54,767 nt of DNA from Myxococcales bacterium (lineage in GTDB: Bacteria > Myxococcota_A > Bradymonadia > Bradymonadales > Bradymonadaceae). Shown here piece after piece: positions 1-54,767 of this stretch. The stretch spans positions 1-54,767 of the forward strand of contig SKQC01000102.1 of NCBI GenBank assembly GCA_007119175.1. Reading direction: 5' to 3'. The position numbers and the translations under genes were made by a program. Every line of letters starts with the position of its first letter. The first letter of the stretch is position 1. The notes under the pieces are model-generated. The model was not told the DNA's origin and did no database searches. It saw only the letters and a list, made by a program, of their open reading frames with translations.

Positions 1-682
1 CGAGCAACTCGGCACCGCGCACACCCGTTCCCTGGTCGATATGCCGGGCTATCTCCTCGAGATGAGGGCGCTTGATACGCTCGCCGCTGCCCAATTCGAT
101 CAATAACACGGCACCCCCATCACCTGTGGTTTCAATGCCGATATCGGCGTTGCCGAGGATCGAAAGGACACCACTGAATTCAGCGATGGCGCCGTCGATC
201 TCCGATCGCGCAACCGGGCAGCGATCGAGCTCCACGATCCGTCGGCTTCCAGCTTCGTAAAATCCGCTCTGAATCGAATCATCGACCCGGCGCTGATGCA
301 GGGTCACTCGGCTGCGATAATCCCACACCGACGGTGCGGCAACGACCTCGGGGCGAGGCAAATCGAGTCCACTGATACGCTCGATGGCCTCGCGGGCCGC
401 ATCGGCTTTCCATTTAATTTCGCTCTCGTAGTCTACGCCCCAGTACTGGCAGCCGCCGCAGCCGCGCTCAAATGCCTCGCATTCCACGGAAGTACGGGCC
501 TGCGAGGATTCGCGGCGGGCGCTGACACGACCTCGCGCCCACCGCTTTTTGTCGGTCTCAAGCTCGACGTCGACCACATCACCGGGTACGGCTCCTCTTA
601 CAAAGACGACGCGACCGTCGGAGAGATGACCGAGACCGTCCCCCCCCTGGGCGAGTTTCTCGATCTCGATTTTTTCTGCCAC
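1..682 (-). CDS. RlmD/RumA-family RNA (uracil-5)-methyltransferase, N-terminal part only (gene runs off the left edge)
   Basis: My own minus-strand translation from GTG at 682 gives VAEKIEIEKLAQGGDGLGHLSDGRVVFVRGAVPGDVVDVEL (TRAM-like). It is followed by CEAFERGCGGCQ (C-x6-C-x2-C) and a later LDRCP Cys, the RumA-type Fe-S ligand pattern. It is absent from the ORF track because no stop lies in the window. The start is uncertain (GTG 682, TTG 694 or TTG 748). Confidence 0.6.
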   Translation of the reverse strand, partial: MAEKIEIEKLAQGGDGLGHLSDGRVVFVRGAVPGDVVDVELETDKKRWARGRVSARRESSQARTSVECEAFERGCGGCQYWGVDYESEIKWKADAAREAIERISGLDLPRPEVVAAPSVWDYRSRVTLHQRRVDDSIQSGFYEAGSRRIVELDRCPVARSEIDGAIAEFSGVLSILGNADIGIETTGDGGAVLLIELGSGERIKRPHLEEIARHIDQGTGVRGAELL

Positions 683-754
683 GTTTTCAGCCAATTTAAT
701 CTCCGTAAAAAAGACGCCGGCCGAATCGGTGGCCCGTGATAATGTCAATGACGC

Positions 755-1102
755 CTACTCAGTCTCAGTGGATTCGCAATCGCCGGTCCACTCGCCGTGA
801 CCCAGCGACGGGCACATATCCGAACAGTGGGATTCCGGTTCACCACAGCTTCCCATGACACAAATTCGCGAGTTGCCACCGGTTTCGCCATCCTCACAAA
901 AGCACAGAATCGGCGGGCAATCATCGGAATCATCGCAGGAACGATCCGTTGCAGCGGCCTCCATACAACTATCAGTGACCTCTACGCCGCTTCCGTTGCC
1001 GTTTCCGTTTCCGTTTCCGTTATCGTCATCGTCACCGCACCCGGCGAATAAAAATAATGCCATCGCCAATACGGCAAATTTTGCTATCCATCGCATCTTC
1101 AA
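755..1102 (-). CDS. small acidic Cys-rich lipoprotein
   Basis: 115-aa ORF with a signal peptide and lipobox (ALFLFAGC). It then has a DDDD(NG)5 linker and an acidic domain of about 80 aa with 10 Cys. No family recognised. Confidence 0.7.
   Translation of the reverse strand: MKMRWIAKFAVLAMALFLFAGCGDDDDNGNGNGNGNGSGVEVTDSCMEAAATDRSCDDSDDCPPILCFCEDGETGGNSRICVMGSCGEPESHCSDMCPSLGHGEWTGDCESTETE
992..1021. repeat. in-frame hexanucleotide tandem repeat (tccgtt-like x5, three perfect units at 1004-1021) encoding the (NG)n linker
   Basis: Plus strand reads tccgtt gccgtt tccgtt tccgtt tccgtt. On the coding strand this is AACGGA/AACGGC repeats giving NGNGNGNGNG. Confidence 0.85.
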
Positions 1103-1215
1103 ACTCCTTGAATACAGATAAGAGAGGACAATTTCCTCCCGACCTTCAATAGACGAATGCGCAGCCTAATAGAAAAACCGGCCCTTTGAAAAGCACGCTC
1201 GAACCTCGAGTGATG

Positions 1216-3747
1216 TCAGGGGGCTTCGCTATCTGGTGGGGCAGCATTGCCGTCGACAGAGAGCTCCACGATATCGCGGTTACCCCGGTCGTCGACGGCG
1301 GCGATTGTCCAATTGCCGGGTTCTGGAACCCAGTACACCGCCTCGTCGGGGTCCTCCGAGGCGAGGTGTCGACCGTCGACGTACCAGTGGACCTCGGAAC
1401 CGGTCGAAGAATATGCCTCAAGGCGCACCATTTGCCGATCGGCAGGACGGGTCGTCTCCAGGACCACCGTGGACTCCTCACGCGGAGAGGTGATGGAGAG
1501 AGTGGCGTCGTCTTCGGAACGACAATCGGGGTGAATTGGCGGCATACTTCCGGCGCGGCGGCCACGAGCGCGCTCGAAGCTGGCGACGGCCGAGGGAAGG
1601 CGCTCGACGATGCGCTTTTCGATGTCGTCGACGCCGTCGGGCCGACATCCATCGGGCAAGCGCCTGCCGGAGTCGACGTCAATATCGATCTGGACGTGAA
1701 TATCGCATCTCTCGGGAGCCGCGCTTCTGGCCGGTGCCTCCACGGTCGTCGTATTTTCACAATAGGAGCCCGGACGGCGTCCAGAGCGCGAACAGACCTC
1801 GATTTCGGCGAGTTCGTCGACGGGCTTCGTCGCCCGCAGCGGCACCGGACCGTCGATGGCCTCGACAATCTCGAAAAACAGCGGTGCGGCGACGTAGGCG
1901 CCGACCAGCTCGGGATGGCGCTTAAAATCCAGATCACCGGCCCAGACGGCGACCGTATAATTTTCGCCAAATCCGGCGGTCCAGGCGTCGTGATAGGCAT
2001 AGCTTGTGCCCGTTTTCCAGACGATTCCCTCGTCGCGTGCGCGGCGGGATCCAACGTCGACCCACGGGCGGGGCCTGCGCATAAGTGCCCGCTTCGTCAA
2101 CCAGGAGGCCGCCGGCGAGATCGCCTGTGCGTCGCCGCTCACATCACCACCCGTTTTGGCCGAGACTCCCAGAAAGTGATGGATCAACTCACCTCCGGCG
2201 ATGGCCTGTTCGTTGAGCGTTACACCGTCCCCGGAGTCCACGTCGTAGATCGCCGGCGGCAGCGTACGGCCGCCCCGGGCAAACCCGGCGTATAATGACG
2301 CCACCTCGAGCGTCGAAGCGGGCATGCCGCCGACGACGAGTTCCAGGCCGCCGTCTCCCGCCCGACGAACCGGCCCCTCTAATTCAAAGCGAAACATTGC
2401 CTGCACAAACTCATCGACGCCTAATTTCTCGATAAGCCGCACAAACGGAATATTCAGCGACAGCGCCAGAGCTCGCTCGGCCTCAACGAGGCCCCGATAT
2501 TGGCGATCGAAATTCTCGGGCCGATAATCACCGCGTACCATGGGCACGTCGGCGAGCATATGCGACGGAGCGAGAACGCCCTCGTCGAGCGCCGCGGCGT
2601 AGACCACCGGCTTGAGCAGCGAGCCGGTGGAGCGCGGCGAGGCGAAGGCCGGCAGATGACTGCCAGCCGTGTGAGCGTCAAATGTGAGATTTCCCACGAT
2701 CGCGCGAATCTCGCCGGTCTCAGATTCCATCACCACCACCGCCGCGTGGGGAGCGCCGGTGGCCTGCAAGCGGGCGCGATGCTCGCCGACAATCTCAGTG
2801 ACTCGCTGCTGGGTGCTCCTCTCAAGCGTGGTCTCAATGCGCACTGCCGGCTGTGCGCGCCCCGTTTCCTGGCGCTCAAAAGCCTGTGGGCGATGGGTTT
2901 TCAGCCAGCGAATGACGTGGGGAATCTCGCGCGGGGGACCGGCGATCTCGACGGGCACTTCGGTCTCATCGAGCATTGCCTGCAGCTCATCTGGCCTGGC
3001 GGCCATGGGAATCGCGCCCTCCCCGGCGAGCCGAATGGCGATCTGGTCGCGTGACTGGCGCAGATTTTCGCGGTTTCGCTCCGATGGTCCACGGGCCCCG
3101 GGATTTTGCGGAATCGCAAGTAAGGTCGCGATTTCGGCAGCGCTCAATCCCGACGGAGACCGACCCCAGAAGGACAGAGTTGCCACCTCGATCCCCTCGA
3201 AATTGCCTCCGTAGGGAACGAAGCGAAGATAGGCCTCTAAGATCTCCTCTTTCGACAGATGCCGCTCAAGCTGCAACGCCCGCAATGCCTCCACTGATTT
3301 GGAGCGCAATGTTCGCGGTCGGGGCTCCAAAAGACGGACCAATTGCATGGTGATCGTCGACGCCCCGGAGACCGCAGATCCGGCCCGTATATTCTCAAAA
3401 AAGGCCCGGCAGATGGCGATGGGATCGACGCCGGGATGGCGATAAAAGCGCTTGTCCTCGAGCGCCAAAAGCGCTTCGACATAAGCCGGATCGACATCGT
3501 CGAGACTGGTGGGAAACCGCCATCGCTCATCGTCTGACAACAGGGCATGGGCCGGACGCCCGTCGTGATAGGTGGCGACGACGGAATCGCCGTAATCCAG
3601 CCGCTCCGGAAGCGGAATCACGTGGGCCGCCACCAGGGCACCGACACCGCCCAGCGCGACCAGTGCGCCGAGCGCAATGACCAGTCGCCATCGCAACAAT
3701 CTGCGAAACCATTCCCCGCACCTTCCGAGGAGCGATAAGAATTTCAC
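1216..3747 (-). CDS. pbpC: penicillin-binding protein 1C (glycosyltransferase GT51 + transpeptidase)
   Basis: GT51 motifs EDKRFYRHPGVDP and GASTITMQL. Transpeptidase motifs SLLK (SxxK), SLN (SxN) and KTGTS, plus an N-terminal TM segment. I place the start at GTG 3747 (VKFLSLL...), which overlaps the a2m stop as GTGA. The 911-aa track ORF extends upstream into a2m and is probably too long. Confidence 0.9.
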   Translation of the reverse strand: MKFLSLLGRCGEWFRRLLRWRLVIALGALVALGGVGALVAAHVIPLPERLDYGDSVVATYHDGRPAHALLSDDERWRFPTSLDDVDPAYVEALLALEDKRFYRHPGVDPIAICRAFFENIRAGSAVSGASTITMQLVRLLEPRPRTLRSKSVEALRALQLERHLSKEEILEAYLRFVPYGGNFEGIEVATLSFWGRSPSGLSAAEIATLLAIPQNPGARGPSERNRENLRQSRDQIAIRLAGEGAIPMAARPDELQAMLDETEVPVEIAGPPREIPHVIRWLKTHRPQAFERQETGRAQPAVRIETTLERSTQQRVTEIVGEHRARLQATGAPHAAVVVMESETGEIRAIVGNLTFDAHTAGSHLPAFASPRSTGSLLKPVVYAAALDEGVLAPSHMLADVPMVRGDYRPENFDRQYRGLVEAERALALSLNIPFVRLIEKLGVDEFVQAMFRFELEGPVRRAGDGGLELVVGGMPASTLEVASLYAGFARGGRTLPPAIYDVDSGDGVTLNEQAIAGGELIHHFLGVSAKTGGDVSGDAQAISPAASWLTKRALMRRPRPWVDVGSRRARDEGIVWKTGTSYAYHDAWTAGFGENYTVAVWAGDLDFKRHPELVGAYVAAPLFFEIVEAIDGPVPLRATKPVDELAEIEVCSRSGRRPGSYCENTTTVEAPARSAAPERCDIHVQIDIDVDSGRRLPDGCRPDGVDDIEKRIVERLPSAVASFERARGRRAGSMPPIHPDCRSEDDATLSITSPREESTVVLETTRPADRQMVRLEAYSSTGSEVHWYVDGRHLASEDPDEAVYWVPEPGNWTIAAVDDRGNRDIVELSVDGNAAPPDSEAP

Positions 3748-6700
3748 GGCCTGATAACCCGGACCTGGTCGCCGGCGATTCGAGCCCAGCGGTGTTTCTG
3801 ATACATCGACGTCAACTCCGCCGGCGGCGTATCGAAGGTCCCCGCAGTAGTCGCCCGCATACTGTAGACAAAGCGCACCGTCTGGTCTTCGCGGATCGAC
3901 CCGAAGGCCTCGATTCGGTCGTCGCGCACGTCGAAATGGTCGACGCTCCACTCATCGGAGCTATCAAACCAGTCGGGGCGCACATCGCCATCGGGACGCG
4001 GGTCCTCGACTTCAAACCCGCCGGGCAAACGATCGACGAGGGCGAGGTTCTGCATCGTCGTCTCCTCGCTGTGGCTCGCCTGCAACTCCACATATACCAG
4101 ATCGCCGACCTCTACTCGCTGAAGCGAAACGGGGTTGCCGTCGACGTCGCGGACCCGACGCTGCAACCGGAGCCCTTCGCTTCCAAATTCTGGCTGAGCC
4201 TGAGAATGCACACCCTCAGTGCGGCGAAATACCGACACAGGACCCTCGGGATCTTCGTCAAACACAAGCCTTACTTCGGGGTATTCGGAGGCCCGATGCA
4301 GCCGCCACGAACGAGAGCCGTCGTCGCCAACGACCTCCGGCTCCACAGTCGATCCGGCCGCCACAAGACGGGCATCGGGAATGCTGCCACTCCGCTCTTC
4401 GGCCCACCTGCCGAGGGCGGCGATGGACCATCCCAATTCGTGGAGATTCAACTCGCCGACCTCGGCATCGACGAGGCGATCGGCGACGCGTTCGACGAGA
4501 TCTTCGAGCAACTCGTGATCGGCACCGAAGACCTCGATGGCCACCTCCAAGATCAGTCCTTCATGGCGGGCGGGAGTGTAGTGATCGCCAAAAAACCGGA
4601 AAGTGCTCTCGTCGAATTCCGGCTCACGTATCAACGCCCGCAGATCATCTCCAACCGTCTCGTCGCCGGCCAGGTGAAGCGCAGCGGTCGCCAGTAGCGC
4701 TCGCTCATGGTCACGACCCGACGGGTCATCGGGCAACTCGCTTAAAAGCGCCCGGGCGGCCCGTCGATTCGGGCGGCCCTGCCTGGCCAGGACCCAGACC
4801 GCGAGATCGAGATCTTCGACCCCGTAGCGGCGCTGAACACGGCGATCGAGCCAGTCGAGGCCGTCTCGAAGAACCCACGCCGGTACGTCATGGCCGGCCT
4901 CGTCGGCCGTGGTCAGCATATCGAGGACGTAGGCCTGTCCCCAGGGGCCGACGGTGGCGCTCCCACCAGCCCAGTAGGCAAATTGCCCGGACGAGCGCTG
5001 CAGCCGCTCCACACCGCGGATTCCCCGTCTGATACGCCAATCTGCACCCCTTGTACTGGCCTCCGGATCGGCGGCCTTCAAAAGTCTGTCGAGGTAGGCG
5101 ACGGGTCGAATTCTGGCCACCGTATTGTAGAGATTGGTCCCCAGACGAAGCAGCGGATAGCGAAGCACGTGTTCGAGATGCACAAATGCCGGAGCCCGTG
5201 GGATGGACGTCACCCATAACTCGGTGGTCTCACTTGTGGGAAGCCACCCGTCGAGCTCTGAAAGCACATCGAATTCGCGGCTGTCCACGGAGTGATGCTC
5301 AAACTCCACTTCCGTCGGCCCGTCGGGATAAATCGGGACTCTCGCCGTATGGCGCGAATTTTCACCATTTCCGGACGCCTCGAATAAAAGCTGTGGTGCA
5401 CCGGCACGGCCGACCACCTCGACTTCAAAGTTGACCTGGCCGCGCTGGTCAGGGGCGAGCTGGAGTGAGCCCGTATCGTCACCGACAATTTCCAACTCCG
5501 CGGTGTCGTCTTCCATCAAGCTCATATCCGGCAAGGTCACGGCGCGAAGGTCGACGTCCACCGTAGTCTCGGTGGTATTCGTCACCGACAGCGGTACCTG
5601 AAAGCGATCGCCGTGAGTCGCAAACCGCGGCGCCGTCGCCTGCAATGCCAGGGGATCGCGAATCACCGTATGGTCTGTGGCTTCGCCGAGCCGCGCCCCG
5701 TCGACGACAACTGCCGAGATCTCGAGTTCACCGCGAAAATCGGGGATATCAAAGTCGACAGTGGCCCGTCCTTCGTCGTCGAGGTCGACAAGTCCAGACC
5801 ACATCGCCGTCGGATCGACGGGCATTATCGCCGGCGGCGCCGGAGCCGGTGGTGCATACGCCCCACCCCCGAATCGCTGCGGCGAGACATCGGCGTACCA
5901 GCCGACCGTATCGAAGGTCTCCACACCAAGCGCCCGTATGCTGAACAACTGCTCCAGTGGATCCTCGAATTCATGGCTCGCCATCGTCAGGATGCCGCGG
6001 TCGACGGCGGCGACGGCGACCCTCGCATCGGGGCCGGCCGTCTCACTGGTGACCTCCACGCTCAACGTGTCGCCGGGCTCCAGCTCCTCGGGCACGTTCA
6101 AGTCGACGTCGGCTCTCCAGCGGTCTCGGGCGACATTGACGCGCGAGACGCCAAATGCCCGGTCCAGCCCCTCAGGAGCGTCATCACCGGCCGGCACATA
6201 CAGCGCCGAGACATAGATATTGGGATCAAAATACTCCACTTCGACCTCCCAGCTATTTTCTCCGGCCTCCACATCGAGCCACTCCCAGGAGTCAACGCGG
6301 GCCGTCTCCACGGCCACCAACGCCCGGCCGTCGGCAGGGGCGTCGAAGGAAAACTCAGCCGTTTCACCGACGGTGATCTCGTCCGGTCCGCCAATATCGA
6401 GATGGGCCGGATCGTCGGGCCGCGGGTCCGTATCGCGCTGTCCCCACCCCCAGAATCGCCGCGGGGAGGCGACCTCCAGCTCGGAGACGGCTCCCTGAGC
6501 CTGGGCGCGAAAATAAAGGCCGACAGACGTTCCACGCGGCTCTGCCCGCATCGAAAAACGACCGTCGGCCACATCGACCTGTCGGCGTTCATCGACGCTC
6601 TCGTGGCGCTCACGCTCCCACTGAGTTCGGCCCTGGCGATAAATTCGCGTCGAGCTGTAGCGGATGGCGCCGAGTTCGAGATCGACGCTGTCGACGCCGT

Positions 6701-9422
6701 CGGCAACGCGCCCGTCGGAGCCGACGACGATGCCTTCGAGTCGGGCACCGTCGCTTGCATCGACCCGATCGTCGGGCGAACGCAGTCCGACTAACCTGTC
6801 GCCGGGCAGCAACGTCGTCTGCTCCTCGGCGCGTGAGGCCCGTCCGCTGCCGGCCTCAAAGACGGCGACCTCCACGTCGACACCGTAGATCGCCCGATCG
6901 TCGAAGTCAGAAGGCTCGCAGCGAAACTCAGCGAGCCCATTGGCATCGAGCCGCCCGTCGGTGCGCGCCGTCGTCGATTCGATCTTGTCCGAAAACGGCC
7001 CAAAATCGTATTCCGGCCACCGATCCTGAAACGGCTGTGCCGCCTCGAAGCGGCACTCCACCTCGAATTCAGCGTCGGCGGCCGGCGTACCGAAGAAATA
7101 CTCTGCCTCGATATCGCCGCCGAATCCTCCGCCGTCATAGACGATGATATCGTCGACATCGACATCGACATCGATTCGCTCCGGCACGAATTCCTCGACC
7201 GAGATTTGTTGGCTGACGAGCTCCTCGTCTCCCGAAAATATCTCGACGCTCCAGCTCCCGGTGGAGGCCATCTCGGGAATCTCATAGGTGAATTCGAAGG
7301 CACCCACCTCGTCGGTCTGGGCCACTGTACTAAAGACCTCCTGGCGCCGGGCATCAGTGAGTTCGATGCCCACGGGCAGTCCCGCCTCCGCGCGGTATTG
7401 ATCACCGCGAATAAATCCGGCAAATTTCATCTCCTCGCCGGGCCGATATAGCGTCCGCTCCCCGCTCAGAGCGCCCCGATAGGGTGGATCATCGCCATAA
7501 TCTCGTCCGCCGATCGAACCCTCGACGACCTCCGTTTTCGTATCCTCCCAGTCGACATAGGCCAACTCGTCGACGCCCTCGGCGACGACGGCAAAAGGCG
7601 GCTCATTTTCCAGATCGCCCCAATTTCCGCTCAACGCGCAATGGCCGCCGCCGTCAGTTGCGCATTCCGCCAACACGCGTCCGTTCTGGCGCACCAATTC
7701 TAGATTCACATCGGCGATCGGCTGTGCGGAGTCGGCATCGATCGTCCAAACCCAGACCTCATCAACCTCGGATTCGACGTGGCTGGCGCGCTTGGCGATT
7801 AATTGCAGATCGCTGACGATGAAGCGATGACTATCGTTGAGTCCTCCCTGAAATGGGGCCGAAACCTCGATCTGATAGGCGCCCGGTTGCGGCTCGCCGA
7901 CGAGTTCCATCAGATCGATATAGGAGTGTTGAACCTCTTCGGGGCCCGGATCGAGCTCCAGGTATTTCTCGGCAATCGCAAAGGAAGCAGCTCCGCCCAT
8001 CGCGTCGCCTCCGGAGAGCCAGAACGTAAAGTGATGCCCCGCTGCATGGCGAACCACGACCCGGGCCATCTCCACGTCTCGATGGCGAATTGGAACTCGC
8101 GCCCAATCGGAGCGCTCCAGATATCGTCCATCGGCATCGATGGCCAATTCCGGCGATGGCGCCCTCGGCTCCAGGAGCTCTTCGCGTCCCTCATAGAGTT
8201 CGGCAGAATGCTCGCCCCAATCGCCAGTGCGCAGAGCGAGACCGACCGGTCCGCGCACCCCGTCGAGGTCGAGTACCAGATCAAAGCCATGCTGATGGTC
8301 GACGACCGAGACGCCGGCGTCGACGTCGAGTTCGACGAGCTCCAGCGCTCGCTGAGAGTCGACGTCACAGCGGCGCGAGACATCACGAATACTGCTCCTG
8401 ATTTCACGGTCCCAATAGCTGCGCCTGGTCTCGGCAACGGCCGGGTCGTGACACAAGACGCGCACCGTCGGACTTCCGCCGCGTTCATAGAGCCCGACTG
8501 CGCGAATCTCGAGGGTCTCCGTATCCGTGCCAACCTGGATCGACTCATCGACCTCATCCATCGGATCGCCCCCCAGTGTCGACGTCAATTGAGACCCGCC
8601 GCTGAGGTGAATTCCGTCGACGGCTCCTGCGAAGTCAATGGAGAGCGAGCGCAGGCGCACGTCGATGACGCGATCGTCGCGTTGGCTGTAGGCGACGCTT
8701 TCCAGCAAAGCGCCGTCCAGGGCCCACGAAAGTTGATCTTCTACGGCGGCGACATCGACGGGCGCCGAAAACCGCAGCTCGACGTGAGCAAATGCACCGA
8801 CCGGCCTTGCTGCCGAGATATCGACCAACTCCAGCGGTGGCGTCTCAAATGTCGTTGCAGGTGACTCGTCGAATTCCACGAGCTCCACGTCTTCGTCTCC
8901 ATCGTCGCTCTCACCGAATACAAATTCGATGACCTCAAACTCGACATCGTAGCTCTCTGCCGGCTTTAGCTCACCGTCGAATTCAATGCGGAAGACGGTG
9001 TGGTTGTCCGTTAGATTGGGCCGGTCGACATCGACTGTATTGCCGGCCTCATCAGTGATCGTGATCACCGTCCCCGGTCCGATCTGTGGATGGCCTCGAC
9101 GCACGACGGAACGATCGACGACAGCCACCAACCCCGAAGGTACAGCCCCCGGCTTACCGACGGCCCGCATCGCCACATCCCAGCGCTCCGGATCGACGAT
9201 ACGCGCTTTGTCATCCGGGTCGAAATCATCGCGCACAGCACCAGCGATCTCCGGTTTGGGAATCTCCGCAGATCGGTCGCGCTCGGCCACCTCACCGGGC
9301 TCCGGCACATCGTCGACTTCGTCGCCGCAATCACAGGCCGATGTCCCGAGCACCAATACAAGAATGAAAACCGCTATGATTCGCTGGAAAACCCCATCCA
9401 CTCTTTGAAACGGTACAAGCAT
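3744..9422 (-). CDS. alpha-2-macroglobulin family lipoprotein (YfhM/ECAM-like), thioester motif absent
   Basis: 1892 aa with lipobox LVLGTSAC and length and architecture typical of bacterial A2M, sitting directly upstream of pbpC. At the position aligning to the YPYGCLEQ thioester site it reads YPLLRLGT (nt 5136-5159). There is no Cys anywhere in the C-terminal 900 or so residues. Confidence 0.9.
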   Translation of the reverse strand: MLVPFQRVDGVFQRIIAVFILVLVLGTSACDCGDEVDDVPEPGEVAERDRSAEIPKPEIAGAVRDDFDPDDKARIVDPERWDVAMRAVGKPGAVPSGLVAVVDRSVVRRGHPQIGPGTVITITDEAGNTVDVDRPNLTDNHTVFRIEFDGELKPAESYDVEFEVIEFVFGESDDGDEDVELVEFDESPATTFETPPLELVDISAARPVGAFAHVELRFSAPVDVAAVEDQLSWALDGALLESVAYSQRDDRVIDVRLRSLSIDFAGAVDGIHLSGGSQLTSTLGGDPMDEVDESIQVGTDTETLEIRAVGLYERGGSPTVRVLCHDPAVAETRRSYWDREIRSSIRDVSRRCDVDSQRALELVELDVDAGVSVVDHQHGFDLVLDLDGVRGPVGLALRTGDWGEHSAELYEGREELLEPRAPSPELAIDADGRYLERSDWARVPIRHRDVEMARVVVRHAAGHHFTFWLSGGDAMGGAASFAIAEKYLELDPGPEEVQHSYIDLMELVGEPQPGAYQIEVSAPFQGGLNDSHRFIVSDLQLIAKRASHVESEVDEVWVWTIDADSAQPIADVNLELVRQNGRVLAECATDGGGHCALSGNWGDLENEPPFAVVAEGVDELAYVDWEDTKTEVVEGSIGGRDYGDDPPYRGALSGERTLYRPGEEMKFAGFIRGDQYRAEAGLPVGIELTDARRQEVFSTVAQTDEVGAFEFTYEIPEMASTGSWSVEIFSGDEELVSQQISVEEFVPERIDVDVDVDDIIVYDGGGFGGDIEAEYFFGTPAADAEFEVECRFEAAQPFQDRWPEYDFGPFSDKIESTTARTDGRLDANGLAEFRCEPSDFDDRAIYGVDVEVAVFEAGSGRASRAEEQTTLLPGDRLVGLRSPDDRVDASDGARLEGIVVGSDGRVADGVDSVDLELGAIRYSSTRIYRQGRTQWERERHESVDERRQVDVADGRFSMRAEPRGTSVGLYFRAQAQGAVSELEVASPRRFWGWGQRDTDPRPDDPAHLDIGGPDEITVGETAEFSFDAPADGRALVAVETARVDSWEWLDVEAGENSWEVEVEYFDPNIYVSALYVPAGDDAPEGLDRAFGVSRVNVARDRWRADVDLNVPEELEPGDTLSVEVTSETAGPDARVAVAAVDRGILTMASHEFEDPLEQLFSIRALGVETFDTVGWYADVSPQRFGGGAYAPPAPAPPAIMPVDPTAMWSGLVDLDDEGRATVDFDIPDFRGELEISAVVVDGARLGEATDHTVIRDPLALQATAPRFATHGDRFQVPLSVTNTTETTVDVDLRAVTLPDMSLMEDDTAELEIVGDDTGSLQLAPDQRGQVNFEVEVVGRAGAPQLLFEASGNGENSRHTARVPIYPDGPTEVEFEHHSVDSREFDVLSELDGWLPTSETTELWVTSIPRAPAFVHLEHVLRYPLLRLGTNLYNTVARIRPVAYLDRLLKAADPEASTRGADWRIRRGIRGVERLQRSSGQFAYWAGGSATVGPWGQAYVLDMLTTADEAGHDVPAWVLRDGLDWLDRRVQRRYGVEDLDLAVWVLARQGRPNRRAARALLSELPDDPSGRDHERALLATAALHLAGDETVGDDLRALIREPEFDESTFRFFGDHYTPARHEGLILEVAIEVFGADHELLEDLVERVADRLVDAEVGELNLHELGWSIAALGRWAEERSGSIPDARLVAAGSTVEPEVVGDDGSRSWRLHRASEYPEVRLVFDEDPEGPVSVFRRTEGVHSQAQPEFGSEGLRLQRRVRDVDGNPVSLQRVEVGDLVYVELQASHSEETTMQNLALVDRLPGGFEVEDPRPDGDVRPDWFDSSDEWSVDHFDVRDDRIEAFGSIREDQTVRFVYSMRATTAGTFDTPPAELTSMYQKHRWARIAGDQVRVIRP

Positions 9423-9617
9423 CGCATTACCTCGACAGCGCCGCGTTCAATTGATGATCAGATCGGGCCGAGCCTAGTCGACGTTCGCGCTAACTTGCAA
9501 GACGAAGGAGGCAGCCAGGGCGGAAACAACTCCTCTGGCATTGTGCTGCCAATCCGTCGATAATTCTCTGAGGGACTTTTAGCCAAAGACACCAGACCTG
9601 GTCGGAGAGGGCGAGCG

Positions 9618-10067
9618 ATGACTAAAAAAGTGAAATTTGCGGCGATAGCAATGGCCACCATCGGACTGTTATGGGTGGGCTGCACCGCGCCCACCGCAGA
9701 GGTCAGAAGTGCTGATCTGCGAAGTCTCACCCTGCAACAATTGGACGTGGGATTGACGCTGGATTTGAAAAACCCCAATGAATTTTCGATTCCCGTCGAG
9801 GCCATCGACTGGGGATTGTCATTATTTGACACATCCGTCGCCGACGGTCGGGCGCAGCCCGATGCCGAAATCGCCGCCAATAGCAGTACCGATGTGGACG
9901 TACCGATTTCGCTTCGTCTCTCGGATCTGTCACAGACCGCCAGCCGCGTCGCGAGTTCCTCGCTGATCCCCTGGGCAATCGGTGGCACCTGCCATTTTGA
10001 CATTCCCACAGGAAGCGTCGCCGTCGACTTTAGCCGAGACGGCGAATGGGACAATCCATTGCGCTGA
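9618..10067 (+). CDS. LEA14/WHy (LEA_2) domain lipoprotein
   Basis: Signal peptide with lipobox LLWVGC. The pattern LTLDLKNPNEFSIPVEAIDWGLSLFDTSVADG...VDVPISL is typical of LEA_2/WHy domains. Confidence 0.65.
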   Translation: MTKKVKFAAIAMATIGLLWVGCTAPTAEVRSADLRSLTLQQLDVGLTLDLKNPNEFSIPVEAIDWGLSLFDTSVADGRAQPDAEIAANSSTDVDVPISLRLSDLSQTASRVASSSLIPWAIGGTCHFDIPTGSVAVDFSRDGEWDNPLR

Positions 10068-10087
10068 CGATGGGGATCGTCGAGATA

Positions 10088-11824
10088 TTAAAACGTGCGC
10101 TCCAGCGCTTCGCGAAGTTCTTCGGAGTCGTCCTCTTCATCTTCGCTTTCATCGGTCGGATGGTCGTGCAGAAATTCAAAATCGGGCTCCAATTCGCCAT
10201 CCATCTCGTCGGGCTGCATTGCCTGCACCACGCCATGAGCCTCGAAGACCACCATCAGGGCGCGACTGGCACCGACGGCGACCACATTTCCCCCGTCGGC
10301 GGGCACCGAACTCGTCCCCACCTCTTCCCCGGCCTGCATCGGCAAGTCCGGTGAGACCACCAGATCCGTACCGACCCCCGTCGAATCATCGGGGTCGGAA
10401 AATAGTGCCCACATTAGCCCGCCAAAGACAAGAACAATGCCCAGCCCGCCGATCAGGGCCGCCGGAGGAATTCGCCCGCCCAGATCGAGCGCGGCTCGCG
10501 CCCATGGTTCCTCCATCTCGGGAGCGTCCTCATCGCCGGCCATCTGCCTGGTTTGCTTCCGTTCCCCACGCGATTTCGTCAGTAGATCCGACGGCGGAGC
10601 CGCCAGGGTTTCCATCTCCGTGATATCCCGTTTCGACGTATCGGTACCGTCATCTCCCGCCATCGACTTCGAACTCTGGACTTTCTCGTCCCCGGTCTCT
10701 CCGACGACGGTCGACGCCAGATTGTTGATCGGCGATTCCAACTCCCCGGTGATATCCGGCGCTTCGTTTATCCATCGCTGCAAACCGATGGGATCGATCT
10801 CCTGGGCGGGCACGGAGTCGAGCAATTCGTCGTCGAAACACTCCTCACAGATCCGACTCAGCGTCGTCGCCACTTCTTCCATCGACTCCGGTCTTTTCTC
10901 CGGCGCTTTCGCCAGCATGCGCACCAGAAAGTCATCCAACTCCTCGGGCACGCTTTCCAGCCCCGGAATCGACGACAGCGGACGTACCGGCTCATTGATA
11001 TGCTTGACCGCATAGCCCATCTGCGTCGACGCATGAAACGGCAGATTTCCACTGATCAATTCATAGAGCATAATGCCGATGCCGTAGATATCTGCCGCGG
11101 CGCCGACGGGATTACCCTGCGCCTGCTCCGGACTCATATAGGCCGGCGTCCCCCACAGTGTTCCCGACTTCGTCATCGTCTCTTCGCGCTTGTGCTTGGC
11201 GATGCCGAAATCCAGCAATTTCGGAAATTCCTCGTTTCCGTCGACCTCCAGAAGATAGATATTCTCCGGTTTAAGATCGCGGTGAATCACATCCCGCAGA
11301 TGAGCCTCGCCGAGCACACCGCATACAGGCGTGATAATATCGAAGACTTCCCGATAACTGACGAATCGATAGGCCAGACGGTCGGCCAAACTCTCTCCGG
11401 ATAACAACTCCATGACCATATATACATGGCCCTCAGAGGTTTGACCGAAGTCAAAAAGCCGTACTGCATGGGGATGTTTGAGATTCGATATCACCCGCGC
11501 TTCGTACATAAAGCGTTTTCGAATCCCGTCGTCGCGGGCGAAATCGAGTTTCAATAATTTCAGCGCCACTTCCGTCTCAAAATCCAGGCGCTGAGCACTG
11601 TAAACGGTGCCCATTCCCCCTTCGCCGAGTTTTTTCAATATCTGAAACCGGCCATCGAAGACGGTTCCCAGCAACGGGTCTTCCTGATCTTCAAACCCGG
11701 TCTCAATAAGACGAGCCCCGTCGTCGGGACAGACATCCATGGCCGTTTTAAATGTTCGACCACACTGCCAGCAGGTCTTGTCCTTTTTTTCACCCGCCTC
11801 TGCTTGTGGATTGGAATCGGCCAC
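10088..11824 (-). CDS. Hanks-type Ser/Thr protein kinase with N-terminal zinc ribbon, C-terminal TM segment and acidic tail
   Basis: CWQCG...CPDDG zinc ribbon. Kinase motifs GEGGMGTVY, VALK, HRDLKPENI, DFGIA and GTPAYMSPE. TM segment ALIGGLGIVLVFGGLMWALF. The tail is DE-rich. Confidence 0.9.
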   Translation of the reverse strand: MADSNPQAEAGEKKDKTCWQCGRTFKTAMDVCPDDGARLIETGFEDQEDPLLGTVFDGRFQILKKLGEGGMGTVYSAQRLDFETEVALKLLKLDFARDDGIRKRFMYEARVISNLKHPHAVRLFDFGQTSEGHVYMVMELLSGESLADRLAYRFVSYREVFDIITPVCGVLGEAHLRDVIHRDLKPENIYLLEVDGNEEFPKLLDFGIAKHKREETMTKSGTLWGTPAYMSPEQAQGNPVGAAADIYGIGIMLYELISGNLPFHASTQMGYAVKHINEPVRPLSSIPGLESVPEELDDFLVRMLAKAPEKRPESMEEVATTLSRICEECFDDELLDSVPAQEIDPIGLQRWINEAPDITGELESPINNLASTVVGETGDEKVQSSKSMAGDDGTDTSKRDITEMETLAAPPSDLLTKSRGERKQTRQMAGDEDAPEMEEPWARAALDLGGRIPPAALIGGLGIVLVFGGLMWALFSDPDDSTGVGTDLVVSPDLPMQAGEEVGTSSVPADGGNVVAVGASRALMVVFEAHGVVQAMQPDEMDGELEPDFEFLHDHPTDESEDEEDDSEELREALERTF

Positions 11825-12181
11825 GCCGTCGTCATACTCCGGTTGAGGAGCTTGTCTTGTTTAATTATGACTGAACACGTCCCCATTGTCCGCCACTATC
11901 CCCTGATCGCATGTCCGCGCGATCAACACCAGCTATTATCGAAAATCTTCACTTTAGTGCTCCCTCATCGAGCCAAGTCGCGAATCTCCGACAGGAAACA
12001 ATCGACGAGCAAACAAACTTAACATTCACCAGCTCCGCCGTCATCCGCGACCACGGGCCGACAATATCAGCGGGCCCACAAACTCTGAATTGGCATTCGG
12101 TCGGGCCCGGTTGTCACATACCTGAAGGCACACTACATTGTGCTACTCTAATCGACCCGACCCGGTTCGAGTCACCTAGCG

Positions 12182-13249
12182 ATGAATTTTTGTAGCCGCA
12201 TCTACAACCCTACGCGTTCGTTCTGGCTACTTATCTGGGCCGTCATTTCCCTGGGCTATTTGCTGTGCATACCGTCGATTCTCAATGCGAGCGAGCCCCT
12301 TGCCGATGAAGCCACCGGCGATGAATGCCCTACGTATATTGCGCCAGACGACCGAGATAATCCGCAGACTCTGACCCTCCACGGTGTGGCCTGTTTTGAG
12401 GCCGGGCAATATGATTGGGCGCTGACTTATTATACCCGGGCATTTGCCTTAAGTGGTGATCAATTTCTCTTCGGCGGAATTGGCCGCTCCCTTCATGAAC
12501 TCGGCCTCTACGCCCCGGCCATGAACGCCTATCACAAATTTCTCGACGGCGACGAAGTCCCCTCCGGTGCAGACCGGATTCGCAGCCGGGTTGCGCAACT
12601 CGAAGAAACAATTCAGGCCGAAGGAAGCGAGTTATCGCTGCACAGCGCTCCCTCCGATACCACGGTCTACGTCGTCCTCGGCAACGGTGAGCTATACGCG
12701 ATTGGTTCGACACCGATGCAAATCGAACTTCGCGAGGGTGAATACGAATTTGTCTTCGACGACGAGCACTATCACCCGCGAGTGGTCAACGTCACAGCCA
12801 GCCCGGACGAGTCGAGCGAGGTCGACGGACGACTCGTCTCCGAATCATCGGGGCTCAGTGTCTCGGAGCACCGCCGGCGCCGCGCCGGTGTATGGACGGC
12901 AACCACCGGGCTCGGAATCGGCGCCGCCGGAGGGGCTCTTCTGGTGATGTCGGCCCACAATAATTCGACGGCCCGCTCCCTCGAAGAGGACGACTTTTCC
13001 GATCTGAGCGACTACGACGAGCGACGGCGAAGCCATCTCGACAGCGCCCACACTCAGCGCACCTGGGGGACCATCACCACCGCTGCAGGGGCCACCGTAT
13101 TGCTGACCGGCATGCTGCTATATTTCTCCGGCTCTCCCTCCGGCCCGGCCGCCGATGACGACAATTCGCCGTATTCCAAAGACGCACAACGACTGCAACT
13201 CGAGCCCACCGTGGGGCTCAACAATCTCGGCTTTCGACTCCGTTTTTAA
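12182..13249 (+). CDS. secreted TPR + PEGA domain protein with C-terminal double-TM module
   Basis: Signal peptide, then TPR-like AGQYDWALTYYTRAF...LYAPAMNAYHKFL. PEGA-like SLHSAPSDTTVYVV...IELREGEYEFVFDDEHYHP. Two hydrophobic helices follow, and the terminus is VGLNNLGFRLRF. Divergent from the kinase gene. Confidence 0.7.
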   Translation: MNFCSRIYNPTRSFWLLIWAVISLGYLLCIPSILNASEPLADEATGDECPTYIAPDDRDNPQTLTLHGVACFEAGQYDWALTYYTRAFALSGDQFLFGGIGRSLHELGLYAPAMNAYHKFLDGDEVPSGADRIRSRVAQLEETIQAEGSELSLHSAPSDTTVYVVLGNGELYAIGSTPMQIELREGEYEFVFDDEHYHPRVVNVTASPDESSEVDGRLVSESSGLSVSEHRRRRAGVWTATTGLGIGAAGGALLVMSAHNNSTARSLEEDDFSDLSDYDERRRSHLDSAHTQRTWGTITTAAGATVLLTGMLLYFSGSPSGPAADDDNSPYSKDAQRLQLEPTVGLNNLGFRLRF

Positions 13250-14786
13250 GCTCTCCCCAGCCACCACCGCCGGGAGTTTCAATGACCAGCCGGTCGCCGG
13301 CTTCGACGTCGACGACCTGCTTTGCTGCCAGATTTTCGTCTACTCCGTCGGCGCGAATAACCCGGTTTACACCGGGTTTCCCGGCATCACCCCCGGCCAA
13401 TCCGTAGGGCCCCACGGCGCGGCGCTCCGTCATCACGGTAATTGTGGCCGGAGTGTCGAAAAAATAGCTGCGAATCACGCCGTCACCGCCGCGATAACGG
13501 CCGCTCCCCCCTGAACCCCGGCGCAATCCGTAGCGCTCGACGCGAAACGGATAGGCGTGCTCTAAAGCCTCCACCGGTGTGTTGAGCGTATTCGTCATAT
13601 GGGTATGGACTGCCGAAGCCCCGTCGAATCCAGGTCCGGCACCGCTGCCGCCGGCGATGGTCTCGTAATAGGCGTAGGGCTGTCCTCCCCGGCGAACGTC
13701 ATCGCCGCCGATGGTCAGATTATTCATGGTTCCACAGGATGCAGCGGGAATCCGCTCCGGCAACGCCTGGGCAAGCGCCCCGAAGACCACGTCCGTAATT
13801 CGCTGGCTGGTCTCCACATTTCCAATCGCCACCGGCGCCGGAGCTTCGGCGTCGACGACGGTACCCTTGTCGGTCAAAACCTCGATGCAGCGCATATACC
13901 CACCATTCGACGGCAGTTGACGATCGGCGAGACAGCGAAAGGCGTAGAGCGTCGCCGACACCGTCACCGCCCGGGGTACATTGACCGGCCCGGTGACCTG
14001 AGGAGCGCTATCTGAGAAATCGACGACAGCCCTTCCGCCCTCGATAGTGATATCGGCGTGAATGGCGATGGACTCCGTGCCAAATCCATCATCTTCCAAT
14101 TGATCTTCGAAACTCCACGATCCATCGGGCATCTCCTCCAAGGTCGACGCCATAAATCGCTCACTGTGGTCCTGAAGAGCGGTCGCGGCGCTGAGCAAAG
14201 TATCTCCACGGCGTCGAAGCTCCTCGCTGAGCCGGTCGATGCCCCGTCGGTTGGCCGCAATCTGGGCCATCAGGTCTCCGCGCCGCTCCTCGGGCGTGCG
14301 GCTGGCATCGAGGATCTGCTCCTCTATCTCGGAATCCCACCTCCTGGGCGAAATGCGGATCCCCTCCTCATCGATCGACTTCGACAGGGGGAGACTGCCC
14401 GGCGTCTTTCCCCCGACGTCGGCGTGGTGAGCCCGGTTGGCCACATAAAAGATGGGCTTACCCTCGCCGTCACATACCGGCGATACGAAGGTAATATCCG
14501 GCAGATGAGTCCCTCCGGCGTAGGGGTCGTTTAAGACCACATGATCGCCGGAGCTCATCTCAACGGCCTGGCGAGCAGCAGCGACGCTCATGGGCGTTGA
14601 GCCCAGATGAACCGGGATATGAGCCGCCTGGGCCACCATCTCTGCTGAGGCATCAAAGATGGCACAGGAGAAGTCGCGGCGCTCTTTGATATTTGGCGAA
14701 AACGACGAGCGCATCAAAACCACTCCCATCTCCTCGGCAATCGAGGCGAAGAGATGGCGAAAGACCTCCAATTCAATGGGATTCAT
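13218..14786 (-). CDS. hydantoinase B/oxoprolinase family protein (HyuB-like subunit)
   Basis: Starts MNPIELEVFRHLFASIAEEMG and shows typical HyuB family-wide similarity. The ATG at 14786 overlaps the hyuA stop (ATGA). The track ORF starts 18 codons upstream. Confidence 0.85.
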   Translation of the reverse strand: MNPIELEVFRHLFASIAEEMGVVLMRSSFSPNIKERRDFSCAIFDASAEMVAQAAHIPVHLGSTPMSVAAARQAVEMSSGDHVVLNDPYAGGTHLPDITFVSPVCDGEGKPIFYVANRAHHADVGGKTPGSLPLSKSIDEEGIRISPRRWDSEIEEQILDASRTPEERRGDLMAQIAANRRGIDRLSEELRRRGDTLLSAATALQDHSERFMASTLEEMPDGSWSFEDQLEDDGFGTESIAIHADITIEGGRAVVDFSDSAPQVTGPVNVPRAVTVSATLYAFRCLADRQLPSNGGYMRCIEVLTDKGTVVDAEAPAPVAIGNVETSQRITDVVFGALAQALPERIPAASCGTMNNLTIGGDDVRRGGQPYAYYETIAGGSGAGPGFDGASAVHTHMTNTLNTPVEALEHAYPFRVERYGLRRGSGGSGRYRGGDGVIRSYFFDTPATITVMTERRAVGPYGLAGGDAGKPGVNRVIRADGVDENLAAKQVVDVEAGDRLVIETPGGGGWGELKNGVESRDC

Positions 14787-16816
14787 GACGTCCCCTGATT
14801 TTGAATCAAAAGATGGCCACTTTCGACGGTCGCGCTCCACCCGTCGAGGACAATTGATGTCCCGCTATACTCAGTGATCACCGCCGGCCCGGGTACCTCA
14901 GCGCCCTCGCTAAGAGCAGCTCGAGCGATGACTTCCACCGGTGTCGGTCCGGCGCCGAGGTCTATCGTCATCATCTCACCCTCGATTTCGCCATCAGACA
15001 CGTGTTCGGTCGCTTTCGCGCCAGACCAACCGGCCCCACTGCGCCGCGCCTCAAGGCGCAGGTCGACTAACTCGATGGGACGTCCCTCGGCAATATATCC
15101 GTAGAGGCGATCGTGTTCGCGCTCGAAGGCCGGGCTCGGATCTGTCCAGGCCGTCTTGTCGGCGCCCCAGTCCACATCGACGGAGATGGCATAACTCTGT
15201 CCCTGGTAACGAAGCGACACCGTCCAGTTAAGCTCCGGTTCAGGCTCTCCCATCTCTCGGCAGGCCCGCTCCTCGGCTGGCCTCATCACCTCGCGCACCT
15301 CCTGCTGACCCGGACTATCGAGACACTCCCGGACAGGCCGCAGCACAGTACGCGAGTACAACCGCCGTGGATCTGAGCGAAGCATCCCCACCGCCGACAA
15401 CAGACCGGGAAAGCTCGGCACGACCACCGTCGACATCTCGAGCGCCTGCGCCAGGCGACAGGCGTGCAATCCTCCTGCTCCGCCGAAGGCCACCAACGCA
15501 TAGCCCCGAGGATCATGACCGCGCTCCAACGATATCACTTTGATCGCCCGCGCCATCGCCGCATCGGCCACATCCAGAATACCACGGGCCGTCTCCGGTC
15601 GACTCGTCCCCAATTTCTCGCCTAATTTATCGACGGCTGCCCCGGCGGCCTCAACGTCGAGTTTCATCCGGCCGCCCAGGAATTGCTCCGGTCGAAGACT
15701 CCCTAAGACCACGTGGGCGTCGGTCACCGTCGGCTGCGATCCTCCGCGCCCATAGGCCGCCGGCCCCGGATCAGCGCCGGCGCTTCGCGGCCCCACCCGA
15801 AGCGCCCCACCGGCGTCGACATACGCTATCGAGCCCCCGCCGGCCCCAACAGTATAAATGTCGATGACCGGCACCTGCAGCGGCATCCCACCGATCTGCC
15901 CCTCATCGGTCAACGTCGCTTCCCCGTCAGCAAGACTGACATCGGTCGACGTGCCGCCCATATCGAAGGAAATGACCTGTTCGACACTCAGGCTCTTCGC
16001 CGTCTCCACCGCCCCCACAACACCTCCGGCCGGCCCGGACAATACGGTGTGGACCGGCAGACGAGCAGCGTGACCGGCATCGGCCCTGCCTCCGTGTGAC
16101 TGCAAGACCTCGAGGCGATCGACGTCCTTTAGCCTCTCCCCAAGTCGCTGAAGATAACGCCCCATCACCGGGCCCACATAGCCATTGACCGTCGTCGTCG
16201 ACGCCCGTTCATACTCCCGAAACGTGGCCGTCACCTCGGTTGAAGCAGTGACATGCCAGTCTCTGCCACTGGACCGAAACGCCGCCGCGAGCCGCTCCTC
16301 GTGTTCTCGGTTGGCATACGAGTGCAACAGGCAGATCACGACGGCGTCGGGATCCACAGCCGCCACTTCACCCACCACCTGCTCGACGGCTTCATCGCTT
16401 AGCGCCTCAATGACCTCGCCCTCGGCATCGAGTCGCTCACGAACGCCAAAACAAACCCCTTCGTCGACCAATGCGGAGGGCAATTCGATATTTAAGGCGT
16501 ATAATTCGGGGCGGTTTTGACGCCGCATCCACAGCAAGTCTTCAAATCCCTCAGTGGTGACGAAGGCAACCTTTCCGCCCTGCCTTTCCAGCAGTGCATT
16601 CGTCGCCACCGTCGTTCCGTGGATCACCTCGCCGCCCATCGTTTCCCGTTTTTCGAAAACAGCTCGCACGCCGTCACCGATGGCCCGCGATGGATCGCCG
16701 GGGGTCGACAATAATTTGTGGACCCGCACAGATCCGTTGCTCCCCTGCATTATCACGTCCGTAAACGTCCCCCCCGTATCGACACCGATACGAATTTCTT
16801 CGTCGTCCATGCTCAT
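14783..16816 (-). CDS. hydantoinase A/oxoprolinase family protein (HyuA-like subunit)
   Basis: IGVDTGGTFTDV N-terminal ATPase motif, DMGGTSTDV second phosphate motif, 677 aa. Paired with the HyuB-like gene. Confidence 0.85.
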   Translation of the reverse strand: MSMDDEEIRIGVDTGGTFTDVIMQGSNGSVRVHKLLSTPGDPSRAIGDGVRAVFEKRETMGGEVIHGTTVATNALLERQGGKVAFVTTEGFEDLLWMRRQNRPELYALNIELPSALVDEGVCFGVRERLDAEGEVIEALSDEAVEQVVGEVAAVDPDAVVICLLHSYANREHEERLAAAFRSSGRDWHVTASTEVTATFREYERASTTTVNGYVGPVMGRYLQRLGERLKDVDRLEVLQSHGGRADAGHAARLPVHTVLSGPAGGVVGAVETAKSLSVEQVISFDMGGTSTDVSLADGEATLTDEGQIGGMPLQVPVIDIYTVGAGGGSIAYVDAGGALRVGPRSAGADPGPAAYGRGGSQPTVTDAHVVLGSLRPEQFLGGRMKLDVEAAGAAVDKLGEKLGTSRPETARGILDVADAAMARAIKVISLERGHDPRGYALVAFGGAGGLHACRLAQALEMSTVVVPSFPGLLSAVGMLRSDPRRLYSRTVLRPVRECLDSPGQQEVREVMRPAEERACREMGEPEPELNWTVSLRYQGQSYAISVDVDWGADKTAWTDPSPAFEREHDRLYGYIAEGRPIELVDLRLEARRSGAGWSGAKATEHVSDGEIEGEMMTIDLGAGPTPVEVIARAALSEGAEVPGPAVITEYSGTSIVLDGWSATVESGHLLIQNQGTS

Positions 16817-16869
16817 CGCCCCTCATCTATCGCGATTGCGGTCTAATAGCCTGTTGCGCATAACAGGCG

Positions 16870-18195
16870 TCACGGAAAGACCCCGCGCTCGACATAGACC
16901 TCGTTGATCCGCCGCAACGCCACGGCCAGTGCTGCAGATCGATTGTCGATATCGTGCTCTCGGGCAAATGCACGCATCTCGTAATAAGCCCGCTTCATCT
17001 TCATATGCAGCCGGCTGTCCACCTCCTGCAACTGCCAGGTCTCGGAGCGCTTATTTTGAATCCACTCGAAATACGAGACCACCACGCCGCCGGCGTTGGC
17101 CATAATGTCGGGAATGACGTCGATGCCCCGCTCCCTCATCACTTCTGCCCCCTCCACCGTCGTCGGCCCATTCGCCCCTTCGGCGACCACCTTGCAATCG
17201 AGCGATTGGGCTACCTCGGCATCGATCTGTAGCTCCAGCGCGGCGGGAATGCAGATATCACAACTGACGCCCCAGAACGCGCTGTCGTCGATGGCCTCTG
17301 AGCCCGGATAGCCGGCGACACCGCCGTTTTCCTCAACCCACTGCGCCAGTTTTCGCGGATAGAGCCCATCGGCGTTGTAGATCGAGCCGGTGTGGTCTTG
17401 AACGGCGGTCAAAACGGCGCCGAGGCGATTGAGAATCTGGGCGGCATTGCTGCCCACATTTCCGTACCCCTGGACGATAAACTCCGCGCCATCGAGGCGA
17501 ACGCCTCGCTCATTGGCCCACTCCTGGATGCAATATATTACGCCCTGGCCGGTGGCCTTCTCCCGTCCACGACTGCCCCCGGAGGTGATGCTCTTGCCGG
17601 TGACGATGCGGCGTTTGGCGTTTTTATCCACCGCTCCCTGCATATTCATATAGGTGTCCATCATCCACACCATGGTCTGGCTATTGGTCCCCATATCGGG
17701 TCCCGGGATATCGTAGTCCGGACCGATATTATTGCCCAGATCATGGGTAAATCGCCGCGTAATCGCCTCCTGCTCGCCCGGGGTATATTTGCGGCCGTTG
17801 ATGCGAATACCACCCTTTGCTCCGCCGAAGGGAACCTCCAGAAGAGCGCATTTATAGGTCATCAGCGCTGCCAGCGCCTTGACCTCATCGAGGGTCACGT
17901 CGTGGTGGTAGCGCATCCCCCCTTTATAGGGACCCAAAATATTATTGTGTTGGATCCGATAGCCCGTAAATAGTTCGTAACTCCCGTTGTCCATACGAAC
18001 TGGAAAATTGACGATGACCTCGTTTTTGGGCTCGCTCAATATCAGACGCACGTGGTCTTTAAGAGGCACCTGCTCCTGAGCGTCGGAGAGCTGAGCGAGA
18101 TGGGTTTTATAAAACTGCAAACCACGATCATCGACACTTGTCGTATCCTGGCTTCCCTTCCCCACAATATCTGGCGATTCCGGCTCTTTGCTCAT
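16870..18195 (-). CDS. gdhA: Glu/Leu/Phe/Val dehydrogenase family, glutamate dehydrogenase
   Basis: Catalytic Lys motif PFGGAKGGI, dinucleotide fold GYGNVG, and length of 441 aa. Confidence 0.9.
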   Translation of the reverse strand: MSKEPESPDIVGKGSQDTTSVDDRGLQFYKTHLAQLSDAQEQVPLKDHVRLILSEPKNEVIVNFPVRMDNGSYELFTGYRIQHNNILGPYKGGMRYHHDVTLDEVKALAALMTYKCALLEVPFGGAKGGIRINGRKYTPGEQEAITRRFTHDLGNNIGPDYDIPGPDMGTNSQTMVWMMDTYMNMQGAVDKNAKRRIVTGKSITSGGSRGREKATGQGVIYCIQEWANERGVRLDGAEFIVQGYGNVGSNAAQILNRLGAVLTAVQDHTGSIYNADGLYPRKLAQWVEENGGVAGYPGSEAIDDSAFWGVSCDICIPAALELQIDAEVAQSLDCKVVAEGANGPTTVEGAEVMRERGIDVIPDIMANAGGVVVSYFEWIQNKRSETWQLQEVDSRLHMKMKRAYYEMRAFAREHDIDNRSAALAVALRRINEVYVERGVFP

Positions 18196-18289
18196 CGTCG
18201 ACTCTCCCGATTACCAATCGATTTATCATCATCGAAAAATTGAATTCAAACGTGGCCAGACTCAGTGCCGCGCCCTCAACCTTTGGCCA

Positions 18290-19336
18290 TCATTCATCGG
18301 CCGTTTCCTCACTTTCCTCGGTATCTTCGTCGACCTGCTGGTCTTCCCCGTCGGCTTCCTGGTCGCCTTCCGGATCTTCGTCGTCAGCCTCGTCGGGCTC
18401 ATCGAAGAGTTCAACCGGAGGGTCGTCATCCTGAGGAGTAGACCTCGGTTCCACATCATAGGCGGGCCGAATCTCGGAGATGCTATTGATCCCCTGAACG
18501 AAGGCCTCCACGTAATAGTCGATAAAATACGTCTCTCCGGCGGCGTCACTGAGCAGGACTTCGACGCGCACCCGATGTATATCCTCCGGATACAGACCAT
18601 AGACCTCAGCGCGCTGCATTGCCTCCAGCTCTGTGACGAGCGGTTCCATCTCCTCGGCAAATTGTTCCACTGAAGCCCCTCGCCAACCGGCATTTCGCGA
18701 GACCCGAAACCGCGCGCCCTCAAAATTGCGCTGACGCAATATTCGATGGAAATTCATCGCCGCTTCACTATAGCGATCGTGTTCGATATCCCGCACCCGA
18801 TGCTCGATCTCCCACTCGTCGACATCAAGCCCGGCGCTCCCGGCTTCGGGGTCGATAGAGCTATCCTGGACGTGGACTGTCAGGGCGATCACCTCGGCAG
18901 ACCGGGGTTCGGCAAAGTCGACGGAGGCCCGCCAGCGATTTTCATCTTCCCGGTCGGTGTGGTGGATTCCGTAGACCGGAAGCGGCGGCGTGTCAGCCAA
19001 CGAAAGTTCCTCAAACTCGCTGATAAATTCCGGTTTCGTGACCCGCTGCTGTGTCGACTCGTGGAGCATCTCATAGGCGCCGTCGTAGTCGCCGCCGTGC
19101 AGCGACTGGGCAAACTCATAGGTCGCCGTGCGCATATACTCCTGCTTTTCGCCGTGTTCGATGCAGCAGGTGGCGACGCGAAAGACACCGAGTCCCATCA
19201 GCAAAGCCCCGACGAGAACGAGCACGGCACAGCCGAGTCCCGTGATCAAAAAGAGCTTCTTCCAGATGCTTCCGCCACCCTGGCCCCCTGAACCGCCATA
19301 TCCCCCTGCCTGCAGCCTGCTCTGCCCTGCGTTCAT
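18290..19336 (-). CDS. hypothetical membrane-anchored protein with poly-acidic C-terminal tail
   Basis: Gly-rich N-terminus, one TM segment (LFLITGLGCAVLVLVGALLMGLGVF), a soluble domain of about 250 aa, and a 50-aa D/E tail. No family recognised. Confidence 0.6.
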   Translation of the reverse strand: MNAGQSRLQAGGYGGSGGQGGGSIWKKLFLITGLGCAVLVLVGALLMGLGVFRVATCCIEHGEKQEYMRTATYEFAQSLHGGDYDGAYEMLHESTQQRVTKPEFISEFEELSLADTPPLPVYGIHHTDREDENRWRASVDFAEPRSAEVIALTVHVQDSSIDPEAGSAGLDVDEWEIEHRVRDIEHDRYSEAAMNFHRILRQRNFEGARFRVSRNAGWRGASVEQFAEEMEPLVTELEAMQRAEVYGLYPEDIHRVRVEVLLSDAAGETYFIDYYVEAFVQGINSISEIRPAYDVEPRSTPQDDDPPVELFDEPDEADDEDPEGDQEADGEDQQVDEDTEESEETADE

Positions 19337-19409
19337 CGGTCACCATCCCGTCTGGATTAATTCATCGACCACGAGTCGTGCTGGAATGTAGCGAGCAACT
19401 CCCATCGAT

Positions 19410-20327
19410 TCAACGGCGACTGCCAAAACGCCCGGCCATCGCCCTGAGTCCCTTCGCCGGACGGAGCAGAGTGACCGTCGGTCCCGGTACGACCTGCACG
19501 ACGCACGATTCCTCGCCGCCATGGAGGCGTCCATCGAGCAACCAGCCCTGTGGTGTATCGAGGTGAAGGCTCTCAAAGCGCCGCGCCCGCCGTCCTTTGC
19601 GCTTTAAAACACCGGGCGTCACAGCGTGGCGCAACAGCTCGGGCGTCGACAATTTTTCCCACAACACGGCTCCGTCGCCGTCTGTCCCCAGACCGAAATA
19701 GGTCTGTTTGAGCGTCGATACCATCATCGAGCCCCCCCGGGCGTCAGTGGGCTCGTGATCGATGGCCACCCGCATCGCCACCGGCGTGTCATCGTCTTCG
19801 CTAAGAGTATCAGTGGCCAGTTGGCCGACTGCCGAGACGAGATTTCCCGCCCCACCCCGGGCCTGCCGACGGGCCTGCGCGGCCCGATATAGCCACCCGG
19901 CGGCGAAACTAAATCCATACCAGGCGGCGCGCTCCGTCGACGATGTCACCTTGATTGTTCCCACCTGTTCCTGTCGCCAATCAGACACACCGCGGCGCAT
20001 CTGCCGCGCTGCCCGCGCCGCCGAGATCACTCCATCGCCGTGATCGGCGACCAGGGTCTCGCCGCCGTCGACGGGCCACAGCCGAAGGGGATCGACGCCC
20101 AGCGAACTCCGTCGCCAATAAGCCGTGACGACCTGGCCGACCAGGTCGTCGCCTCCGGCCACGATAAAGCCCTCGCAACCATCGTCGAACGATTCCTCGA
20201 GTACGTCGGAGGCCTCGTTTAAATCCGCTGGCCAGGCCACCACCGATGTCGGGGTTCGCTCCCAGGTCGAGCGCGCCTCGGCGACATCGTCAGCCGCCGA
20301 AATGACGATCATCTTGTCGGAATCCAT
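19410..20327 (-). CDS. diacylglycerol/lipid kinase (YegS/BmrU)-like protein with degenerate motifs
   Basis: Layout resembles DAGK_cat: MIVISA..., GFIVAGGDDLVGQVV in place of GGDGT, and C-terminal LLDGRLHGG...VVQVVPGPTVTLLRP in place of DGE...p.al.v. This is a weak, by-eye assignment. Confidence 0.4.
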   Translation of the reverse strand: MDSDKMIVISAADDVAEARSTWERTPTSVVAWPADLNEASDVLEESFDDGCEGFIVAGGDDLVGQVVTAYWRRSSLGVDPLRLWPVDGGETLVADHGDGVISAARAARQMRRGVSDWRQEQVGTIKVTSSTERAAWYGFSFAAGWLYRAAQARRQARGGAGNLVSAVGQLATDTLSEDDDTPVAMRVAIDHEPTDARGGSMMVSTLKQTYFGLGTDGDGAVLWEKLSTPELLRHAVTPGVLKRKGRRARRFESLHLDTPQGWLLDGRLHGGEESCVVQVVPGPTVTLLRPAKGLRAMAGRFGSRR

Positions 20328-20353
20328 CCATCCCTCATCAATGCATTAAATAC

Positions 20354-20385
20354 AAAAAACCGCCGCGTACGGCGGCGGTTTTTCC
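20354..20385 (-). terminator. rho-independent terminator after the ECF sigma/anti-sigma operon
   Basis: Minus strand reads ccgccgc-cgtac-gcggcgg (7-bp GC stem, 5-nt loop) followed by TTTTTT. It lies 30 nt downstream of the anti-sigma stop. Confidence 0.75.
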
Positions 20386-20415
20386 AAAATTCGTAGATTA
20401 CCGGGTGCTTTGCGA

Positions 20416-21240
20416 TCAGTTTTTCACCGAATCCGATACCAGGTTTAAGAATCGATCCTCGGAAAGGTCGCTGATCATCGTATAGGTGACGCCGCTATCC
20501 TGCACGACGGCCACACCGTATCCCTTCTGATTGAGCCAGGCAATTTCGCGGTCGTGAACCCTGCGAAGATGCTCGCGGGGAACTTTTACGCCATCGCCGT
20601 CGAATAAGATCGTGCTCATCCGCGCACCGTCGACTTCATAGAGCAAAAACGCCGCTCGCCGATCTTCGATATGGGCGATGCGACCACCCAATAGATTGAC
20701 CCGATCGTCTTCGAAATTGGGGAGGCGGACCGAAAAATCGACCTTATCGTCAAACCACTCCTGGGCTTCAGCGCGATCGGCGGTGGTCACCTCGAGTGGG
20801 AAATTGCCCTGATGCCAGTCGACAGTAGAATCGATCATCGATGCCGGACTGCTCGCAGCCGGTGCCACCACGGTCAATTCCGGCACCACCACCGCCAGAG
20901 CCACCATGGCTGCCAGCGGTCCAGCGATCCATCCCACATGGACCTTCGAGCGCCAGCCGCCCTCTGATTTTTCTTCGCAGCGATCGACCTCGATGCACTC
21001 CAATCCCTCGAGGATCTGCTCTCGCAGCGAATCGGGCGCCTTCTCACAGCCCAGATGCTGCTGGAGATGTTCCTTGAACTTCACCTGTGCTCGGACCTGT
21101 TTGCGACAGCAGTCGCAGACGCTTAAGTGGGCCTCCATATCGGCCCGCTCTCGCTCCCCGAACTCCTCATCGATATAGGCATCGATAAAGGGCTCGAAGT
21201 CCTCACACTTCGACTCAATTTTTCGTGCCATATCACCCAC
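20416..21240 (-). CDS. anti-sigma factor (zf-HC2 type) with one TM segment and periplasmic domain
   Basis: HLSVCDCCRKQV zinc-binding anti-sigma motif and TM segment WIAGPLAAMVALAVVV. Sits immediately downstream of the ECF sigma gene. GTG start at 21240 with GAGG 5 nt upstream. Confidence 0.75.
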   Translation of the reverse strand: MGDMARKIESKCEDFEPFIDAYIDEEFGERERADMEAHLSVCDCCRKQVRAQVKFKEHLQQHLGCEKAPDSLREQILEGLECIEVDRCEEKSEGGWRSKVHVGWIAGPLAAMVALAVVVPELTVVAPAASSPASMIDSTVDWHQGNFPLEVTTADRAEAQEWFDDKVDFSVRLPNFEDDRVNLLGGRIAHIEDRRAAFLLYEVDGARMSTILFDGDGVKVPREHLRRVHDREIAWLNQKGYGVAVVQDSGVTYTMISDLSEDRFLNLVSDSVKN

Positions 21241-21276
21241 GTTTACCTCGCCACGGCGAAACTCTTATTACTCGTC

Positions 21277-21954
21277 TCATCCGGCCTGAGCCTGCTTTTT
21301 TTCGCGATACTCCTCGAGGCTCGTCGTCTTTTCTTCCTCTTCCTCGACGCCGGCGTCCTCGTCCTCATCCGAGATATATCCCTCGGAAAGGGCGTATTCT
21401 GCCAGTTGTCCCTGGAGCATGCGCCGCCCGCGATAAAGTCGGCTCATCACGGTGCCGATCGGGCAATCCATGATCTCCGCGATTTCTTTGTAGGCAAAAT
21501 CCTGCAGGTCGGCGAGCAGCACCACCATCCGAAAATCGACGGGAACCTGCTTGAGCGCCTCTTTGACCTCGTCGCCGAACATCTTGAAATAAAGCTGTTC
21601 TTCCGACTCGAAATTCTCATGAAACGGGGTGTGCTCCGGCGCCTCCGCCCGCTCTTGAAGCGGACGATAGTCGTCGTCGATGAGGTATTCTTTTCGTTTC
21701 TTCTTTTTTCGATACCGGTTGATAAACGTGTTGTGCATGATCTTGAACAACCATGCCTTACAGTTGGTACCGTTTTCGTATTTATCGAAATATCGGAAAG
21801 CTTTGAGCATCGTCTCCTGAATCAGGTCCTCGGCATCGCTTTCACTCTTCGTGAGGCGAAGGGCCGTGCCATAAAGAGCGTCGATGTGCGGAACCGCTTC
21901 CTCTTGGAAAGCTTTCCGCTCTTGCGAATTCATTTTATTCTTTTTGTTGAACAT
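21277..21954 (-). CDS. ECF (group 4) sigma-70 family sigma factor with acidic C-terminal extension
   Basis: Region 2 DAEDLIQETMLKAFRYFDKY...WLFKIMHNTFINRYR. Region 4 VVLLADLQDFAYKEIAEIMDCPIGTVMSRLYRGR. Confidence 0.9.
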   Translation of the reverse strand: MFNKKNKMNSQERKAFQEEAVPHIDALYGTALRLTKSESDAEDLIQETMLKAFRYFDKYENGTNCKAWLFKIMHNTFINRYRKKKKRKEYLIDDDYRPLQERAEAPEHTPFHENFESEEQLYFKMFGDEVKEALKQVPVDFRMVVLLADLQDFAYKEIAEIMDCPIGTVMSRLYRGRRMLQGQLAEYALSEGYISDEDEDAGVEEEEEKTTSLEEYREKKQAQAG

Positions 21955-22064
21955 CAGCGTCAGCCCCTGTTGTCTCTCAGGTTTACTTCGCGAAAGAGCC
22001 TCTATTCGACCTTTACGAGTGCCGGGTTTTTCGAACCGCTCGGGTCTAAAACTTTAGACGCCGG

Positions 22065-22106
22065 CAATTCTATTTCATTTAAATTAAAATGTTACCGTGA
22101 GCCTAC
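22065..22106 (-). promoter_or_regulatory. candidate promoter/operator upstream of the ECF sigma operon (GCTCACGGTAACAT-N18-GAATTG)
   Basis: Bipartite motif about 110 nt upstream of the sigma start codon. The same 14-mer plus (G/C)AATTG recurs at 37645-37681 upstream of a lipoprotein gene. Confidence 0.35.
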
Positions 22107-22130
22107 CCAGAAGATCGCCGTCAATTCGGC

Positions 22131-23246
22131 TCAGCCGAGTAACTCCTCGATGGGCGTGTAGGCAAGCTGTAGGCTGTCTGCCACCACTTTATGCACGCAT
22201 TGCCCGCGATAGGTATTGACGCCCAATTTCAACGGCGGATCGCCGGCCACCGCTTCTTCGAGTCCCTGATTGGCAATCGCCAATCCGTAGGGAAGCGTGG
22301 TGTTATTTAACGCATAGGTCGAGGTCTGCGCCACGGCCCCCGGCATATTGGCCACACAATAGTGGACGACGCCATCGACCTCGTAGGTCGGCGCCTCGTG
22401 AGTGGTGGGCCGGCAAGTTTCGATACATCCACCCTGGTCGACGGAGACATCGACGACGACGCTTCCCTCGGGCATCTGTGAGATATGCTCTCGAGTTACC
22501 AGATGGGGGGCCTTCGCCCCGGGAATCAGCACCGCTCCCACCACCAGATCGGCATCGCAGACCTCCTGGGCGATCATCTCGCGACTCGAATATTGAGTGT
22601 CGATGGAATTGCCGAAAATATCGTCCAGATAGCGAAGCCGATATAGATCGACATCCAGCAGAGTGACACGCGCGCCCATTCCGACGGCGATCTTGGCGGC
22701 GTTGGTTCCCACCACACCGCCGCCGATAATCACGACCTTGGCCCGCTTTACGCCGGGCACACCGCCCAGAAGAATGCCCTTTCCACCTTCTTCGCGCTCC
22801 AGGCAGCGAGCACCGACCTGCACCGACATCCGGCCGGCCACCTCGCTCATCGGCTCCAGTAGCGGAAGCCGGCCGTCGTCGAGTTGAATGGTCTCATAGG
22901 CCACGGCGGCCACTTCCCGCTCCAGCAACGCCTCGGCAAGATCCGGCACCGCCGCCAGATGAAAATAGGTGTATACAATCTGGCCGCGTTCCATCAGCTC
23001 ATATTCCGGCTGTAGCGGCTCTTTGACCTTTACGATCATCTCCGAGCTCGCCCACACCTCTTCGGCTGTATCCAGGATCGTCGCCCCCACCGCCTCATAG
23101 TCCTCGTCGGGAATCGCACTGCCCTGGCCGGCTCCGCTCTGCACGACGACCTCATGTCCGTTTCGCACATATTCACTGACCCCGGCCGGTATCAGCCCGA
23201 CGCGGTACTCATTGCTCTTAATCTCTGTCGGCACGCCGATCTTCAC
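22131..23246 (-). CDS. ald: alanine dehydrogenase
   Basis: [23 protein letters not shown]-terminus and [16 protein letters not shown] fold. I prefer GTG 23246 (AGGAG 7 nt upstream) over the TTG 23270 of the track ORF. Confidence 0.9.
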
Positions 23247-23460
23247 GATAAGACTCCTGGTCGAATGCAATTTATCGATGAATCATCACTGTAAGCGTTC
23301 AGCTCCTGGGGCCCGGGTTCAGTCCCTGGGGCCCGCGGCCAGCCTGGCCGCCTTTCGGTCTGACAGCCCGAGCCGTAGAGAACGCTACCTCGTCACTTTC
23401 TGGGCGAACTATAACCGGGCCCCATGACACACGCAATACGGCGGAGTGCACGGCTGGCTC

Positions 23461-23656
23461 AGGGTGTGTCTGAGAACTGCTAACCGAGCACCCCGAGGGC
23501 ACTTCTTCGCTTCGCTCAGGGCGCAGGGCTAGATGATTTTGGCACCATTTTTGATCGAAAAACGCAGGTTTAGCAGCGCTATATCGAGTATTTTCGACGG
23601 AAATGGTGTGAAAATCAGCCGCCAACTGCGACCGAAGCGGTTTTCAGACACACCCT
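23461..23656 (+). repeat. 196-nt rod-like imperfect palindrome, copy A (candidate structured RNA or REP/MITE-like element)
   Basis: Nested inverted repeats: 23461-23481/23636-23656, 23534-23550/23601-23617 and 23555-23561/23591-23597. Shares conserved blocks with copy B. Its G-T pairs are tolerated only as G-U on the plus strand. Confidence 0.7.
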
Positions 23657-23733
23657 AGTTTTCCTTTGCCCCATCTGCGCGTTTACCCCTACCCTCGCCG
23701 CCGAAACCGATTCCTTTCGCCACCGGAGCCGCC

Positions 23734-24288
23734 ATGGAGCTACAAAAAGCCCTCCTGACCCGACGCACCATCCACAATTATACCGCCGATCCGATCCCGG
23801 AGGGGGCCATCGAACGCGCCTTAGAGGCGGCGATCCGGGCGCCGAATCACAAGCTGACCAATCCCTGGCGCTTTACCCGCGTCGGCCCCGAAGTCCGCAA
23901 AAAGCTCACCGAGTTGGGCATCGAGCTAAAATGCGCCAAGAAAAATAAATTCACCCCGAAATTCCGCGATTATCTGCGCCAGAAATACGGCAATCCGGCG
24001 GAATTGGTCGCCGTCAGCCAGATTCTCAACGACGATCCCTTCCGTCGCCGCGAGGACTACGCCGCCGCGGCCTGCGCCATTCAGAATTTCTGCCTGTCCT
24101 TATGGGGCGAAGACGTGGGCTCGAAGTGGAGCACCGGCCAGATGTCGCGCCACGAATCGACCTACGAGATGCTCGATATCGATCCCGACGAAGAGGAGAT
24201 CATCGCCTTTGTCTGGGTCGGCCAACCAGAAGAGATCCCCGATCCGCCCCGCGATCCCCTGGAATCGGTAGTGCGCACGACGGATTAA
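23734..24288 (+). CDS. nitroreductase family protein
   Basis: LLTRRTIHNYTADPIPEGAIERALEAAIRAPNHKLTNPWRF is a typical nitroreductase N-terminus. Length is 184 aa. Confidence 0.85.
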   Translation: MELQKALLTRRTIHNYTADPIPEGAIERALEAAIRAPNHKLTNPWRFTRVGPEVRKKLTELGIELKCAKKNKFTPKFRDYLRQKYGNPAELVAVSQILNDDPFRRREDYAAAACAIQNFCLSLWGEDVGSKWSTGQMSRHESTYEMLDIDPDEEEIIAFVWVGQPEEIPDPPRDPLESVVRTTD

Positions 24289-24419
24289 AGGGGCAGTGAT
24301 TTGCTGGCCGACGTGCTTTTCGGCCCTATTATCGCCTCCATCACCACCTACGGGAGCTGAACCACGCGGTTCGGCCGACTCCTTTTTTTTGACCCGACCT
24401 CCACCGGGGGGCACCAGCG

Positions 24420-27011
24420 ATGGCGATGGCGACGTCGACTCCACCGAAGCATCGTATCTTCGTATCTGGCGCACTTTTCATCTTCGCTGCGATGTGGGGC
24501 TGTGCCGCGGACTCGGAGCGCTCTGCGAACGTCAACGAAAGACCCGCACCATCACGTATCTTCGCCTTCGACGCACCGAACTCCCGAGCTGCATTGGTGC
24601 GTCAGCTCGTCGATCGCAGATTCGACGAGGTCAAAAACCCCAAAAAACGTCCCTCCTCGATCGTATTGGCCAAAAAAACGCGCTCCTGCGGCAGCGGCGA
24701 CGACACAGACTGCGAGGACTGGCAGCTAGATGTGCCCCTCGATGTCAGCCCGAACACCGATGAGCGCCTCCAAGACATCGACTGGCAGCTTCTATTCGAC
24801 GAGGCATCACCTCGCTCGCTGAGCCGCGCCCTCGGCAGATCGGTGAGCATCTCCGATGGCGAGACGTCCTGCGCTGACGGCATCTGCACGCGCCGAGCGA
24901 TTCGGGTCTATGCCGCCGAATCGAAGGAGACGATCGTCGACGCGCGAGAGCGCTCCTACGACAGCGCCCACGAGAGAAGCTGGGCGCGAGCCAGAAAGCG
25001 ACTCTCAACAATGGACGACGACCAGTCGGTCACGGTCGGCGTTTTATTTTCTCCGCATACCCGCCCCGTCAGCAAACATTCCGTAAATTGGTTCGATGTC
25101 GACGATCCAAAACTGGTCGCCAAAAAACTCCAGCTTGAACACGAGCGCCGAATAAATGCCGGCCACAAAACGAGCCGCACCCGTTTCGACAAACTCGGTA
25201 TTTGCCGCTGGCTTCGCCCCTATTCATTCGCCAACGGCGCCGTCATCGAATGTGTGCCCCATGAGCTCACCCAACTGATCGATGAACGACCCGAATTTGT
25301 GGCCGGCGTATATCTCGACGAAAAACCAGTCATCGGCGACGGATCGGCATTCCGCGACCGCTCCGGCAGCGCCTTGAACGCCTATCTCAACGGCACCGAC
25401 GCCCGAACTGGCGCTCAGCCCTCACCGCTGACCGGTCGCGACGAAATCACCGTGGCCTACGCCGATCCAAAGGGGTTTTACCAGACCAATCGCCACCCGG
25501 CGTTCTTCGAGCGCGAACCGACCTGCATCGGTCGATTCTGCACATTTCGATCCCGGGTTCGCACCCTGGAGCGCTGCGACGCCCAGTCCTGCTGGAGTGC
25601 CCCCGATCAGGGCACACCGCTGAGCCACGGCTCCAGAGTCATCGGTGGTTTTCAGTCCATATTAGACGGCCAGGATCCGGACCTTACCAACCAGTCGGCG
25701 CGGCGCCAGCGCTCCTACGGCGCCTTCGAGGCCGGACTTCACCTCTACGATACCGACGACTCCGGCAACGCCGCCCTGAGCGCCCTGGAAGAAGCCGCGA
25801 GACTACACGACGGCCGGACCACCGCCGATATCTGGGGTTATTCGGCCTCCACCAACGGCTGTGATGACCCACGCGGACGCTGGGTGCCCTGGACGGCGGC
25901 CATGGACACCGCCTACGACCGCGGGCTACTCGCCGTACAGATCACCGGAAATTCCGTGGAGCGCCACCGCTCGTCCTGCACCACGACCGGTCTGGCCAGC
26001 CGCAGCGACTCCCTCGTCGTCGGTGGATTCGCCGATACGCGCCAAACCCTGATGAGTCAGTGGCGCTACGACTCCGCCCCATTGTCCTGGGCCTCAATCA
26101 CAGACCTGCAGGCATCCGATCGCTGTCCCGGCGAGCAATTATCGTGGAATGAAGATCGATGCTACTCCTCGGCAGAAGGCGGCGGCGATCTTTTCGTCGG
26201 CGATAAACTCCGCCCGCGAGTGCGCTCAGTCGTCGACCTGACAGCGCCTTCAGGCCGACGCTTCTCCGCCGTTCGCACCGGTCGCGGCGACAACGACTAC
26301 CAGCAGGTTTGCTGCGGCTCCAGCCACGCCGCCCCCAAAGTGGCCGCCGCCGCGGTCAGCCTCCGAGACTGGGGCTACCGGCGCGGTCTCGCCATCTACG
26401 ACGACCCGACTCTCCTCTACGTCATGATGTTGCTCGGCGGTGATTTTACCGGCGAATTTGCCTCGCGAAGAGCTGTAGACCCCCTCGACCAATACGCCTC
26501 GCGCCCCACCGACGACTATCGCCGCCGCCGTGGTTTTTCCCGAATCTGGGGTGCCGGCAGACTCCACGTCCAGCGATTGCTCGGCGAGGGGTCGACCCTC
26601 GATTCACCTTTTTCATGGGCTTTAGGCACCATGACCATCGACGACGAGACCGTCATCTGGCGCCGGCTCGGCATTCCACCGACGCCTGCCGACACCAGCG
26701 AGATTGTCGCCCTCTTCGCATGGGACGAGCCGGGCCTGTCGGCACAGCCCGACGACGCGGCAGCCCGGATCAATTTCACACTCCGGGCGGCGCCGCCGAA
26801 TATCGACCGCACCTGCCCGGCCCATCCCAACAATCCCATGACGGTCATCGGCAACGACATCAGTTACGACACAAAAAAGCGCATCGCCCTCGGCCCTGAG
26901 CTGGTCGCCCAAAACCCCCATATTATCGGCCAATGCATCTACGTGGGCATCCACGCCATAGACCTCCCCGGCCCTCGCGAGGGGGCATATATCACCTACC
27001 GAAGCCGATGA
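24420..27011 (+). CDS. divergent subtilase (peptidase S8)-like lipoprotein
   Basis: Lipobox FAAMWGC. Candidate catalytic motifs are VAYADPKG (Asp), SHGSRVIGG (His), VQITGNS (oxyanion Asn) and CCGSSHAAPKVAAAAVSL (Ser, compare GTSMAAPHVAG). There are large insertions and a domain of about 330 aa that I could not assign ahead of the candidate Asp motif. Confidence 0.55.
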   Translation: MAMATSTPPKHRIFVSGALFIFAAMWGCAADSERSANVNERPAPSRIFAFDAPNSRAALVRQLVDRRFDEVKNPKKRPSSIVLAKKTRSCGSGDDTDCEDWQLDVPLDVSPNTDERLQDIDWQLLFDEASPRSLSRALGRSVSISDGETSCADGICTRRAIRVYAAESKETIVDARERSYDSAHERSWARARKRLSTMDDDQSVTVGVLFSPHTRPVSKHSVNWFDVDDPKLVAKKLQLEHERRINAGHKTSRTRFDKLGICRWLRPYSFANGAVIECVPHELTQLIDERPEFVAGVYLDEKPVIGDGSAFRDRSGSALNAYLNGTDARTGAQPSPLTGRDEITVAYADPKGFYQTNRHPAFFEREPTCIGRFCTFRSRVRTLERCDAQSCWSAPDQGTPLSHGSRVIGGFQSILDGQDPDLTNQSARRQRSYGAFEAGLHLYDTDDSGNAALSALEEAARLHDGRTTADIWGYSASTNGCDDPRGRWVPWTAAMDTAYDRGLLAVQITGNSVERHRSSCTTTGLASRSDSLVVGGFADTRQTLMSQWRYDSAPLSWASITDLQASDRCPGEQLSWNEDRCYSSAEGGGDLFVGDKLRPRVRSVVDLTAPSGRRFSAVRTGRGDNDYQQVCCGSSHAAPKVAAAAVSLRDWGYRRGLAIYDDPTLLYVMMLLGGDFTGEFASRRAVDPLDQYASRPTDDYRRRRGFSRIWGAGRLHVQRLLGEGSTLDSPFSWALGTMTIDDETVIWRRLGIPPTPADTSEIVALFAWDEPGLSAQPDDAAARINFTLRAAPPNIDRTCPAHPNNPMTVIGNDISYDTKKRIALGPELVAQNPHIIGQCIYVGIHAIDLPGPREGAYITYRSR

Positions 27012-27039
27012 TCCCCCCCTGCAGAATGCAGCTTATTTA

Positions 27040-27207
27040 GTTCCCGTCCGGAAATTCCGATTTGGAGCAGAGGCGAGATGAAATCGACGAGATGGCCATA
27101 TCGCAAAACCGAAGGGATATCCGTAGGTTATTTCAAGTGTTGAGCGAATGGCCAGATCGCGATTTCAGCCGCCACCTGCGACATTCATGGGGTTTCCGGA
27201 CGGGAAC
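27040..27207 (+). repeat. 168-nt rod-like imperfect palindrome, copy B (same family as 23461-23656)
   Basis: Outer stem 27040-27058/27189-27207 (17 WC + 2 T-G pairs). Inner stems are tgaaatcg/cgatttca and tggcca/tggcca. Conserved block tcagccgccacctgcgac at 27165-27182. It lies between two convergent gene ends. Confidence 0.7.
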
Positions 27208-27210
27208 CGT

Positions 27211-27438
27211 TTACGTGGGGCGCACCGTCCAGATTTCACGACCGGTCTTCAACAATTTTTTGTCGATCGTCACCTCCGTGCCCTCGCGCATGGCCCGCTC
27301 GTGGATCTGAGCTTCGTCGGCCTTATCGCCGTCGCAAAAGCCGATTGGATTGCGCGACCGAGGTGATTTGATCATCACCTGAAATTCGCCGTGATCCCAC
27401 TTCGTCTGTGTCTCGTTGCTATGAGGCTCAATGGCCAT
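27211..27438 (-). CDS. hypothetical small protein (75 aa)
   Basis: High third-position GC (about three quarters G/C by eye) like neighbouring genes. Sits 35 nt downstream of the PpiC gene on the same strand. No family recognised. Confidence 0.4.
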   Translation of the reverse strand: MAIEPHSNETQTKWDHGEFQVMIKSPRSRNPIGFCDGDKADEAQIHERAMREGTEVTIDKKLLKTGREIWTVRPT

Positions 27439-27473
27439 AAGATTCTTTTGTGGAAAAGGAAAAATTCATCTCG

Positions 27474-28502
27474 TCATCGACTGCTCTCGTCGAATGCCGA
27501 GCCGAGCCGCTCGGGATAGATCTGGTAGCTGACACCGTCGGCCCACTGCTCGAGTTGTTCGTAAAATATCTCCTCTTGAGCGCGAACGCGAAGCTCGTGG
27601 TCCACAAAGGCTTTTGCGGCATCTGCATCGACCGGCCGCTCGGGAATGACCTCCATCACGCGGATCAAATGCCAGCCAAACCGAGTTCGAACCGGCTCCG
27701 ACAACTCACCGATCCGCTCTTGTGTAGCCACAGACTCGGCGCCCTCGGCAAAATCTTGGACGACTCCCATCCAGCCCCGGGGAAGGTGATCGGAATCATA
27801 GGACTCGCCGGCGCGCGGAAAGCGAATATGCTCGTCGACGGCCACATCGAAGTCGCCATCAAAGACCTCCTCTTCGAGTTCCCTGGCCACTCTTCTCAGC
27901 GCATCATCGTCGACCTGGCCATCTAATCTCAGCAATGCCTCTTTTACGTATTCGCGGCCCTGTTCGTAATAGGGTTCTCGATCGTCACCACGCAATCGCA
28001 CCGTCTCGCCCTCGTCGTCTTCGATCTCATTGGGCACGAGCACGACCAGATGGCTTGCGCGCAGCCCCTCGGGAGCCCGGCGGGTCTGTTCGACCTGCTC
28101 TAAAAAGCCGTCGCGCCGCGACCAATCCGGCTCAGCTTTCGCCTCCACCTCGTCGGCCAATAATGCCGCGACCATCCCCTGTTTTCTGGAAAACGCCACT
28201 TCCGGACGCTCGTGATAGCCCTCTTCTCGTGCGAGCTGCGCCAGAATTTCGCGCTCCACCAGTCTTTCGAGCACCTCCTGGGTGCTTTTCTCCGGATCGT
28301 GGCGCCATGCCTCCTCGACATCGCCTCGGGTGATCGGCTGCCCGTCGACTCGCGCGACCACTTCTTCTTCATCGACCTCAGCGCGATGCGCCATCTCCCA
28401 GGCCTCATCGCCCTGCGGATGCTCGACGACGACCTCGCTTTCACAACCAACGGCGACTATCAAAATCCCCACAGCTAATAATGACCCCATCACAGGCTTC
28501 AT
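27474..28502 (-). CDS. PpiC/parvulin-type peptidyl-prolyl isomerase lipoprotein (SurA/PrsA-like)
   Basis: Start MKPVMGSLLAVGILIVAVGC (lipobox) at ATG 28502, overlapping the upstream stop (ATGA). Parvulin motifs are RASHLVVLV and SEPVRTRFGWHLIRV. The 474-aa track ORF is an upstream over-extension. Confidence 0.8.
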   Translation of the reverse strand: MKPVMGSLLAVGILIVAVGCESEVVVEHPQGDEAWEMAHRAEVDEEEVVARVDGQPITRGDVEEAWRHDPEKSTQEVLERLVEREILAQLAREEGYHERPEVAFSRKQGMVAALLADEVEAKAEPDWSRRDGFLEQVEQTRRAPEGLRASHLVVLVPNEIEDDEGETVRLRGDDREPYYEQGREYVKEALLRLDGQVDDDALRRVARELEEEVFDGDFDVAVDEHIRFPRAGESYDSDHLPRGWMGVVQDFAEGAESVATQERIGELSEPVRTRFGWHLIRVMEVIPERPVDADAAKAFVDHELRVRAQEEIFYEQLEQWADGVSYQIYPERLGSAFDESSR

Positions 28503-28699
28503 CTCGAACCCTCTTCGCGAACCGCTACGGCCAGCCGCGAGATATCGACTCCGGCGCGCACCACAAATAAAGCTACGACCAGGCCCATCAGACCGGCCAC
28601 ATAATCGGCGCCCGCCAAAAACTCGACGGTGCGATAAAAGAAATAGCCGCTGCCGAGGATAAATCCCAACCCGACCATATCGTAGATTCGTGCTCGCAT
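28499..28699 (-). CDS. small two-TM membrane protein (66 aa)
   Basis: Two hydrophobic helices (MVGLGFILGSGYFFY and YVAGLMGLVVALFVV). Translationally coupled to the PpiC gene and 9 nt downstream of the preceding gene. Confidence 0.55.
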   Translation of the reverse strand: MRARIYDMVGLGFILGSGYFFYRTVEFLAGADYVAGLMGLVVALFVVRAGVDISRLAVAVREEGSR

Positions 28700-28708
28700 C
28701 CGCTCGCT

Positions 28709-29527
28709 TTAGAGCATAAAGAAAAACAAGAAAAGCGTCGTGACAAATAGGCAGCCGAGCCACAACAGGACTCGTCGAACCAGCCGATCGGGCCTGGCGA
28801 TCAACCTCTTGAGGTCGGCGGACATTCCCGACCCACGCCGGTGGTGCTCCCAGTTTAGAGCCGGCAAAATCGCCCCGATATACACGGCGATCATCCACGC
28901 GAAATACATAGCGACCACAGTAAAGACGTGCTGCGTGCGCATCGCCGACTCATCGTCGAGGCTCGCCAATGCCTCGCTGGTCGCTGGATCAAAAAACAGG
29001 GCATAGGAGATAGCCGCGAATAACAAGCCCATCGCCGAAAAGCGCAATATCACAAAGCGCCGAAAGATATCGGCGTGGCCATCTTTTCGACCTCTTCCGT
29101 CGATATCGCCGCGCACCTCCCCTCGCACGGCGCGCCAATCGGGAGCGCCGGCGGCGACCACCAGATAAAGAGCAAATGTCGCCAATGACACGATCAGCGC
29201 CCCCGGCGAGGCCAAAGCCTCTAATTCGGCGTCCGGCAACATCGCCAGCCCCGGCAAAAAACTCACCGGCACCAGGCCCAATAAAATGGCCGGGTGACGC
29301 CAGATAACACCGACGGCGACGGCGAAAAAGGGCAACGAGTGCAGAGCGGCCACAAATTCCGAGCCGTCTTCACTTCGAGCCTCGGCAAGGATTCCCGGCC
29401 CCAGCCACTGAATCCAGAGACTGACGGCGACGACGACGAAGAGGATCGACCACAGACGAAGCCTTCGCGCTCGCCCGAAGGCCGCCTCCTCATCGCGCGC
29501 CGACTCCGCCGTCTCCTCTTTGGCCAT
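28709..29527 (-). CDS. polytopic integral membrane protein, unknown function
   Basis: 272 aa with about 7 hydrophobic segments. The start lies 3 nt after the upstream stop. No family recognised. Confidence 0.65.
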   Translation of the reverse strand: MAKEETAESARDEEAAFGRARRLRLWSILFVVVAVSLWIQWLGPGILAEARSEDGSEFVAALHSLPFFAVAVGVIWRHPAILLGLVPVSFLPGLAMLPDAELEALASPGALIVSLATFALYLVVAAGAPDWRAVRGEVRGDIDGRGRKDGHADIFRRFVILRFSAMGLLFAAISYALFFDPATSEALASLDDESAMRTQHVFTVVAMYFAWMIAVYIGAILPALNWEHHRRGSGMSADLKRLIARPDRLVRRVLLWLGCLFVTTLFLFFFML

Positions 29528-29530
29528 CGT

Positions 29531-30091
29531 CTACTCGACCGCCCACAAAATTTCTTCGGACTCGCCATTGCGCTCGATATCGACGCGCAGCTCTTCGGCG
29601 TCAGCCAGGGTATCCCAGGCCTCGCGGTAGTCATCCGGCTTCTCAAGCCGCACTAAATTGACGTGAGTGACCACGTCTCCGACCTGAAGGCGCGGCTCTA
29701 CATAATGGCTCGCCGTCGCCGAAAGCTCGACGATTTCAAATCCCACAAAGCCGTCTTCGTCGTGGACGGGAGCCGTGTCGACGTGCTGTAAGACGACCGC
29801 GGGGCCGAATTGCTCAAGCTGCTCGAGATAATAGCGATCGATAACCTCGGCGCTGGAATCCCATTCCCCCGCGGGCGGTTCGCCCTCGGCCTTCGGTGGC
29901 GTCGCCGGATTGCGCGGCGGCGGAGCAAATTCGTAGTCCTCGCTGCCCTCTTCCGGCGGCGCGCCGAGCACCTCGTCGGGCCCGGAGTCGCGATCGTCTT
30001 CGCGAAGATCGGGACCCGACGAACAGGCGGTGAGCGAAAAAAACAACACCGCCGCGCTCGCAACGGCGGCGATCCATGCTGACTGTCTCAT
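29531..30091 (-). CDS. lipoprotein with C-terminal PDZ-like (GspC-type) domain
   Basis: Lipobox FFSLTAC and a Pro/acidic linker. GFVGFEIVEL...LQVGDVVTHVNLVRLEKPDDYREAW resembles the PDZ domain of GspC-like proteins (by eye). Confidence 0.55.
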   Translation of the reverse strand: MRQSAWIAAVASAAVLFFSLTACSSGPDLREDDRDSGPDEVLGAPPEEGSEDYEFAPPPRNPATPPKAEGEPPAGEWDSSAEVIDRYYLEQLEQFGPAVVLQHVDTAPVHDEDGFVGFEIVELSATASHYVEPRLQVGDVVTHVNLVRLEKPDDYREAWDTLADAEELRVDIERNGESEEILWAVE

Positions 30092-30101
30092 ATCACTGTC
30101 C

Positions 30102-31001
30102 TTATTTCTTCCACGGGATAATGCCTCCCACCAGCCATTTCAGGGCATCCACGAGGTGTTTTTCGTCGTGCCAATAGTCGGCAGGAGGCCCCTTGTACTT
30201 CATCGCCCGATCCAGACTGGAGCCTATATCACTTCCACAGGACATGCATAAAAAATCTCCGTCGCGCTCCCAGGCCGTATAGCGGGTCAGTACCACGGCG
30301 CATTCGCAACACACGATCTCGAGATTGCCGTATTTATCGATATATTCTCGCATGGTGGTCTTTCCACCGGATGACTCGACCGCTGCTTTATCGGCCCGTT
30401 CCGCTTCTCGGCGCCGGCGCACCCGGTCGGCCTTCGTCGGTGAATCGACCGCTTTTTCTTGTTGTCCTTGCTCCTCACCGCCCTCGCCGGCGACGCCAAA
30501 TGCCTCCGCCAGCGCATTGTCCTCACCGGCGAGGCCACCGGCCATCATCGCCCCCATGACGAACGCCTCGTCGCCGACATCGCCGCCACTTTCGACCGCC
30601 ACAGCCTGCTCGGCAAGCTGGCGGCGCATCTTGCTCAATTTGCAGCGCTCGAATCCGTCGACCCACAATCCGCGACATGCCGGACATCGATCCAGCTCCA
30701 GCCCTATTGCTTCCACGAGATACATCGGCTCGCCGTCGCGCGGACACGCCAATTCGCCGGCATGCCCACACTCGCCACAGATCTCGGCTTCCTCTAGCTT
30801 CTCTCCGCAATAGCGACAGACCTCGGGAGAGTCGGCGATCTTTTCAAGTCCAGCTTCTACGCTTTTGTCGTCTTCGATTCCCAGAAGTCCGTCGAGCTCC
30901 GTCGCGTCGAGCCACACCCCGCGGCAACCGGTACAGACATCGATCTCCACTCCCTTCGGATGGCTATGCTTCATATCTGCCTGACAAGCCGGACATTTCA
31001 T
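30102..31001 (-). CDS. zinc-ribbon protein (two zf-TFIIB-type modules plus C-terminal Cys cluster)
   Basis: CPACQADM...EIDVCTGCRGVWLDATELDGLL and ELDRCPACRGLWVDGFE match the transcription-factor zinc-ribbon pattern. C-terminal CCECA...CMSCG. Confidence 0.7.
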   Translation of the reverse strand: MKCPACQADMKHSHPKGVEIDVCTGCRGVWLDATELDGLLGIEDDKSVEAGLEKIADSPEVCRYCGEKLEEAEICGECGHAGELACPRDGEPMYLVEAIGLELDRCPACRGLWVDGFERCKLSKMRRQLAEQAVAVESGGDVGDEAFVMGAMMAGGLAGEDNALAEAFGVAGEGGEEQGQQEKAVDSPTKADRVRRRREAERADKAAVESSGGKTTMREYIDKYGNLEIVCCECAVVLTRYTAWERDGDFLCMSCGSDIGSSLDRAMKYKGPPADYWHDEKHLVDALKWLVGGIIPWKK

Positions 31002-31061
31002 CGCTGCACTCCCGTCTCAACGCGAACCCACGATTATTATCGACAGTTTAGCACGGCAGCT

Positions 31062-32438
31062 TTAGTTTTCGCGACCAAGCCGCCGCAACATCTCATCGCA
31101 ACTGGCGAATTTATATTCGGGAATATCCCGGCGCTCGGCCTCCTCGGCTTCCATCTCAGCAAGCTTTTTGACCTCGTCGTAGTTGACGGCGTCGACGCCG
31201 CGAGCCTCGAGAAGCACTTGTAACTCGCCGACGATCTCTTCGACCGGTCGCGGCGACTTCGGCGCCACCGGAAACTCACCGTCGAGAAAGGCCATGATCT
31301 CGTCGCATCCCTGCACCGCATCGGCCCGGGCTTTACCGACGAGTCCGTCCGACGCCTTTCGCGCCCAGCCGACCACGAAGGTATCCCACATGGGCTCGCC
31401 CTTTTCTGGCTCGTGGACCATATAGCGGGGCCGGTCGGGATTGTCTTCCCAGGGCTCGGGTACGGTGGCGAAGGTATCGCTTCCATCGGGCGACAGTGGA
31501 AGCCCAAGCGACTGCTCGATGGCGTCGCCGATGGCAAATACCACGGTATCACAGGGGATGGTTTCGAATTCATCCAGATAATCCAATCCGACCCGATCCG
31601 AGTCCTCGGCCGGTTCGACAAGCCGGGTCTTTTCGCAGACCAGCCCCGTCACATTTCCGTGATCGTCGAGCTCGATGCGCACCGGACTTCGCAAAAAGCG
31701 CATCCGAAACGCCGTCTCGCTCTCCTTTTCCAGCGAATGATCGACGAATCGAAATAATGCTTTTTGCTCGGCCTCAACATCCTGGCCGATTGCCTCCATC
31801 GCCGGGCTCACCCGGTCAAATTCCGCTTCGAGAGCCTCCGTATCGAGAGCGCCGCTGACGAGCCGGTATTCTTTTCTGGTAAATTTTCGCTCCCCCGGCC
31901 CGCGCCGGGCCACGGCCGTCACCGAAGCCACCTGCTTTTCGCAGACCATCCAATGCACAATATCGAGGCAGACATTGCCCAATCCCACCACGGCGACTCG
32001 CCGGCCGACCGGGAATTCCCGCTCACTAAACGGTGGCAAATCGTTGTAGTGGTAGACCAGATCCTTGGCGTGGAAGACCGCATCAGCCTCCTCTCCGGGA
32101 AGCCCCAGCCATTTGGTTCCCTGAGCGCCGACGGCCACCACCGTGGCGTCGAATCCCAACGCCCGCACCTCGTCGAGGCTCACCTCACCGGCATCGCCGA
32201 CGGTGACATTTCCGAAATAGTCGACATTATCTCGGTCCAGAATTCGCTCAAAATAGCGCCGAAGTCCCGTCTTCATCCGATATTTCGTCGGATAGATCCC
32301 GAATTCTGCAAGGCCCCCGGGCTTGATGTCGCGATTTAGAATCACCACCTGGTGACCCGCCTCCGCGAGCACTTCCGTGGCGTAAAGACTGGCCTGTCCT
32401 GCGCCGATCACGGCGATATTTCGACTGGTTTCTGTCAT
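31062..32438 (-). CDS. FAD/NAD(P)-dependent oxidoreductase, FprA/adrenodoxin-reductase-like ferredoxin-NADP+ reductase
   Basis: IAVIGAGQASLYA (GxGxxG), second fold VAVVGLGNVCLD, and GWARKASDGLVGKARADA resembling the FprA GW-K-G-GVIGTN block. Confidence 0.65.
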   Translation of the reverse strand: MTETSRNIAVIGAGQASLYATEVLAEAGHQVVILNRDIKPGGLAEFGIYPTKYRMKTGLRRYFERILDRDNVDYFGNVTVGDAGEVSLDEVRALGFDATVVAVGAQGTKWLGLPGEEADAVFHAKDLVYHYNDLPPFSEREFPVGRRVAVVGLGNVCLDIVHWMVCEKQVASVTAVARRGPGERKFTRKEYRLVSGALDTEALEAEFDRVSPAMEAIGQDVEAEQKALFRFVDHSLEKESETAFRMRFLRSPVRIELDDHGNVTGLVCEKTRLVEPAEDSDRVGLDYLDEFETIPCDTVVFAIGDAIEQSLGLPLSPDGSDTFATVPEPWEDNPDRPRYMVHEPEKGEPMWDTFVVGWARKASDGLVGKARADAVQGCDEIMAFLDGEFPVAPKSPRPVEEIVGELQVLLEARGVDAVNYDEVKKLAEMEAEEAERRDIPEYKFASCDEMLRRLGREN

Positions 32439-32463
32439 ACCCTGCTCACTTTACTGCGTCGTA

Positions 32464-34272
32464 TTACTGACTTACGAGTGTTTCGTATCTTTCGACATCG
32501 TCGACGAGGGTTCCCGCAGCATCGATCCAAAACTCCGGATCGCCGAGGTCGGCGCCGAGATGCTTCCGGGCCACCTCTTCCGAGGTCATCCGACCCGTAT
32601 CCAGGAGGAGATCGTCGATCTTGGAGACGAATGCCTCGCCCTCCTGCATGGCCCGCGTATATACGGCCCGCGAAAAGAGATAGCCGAAGGTGTACGGAAA
32701 ATTATAAAATGGCAGACCTGCAAGAAAGAAATGCAGCTTCGAGGCCCAGAACAGCTCATCCACCGATGCCACGCCCTCACCATAGGCTTCTTCGAAGGCC
32801 TCTTTTGTCATCTCCCGGAGCAGATCCTCGTGAAGAGACTGCTCAGAGCGATGCGAGTGCATCTTTTTTTCCAACTCGTAGCGCGCCGGGATATTCATCA
32901 TAAACCCCACCGCTCGACTAAGCCTGTCGTCTAATAACGCCAGCTCCGTTTCGCCGCTCGCTTTTCGCAGCGCCGCCTGCTCGACGATGGCTTCCAAAAA
33001 TGTGCTCGCCGTCTCCGCAAGCCCCATCGGCACCCCCCGCTCGCTGTGGGGCAGCTCTTTCATGACCGCGGCGTGATAACCGTGACCCAATTCGTGAGCC
33101 AACGTCGTCACCCCGGTGTTAGTGCCGCCATAGGTCATAAAGATTCGGATCTCCTGTGATACGGGCAGCGACGTACAATATCCGCCCTGACGCTTGCCGG
33201 AGCGGTCCTCGGCCTCCACCCACTGATTGACCAGGGCATGGCGGCAGAAATCGGCAATTTTCGGCGAAAAACTCTCCGCCTGCTCGACGATAAATCGCTG
33301 CGCATCGGCATAGGAAATCTCTGTGTCATCGTCGCCGACGGGAGCCCTCAGATCGTACCAATCGAGGCGCTCCAACCCGAGCCATTTTGCCTTCGCCTGA
33401 AGATAGCGAACCAGCACGGGCCAAAATTCCGCCGATGCCTCGAACATGGCCTCCACCGTCTGGCGCTCCACGCGATTGACATTGAGGGCCTTCGTCAAGC
33501 AATCGCCGCCGCGGCGCTTATAAAATGTCTGCTCCGTGCCGCGAATCGCATTCAGTGCGGAGGCACAGATCGGCGCCACCTCGCCCCACGCCTTCTGCAG
33601 TCCATTATGGGCCGCCCGTCGAGTCTTTCGCTCGGAGCTATCCAGAAGATTTTTCGCCTGTCCCACCGAATAAGTCTTGACGCCGTCATCGGTCTCGACG
33701 CCGACCTCCAATCGGCCTGAGACTTCACTATAAAGCCGTCCCCAGGCGTGGAATCCATCGCGGTTCAGCTCGACGGCCAGCGCCTCCATCTCCGGTTTCA
33801 TCGACCTCGTCGCATCCCGCCGAAGCTCCTGGAGCCACAGGGTCATATCGCCGAAGCGCTCACTATCCAAAAAGGCCTGAAAGTCGTCGTCAGAGATGTC
33901 GCGAAATAAGCCGATCAATCCCACCCGTGCCTGGCGGATACCGGTAAGCGCATCGTCGAGACGCGAGGGCATTCGAAGCGCTGCCGGAATGTCGGTATGC
34001 GCCGAGGCCAGACCAAATCCGAATGACCGCGCCTCGGAGACCCTCATTTCCAACTCAAAAAAGCGGTCGAATAGCTCGCGCCAATCTCCCAATTCATCGC
34101 CCCCAACTTCTCGGGGCGCCTTTCGGTCCTCGATCGCGGCGTTCAGAGCTTCGATCTCATCTTCGAGGGCGTCGACCTCCTCGGAAAACGCCTCCGATTC
34201 AACACCTCCCTCAAAAATCGTCTCCAGATCCCAGCTCGGGTCCTCTGTCGGAAAAGCTGTGCTCATCGTCAA
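32464..34272 (-). CDS. pepF: M3B oligoendopeptidase F
   Basis: HELGHGYH zinc motif, 602 aa, and PepF-like overall layout. Confidence 0.85.
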   Translation of the reverse strand: MTMSTAFPTEDPSWDLETIFEGGVESEAFSEEVDALEDEIEALNAAIEDRKAPREVGGDELGDWRELFDRFFELEMRVSEARSFGFGLASAHTDIPAALRMPSRLDDALTGIRQARVGLIGLFRDISDDDFQAFLDSERFGDMTLWLQELRRDATRSMKPEMEALAVELNRDGFHAWGRLYSEVSGRLEVGVETDDGVKTYSVGQAKNLLDSSERKTRRAAHNGLQKAWGEVAPICASALNAIRGTEQTFYKRRGGDCLTKALNVNRVERQTVEAMFEASAEFWPVLVRYLQAKAKWLGLERLDWYDLRAPVGDDDTEISYADAQRFIVEQAESFSPKIADFCRHALVNQWVEAEDRSGKRQGGYCTSLPVSQEIRIFMTYGGTNTGVTTLAHELGHGYHAAVMKELPHSERGVPMGLAETASTFLEAIVEQAALRKASGETELALLDDRLSRAVGFMMNIPARYELEKKMHSHRSEQSLHEDLLREMTKEAFEEAYGEGVASVDELFWASKLHFFLAGLPFYNFPYTFGYLFSRAVYTRAMQEGEAFVSKIDDLLLDTGRMTSEEVARKHLGADLGDPEFWIDAAGTLVDDVERYETLVSQ

Positions 34273-34473
34273 TCTCCTAAGGCAACCAAATTTGGCGTAT
34301 CATCCAAATTGCGTCGGCAACGGTGCGCACCATAGTGATCACCGACTCCCGTTACAACGCCCGCACCAGCAGCCTGTGAATTTCCCCGACCCTGCCTTGG
34401 CCTGCCCTTTGCCGGGCCCTAGACGGAACGTGATTTAAATGAAACGCGGTATCGGCGTGATGATTGGGCCAAA

Positions 34474-34491
34474 GTTCGGTTCGAACCGAAC
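34474..34491. promoter_or_regulatory. perfect 18-bp palindrome gttcggttcgaaccgaac in the pepF/cls divergent intergenic region (candidate operator)
   Basis: The 18-mer is exactly self-complementary. It lies 202 nt upstream of pepF and 153 nt upstream of the cls ATG. Confidence 0.4.
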
Positions 34492-34643
34492 GCAGGCGTA
34501 GCATCGCTACTTCAAGCGAGGATCGGCCGAAAGATGGTTCAATCAGCCGGCGAGGCATATGTTTCAGTTAAATCGTCTTTCGTTTAATGTTGTCGATATG
34601 CTGCCATCGCGCCCTTTCCACTTTCCGGACGCCGGCCTCGTCG

Positions 34644-36119
34644 ATGTCGTTGAACGAATTTTTCACACTTTACGCGGCCATCGAGCCCTATTTTCCGATC
34701 GTCTTTACGGGCCTCGCCGTCACCGCCGCCGCATTGACCTCCGTTCACGTCATCTTGTCGCGCCGCGATCCGGGCTCATCGATTGCCTGGATCGCCCTGG
34801 TATGGCTGGCTCCTCTGGTCGGTGTGGTCGCCTATCTGATCTTTGGAATCAACCGAATCCGTCGCCGGGTAAAAAGCCTGCACATCTTCGAGGAGCATTA
34901 TTATAGCGAGCCCGCCGTCGAGCCCGTCACAACCGATCAGCTCGCCGAATTTCTCCAGGAGGACTGCCGCCATCTCGCCCAACTGCAGCCTCTTGTCGAC
35001 AACGTCGTCAATCGGGCCCTGTTGCCGGGCGCCCGTCTCACTCCCCTCTTCGACGGCGATCAGGCCTACCCGGCCATGCTGGAGGCCATCGCTGAAGCAC
35101 AGGAGACGATCAACCTCGTCAGCTATATCTTCGATAACGACGAGGCCGGCCGCGACTTCGTCGATGCCCTGGCAAAAGCCCGCAATCGAGGCGTCGAGGT
35201 CCGCGTTCTCATCGACGCCGCCGGATTGCGCTATACCTTTCCCTCTATTATGCGCCGGCTCAAGCGAGCTGACGTGCAGGCCTCGCGCTTTCTCCCATCG
35301 ATATTTCCGCCCCACATCATGACCATGAATCTGCGCAATCACCGCAAGATCATGGTCGTCGACGGCAAGCTGGGATTTACGGGAGGAATCAATATCCGCT
35401 CCCATCATCTGCTGGAGAGTCATCCCACATTTCCGGCCCGCGATCTGCATTTTAAAGTCGAGGGGCCCGTTGTCGCCCACCTCCAGGAGGTATTCGCCGA
35501 CGACTGGCAATTTTCCACAGACGAAGAATTGCGAGGCGAGAAATTTTTTCCCCGTCTTCAAAAGGTGGGAAAGACCCTGGCGCGGGGAATTCCCGATGGC
35601 CCCGATGAAGATCTCGACAAATTGCGATGGACCATCAAGGGGGCGATTGCTTCGGCACGAGATCGCGTGCGGATTATGACGCCCTATTTTATCCCCGACC
35701 CGCCGATGGTCTCCCTATTGGCGGTGGCCGCCCTGCGCGGTATTCAGGTCGATATTATCTTGCCCGCCGTCAACAATCTGCCCATCGTCAACTGGGCCTC
35801 GAAGGCTCATCTTCGGCCGCTGCTCAACCGGGGATGCCGCATCTTTTATACCCCGCCCCCCTTCGATCACTCGAAGTTGATGGTCGTCGACGGGATGTGG
35901 TTTTTATGCGGCTCGGCAAATATTGATCCACGAAGCCTGCGACTGAATTTTGAGTTTAATCTTGAATGCTGGGACGAGGAGCTGGCCACCTCGCTCGACG
36001 ACTATCTCTCGACGCGAATCGACGAGGCATCGGAGTTGACCCTTGAGGAGTACGACAACCGCTCGCGCCTCTTAGAACTACGCGACGGGGCCGCCGCACT
36101 GCTCTCCCCTTATCTCTGA
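34644..36119 (+). CDS. cls: cardiolipin synthase (two PLD/HKD motifs)
   Basis: HRKIMVVDGKLGFTGGINI and HSKLMVVDGMWFLCGSANID, plus two N-terminal TM helices. ATG 34644 preferred over the track start at 34587. Confidence 0.9.
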   Translation: MSLNEFFTLYAAIEPYFPIVFTGLAVTAAALTSVHVILSRRDPGSSIAWIALVWLAPLVGVVAYLIFGINRIRRRVKSLHIFEEHYYSEPAVEPVTTDQLAEFLQEDCRHLAQLQPLVDNVVNRALLPGARLTPLFDGDQAYPAMLEAIAEAQETINLVSYIFDNDEAGRDFVDALAKARNRGVEVRVLIDAAGLRYTFPSIMRRLKRADVQASRFLPSIFPPHIMTMNLRNHRKIMVVDGKLGFTGGINIRSHHLLESHPTFPARDLHFKVEGPVVAHLQEVFADDWQFSTDEELRGEKFFPRLQKVGKTLARGIPDGPDEDLDKLRWTIKGAIASARDRVRIMTPYFIPDPPMVSLLAVAALRGIQVDIILPAVNNLPIVNWASKAHLRPLLNRGCRIFYTPPPFDHSKLMVVDGMWFLCGSANIDPRSLRLNFEFNLECWDEELATSLDDYLSTRIDEASELTLEEYDNRSRLLELRDGAAALLSPYL

Positions 36120-37258
36120 GATTTTGCCCGCCATAGCGTCTCGATTTTTTTCAATAATGCCGCCGACGCCACCTGCGATAACTCCTCGGCAGCCACCCAG
36201 CGCCACTGATCGTCGTGGCCGCCGCAGCGTCTGTGTTCAACAGCCAGATCATGGATCCGCATCTTTAGGCGGCGATGAGAAAAAATATGCTCCACCGTCC
36301 CCAGCGCCCGCTCAAGCTTTATCTGTGGCCCGTCGACCTCGATAGGCTCGCCTATCCGACGCTCCAACAGGCTGGCTTTCGGCCAGGTTTTACCCTCGCG
36401 CTCACAGGACGGAAACTCCCATAATCCGCCGAGCAATCCCCCCTCGGGGCGGCGGCGAAGCAAAAATTCCCGGCCGTCTTCACCTCGGCGATGGACCACA
36501 CAGCACCGCGCTCGCATCGGCTCTGGGGCCCGTCGCTTTTTAGGGGTGGGAAATTGCCCCGGATCGCCCATCGCCTCCCCCTTACACCACTGGCGCACCG
36601 GGCAGATCGTGCACTTCGGTGTGCCCGTGGTACACACCAGCGATCCGAGCTCCATCAATCCCTGATTGAAGTCGCCCGGCCTGTCCGGATCGACGACCTC
36701 GGCGGCCCGTTTCCAGATCGCCTCTTTCGCCGGAGCCCGCCTCGGATCGCCTTCGATGGCGTATAATCGGGAGATGACGCGCATGACGTTGCCATCGACC
36801 ACCGGCTCTCTCTTGCCGAAGGCGATGGAGGCAATAGCTCCAGCCGTATAGGGCCCGATTCCGGGGAGCTCTCTTAGTTGCGCCACCGTCGACGGTACCT
36901 CTGCGTTATATTCTTTGACGATCCGCTGTGCCGCTCGATGGACATACCTCGCGCGCCGGTAATAACCGAGTCCGGACCACAGCTCGAGGACCTCCTCCAC
37001 CGGCGCATCGGCCAGCTCTTCGACGTCGGGAAACCGGGCCATCCAGCGCTCGAAATAGTCGACCACCGTCGTCACCTGAGTTTGCTGCAGCATCATCTCC
37101 GAGACCCACACCGCGTATGGATCGTCGACGTGACGCCAGGGCAGATCGCGCTTATGGGCGTCGAACCACTCCAATAGCGAATGCCGCAGCTCGCTGTGCT
37201 GTGCCGAATCGCCTTCTTCCCCCTCCAATAATCGCTCATTTTGATTAGACGGGCTCAC
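36110..37258 (-). CDS. mutY: A/G-specific adenine DNA glycosylase
   Basis: DPYAVWVSEMMLQQTQV HhH-GPD block, Fe-S loop CTTGTPKCTICPVRQWC, and a C-terminal NUDIX-like domain. Start uncertain (GTG 37258 or TTG 37228). The track ORF extends too far upstream. Confidence 0.85.
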   Translation of the reverse strand: MSPSNQNERLLEGEEGDSAQHSELRHSLLEWFDAHKRDLPWRHVDDPYAVWVSEMMLQQTQVTTVVDYFERWMARFPDVEELADAPVEEVLELWSGLGYYRRARYVHRAAQRIVKEYNAEVPSTVAQLRELPGIGPYTAGAIASIAFGKREPVVDGNVMRVISRLYAIEGDPRRAPAKEAIWKRAAEVVDPDRPGDFNQGLMELGSLVCTTGTPKCTICPVRQWCKGEAMGDPGQFPTPKKRRAPEPMRARCCVVHRRGEDGREFLLRRRPEGGLLGGLWEFPSCEREGKTWPKASLLERRIGEPIEVDGPQIKLERALGTVEHIFSHRRLKMRIHDLAVEHRRCGGHDDQWRWVAAEELSQVASAALLKKIETLWRAKSQR

Positions 37259-37556
37259 AGCTTTCTTCTTCGGTATTCCACGTCTCACCCTCGTCGCATC
37301 CCTCGCACCCGGGATCGCAGCGCAACACCGGACATCCCCGGTTGTCTTGTACCGACTCCAACCCGCAGCCGGGCATGCACTCCGGCTCTGAAGTCGCCGG
37401 ACAGGTTCGGCAGCGCTCCCGATTTTCATCGAAATATTGGTGGGAATCACAATCCTCCGGGCGATCGCGCACCTCACCACTTCCGCATCCCATCAGCAAG
37501 ACCAGTGACAGCACGAATAGGCCTCGTATCCACATCTGCAACTCCATTGTCATCAC
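37245..37556 (-). CDS. small acidic Cys-rich lipoprotein
   Basis: Lipobox LVLLMGC, then about 80 aa with 10 Cys (CDSHQYFDENRERCRTC...CDPGCEGCDEGE). Confidence 0.7.
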   Translation of the reverse strand: MMTMELQMWIRGLFVLSLVLLMGCGSGEVRDRPEDCDSHQYFDENRERCRTCPATSEPECMPGCGLESVQDNRGCPVLRCDPGCEGCDEGETWNTEEESCEPV

Positions 37557-37644
37557 CGCTTCGGGTCAGAGCTCAACTGTCCTCGTCATATCAATCCCGC
37601 TCCGCCGTGGCCAGCGCATTGCAGTGGCCGATTGCCCACCCAAT

Positions 37645-37681
37645 CAATTGCAACTTGCGACTTTGGTATGTTACCGTGAGC
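37645..37681 (-). promoter_or_regulatory. second copy of the bipartite motif (GCTCACGGTAACAT-N17-CAATTG) upstream of the Cys-rich lipoprotein gene
   Basis: The 14-mer is identical to 22089-22102 (minus-strand sense) and lies about 90 nt upstream of start 37556. Confidence 0.35.
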
Positions 37682-37853
37682 GGGCCTACGGCGTTGATGT
37701 CTGCGCTTTCGTTGAATTCTAATTGCATGTCGGAGATTTACCGCCACTATGCGATCGAACGAACCAAGGTATGTTCGAGCCGGCCGATGCCGATATAGGC
37801 GCCGCAATCACTTGGACAGATCTGTTGTCAATCGTTAGTTCGCGCTGCTCGGG

Positions 37854-39668
37854 ATGAATATGACTTCAGGGACCCGGGTTGGGACGGTTATTGAAGAGAA
37901 ATACCGTCTCGACAAACAGATTGGTCACGGCTCAATGGGAGCCGTCTACCGGGGTACCCAGTTAATGGTCGACCGTTCCGTGGCCATCAAACTGCTGCAT
38001 CCCACCTTCGCCGGCCACGACAAAATCCAGGCCCGCTTCGAGGTCGAGGCAAAGGCGATCGCTCGCCTCAACCACCCCAACTGTATCACCCTTTTCGACT
38101 TCGGGTACTCCGAGGATATGGCCGCCTTTTATACGGTGGTCGAATTTATCGACGGCATCCCCCTGGGGGATTTGATCAACCAACACCCGCCGGTCAAACG
38201 GGTGGTGGAATTGATCCGCCAGATGGCCTCCGCGCTGGGCCATGCCCATCACCACGGGATTTTGCACCGCGATTTAAAACCCGAAAATATCATGCTCGCC
38301 ACCATGACCGATGGCCGCGAGATGGTCAAAGTGCTGGACTTCGGCATCGCTCAGATCATGAAGGGCACCGCCGAGGAAGGAGACGAAGAGCCTGGCGACT
38401 TTGAAAGCGACCGCATCACCCGGGTCGGTGAGGTCTTCGGTACACCGCCGTATATGAGCCCCGAGCAATGCGAGTCGGCCCGCGATCTGACTCCGGCCAC
38501 CGATCTGTATTCGCTGGGGATCATTTTTTATGAGTTGCTCGAGGGGCGACTGCCCTTTTTCGCCGACACTCCCGTAGAGATCATGCGGATGCACCTCAAC
38601 GAGGAGCCGCCGCCGATGACGCGCGCCGGAGTGCCGGAGGCTCTGGAATCGATCGTCTTGCAGATGCTCGCCAAAGATCCAGATATCCGCCCCGACAGCG
38701 GCGATCAGATCGTCAAGATGCTCGAGGAGATCCCGGAGGATGACCTCGCCGAAGACGGACAGGTCGCCAGAGCTCCCGGCGACGCCCGCGAAACAGATCC
38801 CACCCTGCTCTCGGCACCACCGCCGAGCGACACCATCATCGTCGACGACGGCGATGACGATCTGAGCGAGGCCAGTGAACCCGGCGAGGCCAGCGAGATC
38901 TACAAACTCGACGATCTCGTCGAAGAGCCGTTACAGACCGAAAAAGCCGCTCCCACAACGGGACAGGTAAAAACGCCGGATGCTCCCATTTCGGCGCATA
39001 AGAAAACCGACTCTCTGGAATTGGTCGGCCAGCAAAGCGACGTCTCCACCGCCGGAATTCTCGATACCGGGGCCCAGGAGGTCAAAGCACTGGCCTCGAA
39101 AATTGCATCAGAAGAAAAAAAGATGCTCTTCGGAGTCATCTTCGTGGTACTGCTCACCGGTGCCGCTATGGTCTGGATTATTCTCGAATACGAGCCGTTT
39201 TCGATGGCCGACGAAGAAGATCTTTCGACCATCGGTAGATATGCCGCCGGCCCACACGGCTCGCAGGGTGAGGACGACGGCGACGATGGCATCGATGATT
39301 TACACAACGGCTCACAGGAATTTGTCGGCTCCGACGATGACGACGATGAGTTCGGCGAGATTTTTGTCGATGACGAAGACGATGAATTTGTCGACGACGT
39401 CGAATTTGTCGAGGAAGACGAGGAAGACGAAGAACACGAGGACATCGAAGAGGGCGAGGACGCCGAAGAAGAAATTGTCGAGGAAACCCCGGAGCCCTCC
39501 CAGCCATCTCGCCGACCAACGCGAACAGCCCCTCAGCCGGAACCGGAACCCAGCGAGTCTCCACGCCAGCCGCCGCGCCTGGGCGTCGACGATCCGGCCC
39601 CCTCCGATGACGACGAGGAAGAGCCGGAAGAAGAAGAGCCGCGAGGCCCGCCTCGTCTGGGACTGTAA
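37854..39668 (+). CDS. Hanks-type Ser/Thr protein kinase with TM segment and extremely acidic C-terminal region
   Basis: GHGSMGAVY, VAIK, HRDLKPENI, DFGIA, GTPPYMSPE. TM segment FGVIFVVLLTGAAMVWIIL. C-terminal runs of D/E. Confidence 0.9.
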   Translation: MNMTSGTRVGTVIEEKYRLDKQIGHGSMGAVYRGTQLMVDRSVAIKLLHPTFAGHDKIQARFEVEAKAIARLNHPNCITLFDFGYSEDMAAFYTVVEFIDGIPLGDLINQHPPVKRVVELIRQMASALGHAHHHGILHRDLKPENIMLATMTDGREMVKVLDFGIAQIMKGTAEEGDEEPGDFESDRITRVGEVFGTPPYMSPEQCESARDLTPATDLYSLGIIFYELLEGRLPFFADTPVEIMRMHLNEEPPPMTRAGVPEALESIVLQMLAKDPDIRPDSGDQIVKMLEEIPEDDLAEDGQVARAPGDARETDPTLLSAPPPSDTIIVDDGDDDLSEASEPGEASEIYKLDDLVEEPLQTEKAAPTTGQVKTPDAPISAHKKTDSLELVGQQSDVSTAGILDTGAQEVKALASKIASEEKKMLFGVIFVVLLTGAAMVWIILEYEPFSMADEEDLSTIGRYAAGPHGSQGEDDGDDGIDDLHNGSQEFVGSDDDDDEFGEIFVDDEDDEFVDDVEFVEEDEEDEEHEDIEEGEDAEEEIVEETPEPSQPSRRPTRTAPQPEPEPSESPRQPPRLGVDDPAPSDDDEEEPEEEEPRGPPRLGL

Positions 39669-39699
39669 TCAACACCACTTTCTAACGGAAGAGTTTATC

Positions 39700-40590
39700 A
39701 TGTCGTCTCGTCTCCACTGGTCATCCATCGTTGTCGCATTGCTCGTCCTGCTCGTTCCTCTGGTCGCCGTCGCCGACGACGCCTACGAGGAGATGATCGA
39801 TCTGAGCAATGAAGCCGCCGACGCCGTCGCCGACGGGCGCTTCGAGATCGGCGCCGTCAAATTCCGACAGGCCTATGAGACGTATCCCGATCCGATCCTC
39901 TTGAACAACGAGATGATCGCCTGGTACCGCGCCGACGACTGCCAAAATGCCCTTCCCCCGGCGCGCCAATTTCTGGAGACTGAAGGGCTGGAACCGGAAG
40001 ACCGGGAGGATGTGGAATCCGTCCAGATTCAATGCCATCTACGCCTTGCTGAAAATGCCCTTGAGGAACAAAATGCCGTCCTCACCTCTTACCATCTGGA
40101 CAGCCTGGAGCCGCTGGACCTCGACGCCGACAGCCAGGCTGAACACGCCGCCCTGAGGGAAGCAATGGAGCAGCGATTCGGGCCGACCGATGAGCCCGCC
40201 ACAACCACAGCAGTGCAGCCAGCCCCGGCGAGCTCCTCACAGACCCGCTCCTGGGCTCAGATCTCCGGCGGCATCGCCGTCACCGGAGTTGGCATCGCCC
40301 TGCACGCCGTGGCCCTGTCACGCCAGTCGGAGCTGCGCTCACTGGCGGACTCCACCAATCCCGCCGATGCCCAGCGTCTGGAGCAACGAAAGGCCGACTG
40401 GGGCGGTTTTCAGAGTACGGCTCGGTGGGCCGTTCCCGCCCTGTACACCGTCGGCGGCGTCGCCATCGGCTCGGGCGTCTTCTTTTTGATGCGCGACCGC
40501 TCCTCTGGTGATGCCCACACAGACTCCGTCGCCGTGAGCCCCGATGTCGGCACCGACCGCGTCGGCCTCTCACTGTCCGGACGCTTCTGA
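39700..40590 (+). CDS. secreted helical-repeat protein with C-terminal double-TM module (paralog of the C-terminus of 12182-13249)
   Basis: ATG 39700 gives MSSRLHWSSIVVALLVLLVPLVAVA (signal peptide). Two hydrophobic helices follow and the terminus is VGLSLSGRF. The upstream part of track ORF 38980-40590 is an out-of-frame overlap with the kinase gene. Confidence 0.65.
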   Translation: MSSRLHWSSIVVALLVLLVPLVAVADDAYEEMIDLSNEAADAVADGRFEIGAVKFRQAYETYPDPILLNNEMIAWYRADDCQNALPPARQFLETEGLEPEDREDVESVQIQCHLRLAENALEEQNAVLTSYHLDSLEPLDLDADSQAEHAALREAMEQRFGPTDEPATTTAVQPAPASSSQTRSWAQISGGIAVTGVGIALHAVALSRQSELRSLADSTNPADAQRLEQRKADWGGFQSTARWAVPALYTVGGVAIGSGVFFLMRDRSSGDAHTDSVAVSPDVGTDRVGLSLSGRF

Positions 40591-40603
40591 CCCCGCCTTA
40601 TTT

Positions 40604-41890
40604 ATGACCGAATTACAGACCCGCTTTCTCGTCGTCGGCGCCGGCATGACCGGCCTTGCCTTCGCCAATTTCATTGACGACGACAACGTTCTGGTTGTCG
40701 AGCGCGAAGAAGAGATCGGCGGATGGTGTAAAACCATCCACCGCGACGGCTTCGTCTGGGATTACTCAGGGCACTTTTTCCACTTTAAACATCCCGACGT
40801 CGAATCCTATCTGCGCCGACGAATGGATTCCGACGACATCGTCACCGTCGAGAAAAACTCCCTGATTCATATCGACGGCCACCGCGTCGATTTTCCATTT
40901 CAGAAAAATATCCATCAGCTGCCGAAATCGAAATTCATCGATGCCCTCTACGATCTGTATTTTCGAGACGAACAGATCGACACCGCCGACGCTGATTCCT
41001 TTCAGGGAATGCTGTACGAAAAATTCGGGCGCACCATCAGCGAGCTATTTCTTATCCCCTATAATGAAAAGCTCTATGCCTGCAATCTGGAGCGCCTCGA
41101 CAGAGACGCCATGGGCCGGTTTTTCCCCTACGCCAATCTGGAAGAGATCATTCGCAATATGCGCCGCCCCGACAACGCCTCCTACAACTCCACCTTTACC
41201 TATCCGCTGGGCGGGGCCATCTGCTACGTGGAAGCGCTGGCCAGCGAGGTGGACGACGACAGGCTTTTGACCGGCGCCGGGGTGGTCAATATCTCGCCGG
41301 CCGAAAAGATCGCCACCCTGGCCGACGGACGGCGTGTGGCGTACGAGCATCTGATTTCGTCGGCTCCCTTTGACCGTCTTTTAAAGATGAGCGGCGTCGA
41401 CCACGATCCCTCGACTTTTACGTCCAATAAGGTTCTGGTCTTCAATCTGGGATTCGATCGAAAGGGGCCCCGCGGGGTTCACTGGATGTATTTTCCGGAA
41501 CGGGAGGTCTCGTTTTACCGGGCCGGATTTTATGACAATATCATGAATGCAGAGCGGATGAGCCTCTATGTCGAAATCGGGCTTCCCACAGACGCCACCG
41601 TCGACGTCGAAGCGCTGCGCCAACAGGTCCTGAGCGATCTAAAAGCTGTCGGCGTCGTCGATGGCCATCAGCTCGTCGCCGACCACCATGTTGTTTTAGA
41701 TCCGGCCTACGTTCACATCACCGGCGACTCCAAGCGCCAATTTGCGGAGCTGGACGCCACTCTTCGCTGCGCCCAGATCTATTCGATCGGGCGCTACGGC
41801 GGCTGGACCTATTGTTCGATTGAGGACAATATCGTCGAGGCCCGCGAACTGGCACAGCGCTTCAATCGACTCGACCGGTCTGCCGGCTAA
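40604..41890 (+). CDS. FAD-dependent oxidoreductase (amine oxidase / protoporphyrinogen oxidase / UDP-galactopyranose mutase-like fold)
   Basis: Dinucleotide motif FLVVGAGMTGLAFA...VVEREEEIGGWC. Length of about 428 aa from ATG 40604. Confidence 0.6.
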   Translation: MTELQTRFLVVGAGMTGLAFANFIDDDNVLVVEREEEIGGWCKTIHRDGFVWDYSGHFFHFKHPDVESYLRRRMDSDDIVTVEKNSLIHIDGHRVDFPFQKNIHQLPKSKFIDALYDLYFRDEQIDTADADSFQGMLYEKFGRTISELFLIPYNEKLYACNLERLDRDAMGRFFPYANLEEIIRNMRRPDNASYNSTFTYPLGGAICYVEALASEVDDDRLLTGAGVVNISPAEKIATLADGRRVAYEHLISSAPFDRLLKMSGVDHDPSTFTSNKVLVFNLGFDRKGPRGVHWMYFPEREVSFYRAGFYDNIMNAERMSLYVEIGLPTDATVDVEALRQQVLSDLKAVGVVDGHQLVADHHVVLDPAYVHITGDSKRQFAELDATLRCAQIYSIGRYGGWTYCSIEDNIVEARELAQRFNRLDRSAG

Positions 41891-41917
41891 AAACCCCCAC
41901 CTTTATCAGATGATATA

Positions 41918-42469
41918 TTACTGGTCGCCGTCGCTCTGTTCCAAGAGCCATCGGGTCTCCTCGACGTTTTGCTCGAGTTCCCAATTCGACTCTTCTGCTT
42001 CCTGATATTCTGCCGGATCTTGAGCGGTCGCCCGGTTATTGCTCAGATAACCAAATAGGATAAAGGCGCCGGCTAATACGAGGACCACGGCGATGACGTG
42101 GCTCCGTCGGACGTCGCCGAAAAATCGGGCTACTCCGGCAATCTCGTCTGCCGTATCGGCCCCGCCCGCCTGTGAAGATCGACCCAATCCGACGCGCTTT
42201 CGCTCCATCGGTGTGGTGTGAGTGCGCTGTCGTCGGCGCCCGGTAAGCCGCTCGTATGATTGGAGCACTTCGTCGACATCGAGGCGAAGTTCCTGAGCGT
42301 AATTGCGAAGATGACCGCGAGCGAAGACGTCGGCCACATATTCTTCAAAGCGATCTTCTTCGAGGTGCTCCAGCATTCCCCGCGGAATCCTGGTCATGGC
42401 CGCCACATCATCCAGCGCCAATCCCCGTTCCTCCCGTGCTTCACGGAGCAATACCCCGGGAGACTTCAT
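41918..42469 (-). CDS. RodZ-like HTH (XRE-type) membrane protein
   Basis: LLREAREERGLALDDVAAMTRIPRGMLEHLEEDRFE HTH, a basic linker, and one TM segment (VIAVVLVLAGAFILFGYL). Confidence 0.65.
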   Translation of the reverse strand: MKSPGVLLREAREERGLALDDVAAMTRIPRGMLEHLEEDRFEEYVADVFARGHLRNYAQELRLDVDEVLQSYERLTGRRRQRTHTTPMERKRVGLGRSSQAGGADTADEIAGVARFFGDVRRSHVIAVVLVLAGAFILFGYLSNNRATAQDPAEYQEAEESNWELEQNVEETRWLLEQSDGDQ

Positions 42470-43030
42470 ACTACGTCCTCTCAGTTAACTTCAATTAGTC
42501 CACAATAGAGCCTGACAATCGCCGGTGGGACCATCGAGACCGGAATCTACATATCTACCGGCCAAATCACTGACGAATCGGTGTAACATCACTCCACAAC
42601 GAGCCCTTCATACAGATTGTGAAGCATTTTGCAAGGAGCGGAAAAAAAAGGTTGGTGGTTATCACTGTACACTGCCCGGGTAGTAGTGCGAAGAAAAAGT
42701 TTTCCACACCCGGGGGACCAACCCGAGCCGCGTCGGTGTTTCTGGTGCGACATTTTAAGTGTCCAAGATCGCGATGGGAATCGTCAATTCACGGGGCGTT
42801 ACGCTTTGTACAACGCGCTCGGTTATCCGAATGTCCGCAAGCGTTATATTCGGGCATGCGGGAGCGCGGAAAGCTTGACACCAGCAGGGGCCATTGATAG
42901 CTCTACCAAGTGCTCAAAGGAGGTTTTTCGCCAGTCCGTTCCGCCCGATCCGAGCGGCGTGTGCTGCAGTTTGAAGTTCTATTCCCGGCCACCGCTGTCA
43001 CGGTGGCGACCCTGGGACTGAGGAGTTTGG

Positions 43031-44620
43031 ATGCTGGTGCGTATCATTCCCGTTTTTCTTGCCGTTGCTTCCCTCTTGTCGATCCTGTCTTTCTCGACGG
43101 CCGCTGAGGCCTCCGAGCCCACAGAGGTGCTCGACGGCACAGGCCTGATGGACACGAGCCCGAGCACTTTCAACACTCGTGGTTTTGCCCAGGAGCCCTA
43201 TTTTTACGTCACTCCTGGCTTTCGCTTCGACTACACCACTGCCGAGATCTCACGGGAGGCTCCCTGTGTGGCCAGCGAGAACTCATTTGAGGACGGAGAG
43301 CTGGCCGCCAACAACCCCCGCGTGCAATTCGATGAACAGGGCTGCAGCACCCCTCGCATCGTCAATCGCCGCCAGATGGACTATCGCTCAACGCGGACGA
43401 CCCTGGATATGACCCTTCGCACCGGCGCCCGCGGCATCGAGTTGCGTCTGAACTTTCCTCTGGTCCTTAGTTCCTCCCGGGGACTTCGCTACGCCCAGGC
43501 CCAGCGATCGGCGACGGAAAGCCCGGTCAACGAGAATAACTCCTTTGTCGACCCCTCCGATCAGCGAATTCGAAACCATGGCGAAGATGTATTCAGCGAT
43601 AATACAGACCGGTTTTCCAACGAACTCGACCAATTTCAGATGTATCGCTTTATGGAGCTCAGTAGCGAGTTTTCGCCCTACGATCGCAGCGGATTTGCCG
43701 ATCCAACCGTAGGAGTTCACTGGGCGCCCTGGAGCGATTATGACGACGATACCAAGGCGACGATGCACGTCGGCGTCGACTACACGATGCCCGTGGCCCG
43801 CGCTCAACAAGCTGGAAATACCTCCGTTGGACGCGGGGTCCATGAATTGACCTGGAGTGTCGGGGCCTCCAAAAAATTCGACTGGATCGAACCCTATTTT
43901 GGCGCCCAGTACACGCTTCCTATGGCGCGTTCGAATTCCCTCTTCGGCGAGGTCGATCCTCGCGGGGACTTCGGCCAGGGACAGGTGGTACAGCGCCCGC
44001 CGATGCACGCCTTATTCTCCATCGGCACCGAGCTCATTCCCTATGAAAATCCGGCCCAGGGAGCGCGTTACTCTCTCGATCTGAGCTTTAATTTTGGCTA
44101 CACCAGTGAGGGACGCGATTATTCACCGCTATTCGACCATATGACCGACCCCGGCAATCGCTGTAACGGAATGACCCTCGATGAGGTCCGGCCCCAATTC
44201 GACGGCGACACCTTGACCAACCCGGAGGACGTGGCCTGCGCGTGGGTCGTCCAGCAGCCGTCGAACTCCACTGGAAATGCCGAATATGACCTCAACACCA
44301 CTGCCGGTGATCGCTCATTTGAGTTTACTGATCTGATGACCGTCGACAGCTACGGCACATTCGGCCTTGAATTGGGCGCCAATCTCCAGCCCCACCACCT
44401 CTTTCAATTCCGGGTTAACGGGGGCATTACGCACCACCAAGCCCACCTGCTGACCAATGCCCGTACCGGCTCCACCGGCGGTGAAGGAGCGGTGACCATG
44501 GATGACGGCACGGAGCGCAATCCCACCTACAATCCAGCCTATGACAACTCGGGCGATCGCTTTCGCGTCACCCGCTACAACACCTGGCACGTCGCCGTGG
44601 GCACGGCCCTGCAGTTCTGA
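43031..44620 (+). CDS. putative outer-membrane beta-barrel protein
   Basis: Signal peptide ending STAAEA, alternating-hydrophobicity segments, and a C-terminal aromatic beta-signal ...WHVAVGTALQF. GAGGAG RBS before the ATG. Confidence 0.6.
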   Translation: MLVRIIPVFLAVASLLSILSFSTAAEASEPTEVLDGTGLMDTSPSTFNTRGFAQEPYFYVTPGFRFDYTTAEISREAPCVASENSFEDGELAANNPRVQFDEQGCSTPRIVNRRQMDYRSTRTTLDMTLRTGARGIELRLNFPLVLSSSRGLRYAQAQRSATESPVNENNSFVDPSDQRIRNHGEDVFSDNTDRFSNELDQFQMYRFMELSSEFSPYDRSGFADPTVGVHWAPWSDYDDDTKATMHVGVDYTMPVARAQQAGNTSVGRGVHELTWSVGASKKFDWIEPYFGAQYTLPMARSNSLFGEVDPRGDFGQGQVVQRPPMHALFSIGTELIPYENPAQGARYSLDLSFNFGYTSEGRDYSPLFDHMTDPGNRCNGMTLDEVRPQFDGDTLTNPEDVACAWVVQQPSNSTGNAEYDLNTTAGDRSFEFTDLMTVDSYGTFGLELGANLQPHHLFQFRVNGGITHHQAHLLTNARTGSTGGEGAVTMDDGTERNPTYNPAYDNSGDRFRVTRYNTWHVAVGTALQF

Positions 44621-44666
44621 ACCTCCCACAGATTGTGACTCATCGACTGATCTCGCAACAGTGCTG

Positions 44667-45509
44667 CTAATCGACCAATTGGTCGATGCGGTCGTAGATC
44701 TGGGATCGGGGAATATCGAACATCTCATCGACGAAATCCTTGATCGTTCGCCGGCGCACTCCCTGATCGTGCAATAGAACGATGGCGCGATCTGCCTGTT
44801 CCCAACCGTCGTCTTTGTCGGTGTCCGGACGCCCGGCGATACACAGCACGATCTCACCGCGTACAGGCGCCTGCTCTTCCAATTTCTGGCGCACCCTCTC
44901 AGCACTCCCCACCACAAATTCCTCGTGTAGTTTCGTCAGTTCCCGGCCGATACATACCTCGCGCGCCGGCCCACAGACCTCTATCACGTCGTCGAGTGCC
45001 TTTATAATGCGTCGGGGGGACTCATAGGTCACGATCGTTGTATGGAGTCTATCGAGCTCCTCAAGACGATGTCGACGCCGCTCGGGCGAGGTTGGCAAAA
45101 ACCCCTCGAAATAAAAGCGATCCGTGGCCAGCCCGGAGCCACTTAACGCCACCACCGCTGCCGCGGGACCGGGCAGTGCGGTCACCTCCAGATCGCGCTG
45201 TCGACAGGCCCGGACAAGCCGATAGCCGGGATCGGAAATTGTCGGTGTGCCGGCATCGCTGGTCAGCACCACTGTATTGCCGTTTTCGACGGCGTCCGCG
45301 ATCTCATCGGCTCGGTCCCGGGCGGTGTGGTCGTCGTAGCGCCACAATTTCGGGCGGCCATCACTTCGAGCAATCCCCAGCAACTCCAATAATTTCCCGG
45401 CTCGCCGAGTATCCTCACAGGCGATGATATCCGCCGACGTCAGCGCTTCGCGCTGCCGCGGCGTCACATCGTCGAGATTTCCGATCGGCGTCGGACAGAT
45501 CACGAGCAT
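44667..45509 (-). CDS. rsmI: 16S rRNA (cytidine1402-2'-O)-methyltransferase
   Basis: MLVICPTPIGNLDDVTPRQREAL...IACEDTR tetrapyrrole-methylase-fold N-terminus typical of RsmI. 280 aa. Confidence 0.9.
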   Translation of the reverse strand: MLVICPTPIGNLDDVTPRQREALTSADIIACEDTRRAGKLLELLGIARSDGRPKLWRYDDHTARDRADEIADAVENGNTVVLTSDAGTPTISDPGYRLVRACRQRDLEVTALPGPAAAVVALSGSGLATDRFYFEGFLPTSPERRRHRLEELDRLHTTIVTYESPRRIIKALDDVIEVCGPAREVCIGRELTKLHEEFVVGSAERVRQKLEEQAPVRGEIVLCIAGRPDTDKDDGWEQADRAIVLLHDQGVRRRTIKDFVDEMFDIPRSQIYDRIDQLVD

Positions 45510-45545
45510 ACCCCTTCCTCCGTGCCTTTTAATTTTGATGGGAAA

Positions 45546-48500
45546 TCACTTTCCGATCGCAAGCCCCAGATCCTCGCGGAGCTGAAAGTATTCTTCGCTG
45601 ATCGAGAAGAGCACCATCTCGCGGATCTTATCTTTGACGCTGGCCTTGCTGATCGGCACCAGGTCGGATTTTATGCAGGCCGCCGCGGTATGAATATTAC
45701 CGCTGAGCAGAAGTCCCATGCGTATCGACGTATGTTCCGCTGCTTTTAGCCACTGCGACAGGTTGGGGTTTTCGCCCTTATCCAAAAACTTCTTCATCGC
45801 TTTTTGTGCCTGCACCAACATCGGGCCGGGGATATCGGCAATCTGTTGTTTACACGTCGCCCCCTGCTCGCCCATCTGCTTGGCCAGCCCCAGGCTGGGA
45901 TCGGTCATGTCCATCAGCGCCATAAAATACATCTTCAAAAATTCCGTGGGCTGACCGATCGACCCCATATAGTGCTGCGGCAACATCCAGGTCAGCGATT
46001 TTCCGATGATAAATGCCAGCTCGCGATCGTCTGATTTCTGGTGGACGTCGCCGCCGATGATGACCGTCGGAGGGTCGATATTGGCGTTGCGCATTCCCAG
46101 CGCCTGATCGCCCTTTAGGTAGACCTGAGGAGCGGGCAGCAAATTGGTGGTCTGCGTGACGTATTGGTAGATCTTATTAAATAGCCGCTGCTCCTGAAGA
46201 TCGAGCTTGTCCTTGCGCTTATGAACTCCCCAGTCCTTGATCGATTTCATGGAGTAAAGCGGGCGAAGCCCCTGTCCAAGAACGCTCATGATATAGGTGA
46301 TGAGCACATCCTGATCGGGGTGGTAGAGCTTTTTAAACATCTCCTGGTTAAATTTGCCCTGAGCCGCCGGCAGGCTGGCCCCCAGATATTTTTGAAAGAA
46401 TGTCTCCTCTTGCTCCGAGGCACTCTGTAAAAAGGATAGAGCAGCGGCCATACACCAGGCCCGGTCGTATTCTTTAGTCTCGATATAGCTTTTGAAAAGC
46501 TTTCGATAACTCTCGACTCGGAATCGATCCAATTTGATGAGTTCTCGGTGTTGTTCGATGACACCGCTGACGTTGGTCCCGTCCTTTTCGTACAGCTCCG
46601 CCAGGATAAGCCGCAGCTTCTCGTCATCCTCCTTGAGGCCGACGGCGATCTTATAGGCCTCAATGGCCGTCTCGTAGTCGCCCATCCGCGTGCGATAGAC
46701 TTCGCCCAGGTTCTGCCACAACTGGACTTTGACGTACTCCATTTTCTCGTCGTCGCGCTCGTTGACCCGGTGGAGCATCTTTCGATAGGCCCGCGCCAGT
46801 TCTCGCCAGCTTTTGAGTTTCGTCAAAATCCGGTCGATGGCCTCGAATGCCTTGAGCATATTGGGCGCATCGACATCGAGGGCCTTCTCAAAGAGCTCCA
46901 CGGCCTTCATCGGATCTTCGATCTCGTCGCGGTAGATGACGGCAGCCGTATAGTAATACTTGGCGATCCGGGATTGATTATCCTCCTGCTCGATGATCCG
47001 CATCAGGATCCCGACCGCCTCATGCCACTGTTTGGTCTTGGTATAAAGATCGAGCAATTTGCGCAGCACGACCACGCTATTGGGCTCGATTTCCAGGGCT
47101 TCAATATAGGCAGCCACCGCTTCCGGTGGACGATCGAGTTTATTGGCCAAAAGGTCACCGACGCGAGAGATCGTCGCAAAACGAACCTTCGGATCTTCTT
47201 CGGTCTCCATCAGCCAGCGCGAATAGTCGACGACTTCATCCCACTTTTCCTGGGCTTCGGCGACCTCGATACGCTTGGTGAGCGTTGGCCGGTGATGTTG
47301 TTCGATCTCCAGGGCCCGCTCGAAATAATCGCCGGCCTTGCGCATATCGTTGAGCTGCTGGCGAATCGAGCCCAGCCGATAGTACACATCGACGAGCTGG
47401 GCCATCTCCAGCTTATCCTCGTGGTGCAATTGCAACGACTGCAGCACTTTTGAGGCCTGCTCAAGTTCTCCGCGCTCATGTAATAGGCGACCAAAGCCCT
47501 GCAGAGTGTCGCGGTCGGTGGAGAGCAGCTCGTAGGCTTTTCGGTATTGCTGCAAGGCCTCTTCCGGCTGGGCCAACTCCTCGTTGGCCTGAGCCAGTTG
47601 CAGGTGGCGTCGGTGGCGCTCCTCGTCGTCTACTTCGGCGCTGCGATATTCCTCGAGCGTCATCTCCAGTAGCGGCACGGCGCGCTCGTAGCGCTGCTCG
47701 CGAAAGGAGACCTCGATAAGCGGCAGCGCTGCCGCCGAGAGGCGAGGGTTATTCTCGAGCGCCTCTTCGTAATAGCTGAGGGCATTGACTTCGTCGCCCA
47801 CATTTTCCTCATAGACCTTGCCGATCTCGGCGAGGAGTGCGGCCTTGGCGTCCAGGTCGCGCTCGGCCTCTACTGCTTCTTTCAATACGCGAATCAGGCT
47901 ATCCCAGTGCTGCTGGGTTCCCAGAAGCTCTCGAACCGCCTCCAATACGTCGGGATGGGTCGGCTCGACGCGAAGGGCCGACATATACGCGTCCTCCGCC
48001 GAGGCGTGATCGTGGAGTTGTCCCTCCAAAAGTGCCCCCAGCCGGTGATAAACCTCGGCGCGGTAGCTGTCGTCATCGACCTGCTCCACGAGCCGCTCGT
48101 AGGCGTCGACGGCGCGTTCCCAGTTGCTGGTTTCCTCATGCAGCGCCGCCAGTTCCGCCCAGATACCGGGGCTTACCGGGTCCAGCTCCACGGCCTGCTC
48201 GTAGGCCTCGATGGCCGCATGGGGATCGCCGACTTCATGTTGCTGCAACTGTCCCAACTCGCTGTACAATCCAACTTTCTTGTCCCGGTCATCGACCAAC
48301 TCGATATGGCGTTGGAGAGTATCGACCAGCTCGAACCATCGCTCCAGATCGCGATACAAACGCTCCAGATTTTCAATCGCCGTAGTGCTCCCGGGATCGA
48401 CCATCAATACGTTGTTATAGGCTTCGACGGCCCGATCGAGATCTTCGAAGTGATTCTCGAATACAGAGGCCATCTTTCCGTATAGCTGCACCTGCTCGTC

Positions 48501-51500
48501 GGGCTCGTGGGTCAGCGAGAGCTGCTGCTGATAGATGTCGATCAGTTCGTCCCACTCACCGGACTGGGTGTACAGACGTTCCAGGGCCTGCAAGGACGGA
48601 ATATGTGCCTGATCGACGGTCAGCACATCGCGATAGGCGGCGATTGCCTGGGCCTCGTCTTGTAATTCCTCCTCCCAGATGCTGGCGGCTCGACTCTTGA
48701 TCTCAACGATCAGATCCGGATCGTAGGTCGCCTCTGCTTTTCGGCCCAGGATATCAACCAATTCTTCCCAGTGGCCGAATGCCTCGTAGACCCGCTCCAG
48801 GCTCTCCATGGCCAGAATATCGGTGGGATCGATGACCAGAATCTCTCGGTAAGCGGCAATGGACTGCTCAAGATCAGCCATCTGCATCTCGAAGAGTTCA
48901 CCCAGCGCTCGCCACAACTCGGCCTGCTCTTCCGGATCGGAGGTCAATTCGACGCGTGTCTGCAGAATCTGGGCCAGCTCAGGCCACGACGCCAACTCCC
49001 GATACAGTTCTTCCAGGGTACGGAGCACTTCCTGGTTGTCGGGCTCAATCATGCGGGCCCGCTGTAGGTGATATGCTCCGTCGTCGGGCTGGTCGAGTTC
49101 GTTGGCGTACCACTTGCCGATCTGGGTGTGGAGATCGGCGGCCTCCGGGGTGTCGCCGAGTTCGTCGACCACCGCTTCAAAACGCTCGATGGCCTCCTCC
49201 CAGAGTCCCGTCTCGCGGGTCAACCGCTCCACTTCCCCCATCAGCTCTTCATCGTCCAGGGTGTCGGCATCTACGGCCGACAAAATGACGAGCAGCGAAT
49301 TTTCGGGCTGTCCTAAATGCTCCTCGAAGATACGGGCCGCGTGTCGCAGGTTGTCGACGCGAGCAAAGACATCGTCCACAATCTCGGCGCGATCGAGATA
49401 GAGGCCGGCCAACTCGGCCATCGCCTCTTCGCTTCCCTGCTCCTGATAGATGGTCTCCAGCGAACGGCTGGCGTCCATATTGGTGGGGTCGATCTCGAGA
49501 ATCATCTGCAGATACCGCACAGCCTCATCGGGCTCCATCAGCTTCGTCTGCCACAGATCGGCGACCCGGGTCAGATACATCAGCCGCGTTTCATCATCGA
49601 CGGCTCGATCGGCCTTCATGCCCAGAATATGCGCCGCTTCCTCCCAATGGGCCTCCTGCAGGTATAACTGCTCTAGCTCATCGAGGGCCTGATCGTGTTC
49701 TGGGTTGAGGCTCAGCACATTTTTCCAGGCATCGATCGCCGCTGGCGGATTCATCAGCATCTCGCTTTGAATCTCGCCGAGCTCCTCCCACAGCGAAAGC
49801 TTTCGCTCCTGAGCGACTTCATCGTGGGAGATGAGCCGCTCGATGATCTGAGCCAATTGTTGGTAGTCCGCCTGACGGGTCGTCAACTCCTTGAGTGACT
49901 CCAGCGCCTCAAGATGTACGGGATTGATCTGCAGGGCGGCGTTCCAGGCATCCTGAGCCGCCACCTCATCGTGGAGATAACCGCCGTAGATGGTTCCCAG
50001 CGATTCATATAGGCCGAGCTGCTCGTCGGGTTCGACGGTCAACTCCACTTCCCGGTGCAATACAGCGACCAGGTCCTCCCATCGCTCCTCATCGACATAT
50101 AGCCGCCGCAACTCCCCGAGGGCCTGCCGGTTGTCGGGCTGCAGCTCCGTGACTCTCTGCCACAGATCGACGGCGTCCAATTTGCGCTCCAGCATCTCTT
50201 CGGCGATCCGCGCCATCCGACCGTAATAATCGGCCTGCTCGTCCGGGTCGTGAGTCAATTGAGCCCGCCGCTCCAATACGTCGTACAGCGGCTCCCAGGC
50301 TTCCAGAGCACTATGAATCTGCTCCAAACTCTCCAGTGCCTGTTCATGATCGGGCTGAACGCTCAACATCGTCTCATAGGTCTCGACGGCCCGCTCAAAA
50401 TCGGTCAATTGATCCTGGAAGACCTGGGCGAGTTGGTAGTTGAGTTCCACGACCTCGAATTCATCGTAGGCCCCGTCGATACGTCGCTCCAGGATGCCGG
50501 CCAGGTCTTCCCAGCGCGCCTGATCGGCATAGATACGGTCCAGCGCTTTGAGCGCTTTTTCATGGGTCGGGTCTAACTCCAGTGCCTGCAGATAGGCCAT
50601 CTCTGCATCCTGATAGGACTCCATGCGCTCATCGAGCACGGTGGCCAGGCGTATCCACAATCCGAGGAGAGTATCATCCGTATTGTGTGGACTCTCCAGG
50701 GCGTCGGCATAGATCTCAGCCGCTTTGCCCCAGTCCTGTGTCACCTCGGCGAGGCGCTCGATTTCCGCCAGGACTTGTTCGTCGTCGGGGCGCTCCACCA
50801 ACGCGCCGCCGTAGGCTCCAAGGGCCTCATCGACGTCGTCGAGTTGGTCGAGATAAATACCGGCGACCTGCATTAACAGATCGAAGCGCTGGAAGGGGTC
50901 GTCGATCATCTCCAGGCGGTGAAGATAGATCTCGACGACCTTTTCGTGCTGACCGCGCTCCAAATAAAAGGGCTCGAGAATATCGGCGCACCGCTCCACG
51001 GCGCGTCCTTCCATAAACATCTGCTCTAGATTCTCGATGGCCGTCGGATTTTCCGGCTCCTCCAACAAGACTTCCTGGTAGGTGGCGATTGCCGATTCCG
51101 GCTGCTCGAGCGCCATCTGGTACAATGTCCCCAGGCGAAGCCGAAGCTCCAGCGTCTTCTCCAGATCCTCGCTGTTATAGATCCGGGTCTTGAGAATCTC
51201 GGCAAGCTCCTCCCACTGACCCTCTTGTTGATACAACCGGTCTAAAGCCAGGATCGCCTCTTTGCGTCCCGGTTCCACCTCGAGCACCTTTTGAAAGCGC
51301 TCGATCGCCGGCGGAGCCTGGTGCAATTCCTCTTCGTAAATTCGCGCCACACGCAGGTTCAGCGAGGCCACCACCTCGAAGTCGGTGATATCGTCGAGGC
51401 GCTCGTCGATCTGCTCGATGAGCACTTCCCAGGCGTCGAGTTCGACGGCCAGGCGCTCCAGAGTTTCCAAAATCTCCTGGCGTCCTGGCTCCGTCTCCAA

Positions 51501-54500
51501 TGCTTCGACATACGAGGCAAACGCTTCGGCAGGGTCCTGAAGCTGCTCCTCGAGAATCGAGCCCACCTCTTTGTACAACTCGATCTTGCGTTCTGGCTCA
51601 TGGCTGGCCTCGATTAACAATCGATGCACATGGACCAGACTCTCCCACTGCTCTTTGCTCTCATATAGCGGCTGAAGGACTCGGGCGGCCTCCGCTTCGT
51701 TGTCACCGCGCTCGACCATCTCCTCAAGGGCCCATACCGAGGCGCCGTGCTCCGGGTTTCGCTCCAGAATTTCACGATATATTTCGATGGCGCGAAGCCC
51801 ATCTCCCAGATGCTCCTCCCACAGTCGACCAACGCGATATTGCAGCGCCTCAGTTTCGTCGCCATCGGCGGACAACTCGAGCTGACGCTCTAAGATCTCC
51901 AGCAACTCGTGCCACTGCTCCGTGGCTTCAAACAGCTCGTCGAGCTTCTCCAGGGCGCCACGCTGTTCGGGATCGAGCTCCGTGATCTGGCGGTACATCT
52001 CGATGGCATCCTGCGGCTGCTCAAGATGCTCTTGATAAATCGCCCCCATCACAAATAGAAGGTCTTTTCGCCCCTCATCGTCATCGGCCAGCTCGAGTTT
52101 GCGTCGATAGACATCGAGCAGGTCATGCCATCGTTCCAGCGAGGTATATAATACCTCAAGCCGGTCGATGGAGTGGCTATCGGCCTCGTCGATGGCCAGA
52201 GTCCGATTATAGATATCGATGGCATCTTGCGGACTCTCCAGGATATCCTCATAGAGCGTCCCGGCCTGATGAAGCAGCTCTACTCTGGCCTCATCCTCTT
52301 CGACGAGCTCCGATTTCGTCACCAGAATATCGACGAGATCGGCCCATTGTTGGGTCTCGCGATAGATGGCCTCCAATTCTTCGACCGTCTCCAGATCGGC
52401 GGGAAATAACTCCAGCACGGCGTGAAGCCGCTCGGTAGCCATATCCAACTCACCGAGTGGCTCGATATAAACGGCGGCCGCCCGGCGAAGCATATCGCGC
52501 TGTACGTCGGGATCGATCTGTTCTTCGGCTTCCCTCTCAAAGACCCCGACCAGCTCGGCATGACCGTCGCCTTCTGCCGCGAGACGATACAGGTGATCAA
52601 GGGTGCTCTGCCCTTCGACATCGTCGCTCAACGCCCGTGCATAAGTACGAAAGGCCGACGCCACGTCGCCTCGCTCATCTTCATGCAACGAGGCGATGCG
52701 GTGAAGCAGCTCCGTGCGCTGCTCGGGATCGACGCGCTCCTCTACCTGCACCTCCAGGGCGCCAATGAGTCGCTCGGCATCGTCTCGTTCGACATATAGC
52801 GGCTCCATGATGCAACTGATGCGTTCGCGCGGCGCCGACTCCTTCTGCATCAACTCTTCCATGGCCCGATTGGCCATTTCATTGTCTTTTTCGGCCTCCA
52901 GAATCTCTTCGTAGAGATCGACGGCTCGCTCCGCATTTCCTAAATGAGCTTCCAGCACCTGGGCGAGCCGCGCCTTTACCTCGTGGCGTTTCGACTCGTC
53001 GACCAGCTCCAGCTCCGCTTCCAGATCTCGGGCCAACTCATCCCACATCCCCTCGTGCTCAAAGATGCGATCGAGATTAAAATAGGCGTCGAGATTCTCC
53101 GGATCCTCTTCCAGGATCGCTTCATAAATCTCGATGGCCCGCTGCGAATCCTCCAGCAACTCTTCCCAGATCTTTGCCTTGCGAAACCGAAGTTGCTGGA
53201 TTTCGTCCGGGTCATCAAACCACTCAATTTTGCGGTCCACCGCATCGAGCAGATCACGCCACGATTCGGTGCTGATAAACAACTCCTCGAGCTCGTCCAG
53301 GGCTCGGGCGTCCTCTGGACGCAGAGCATGAACTTCCTCGAGATAGCGCTGTGCTTCACCGTATTCCTGGCGATAGTCGGCGTTGACCTGGGCCAGTGTA
53401 TAATAGTAGTCGACGCGAAGATCCTCATCGTCGATATGGGGCGTGATCTCCTCGCATAAATCAACGTAGCGATCCCACGACTCCAGCGCATGAGCGATGC
53501 GATATAGCTGCTCACGACCGTCTTCGTCGCCGGGACTGAGGTGGATCACCTTTCCATAGCTATCGAATGCCCGGGGCGCGTCACCGATCTCTTCGATTAA
53601 CAGCGCTCCGATACGGCGGTGCAATTCACGGGCCTCGCTGTCCTCGTCGGCTTCGTCGGCCTGGATACTGAGCACGTCGATCAACGACTCCCACTGCCCG
53701 AATACCTCGTAGACCGGCTCCAGAATATCCGTTACCAATCCGCTATAAAGGCTGTCCTCCAGCAGTGCCTCCACGACCTCGAGGGCCTCCGCGTGGTCGG
53801 GACGCCAGTGCAAGACCTTACCCAGGGCGCCGACGGCTTCTTCCACCTCGTCGAGATGCTCGATGCAGACTGTGCCGAGTTCAAAGCGAAGCGCCGTGAG
53901 GGTCTCGATTTCCTCTTCGCGATAGGTGGCCGGCGCATCGAGATCGATGGCATCAAGATCGGTTTCACCGACCTCATCTGCCGTCTGTGAGTCCGCCTCC
54001 TCCACATCGCTGATTTCATCCGCCATTGCCGCTTCGTCGGAGGTCTCGTCGACCTCGATGTCCGCCGCCTCAACGACTTCTTCGGGCTCGCTGCCCTCGC
54101 CTTCGTCGTGCAGATCGGCAAGGACGTCATCGACGCCCTCGTCACTGCCGGTAAATTCGTCACCAAAGCCGGAATCGACGGGCTCAGTAGAGGCATTGCC
54201 GATGATCTGAGCGGGCTCGACGCTCTGGCGCTCGCGCTGTCGGGCCGCCGTGCGCGCTGTGCGCTCAATGAGATCGATCTCCTGACGGATCACCTCCGCC
54301 AGATCGGCATAGTCGCCCTCATCACTGTATAAACGGTGAAGTTCTGCCAGCGTCTGTGCGTTTCGGCCATCGAGTTCGAGCGCCTCGTTATATCGAGCGA
54401 TGGCAGTCGTCGTATCGCCGGCTTCTACTTCGGCGATCTCTGCCATTCCCTGCAGGATTCCGACCCGAGCATCGACGTCGCTCTCCAATTCCAGTCGGTG

Positions 54501-54767
54501 ACGGTAGACCTTCATCAACTCGTCCCACCGCTCACTGCGCCGGTAAATTCCCTCCATCGCTTCCAGTGCGGCGAGGTTTTCCTCCTCCACTTCCAGAATG
54601 GCCTCGAATTGCGTCAGCGCCGCATCGAGGTGCTCGACTTCCTCAGAGAGCACCCGTCCAAGCAGAAGGCGAAGCCGCAACTCATCGGCGGTCTCACGCT
54701 CCTCCTGGAGGGCCTCGCGATAATGATCCACCAGCGTCGGCCAGGAGTCAGATTCTCCGGCAGCCTC
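45546..54767 (-). CDS. giant TPR-repeat protein (>3,073 aa, 5' end outside the window) with a non-TPR C-terminal domain
   Basis: The reading frame stays open upstream of the track start (GTG 54731), reading EAAGESDSWPTLV-DHYREAL to the window edge. There are dozens of roughly 76-aa double-TPR units (AI..Y..IL..DP....AL..LE.LY.....W.EL..IL). An acidic linker lies at nt 53916-54263. The C-terminal 308 aa or so (45549-46472) are not TPR-like. Confidence 0.85.
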   Translation of the reverse strand, partial: EAAGESDSWPTLVDHYREALQEERETADELRLRLLLGRVLSEEVEHLDAALTQFEAILEVEEENLAALEAMEGIYRRSERWDELMKVYRHRLELESDVDARVGILQGMAEIAEVEAGDTTTAIARYNEALELDGRNAQTLAELHRLYSDEGDYADLAEVIRQEIDLIERTARTAARQRERQSVEPAQIIGNASTEPVDSGFGDEFTGSDEGVDDVLADLHDEGEGSEPEEVVEAADIEVDETSDEAAMADEISDVEEADSQTADEVGETDLDAIDLDAPATYREEEIETLTALRFELGTVCIEHLDEVEEAVGALGKVLHWRPDHAEALEVVEALLEDSLYSGLVTDILEPVYEVFGQWESLIDVLSIQADEADEDSEARELHRRIGALLIEEIGDAPRAFDSYGKVIHLSPGDEDGREQLYRIAHALESWDRYVDLCEEITPHIDDEDLRVDYYYTLAQVNADYRQEYGEAQRYLEEVHALRPEDARALDELEELFISTESWRDLLDAVDRKIEWFDDPDEIQQLRFRKAKIWEELLEDSQRAIEIYEAILEEDPENLDAYFNLDRIFEHEGMWDELARDLEAELELVDESKRHEVKARLAQVLEAHLGNAERAVDLYEEILEAEKDNEMANRAMEELMQKESAPRERISCIMEPLYVERDDAERLIGALEVQVEERVDPEQRTELLHRIASLHEDERGDVASAFRTYARALSDDVEGQSTLDHLYRLAAEGDGHAELVGVFEREAEEQIDPDVQRDMLRRAAAVYIEPLGELDMATERLHAVLELFPADLETVEELEAIYRETQQWADLVDILVTKSELVEEDEARVELLHQAGTLYEDILESPQDAIDIYNRTLAIDEADSHSIDRLEVLYTSLERWHDLLDVYRRKLELADDDEGRKDLLFVMGAIYQEHLEQPQDAIEMYRQITELDPEQRGALEKLDELFEATEQWHELLEILERQLELSADGDETEALQYRVGRLWEEHLGDGLRAIEIYREILERNPEHGASVWALEEMVERGDNEAEAARVLQPLYESKEQWESLVHVHRLLIEASHEPERKIELYKEVGSILEEQLQDPAEAFASYVEALETEPGRQEILETLERLAVELDAWEVLIEQIDERLDDITDFEVVASLNLRVARIYEEELHQAPPAIERFQKVLEVEPGRKEAILALDRLYQQEGQWEELAEILKTRIYNSEDLEKTLELRLRLGTLYQMALEQPESAIATYQEVLLEEPENPTAIENLEQMFMEGRAVERCADILEPFYLERGQHEKVVEIYLHRLEMIDDPFQRFDLLMQVAGIYLDQLDDVDEALGAYGGALVERPDDEQVLAEIERLAEVTQDWGKAAEIYADALESPHNTDDTLLGLWIRLATVLDERMESYQDAEMAYLQALELDPTHEKALKALDRIYADQARWEDLAGILERRIDGAYDEFEVVELNYQLAQVFQDQLTDFERAVETYETMLSVQPDHEQALESLEQIHSALEAWEPLYDVLERRAQLTHDPDEQADYYGRMARIAEEMLERKLDAVDLWQRVTELQPDNRQALGELRRLYVDEERWEDLVAVLHREVELTVEPDEQLGLYESLGTIYGGYLHDEVAAQDAWNAALQINPVHLEALESLKELTTRQADYQQLAQIIERLISHDEVAQERKLSLWEELGEIQSEMLMNPPAAIDAWKNVLSLNPEHDQALDELEQLYLQEAHWEEAAHILGMKADRAVDDETRLMYLTRVADLWQTKLMEPDEAVRYLQMILEIDPTNMDASRSLETIYQEQGSEEAMAELAGLYLDRAEIVDDVFARVDNLRHAARIFEEHLGQPENSLLVILSAVDADTLDDEELMGEVERLTRETGLWEEAIERFEAVVDELGDTPEAADLHTQIGKWYANELDQPDDGAYHLQRARMIEPDNQEVLRTLEELYRELASWPELAQILQTRVELTSDPEEQAELWRALGELFEMQMADLEQSIAAYREILVIDPTDILAMESLERVYEAFGHWEELVDILGRKAEATYDPDLIVEIKSRAASIWEEELQDEAQAIAAYRDVLTVDQAHIPSLQALERLYTQSGEWDELIDIYQQQLSLTHEPDEQVQLYGKMASVFENHFEDLDRAVEAYNNVLMVDPGSTTAIENLERLYRDLERWFELVDTLQRHIELVDDRDKKVGLYSELGQLQQHEVGDPHAAIEAYEQAVELDPVSPGIWAELAALHEETSNWERAVDAYERLVEQVDDDSYRAEVYHRLGALLEGQLHDHASAEDAYMSALRVEPTHPDVLEAVRELLGTQQHWDSLIRVLKEAVEAERDLDAKAALLAEIGKVYEENVGDEVNALSYYEEALENNPRLSAAALPLIEVSFREQRYERAVPLLEMTLEEYRSAEVDDEERHRRHLQLAQANEELAQPEEALQQYRKAYELLSTDRDTLQGFGRLLHERGELEQASKVLQSLQLHHEDKLEMAQLVDVYYRLGSIRQQLNDMRKAGDYFERALEIEQHHRPTLTKRIEVAEAQEKWDEVVDYSRWLMETEEDPKVRFATISRVGDLLANKLDRPPEAVAAYIEALEIEPNSVVVLRKLLDLYTKTKQWHEAVGILMRIIEQEDNQSRIAKYYYTAAVIYRDEIEDPMKAVELFEKALDVDAPNMLKAFEAIDRILTKLKSWRELARAYRKMLHRVNERDDEKMEYVKVQLWQNLGEVYRTRMGDYETAIEAYKIAVGLKEDDEKLRLILAELYEKDGTNVSGVIEQHRELIKLDRFRVESYRKLFKSYIETKEYDRAWCMAAALSFLQSASEQEETFFQKYLGASLPAAQGKFNQEMFKKLYHPDQDVLITYIMSVLGQGLRPLYSMKSIKDWGVHKRKDKLDLQEQRLFNKIYQYVTQTTNLLPAPQVYLKGDQALGMRNANIDPPTVIIGGDVHQKSDDRELAFIIGKSLTWMLPQHYMGSIGQPTEFLKMYFMALMDMTDPSLGLAKQMGEQGATCKQQIADIPGPMLVQAQKAMKKFLDKGENPNLSQWLKAAEHTSIRMGLLLSGNIHTAAACIKSDLVPISKASVKDKIREMVLFSISEEYFQLREDLGLAIGK

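Follow-up and report, generated by a model that had tools for sequence, protein, structure and literature searches.

Three diverged copies of one hairpin repeat of about 167 nt lie within 11 kb, all on the plus strand, in the 54,767-nt stretch of DNA analysed here (the window). The copies, which we call A, B and C, are homologous, and their conserved feature is the ability of the plus strand to form a single rod of about 70 bp, with an asymmetric loop and an apical domain, rather than the sequence of the helices. The best-supported reading is that they form a new, sequence-unrelated family of a known kind of small palindromic intergenic repeat, that of ERIC, RU-2, bcr1 and Correia. We judge the chances about even for the fuller explanation, that these are old, diverged palindromic repeats resembling ERIC, bcr1 and Correia, transcribed in the untranslated regions of plus strand genes and selected as RNA hairpins.

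Results

Genomic context of the repeats

The window organism encodes a PBP1C with 45% identity to that of Persicimonas caeni (Bradymonadales), the remaining named matches being to Bradymonadaceae and Myxococcota. The gene content is of a housekeeping kind (PBP1C, an alpha-2-macroglobulin-like protein, kinases, hydantoinases, GDH, an ECF sigma/anti-sigma pair, MutY and others), 24 of the 31 genes lie on the minus strand, and the window holds no tRNA. An ENA contig (k141_1232855, 69,982 nt) is 99.9% identical to the window, shares its end at position 54767 and extends about 15 kb further beyond position 1; the window itself seems to be a complete contig. The genes around the repeats are as follows.

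22131-23246, minus strand: alanine dehydrogenase (ald); Pfam and public gene calls
23734-24288, plus strand: nitroreductase; Pfam and public gene calls
24420-27011, plus strand: 863-aa S8-like gene; Pfam and public gene calls
27211-27438, minus strand: 75-aa reading frame, convergent with the S8-like gene; public gene calls
34587-36119, plus strand: PLD-domain (cardiolipin-synthase-like, cls-like) gene, directly 3' of C; Pfam

The nitroreductase and S8-like genes (23734-27011) make up a plus strand unit that is flanked 5' by A and 3' by B. A ends 77 nt short of the nitroreductase ATG, with the ald start about 215 nt away on the other side, in a spacer that the sequence-only reading, an earlier description of this DNA, had put at 444 bp and that measures 463 nt from the longest ald frame and 487 nt from the public ald start at 23246. 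B, which begins 29 nt past the stop codon of the 863-aa gene, directly adjoins that of the convergent 75-aa frame. C occupies the divergent spacer between an M3 peptidase gene (minus strand) and the PLD/cardiolipin-synthase-like gene (plus strand) and runs up to the first ATG of the PLD-like frame, which leaves about 57 nt to 34644, the likelier start. The PLD-like frame opens at ATG 34587, abutting C, with a more natural N-terminus from ATG 34644 (MSLNEFFTLY...), and the public gene calls hold no record of a PLD-like protein starting at 34587.

Two of these spacers contain other small features. Upstream of A, at 23296-23432, there is a direct repeat, TCCTGGGGCCCG, with an inverted partner, CGGGCCCCA; a structured element at this position was rejected, as its fold is close to that of shuffled sequence (z -1.6 on the plus strand, -0.7 on the minus strand). 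The motif ACTATA(A/G)C(G)CCGGGC was picked out by eye in the ald-nitroreductase spacers of both the window (23409-23424) and a distant relative, contig L116 (ca. 5190-5208); the two spacers are otherwise too diverged to give a meaningful alignment. Read on the minus strand, the TATAGT within this shared motif could be a candidate -10 element of an ald promoter. Between the stop of the 863-aa gene and B, at 27019-27039, a small hairpin, CTGCAGAATGCAG, is followed by CTTATTTA; it is terminator-like in a consensus scan and weak (-4.5 kcal/mol, z -1.8), and B may have been inserted just 3' of the original terminator.

Three rod-like hairpins

The three elements and their conserved parts have the following positions.

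23461-23656, plus strand: element A, whole rod-like imperfect palindrome, 196 nt; repeat finder, folds and covariance model derived from B
23486-23517, plus strand: side hairpin specific to A, 32 nt, GAGCACCCCGAGGGCACTTCTTCGCTTCGCTC; fold and alignments
23527-23536, plus strand: A, 5' half of the conserved core, GGC-TA-GATGA; invariant columns 39-48
23560-23589, plus strand: A, conserved apical domain, AAACGCAGGTTTAGCAGCGCTATATCGAGT; invariant columns, helix 3
23615-23632, plus strand: A, 3' half of the conserved core, TCAGCCGCCAACTGCGAC; 18-mer
27040-27207, plus strand: element B, 168 nt; inverted repeats and folds, source of covariance model R1
27072-27081, plus strand: B, 5' core, GGCGAGATGA; alignment
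27165-27182, plus strand: B, 3' core, TCAGCCGCCACCTGCGAC; 18-mer
34420-34586, plus strand: element C, 167 nt, the most diverged copy; fold scan, covariance model and BLAST
34454-34463, plus strand: C, 5' core, GGCGTGATGA; alignment
34543-34551, plus strand: C, 3' core, TCAGCCGGC; alignment

Element A had been described as a palindrome of three nested inverted repeats, and a repeat finder recovers all three. The outer repeat (23461-23481 with 23636-23656) is 21 nt long and 90% Watson-Crick, the exceptions being G.T at 23474/23643 and T.G at 23478/23639; the middle repeat (23534-23550 with 23601-23617, 17 nt) contains a G.T pair at 23542/23609 and a single mismatch, G.G at 23541/23610; the inner repeat (23555-23561 with 23591-23597) has seven perfect pairs and encloses 29 nt. 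Folding against dinucleotide shuffles, the check proposed along with that description, bears the structure out: the plus strand reaches -99.9 kcal/mol compared with -57.0 ± 4.2 kcal/mol for the shuffles (z -10.3), with none of 200 shuffles as good, and the minus strand reaches -86.9 kcal/mol (z -7.2, RNA fold). The side hairpin of A is inserted 25 nt into the 5' arm, is lacking from B and C, and leaves a unit of 164 nt when it is removed.

The diverged second copy that had been suggested at 27040-27207, our B, is real, and folds at -93.3 kcal/mol on the plus strand (z -10.1) versus -79.5 kcal/mol on the minus strand. C, at 34420-34586, was absent from the earlier list and was found through a sliding-fold scan which flagged 34411-34590; its plus strand folds at -67.9 kcal/mol (z -5.5) with nine G.U pairs, its minus strand at -49.2 kcal/mol (z -3.2). 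Across the whole window B is the top outlier of the sliding-fold scan and A is among the top few, A being understated because its 196 nt exceed the 180-nt scan window.

One family with a conserved core

A covariance model built from B alone, run unfiltered over the 55-kb window, returned A (33.7 bits, E 2e-6) and C (24.6 bits, E 3e-4) as its best non-self matches, both on the plus strand only, with all remaining hits at or below 17.6 bits. Sequence-only BLAST aligns A with C over 98 nt (E ca. 6e-5), and the 18-mer core TCAGCCGCCAMCTGCGAC occurs only in A and B, with a chance expectation of 0.08. Identity between copies is roughly 60-70%. Setting aside the 32-nt side hairpin of A, the copies share one layout, with 37-39 nt to GATGA, 78-83 nt to TCAGC and 37-39 nt to the end, and all three carry GGC(G)-N-GATGA in the 5' arm, TCAGC-CG(C/G)C in the 3' arm and the apical consensus AA-CG-AGG..TA.C...G.TA..TC.AG.

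Written as RNA, the core is asymmetric and invariant in all three copies, GGCG-N-GAUGA standing opposite UCAGC-CGSC in the order G-C pair, A.G mismatch and UGA/UCA; the 5' strand also bears a bulge of 1-2 nt. A K-turn or C/D box was rejected for this core, the required GA being absent from the 3' strand.

The ends of the elements behave differently from the core. Each copy has its own terminal inverted repeats (21 nt in A, 15-20 nt in B, about 9 nt in C), and the termini differ among copies (AGGGTGTGTCTGA, GTTCCCGTCCGG and TAGACGGAACG), that of A having no second occurrence in the window. Similarity among the copies stops exactly at the hairpin base, beyond which the flanks are unrelated. Direct reading of the flanks revealed no target-site duplication at A, B or C: A and C have no direct repeat, and B has only an offset TTTA...CG-TTTA. 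With target-site duplications and termini conserved between copies both lacking, mobility of the three elements is possible rather than shown.

Pairing is kept while sequence drifts

We aligned A, B and C rung by rung and counted pairs in an N-padded, structure-guided alignment (A7). Across the 67 pairs counted, 94.5% of cells form standard pairs; 42 pairs have changed on both sides and 22 are invariant, values that none of 500 column shuffles reach, and sliding the 3' partner by 1-3 columns lowers pairing to 33-43%. These covariation counts are inflated, because the alignment was made to fit the structure and each of the three sequences already forms a hairpin by itself; they show that three homologous hairpins have diverged while remaining hairpins, and are no independent discovery of the fold. 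Invariant pairs are concentrated in the core (columns 39-48 with 141-150) and in the apex. A same-species contig, L001, carries both A and B, and the sole strain difference inside an element (B position 27116, L001 position 6383) turns a G.U pair into A-U, preserving the structure.

One alternative is that the elements are functionless, decaying palindromes, the remains of old MITE or foldback sequences. Three diverged copies are known, the protein searches described below give no sign of a recent burst, and C is clearly the weaker hairpin (z -5.5), all of which would fit such decay. Decay, however, would break pairs, and here 94.5% of cells pair at roughly 60-70% identity, with 42 of 67 pairs changed on both sides and the bulge and A.G mismatch retained in all three copies. 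The remaining part of this alternative, that mutation bias produced the difference between strands, is taken up with the strand data below.

Coding potential and transcription signals

No reading frame is conserved among the copies; the frames opening at the ATG inside GATGA run for 41, 21 and 13 aa in A, B and C, and a conserved small peptide was rejected on these lengths. No sigma-70-like promoters or U-tract terminators were found around A, B or C, and an intrinsic terminator was rejected, there being no U-tracts at the copies. A sigma-54 promoter in A was also rejected: TGGCAC-N5-TTGA is without the invariant GC and has no counterpart in B or C.

These results bear on the possibility that A, B and C are stand-alone small RNA genes, three paralogous rods of ~170-200 nt with promoters of their own, acting in trans or sequestering a protein through the GAUGA/UCAGC loop and the apex. 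Paralogous small RNAs are often clustered, and the three copies lie within 11 kb; as in RNAs that bind proteins, the helices co-vary around a conserved loop and apex, the plus strand is favoured in three of three copies (see below), and a moderately U-rich stretch, AGUUUUCCUUU, follows A. Yet the copies have no promoter-like sites and no common upstream motif, they cease to be similar at the base of the hairpin, a U-tract terminator is lacking from B and C, and the family has no Rfam match and was not found in 66 kb of related genomes. We therefore regard independent small RNA genes as rather improbable.

The plus strand is the better folder

For all three copies the plus strand folds better than the minus strand with RNA parameters, by 13.0 kcal/mol in A, 13.8 kcal/mol in B and 18.7 kcal/mol in C. 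Their plus strand folds contain 21 G.U pairs versus one A.C symmetric mismatch (binomial p ~1e-5), symmetric mismatches on this strand being mainly purine-purine and including tandem G.A/A.G. The plus strand also folds better under single-stranded DNA parameters, by 5.5-10 kcal/mol. The sequence-only reading had taken the pattern of G.T pairs in A as that expected of an RNA transcribed from the plus strand. The preference for the plus strand holds in all three copies, with G.U far in excess of A.C, and this makes the strand argument much stronger than it was from A alone, but the DNA folds lean the same way and leave the choice of RNA less secure. RNA is favoured over single-stranded DNA as the folding molecule, which falls short of proof.

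Composition sets the elements apart from their surroundings: they have a GC skew of +0.11 versus -0.11 for the window, and a GC content of 49-53% versus 59%. Because the plus strand GC skew is negative and 24 of 31 genes lie on the minus strand, we take the plus strand to be the lagging-strand sequence, that is, the leading-strand template. Replication-linked deamination therefore predicts the opposite asymmetry, with A.C mismatches rather than G.T on the plus strand, and if the hairpin formed on the lagging-strand template, which is exposed, the better-folding strand should be the minus strand. Orientation relative to genes is uninformative, because every copy lies between opposite-strand genes, and one shared orientation of three copies has a chance of 0.25.

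If the elements were merely decaying, their strand asymmetry would have to come from mutation bias such as C-to-T deamination of the non-template strand. Deamination tied to plus strand transcription would likewise enrich plus strand G.T pairs, but the elements are skewed in composition in the opposite sense to the background, and the replication-linked bias predicted from that background gives the wrong mismatches. With the pairing data, this makes neutral decay highly improbable as an explanation.

The DNA folds also raise the possibility of a mobile or recombination element that acts as folded plus strand single-stranded DNA, the substrate of a strand-specific enzyme encoded elsewhere. Hairpins in single-stranded DNA are substrates of HUH/Y1 transposases, on REPINs or IS200/IS605-derived elements, and of integron integrases, on attC sites. 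Recognition of attC and IS608 hairpins tolerates variable sequence and relies on a kept structure with a conserved bulge and mismatch; A, B and C keep a structure with bulge and mismatch while their sequence varies, all three share one orientation, the plus strand folds better with DNA parameters too, and target-site duplications and conserved terminal repeats are lacking, as would be expected of such an element. Against it, the window contains no transposase, RAYT or integrase gene, the attC R''/R' consensus is missing from the ends, and each copy is a single 167-nt rod, neither a pair of small subterminal hairpins nor a doublet of 20-40-nt REPs. IS200/IS605 elements have a known bias towards the more exposed single-stranded DNA at the replication fork, whereas the plus strand, as leading-strand template, is the less exposed, opposite to that bias. 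We think a single-stranded DNA element of this type quite unlikely.

Distribution in related genomes and sequence collections

The genes flanking the elements are syntenic housekeeping genes in relatives. In syntenic relatives with 44-50% identity in the S8-like protein, the ald-nitroreductase spacer is 215 nt long, no more than 7-36 nt lie beyond the S8-like gene, and both sites are free of palindromes. Similarly, no family members were found in 66 kb of six related contigs (L115-L117, 23 kb; L118-L120, 43 kb) with model R1 or with fold and motif scans. One of these relatives, L120 (ENA ERZ27266004 k141_501040, 54% PBP1C identity), has, in the region 6581-6860, a different, GC-rich rod-like palindrome at 6595-6738, with an 18-nt outer and an 18-nt inner arm; part of its left half recurs in direct orientation at about 6806-6860, within the spacer of 467 nt that follows PBP1C, and the GATGA/TCAGC core is absent. 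The L120 palindrome suggests that the clade carries several unrelated palindromic repeat families.

A match to a known Rfam or REP family had been named in advance as an outcome that would count against a novel element in A. The search of A returned no Rfam family and no known REP family; over A, B and C together there was no Rfam match at E up to 10, and nothing in the whole window reached gathering score. A blastn search of a plasmid collection with A and B gave nothing relevant. A, B and C were also translated in six frames, concatenated and compared with 5.8 billion proteins, with nothing found at E up to 10; these proteins thus include no reading frame called across a close copy, which argues against a recent high-copy burst.

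Pattern searches covered larger collections. In the genome collection, AGATGA-N65-95-TCAGCCGCCANCTGC matched at least 111 loci, all by chance or in coding sequence (for example, a conserved cyanobacterial gene), and among the matches listed only the window's own sequence is rod-like. A stricter two-gap pattern gave one chance match, inside a coding region, in the metagenome collection and zero in the viral collection. All these patterns date from before the discovery of C, were derived from A and B, and do not match C, which makes them too strict for diverged members.

Comparison with known repeat and RNA classes

The sequence-only reading had left A as a leader, a separate small RNA or a REP/MITE-like repeat. 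With three homologous copies, a repeat family is shown; the strict MITE definition, by shared termini and target-site duplications, failed. Each copy does have terminal inverted repeats, and there are several copies (three in 55 kb) without a transposase frame, but no termini common to the copies or to a parent insertion sequence were found, nor any target-site duplication. The window itself holds no insertion sequence. We keep the family apart from MITEs in the strict sense, since shared termini and target-site duplications were looked for and are absent.

The features of ERIC/bcr1-type repeats are a closer fit. The elements are imperfect palindromes of ~120-170 bp which form one long stem-loop (z -10.3, -10.1 and -5.5), and they show compensatory changes (42 of 67 pairs, 94.5% of cells, in an alignment fitted to the structure); similarity in sequence to a described family was found neither in Rfam nor in the plasmid collection. 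MITE-like repeats form long RNA stem-loops that are co-transcribed and influence message stability (PMC3184786). ERIC (~127 bp) and the 168-bp RU-2/YPAL are intergenic palindromes reported to be co-transcribed with their neighbours and to affect message stability (PMC3184786, PMC2759123), and A, B and C are like them in the 120-170 bp size class, the imperfect intergenic palindrome and the single long stem-loop. ERIC-type repeats have terminal inverted repeats, target duplications and flanking TA (PMC3184786). The present elements share no sequence with them, come from another phylum, have variable termini and no duplication, and are known from three copies. The bcr1 repeat of the Bacillus cereus group (~155 bp) shows compensatory changes at the RNA level (PMC3184786), a signature like that measured in A, B and C, the sequences being unrelated; it has 5-bp direct repeats at its flanks and a non-conserved distribution between close strains (PMC3184786).

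Correia elements (CREE) of Neisseria, about 104-157 bp, are alike in their inverted repeats, their conserved core and their location in untranslated regions, a location that is probable for A, B and C from their gene context. Correia RNA hairpins bind RNase III and are then cleaved or protected (PMC2649163). They differ in having conserved 26-bp terminal repeats, TA duplications, an IHF site, promoter-forming ends and hundreds of near-identical copies, none of which was found for A, B or C. REPINs are hairpin-forming, non-autonomous intergenic elements whose hairpin is preserved in evolution (PMC3116915). They are made of two GC-rich REPs of 20-40 nt with conserved distal ends, occur in hundreds of copies and go with a RAYT gene, whereas A, B and C are each a single 167-nt rod conserved in its middle and apex, have a GC content (49-53%) below the window's 59%, and have no RAYT/Y1 gene in the window.

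Other classes were considered and rejected. Integron attC sites do not fit, since the ends of the elements depart from the R''/R' consensus (RYYYAAC ... GTTRRRY), the window has no integrase and the flanks are syntenic housekeeping genes. 6S RNA, SRP RNA, retron msr-msd, IS110 bridge RNA and TnpB/IscB guide RNA were rejected for having no Rfam match and no partner gene in the window, where no transposase, integrase, reverse transcriptase, RAYT/Y1, IS110, TnpB or IscB gene is present.

Discussion

Our preferred explanation, that of old palindromic repeats kept as RNA hairpins in untranslated regions, would work as follows. A non-coding repeat unit of ~167 nt would sit in the strand-switch spacers of an uncultured, Bradymonadales/Myxococcota-like chromosome. 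The transcript of the nitroreductase/S8-like operon would contain A in its 5' and B in its 3' untranslated region, and that of the cls-like gene would contain C in its 5' untranslated region. As part of the message, this long and imperfect RNA duplex would either protect an end or offer a site to a factor specific for double strands, RNase III for example, and the conserved loop is the putative feature by which it would be recognised. The copies were probably dispersed by insertion, because similarity stops at the hairpin base, the flanks are unrelated and the spacers of relatives are correspondingly shorter.

The positions of the copies count for this explanation, A and C lying 57-77 nt upstream of plus strand starts and B 29 nt after a plus strand stop. 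Counting against it are the lack of a sigma-70-like promoter or U-tract terminator at any copy, and the fact that the known copies number only three, all within 11 kb. The strand asymmetry of 5.5-10 kcal/mol under DNA parameters, being in the same direction, counts against a role of RNA alone and makes a role in single-stranded DNA possible.

A more far-reaching version, which we hold to be doubtful, is that the elements represent an undescribed structured RNA class of a Bradymonadales-like lineage, a rod of ~167 nt whose loop and apex would be a dedicated protein-binding or processing signal that coordinates unrelated plus strand genes, namely the nitroreductase/S8-like operon and the cardiolipin-synthase-like gene. 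Such a class may spread via an RNA or single-stranded intermediate, without conventional transposon ends.

Palindromic repeats acting as RNA hairpins in untranslated regions have already been described in enterobacteria, Neisseria, Bacillus and a few further groups, and the general concepts are unchanged by the family described here. Because its copies are so diverged, conservation of the fold, the loop and the strand bias can be read from three sequences. The covariance model could be used to annotate such repeats in metagenome-assembled genomes, where they otherwise inflate intergenic space or are miscalled as genes, and the GAUGA/UCAGC loop is a concrete target for finding the factor that recognises the repeat. 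If our preferred explanation of A, B and C as hairpins selected in untranslated RNA is true, it adds a sequence-unrelated repeat family from a barely sampled Myxococcota/Bradymonadales-like lineage.

Follow-up and report, generated by a model that had tools for sequence, protein, structure and literature searches.

Diverged palindromic elements that keep a hairpin fold on one strand: three lineage-specific copies in chromosomal DNA of a Bradymonadales-like organism

The window analysed here, a stretch of 54,767 nucleotides, is ordinary DNA from the chromosome of a Bradymonadales-like organism. Metagenome contigs in ENA match it at 99.9%, and its Pfam content consists of housekeeping and signalling genes. 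Three rod-shaped hairpins, copy A (23460-23657), copy B (27040-27207) and copy C (34420-34586), lie in its intergenic DNA on the plus strand, all within 11 kb of each other in the 54.8 kb. Each is co-oriented with its nearest gene, two of them preceding a start codon by 57-77 nt and the third lying 28 nt past a stop codon.

Copy B (168 nt) scores 188.6 bits with R1, a covariance model of A and B alone, and separates two convergent genes. The stop codon of an S8-like gene (27011) lies 28 nt before the rod, and that of a 75-aa gene with homologues in Bradymonas and Persicimonas (27211) lies 3 nt after it. A small terminator-like hairpin occupies positions 27019-27031, just before copy B. Read from the sequence, the outer stem of the rod (27040-27058/27189-27207) comprises 17 Watson-Crick and two T·G pairs, and the minimum free energy (MFE) fold adds a 20th pair (27059/27188, G·T), which brings the number of G·T pairs in this stem to three. 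It is succeeded by the inner stem tgaaatcg/cgatttca (27079-27086/27160-27167), a GA/GA internal loop between tggcca/tggcca, and a further interrupted stem up to the apex. The coordinates, stems, loops and gene ends given for this copy in an initial annotation of the window all agree with the sequence. The plus strand folds as RNA with an MFE of -94.3 kcal/mol over 27030-27215 (z -10.0; 200 dinucleotide shuffles, -52.5 +/- 4.2), and the minus strand, at -81.9 (z -8.1), is 12 kcal/mol weaker.

Within this rod, the left core GCAGAGGCGAGATGA (27067-27081), which is common to copy A (23523-23536) and partly to copy C (34454-34463), pairs with the right core TCAGCCGCCACCTGCGAC (27165-27182), leaving a conserved 1-nt bulge and an A·G opposition. 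The right core is identical to positions 23615-23632 of copy A at 17 of 18 positions; both shared blocks had been reported in the initial annotation, the left one as gcag..agatga, and both are confirmed. An apical block, AAAACCGAAGG...TTTCAAG (27105-27138), aligns with 23558-23589 in A and 34488-34517 in C and forms a conserved internal loop below a small variable terminal hairpin. The sole strain polymorphism within copy B, G in the window and A in contig L110 at 27116, turns the G·U pair 27116/27132 into A-U, the background being 18 SNPs in 20.2 kb.

Copy A spans 198 nt (111 bits with R1), with weak extra pairs reaching 23456-23660, and occupies the spacer between the divergent alanine dehydrogenase (AlaDH) and nitroreductase genes, ending 77 nt before the nitroreductase ATG (23734). 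Its 5' arm carries a 38-nt side hairpin (23482-23519), a branch that is lacking in B and C. The RNA fold of copy A has an MFE of -103 (z -9.6; 23455-23665), and the stretch upstream of it (23271-23460) holds no significant structure (z -0.8).

Copy C is a new find. A covariance model of A and B, as the initial annotation had proposed, was applied, filters off, to the entire window, and this model (R1) recovered a third copy on the plus strand at 34429-34577 with 28.3 bits (E 2.4e-6), the next plus-strand match scoring 9.8 bits. The complete rod measures 167 nt, is rich in G·U pairs and lies between the divergent genes for a peptidase of the M3 family and a PLD-like protein, ending 57 nt before the ATG of the latter (34644). 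Its plus strand folds with an MFE of -75.7 (z -3.9) versus -57.8 (z -1.8) for the minus strand, whose fold is weaker because of the nine G·U pairs in the rod. The left core is represented in copy C by GGCGTGATGATTGG and the right core, reduced there to TCAGCCG.C.A, by AATCAGCCGGCGA, and AACGCAGGcgTAGCAtCGCTAcTTCAAG is what this copy shares with the apex of A.

The homology of the copies extends well past the shared right block. The 18-mer TCAGCCGCCANCTGCGAC occurs free of mismatches at just two sites of the window (23615 and 27165), and with up to three mismatches there is one further site (12034, three mismatches), outside any hairpin, where 0.39 are expected by chance. Over their whole length, A and B are identical in 91 of 172 columns (53% identity; sequence-only MAFFT alignment with the 38-nt side branch of A removed). 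This similarity takes in the left core GCAG(.)GGC.AGATGA, a part of the outer stem (GTC.G..AA / TT..C.GAC) and the apex (AAAAC.G.AGG..TA.C.G...G.TAT.TC.AGT.TT). The two copies are thus homologous and in the same orientation, as first proposed, and their resemblance is not a chance match confined to the 18-mer.

A common anatomy can be followed from the base to the tip of the rods, which measure 160-170 nt in A, B and C when the side branch of A is left out. At the base stands a variable outer stem, and the next segment is a helix made of GCAG/CTGC and GGC/GCC, for which other pairs stand in C. Above it lies the conserved asymmetry, 5'-GGC(G)-N-G-A-UGA opposite 5'-UCA-G-C-(C)GCC, that gives the one-base bulge and the A·G opposition. 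A helix of 7-11 bp that differs from copy to copy (UGAUUUU/AAAAUCA, UGAAAUCG/CGAUUUCA and UGAUUGGGCCA/UGGUUCAAUCA) leads into a variable stretch, and the tip is formed by the conserved apical internal loop, AAC.G.AGG opposite UYCRAG, below the small terminal hairpin.

The arms are about 90% complementary within each copy, although the copies have diverged by about 50%. In the RNAalifold consensus of A and B, which has 46 pairs, 26 pairs are unchanged, 4 are changed on one side, 15 are changed on both sides and none is broken; in controls with the 3' partners slid by 1-3 columns, 0-3 both-sided changes and 30-48% pairing were obtained. With C included, 96.9% of the pair cells hold standard pairs and 20 of the 46 pairs are changed on both sides (0-6 in the slid controls), counts that come from three sequences, too few for formal covariation power, with the row of C fitted to the model. 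The observation that the stems differ in sequence and yet stay complementary within each copy is therefore borne out, by the 15 both-sided changes between A and B and the 20 with C. A, B and C are a real family of diverged copies in which one fold has been maintained. As to the earlier view that such compensatory changes are a signature of selection on the structure of RNA or of single-stranded DNA, the fold is indeed kept, but changes of this kind are known in REPINs as well (PMC3116915) and by themselves are no proof of an RNA gene.

The fold is maintained on one strand only. When each 5' arm was aligned with the reverse complement of its own 3' arm, the transition-type mismatches between arms in the three copies comprised 19 G·T versus 2 A·C (binomial p 2.2e-4), in line with the plus-strand-only wobble pairs that had been pointed out in the initial annotation. 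This asymmetry identifies the maintained object as a single strand of plus polarity, either RNA or single-stranded DNA (ssDNA), and it speaks against recognition of duplex DNA or correction of the arms by template switching because neither predicts it. With RNA parameters the plus strand is more stable than the minus strand by 12-18 kcal/mol in all three copies, and with DNA parameters by 5-10 kcal/mol. What has been kept on this strand is the mid-stem bulge with its A·G mismatch and the apical loop, while most stem pairs have been replaced. The GC skew of the plus strand is negative across the whole window, so that, by the usual rule, this strand is not the lagging-strand template; this argues against an ssDNA route of the IS200/REPIN style and mildly favours RNA. 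T-rich sequence is found on the plus strand only: A is followed by TAGTTTTCCTTTG and B by CCGTTTAC, and C has TCTTTCGTTTAATGTT at its end. Consensus scans revealed no sigma-70-type promoter for the copies.

The three sites were compared with those of syntenic relatives. At site B, two relatives (L113 and L114) have the S8-like gene followed by a PpiC-like gene with a gap of only 7-36 bp. The AlaDH-nitroreductase spacer at site A measures 215 bp in L114, whose AlaDH is 87% identical, and is free of the rod, versus 487 bp here. At site C, pairwise alignment with L113 (PLD orthologue 74% identical) placed a segment of 178 nt that holds copy C (34416-34593) between alignable flanks, CTTTGCCG ... 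CGATaTGCTGcCA, and in the relative 53 unrelated nucleotides take its place. Since syntenic relatives lack the copies in their orthologous spacers, the element behaves as an insertion and not as a conserved RNA locus. Each of the copies is lineage-specific, and the whole rod is the unit of presence and absence, inserted in intergenic DNA.

Features that define a classical miniature inverted-repeat transposable element (MITE) were not found at these insertions. No terminal sequence is shared among A, B and C, the ends being the unrelated CAGGGTGTG, GTTCCCGTC and TAGACGGAA (CAGGGTG.., GTTCCCG.. and TAGACGG..); no target-site duplication (TSD) is present at any copy, the flanks of B having just TTTA / cgTTTA with an offset of 2 nt; and no common target motif is visible at the three insertion sites. 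The ordinary MITE that the initial annotation had weighed, with conserved identical termini and TSDs, was accordingly not encountered. The idea that the outer stems are older terminators holding a shorter inserted element was rejected, given the constant rod length of 160-170 nt, the 10 of 20 outer-stem pairs that A and B have in common and the flanks at site C, which bracket the whole rod.

Further copies were sought with a three-sequence covariance model, R2, based on a manual alignment (A6) in which gaps were entered as N and C was placed as in the cmsearch match. With R2, no fourth copy came up in the window, 0.9 Mb of unrelated control loci contained no match at E<=0.1, and no copy was detected with filters off in 72 kb of relatives. 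Altogether, the window matches had covariance-model E-values from 1e-29 to 1e-6, and 0.97 Mb of other DNA gave none. Contigs reached through homologues of the S8-like protein (three, 44-50% identity) and of the 75-aa protein (125), namely L113-L122, contain no copy; the closest relatives searched in the databases are just 44-87% identical in protein.

Scans for exact patterns were likewise negative. The 17-mer of the right core occurs at no fewer than 109 loci in GTDB, and those listed are single chance matches in unrelated high-GC taxa with no hairpin, no left block and no R2 match. In JGI metagenomes the pattern GATGA-N65-95-17mer gave 17 matches, all of them due to chance as judged by folding and R2, and in IMG/VR an exact-pattern scan gave 32, of which 26 represent one phage gene and the rest, by the same two checks, chance. 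Since copy C itself fails these patterns, such negatives are weak and say little on the range of the family. A plasmid BLAST search in its 'distant' setting with A and B returned nothing relevant. The six-frame open segments of A, B and C, combined into a chimeric query aimed at copies mis-called as ORFs, had no match at E<=10 among 5.8 billion proteins.

With Rfam 15, the window gave no match at gathering thresholds, and around A, B and C there was only noise (<=15 bits) at E<=10, in agreement with the earlier statement that no described family matches. A tRNA-derived element was rejected (no gene by ARAGORN), as were a coding sequence (reading frames are not conserved across the copies) and a retron msd (there is no reverse transcriptase nearby).

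According to the best reading of these data, A, B and C are lineage-restricted, non-autonomous palindromic insertion elements of about 165-170 nt, each forming one long imperfect hairpin; Pfam found no transposase, integrase or reverse transcriptase in the 55-kb window, which fits a non-autonomous element. The initial annotation had spoken of a candidate new structured-RNA or palindromic-element family. Palindromic elements with a maintained single-stranded fold are what stands of this proposal; a new structured-RNA family is only a possibility, given the insertion-like behaviour of the elements and a total of just three copies.

All copies being co-oriented with the nearest gene, the selected form is most likely a co-transcribed RNA hairpin in 5' or 3' untranslated regions (UTRs). 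The conserved asymmetric motifs may be the recognition sites of a trans-acting protein encoded elsewhere, which would be either the mobilising enzyme or an RNA-binding or RNA-processing protein. In a UTR, the hairpin could act as a long double-stranded module that changes the fate of the mRNA, whether as a barrier to exonucleases, as a terminator or as a substrate of RNase III. Transcription of the rod, its recognition by a protein, its effect on mRNA and its mode of mobilisation are what we infer from the sequence. It seems about an even call that the rod is an element with present or past mobility, transcribed by read-through as part of neighbouring mRNAs, where its RNA hairpin, with two motifs for protein contact, would serve as a module for UTR stability, termination or RNase III processing. 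Active MITE or REPIN copies cluster around a master sequence. The rods are only three, lie close together and differ from such active populations in their divergence of about 50%, which counts against the best reading. The missing common termini, TSDs and target motif, the negative promoter scan and, weakly, the public scans that yielded no further copy tell against it as well.

If confirmed genome-wide, the insertion elements would represent a repeat family of the little-studied predatory Bradymonadales (Myxococcota) whose members have drifted to about 50% identity and still form a strand-specific rod of 170 nt. Drift with two asymmetric motifs kept points towards a folded single strand as the form that is recognised and towards an influence on neighbouring mRNAs. 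The family would then also supply compensatory variants, in a series made by nature, with which to study the upkeep of palindromic mobile elements and their co-option as UTR modules. For now, its three copies amount to a curiosity, if a well-documented one, and not to a discovery.

A bolder idea, to which we give a low probability, is that the rods are an undescribed class of RNAs of about 170 nt, restricted to one uncultured lineage of Bradymonadales. Their protein-recognised fold, with its apical loop and mid-stem bulge/A·G motif, would be the object of selection, and they might have spread among UTRs through an RNA or nascent-strand intermediate, with no classical transposase. If this were true, the rods would be mobile structured RNA and not a MITE that folds by accident.

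Stand-alone genes for structured small RNAs (sRNAs) would look similar in several respects. Under this explanation each rod of about 170 nt would have its own promoter and end at a U-rich stretch, its loop and bulge would be bound by protein, and the copies would have arisen by duplication. The plus-strand-only wobble (19:2), the pair changes on both sides, the conserved asymmetric loops, the T-rich plus-strand sequence at the end of each hairpin and the similar rod length of 160-170 nt in all copies are as this explanation would have them. It is nevertheless unlikely, since relatives with housekeeping proteins 74-87% identical lack the rods in their orthologous spacers, and neither an Rfam match nor a promoter-like site was found. 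Moreover, the divergence among the copies far exceeds what paralogous sRNAs of one genome usually show, and the position of two of them, 57-77 nt before a start codon, is more like a UTR than a separate gene.

IS200/IS605 and REP/RAYT systems move by HUH Y1 transposition, which proceeds without terminal inverted repeats (TIRs) or TSDs. The rods could accordingly be ssDNA elements of this type or REPIN-like units, the hairpin being the substrate of a single-copy, RAYT-like HUH tyrosine transposase encoded elsewhere and the wobble bias marking the DNA strand that is processed. The lack of TIRs and TSDs agrees with such an origin, as do the greater stability of the plus strand under DNA parameters too and the inverted conserved blocks, 78-83 nt apart around a compensating spacer in the manner of REPINs (PMC3116915). 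On the other hand, these blocks are internal and not terminal, they are not short palindromes with a 5' GTAG, and the GC skew places the plus strand off the lagging-strand template, where such systems act. The nine G·T pairs of copy C would weaken a DNA hairpin (-36.8 kcal/mol) much more than an RNA hairpin, no Y1 transposase was found in the window, and the divergence among the copies is far above that of REPIN populations. We consider this origin doubtful, somewhat more so than sRNA genes.

An ordinary double-stranded DNA MITE, with long TIRs for a DDE transposase and arms that agree without selection on a fold, is disfavoured and appears very unlikely. Short, non-coding, palindromic units inserted in intergenic DNA in a lineage-specific manner are what such an element would leave behind; yet the termini are wholly different among the copies, target duplications are missing and conservation is internal and apical. 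Nor are the G·T/A·C asymmetry of 19:2, unexpected for recognition of duplex DNA, and arms that have stayed about 90% complementary through about 50% divergence readily reconciled with it. Unrelated local hairpins, such as terminators, that share a motif by chance can be considered refuted: the exact 17-mer does turn up by chance in many unrelated high-GC genomes, but the alignment spans the whole length with apex, core and rod length conserved, the window matches, with covariance-model E-values between 1e-29 and 1e-6, have no counterpart in 0.97 Mb elsewhere, and the fold z-scores are -10, -9.6 and -3.9.

Among known systems, the insertion elements can be compared with sites that act as folded single strands, with structured RNAs and with intergenic repeats; in behaviour they resemble elements of the REPIN, ERIC and Correia type, a likeness that does not place them in any of these families. 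Integron attC sites drift in sequence and keep an imperfect, strand-specific hairpin with conserved unpaired positions, and they are active as a folded single strand. Sequence drift with a retained strand-specific imperfect hairpin is likewise seen in the rods. The attC sites measure 57-141 nt, have basal R''/R' boxes (RYYYAAC...GTTRRRY) and follow cassette ORFs near intI. Identification of the rods as attC sites was rejected: they have no such boxes, GTT...AAC ends occur in the wrong order and in B only, being absent from A and C, the neighbours are chromosomal genes in synteny with relatives, and no integrase is encoded in the window. The 6S RNA, an example of rod-shaped regulatory RNAs, is similar in being double-stranded over most of its about 170-190 nt and in its conserved internal loops. 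The Rfam 6S models, however, gave no match even at E<=10, and the rods differ from 6S RNA as three diverged copies absent from the orthologous loci of relatives.

ERIC, YPAL, Correia (NEMIS) and RUP elements are imperfect palindromes of 100-170 bp in intergenic, often transcribed DNA. The long RNA hairpins into which they fold affect, depending on orientation, the stability of mRNA, its processing by RNase E or RNase III, or termination. As co-transcribed RNA hairpins, the ERIC, YPAL and Correia types are functional parallels of the rods. ERIC, YPAL, Correia and RUP elements have a recognisable consensus, conserved termini and often TA-like target duplications, and their copies are typically 70-95% alike. 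In contrast, the rods have neither consensus ends nor target duplications, and Rfam and BLAST revealed no sequence similarity to these elements.

REPINs, the closest parallel on record, are intergenic doublets of REP sequences that form hairpins 'in ssDNA or mRNA' and in which compensatory changes are common (PMC3116915). Several differences separate them from the rods, which are longer (about 170 nt versus about 100 nt) and whose blocks, GCAG.GGC.AGATGA and TCAGCCGCCANCTGC, are found some 25-40 nt within the rod, have no 5' GTAG and form no palindromes of their own, conservation being mid-stem and apical here and terminal in REPINs. REPIN copies form a tight population around a master, whereas the rods have diverged by about 50%, and no RAYT was found in the 55-kb window. 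REPINs number tens to hundreds of similar copies per genome; of the rods, three copies are present in 54.8 kb and none in 72 kb of relatives. The likeness lies in their organisation: both are short, non-coding, intergenic multi-copy units with inverted conserved blocks (the REPIN spacer being 70-80 nt) that fold into one long hairpin, both lack a TIR/TSD signature, and the REPIN mobiliser is encoded elsewhere. The hairpin-forming spacer with compensatory changes that characterises REPINs (PMC3116915) has its counterpart here in the 20 pairs changed on both sides.

Directly 3′ of the stop codon of the S8-like gene (window 24420-27011, + strand) and immediately 5′ of copy B, the second of three diverged rod hairpins, lies a small hairpin resembling a terminator, CTGCAGAATGCAG (27019-27031, + strand), with CTTATTTA after it; the gene seems to have this terminator of its own, upstream of rod B. 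The 863-aa product of the gene matches Peptidase_S8 weakly, and a search of 5.8 billion proteins returned only three homologues of it (44-50% identity), all of them on syntenic Bradymonadales-like contigs.

On the other side, copy B is adjoined by a 75-aa ORF (27211-27438, - strand), whose 125 homologues come from Bradymonas, Persicimonas, and other Myxococcota. This ORF belongs to a real, conserved small-protein family, in which no Pfam domain was found, and the surroundings of the gene in relatives are quite different. In L113 and L114, contigs of syntenic relatives lacking rod copies at the matching spacers, the 75-aa gene is absent from the interval that separates the S8-like gene from the PpiC-like one, so that the gene and hairpin B are both additions here.

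The AlaDH-nitroreductase spacer of L114, the orthologue of the one that holds copy A, contains CAGGGCTCGATGA (8660-8672). This 13-mer shares 12 of its positions with copy A's left core, a match of which about 0.2 would be expected by chance. The local hairpin there spans only about 50 nt, no rod is formed, and the covariance models built from the rod copies give no detection at the site; the match could be a coincidence or a remnant.

In the GTDB genome scan, the exact 17-mer core was found repeatedly in Pyrinomonadaceae/Blastocatellia contigs (L010, L018, L021, L052, L054, L100, and L104 among the matches listed), none of these loci gave a covariance-model match, and the 17-mer there probably represents a single coding segment conserved within the clade, unrelated to the rod element. 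Among the IMG/VR matches (L140-L171), 26 viral contigs have in common one nearly identical 87-nt stretch that fits the two-block pattern and contains no hairpin, and this stretch represents a gene conserved within one phage group.

A short distance 5′ of copy A, a 20-nt direct repeat, GTTCAGCCCCTGGGGCCCGG, occurs twice in tandem (23297-23335; TRF score 64), and its inverted partner follows about 85 nt further downstream (23408-23427); this repeat-bearing region as a whole showed no significant folding (z -0.8). Within copy A, the 5′ arm carries an inserted 38-nt side hairpin (23482-23519, + strand), GAGC...GCTC around CGAGG/CTTCG, which is missing from B and C. A further sequence of copy A, TGGCACCATTTTTGA (23540-23555, + strand), is likewise not kept in B or C. 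The sigma-54 -24/-12 element reads TGGCAC-N5-TTGC, and TGGCACCATTTTTGA resembles it, with GA rather than GC at -12.
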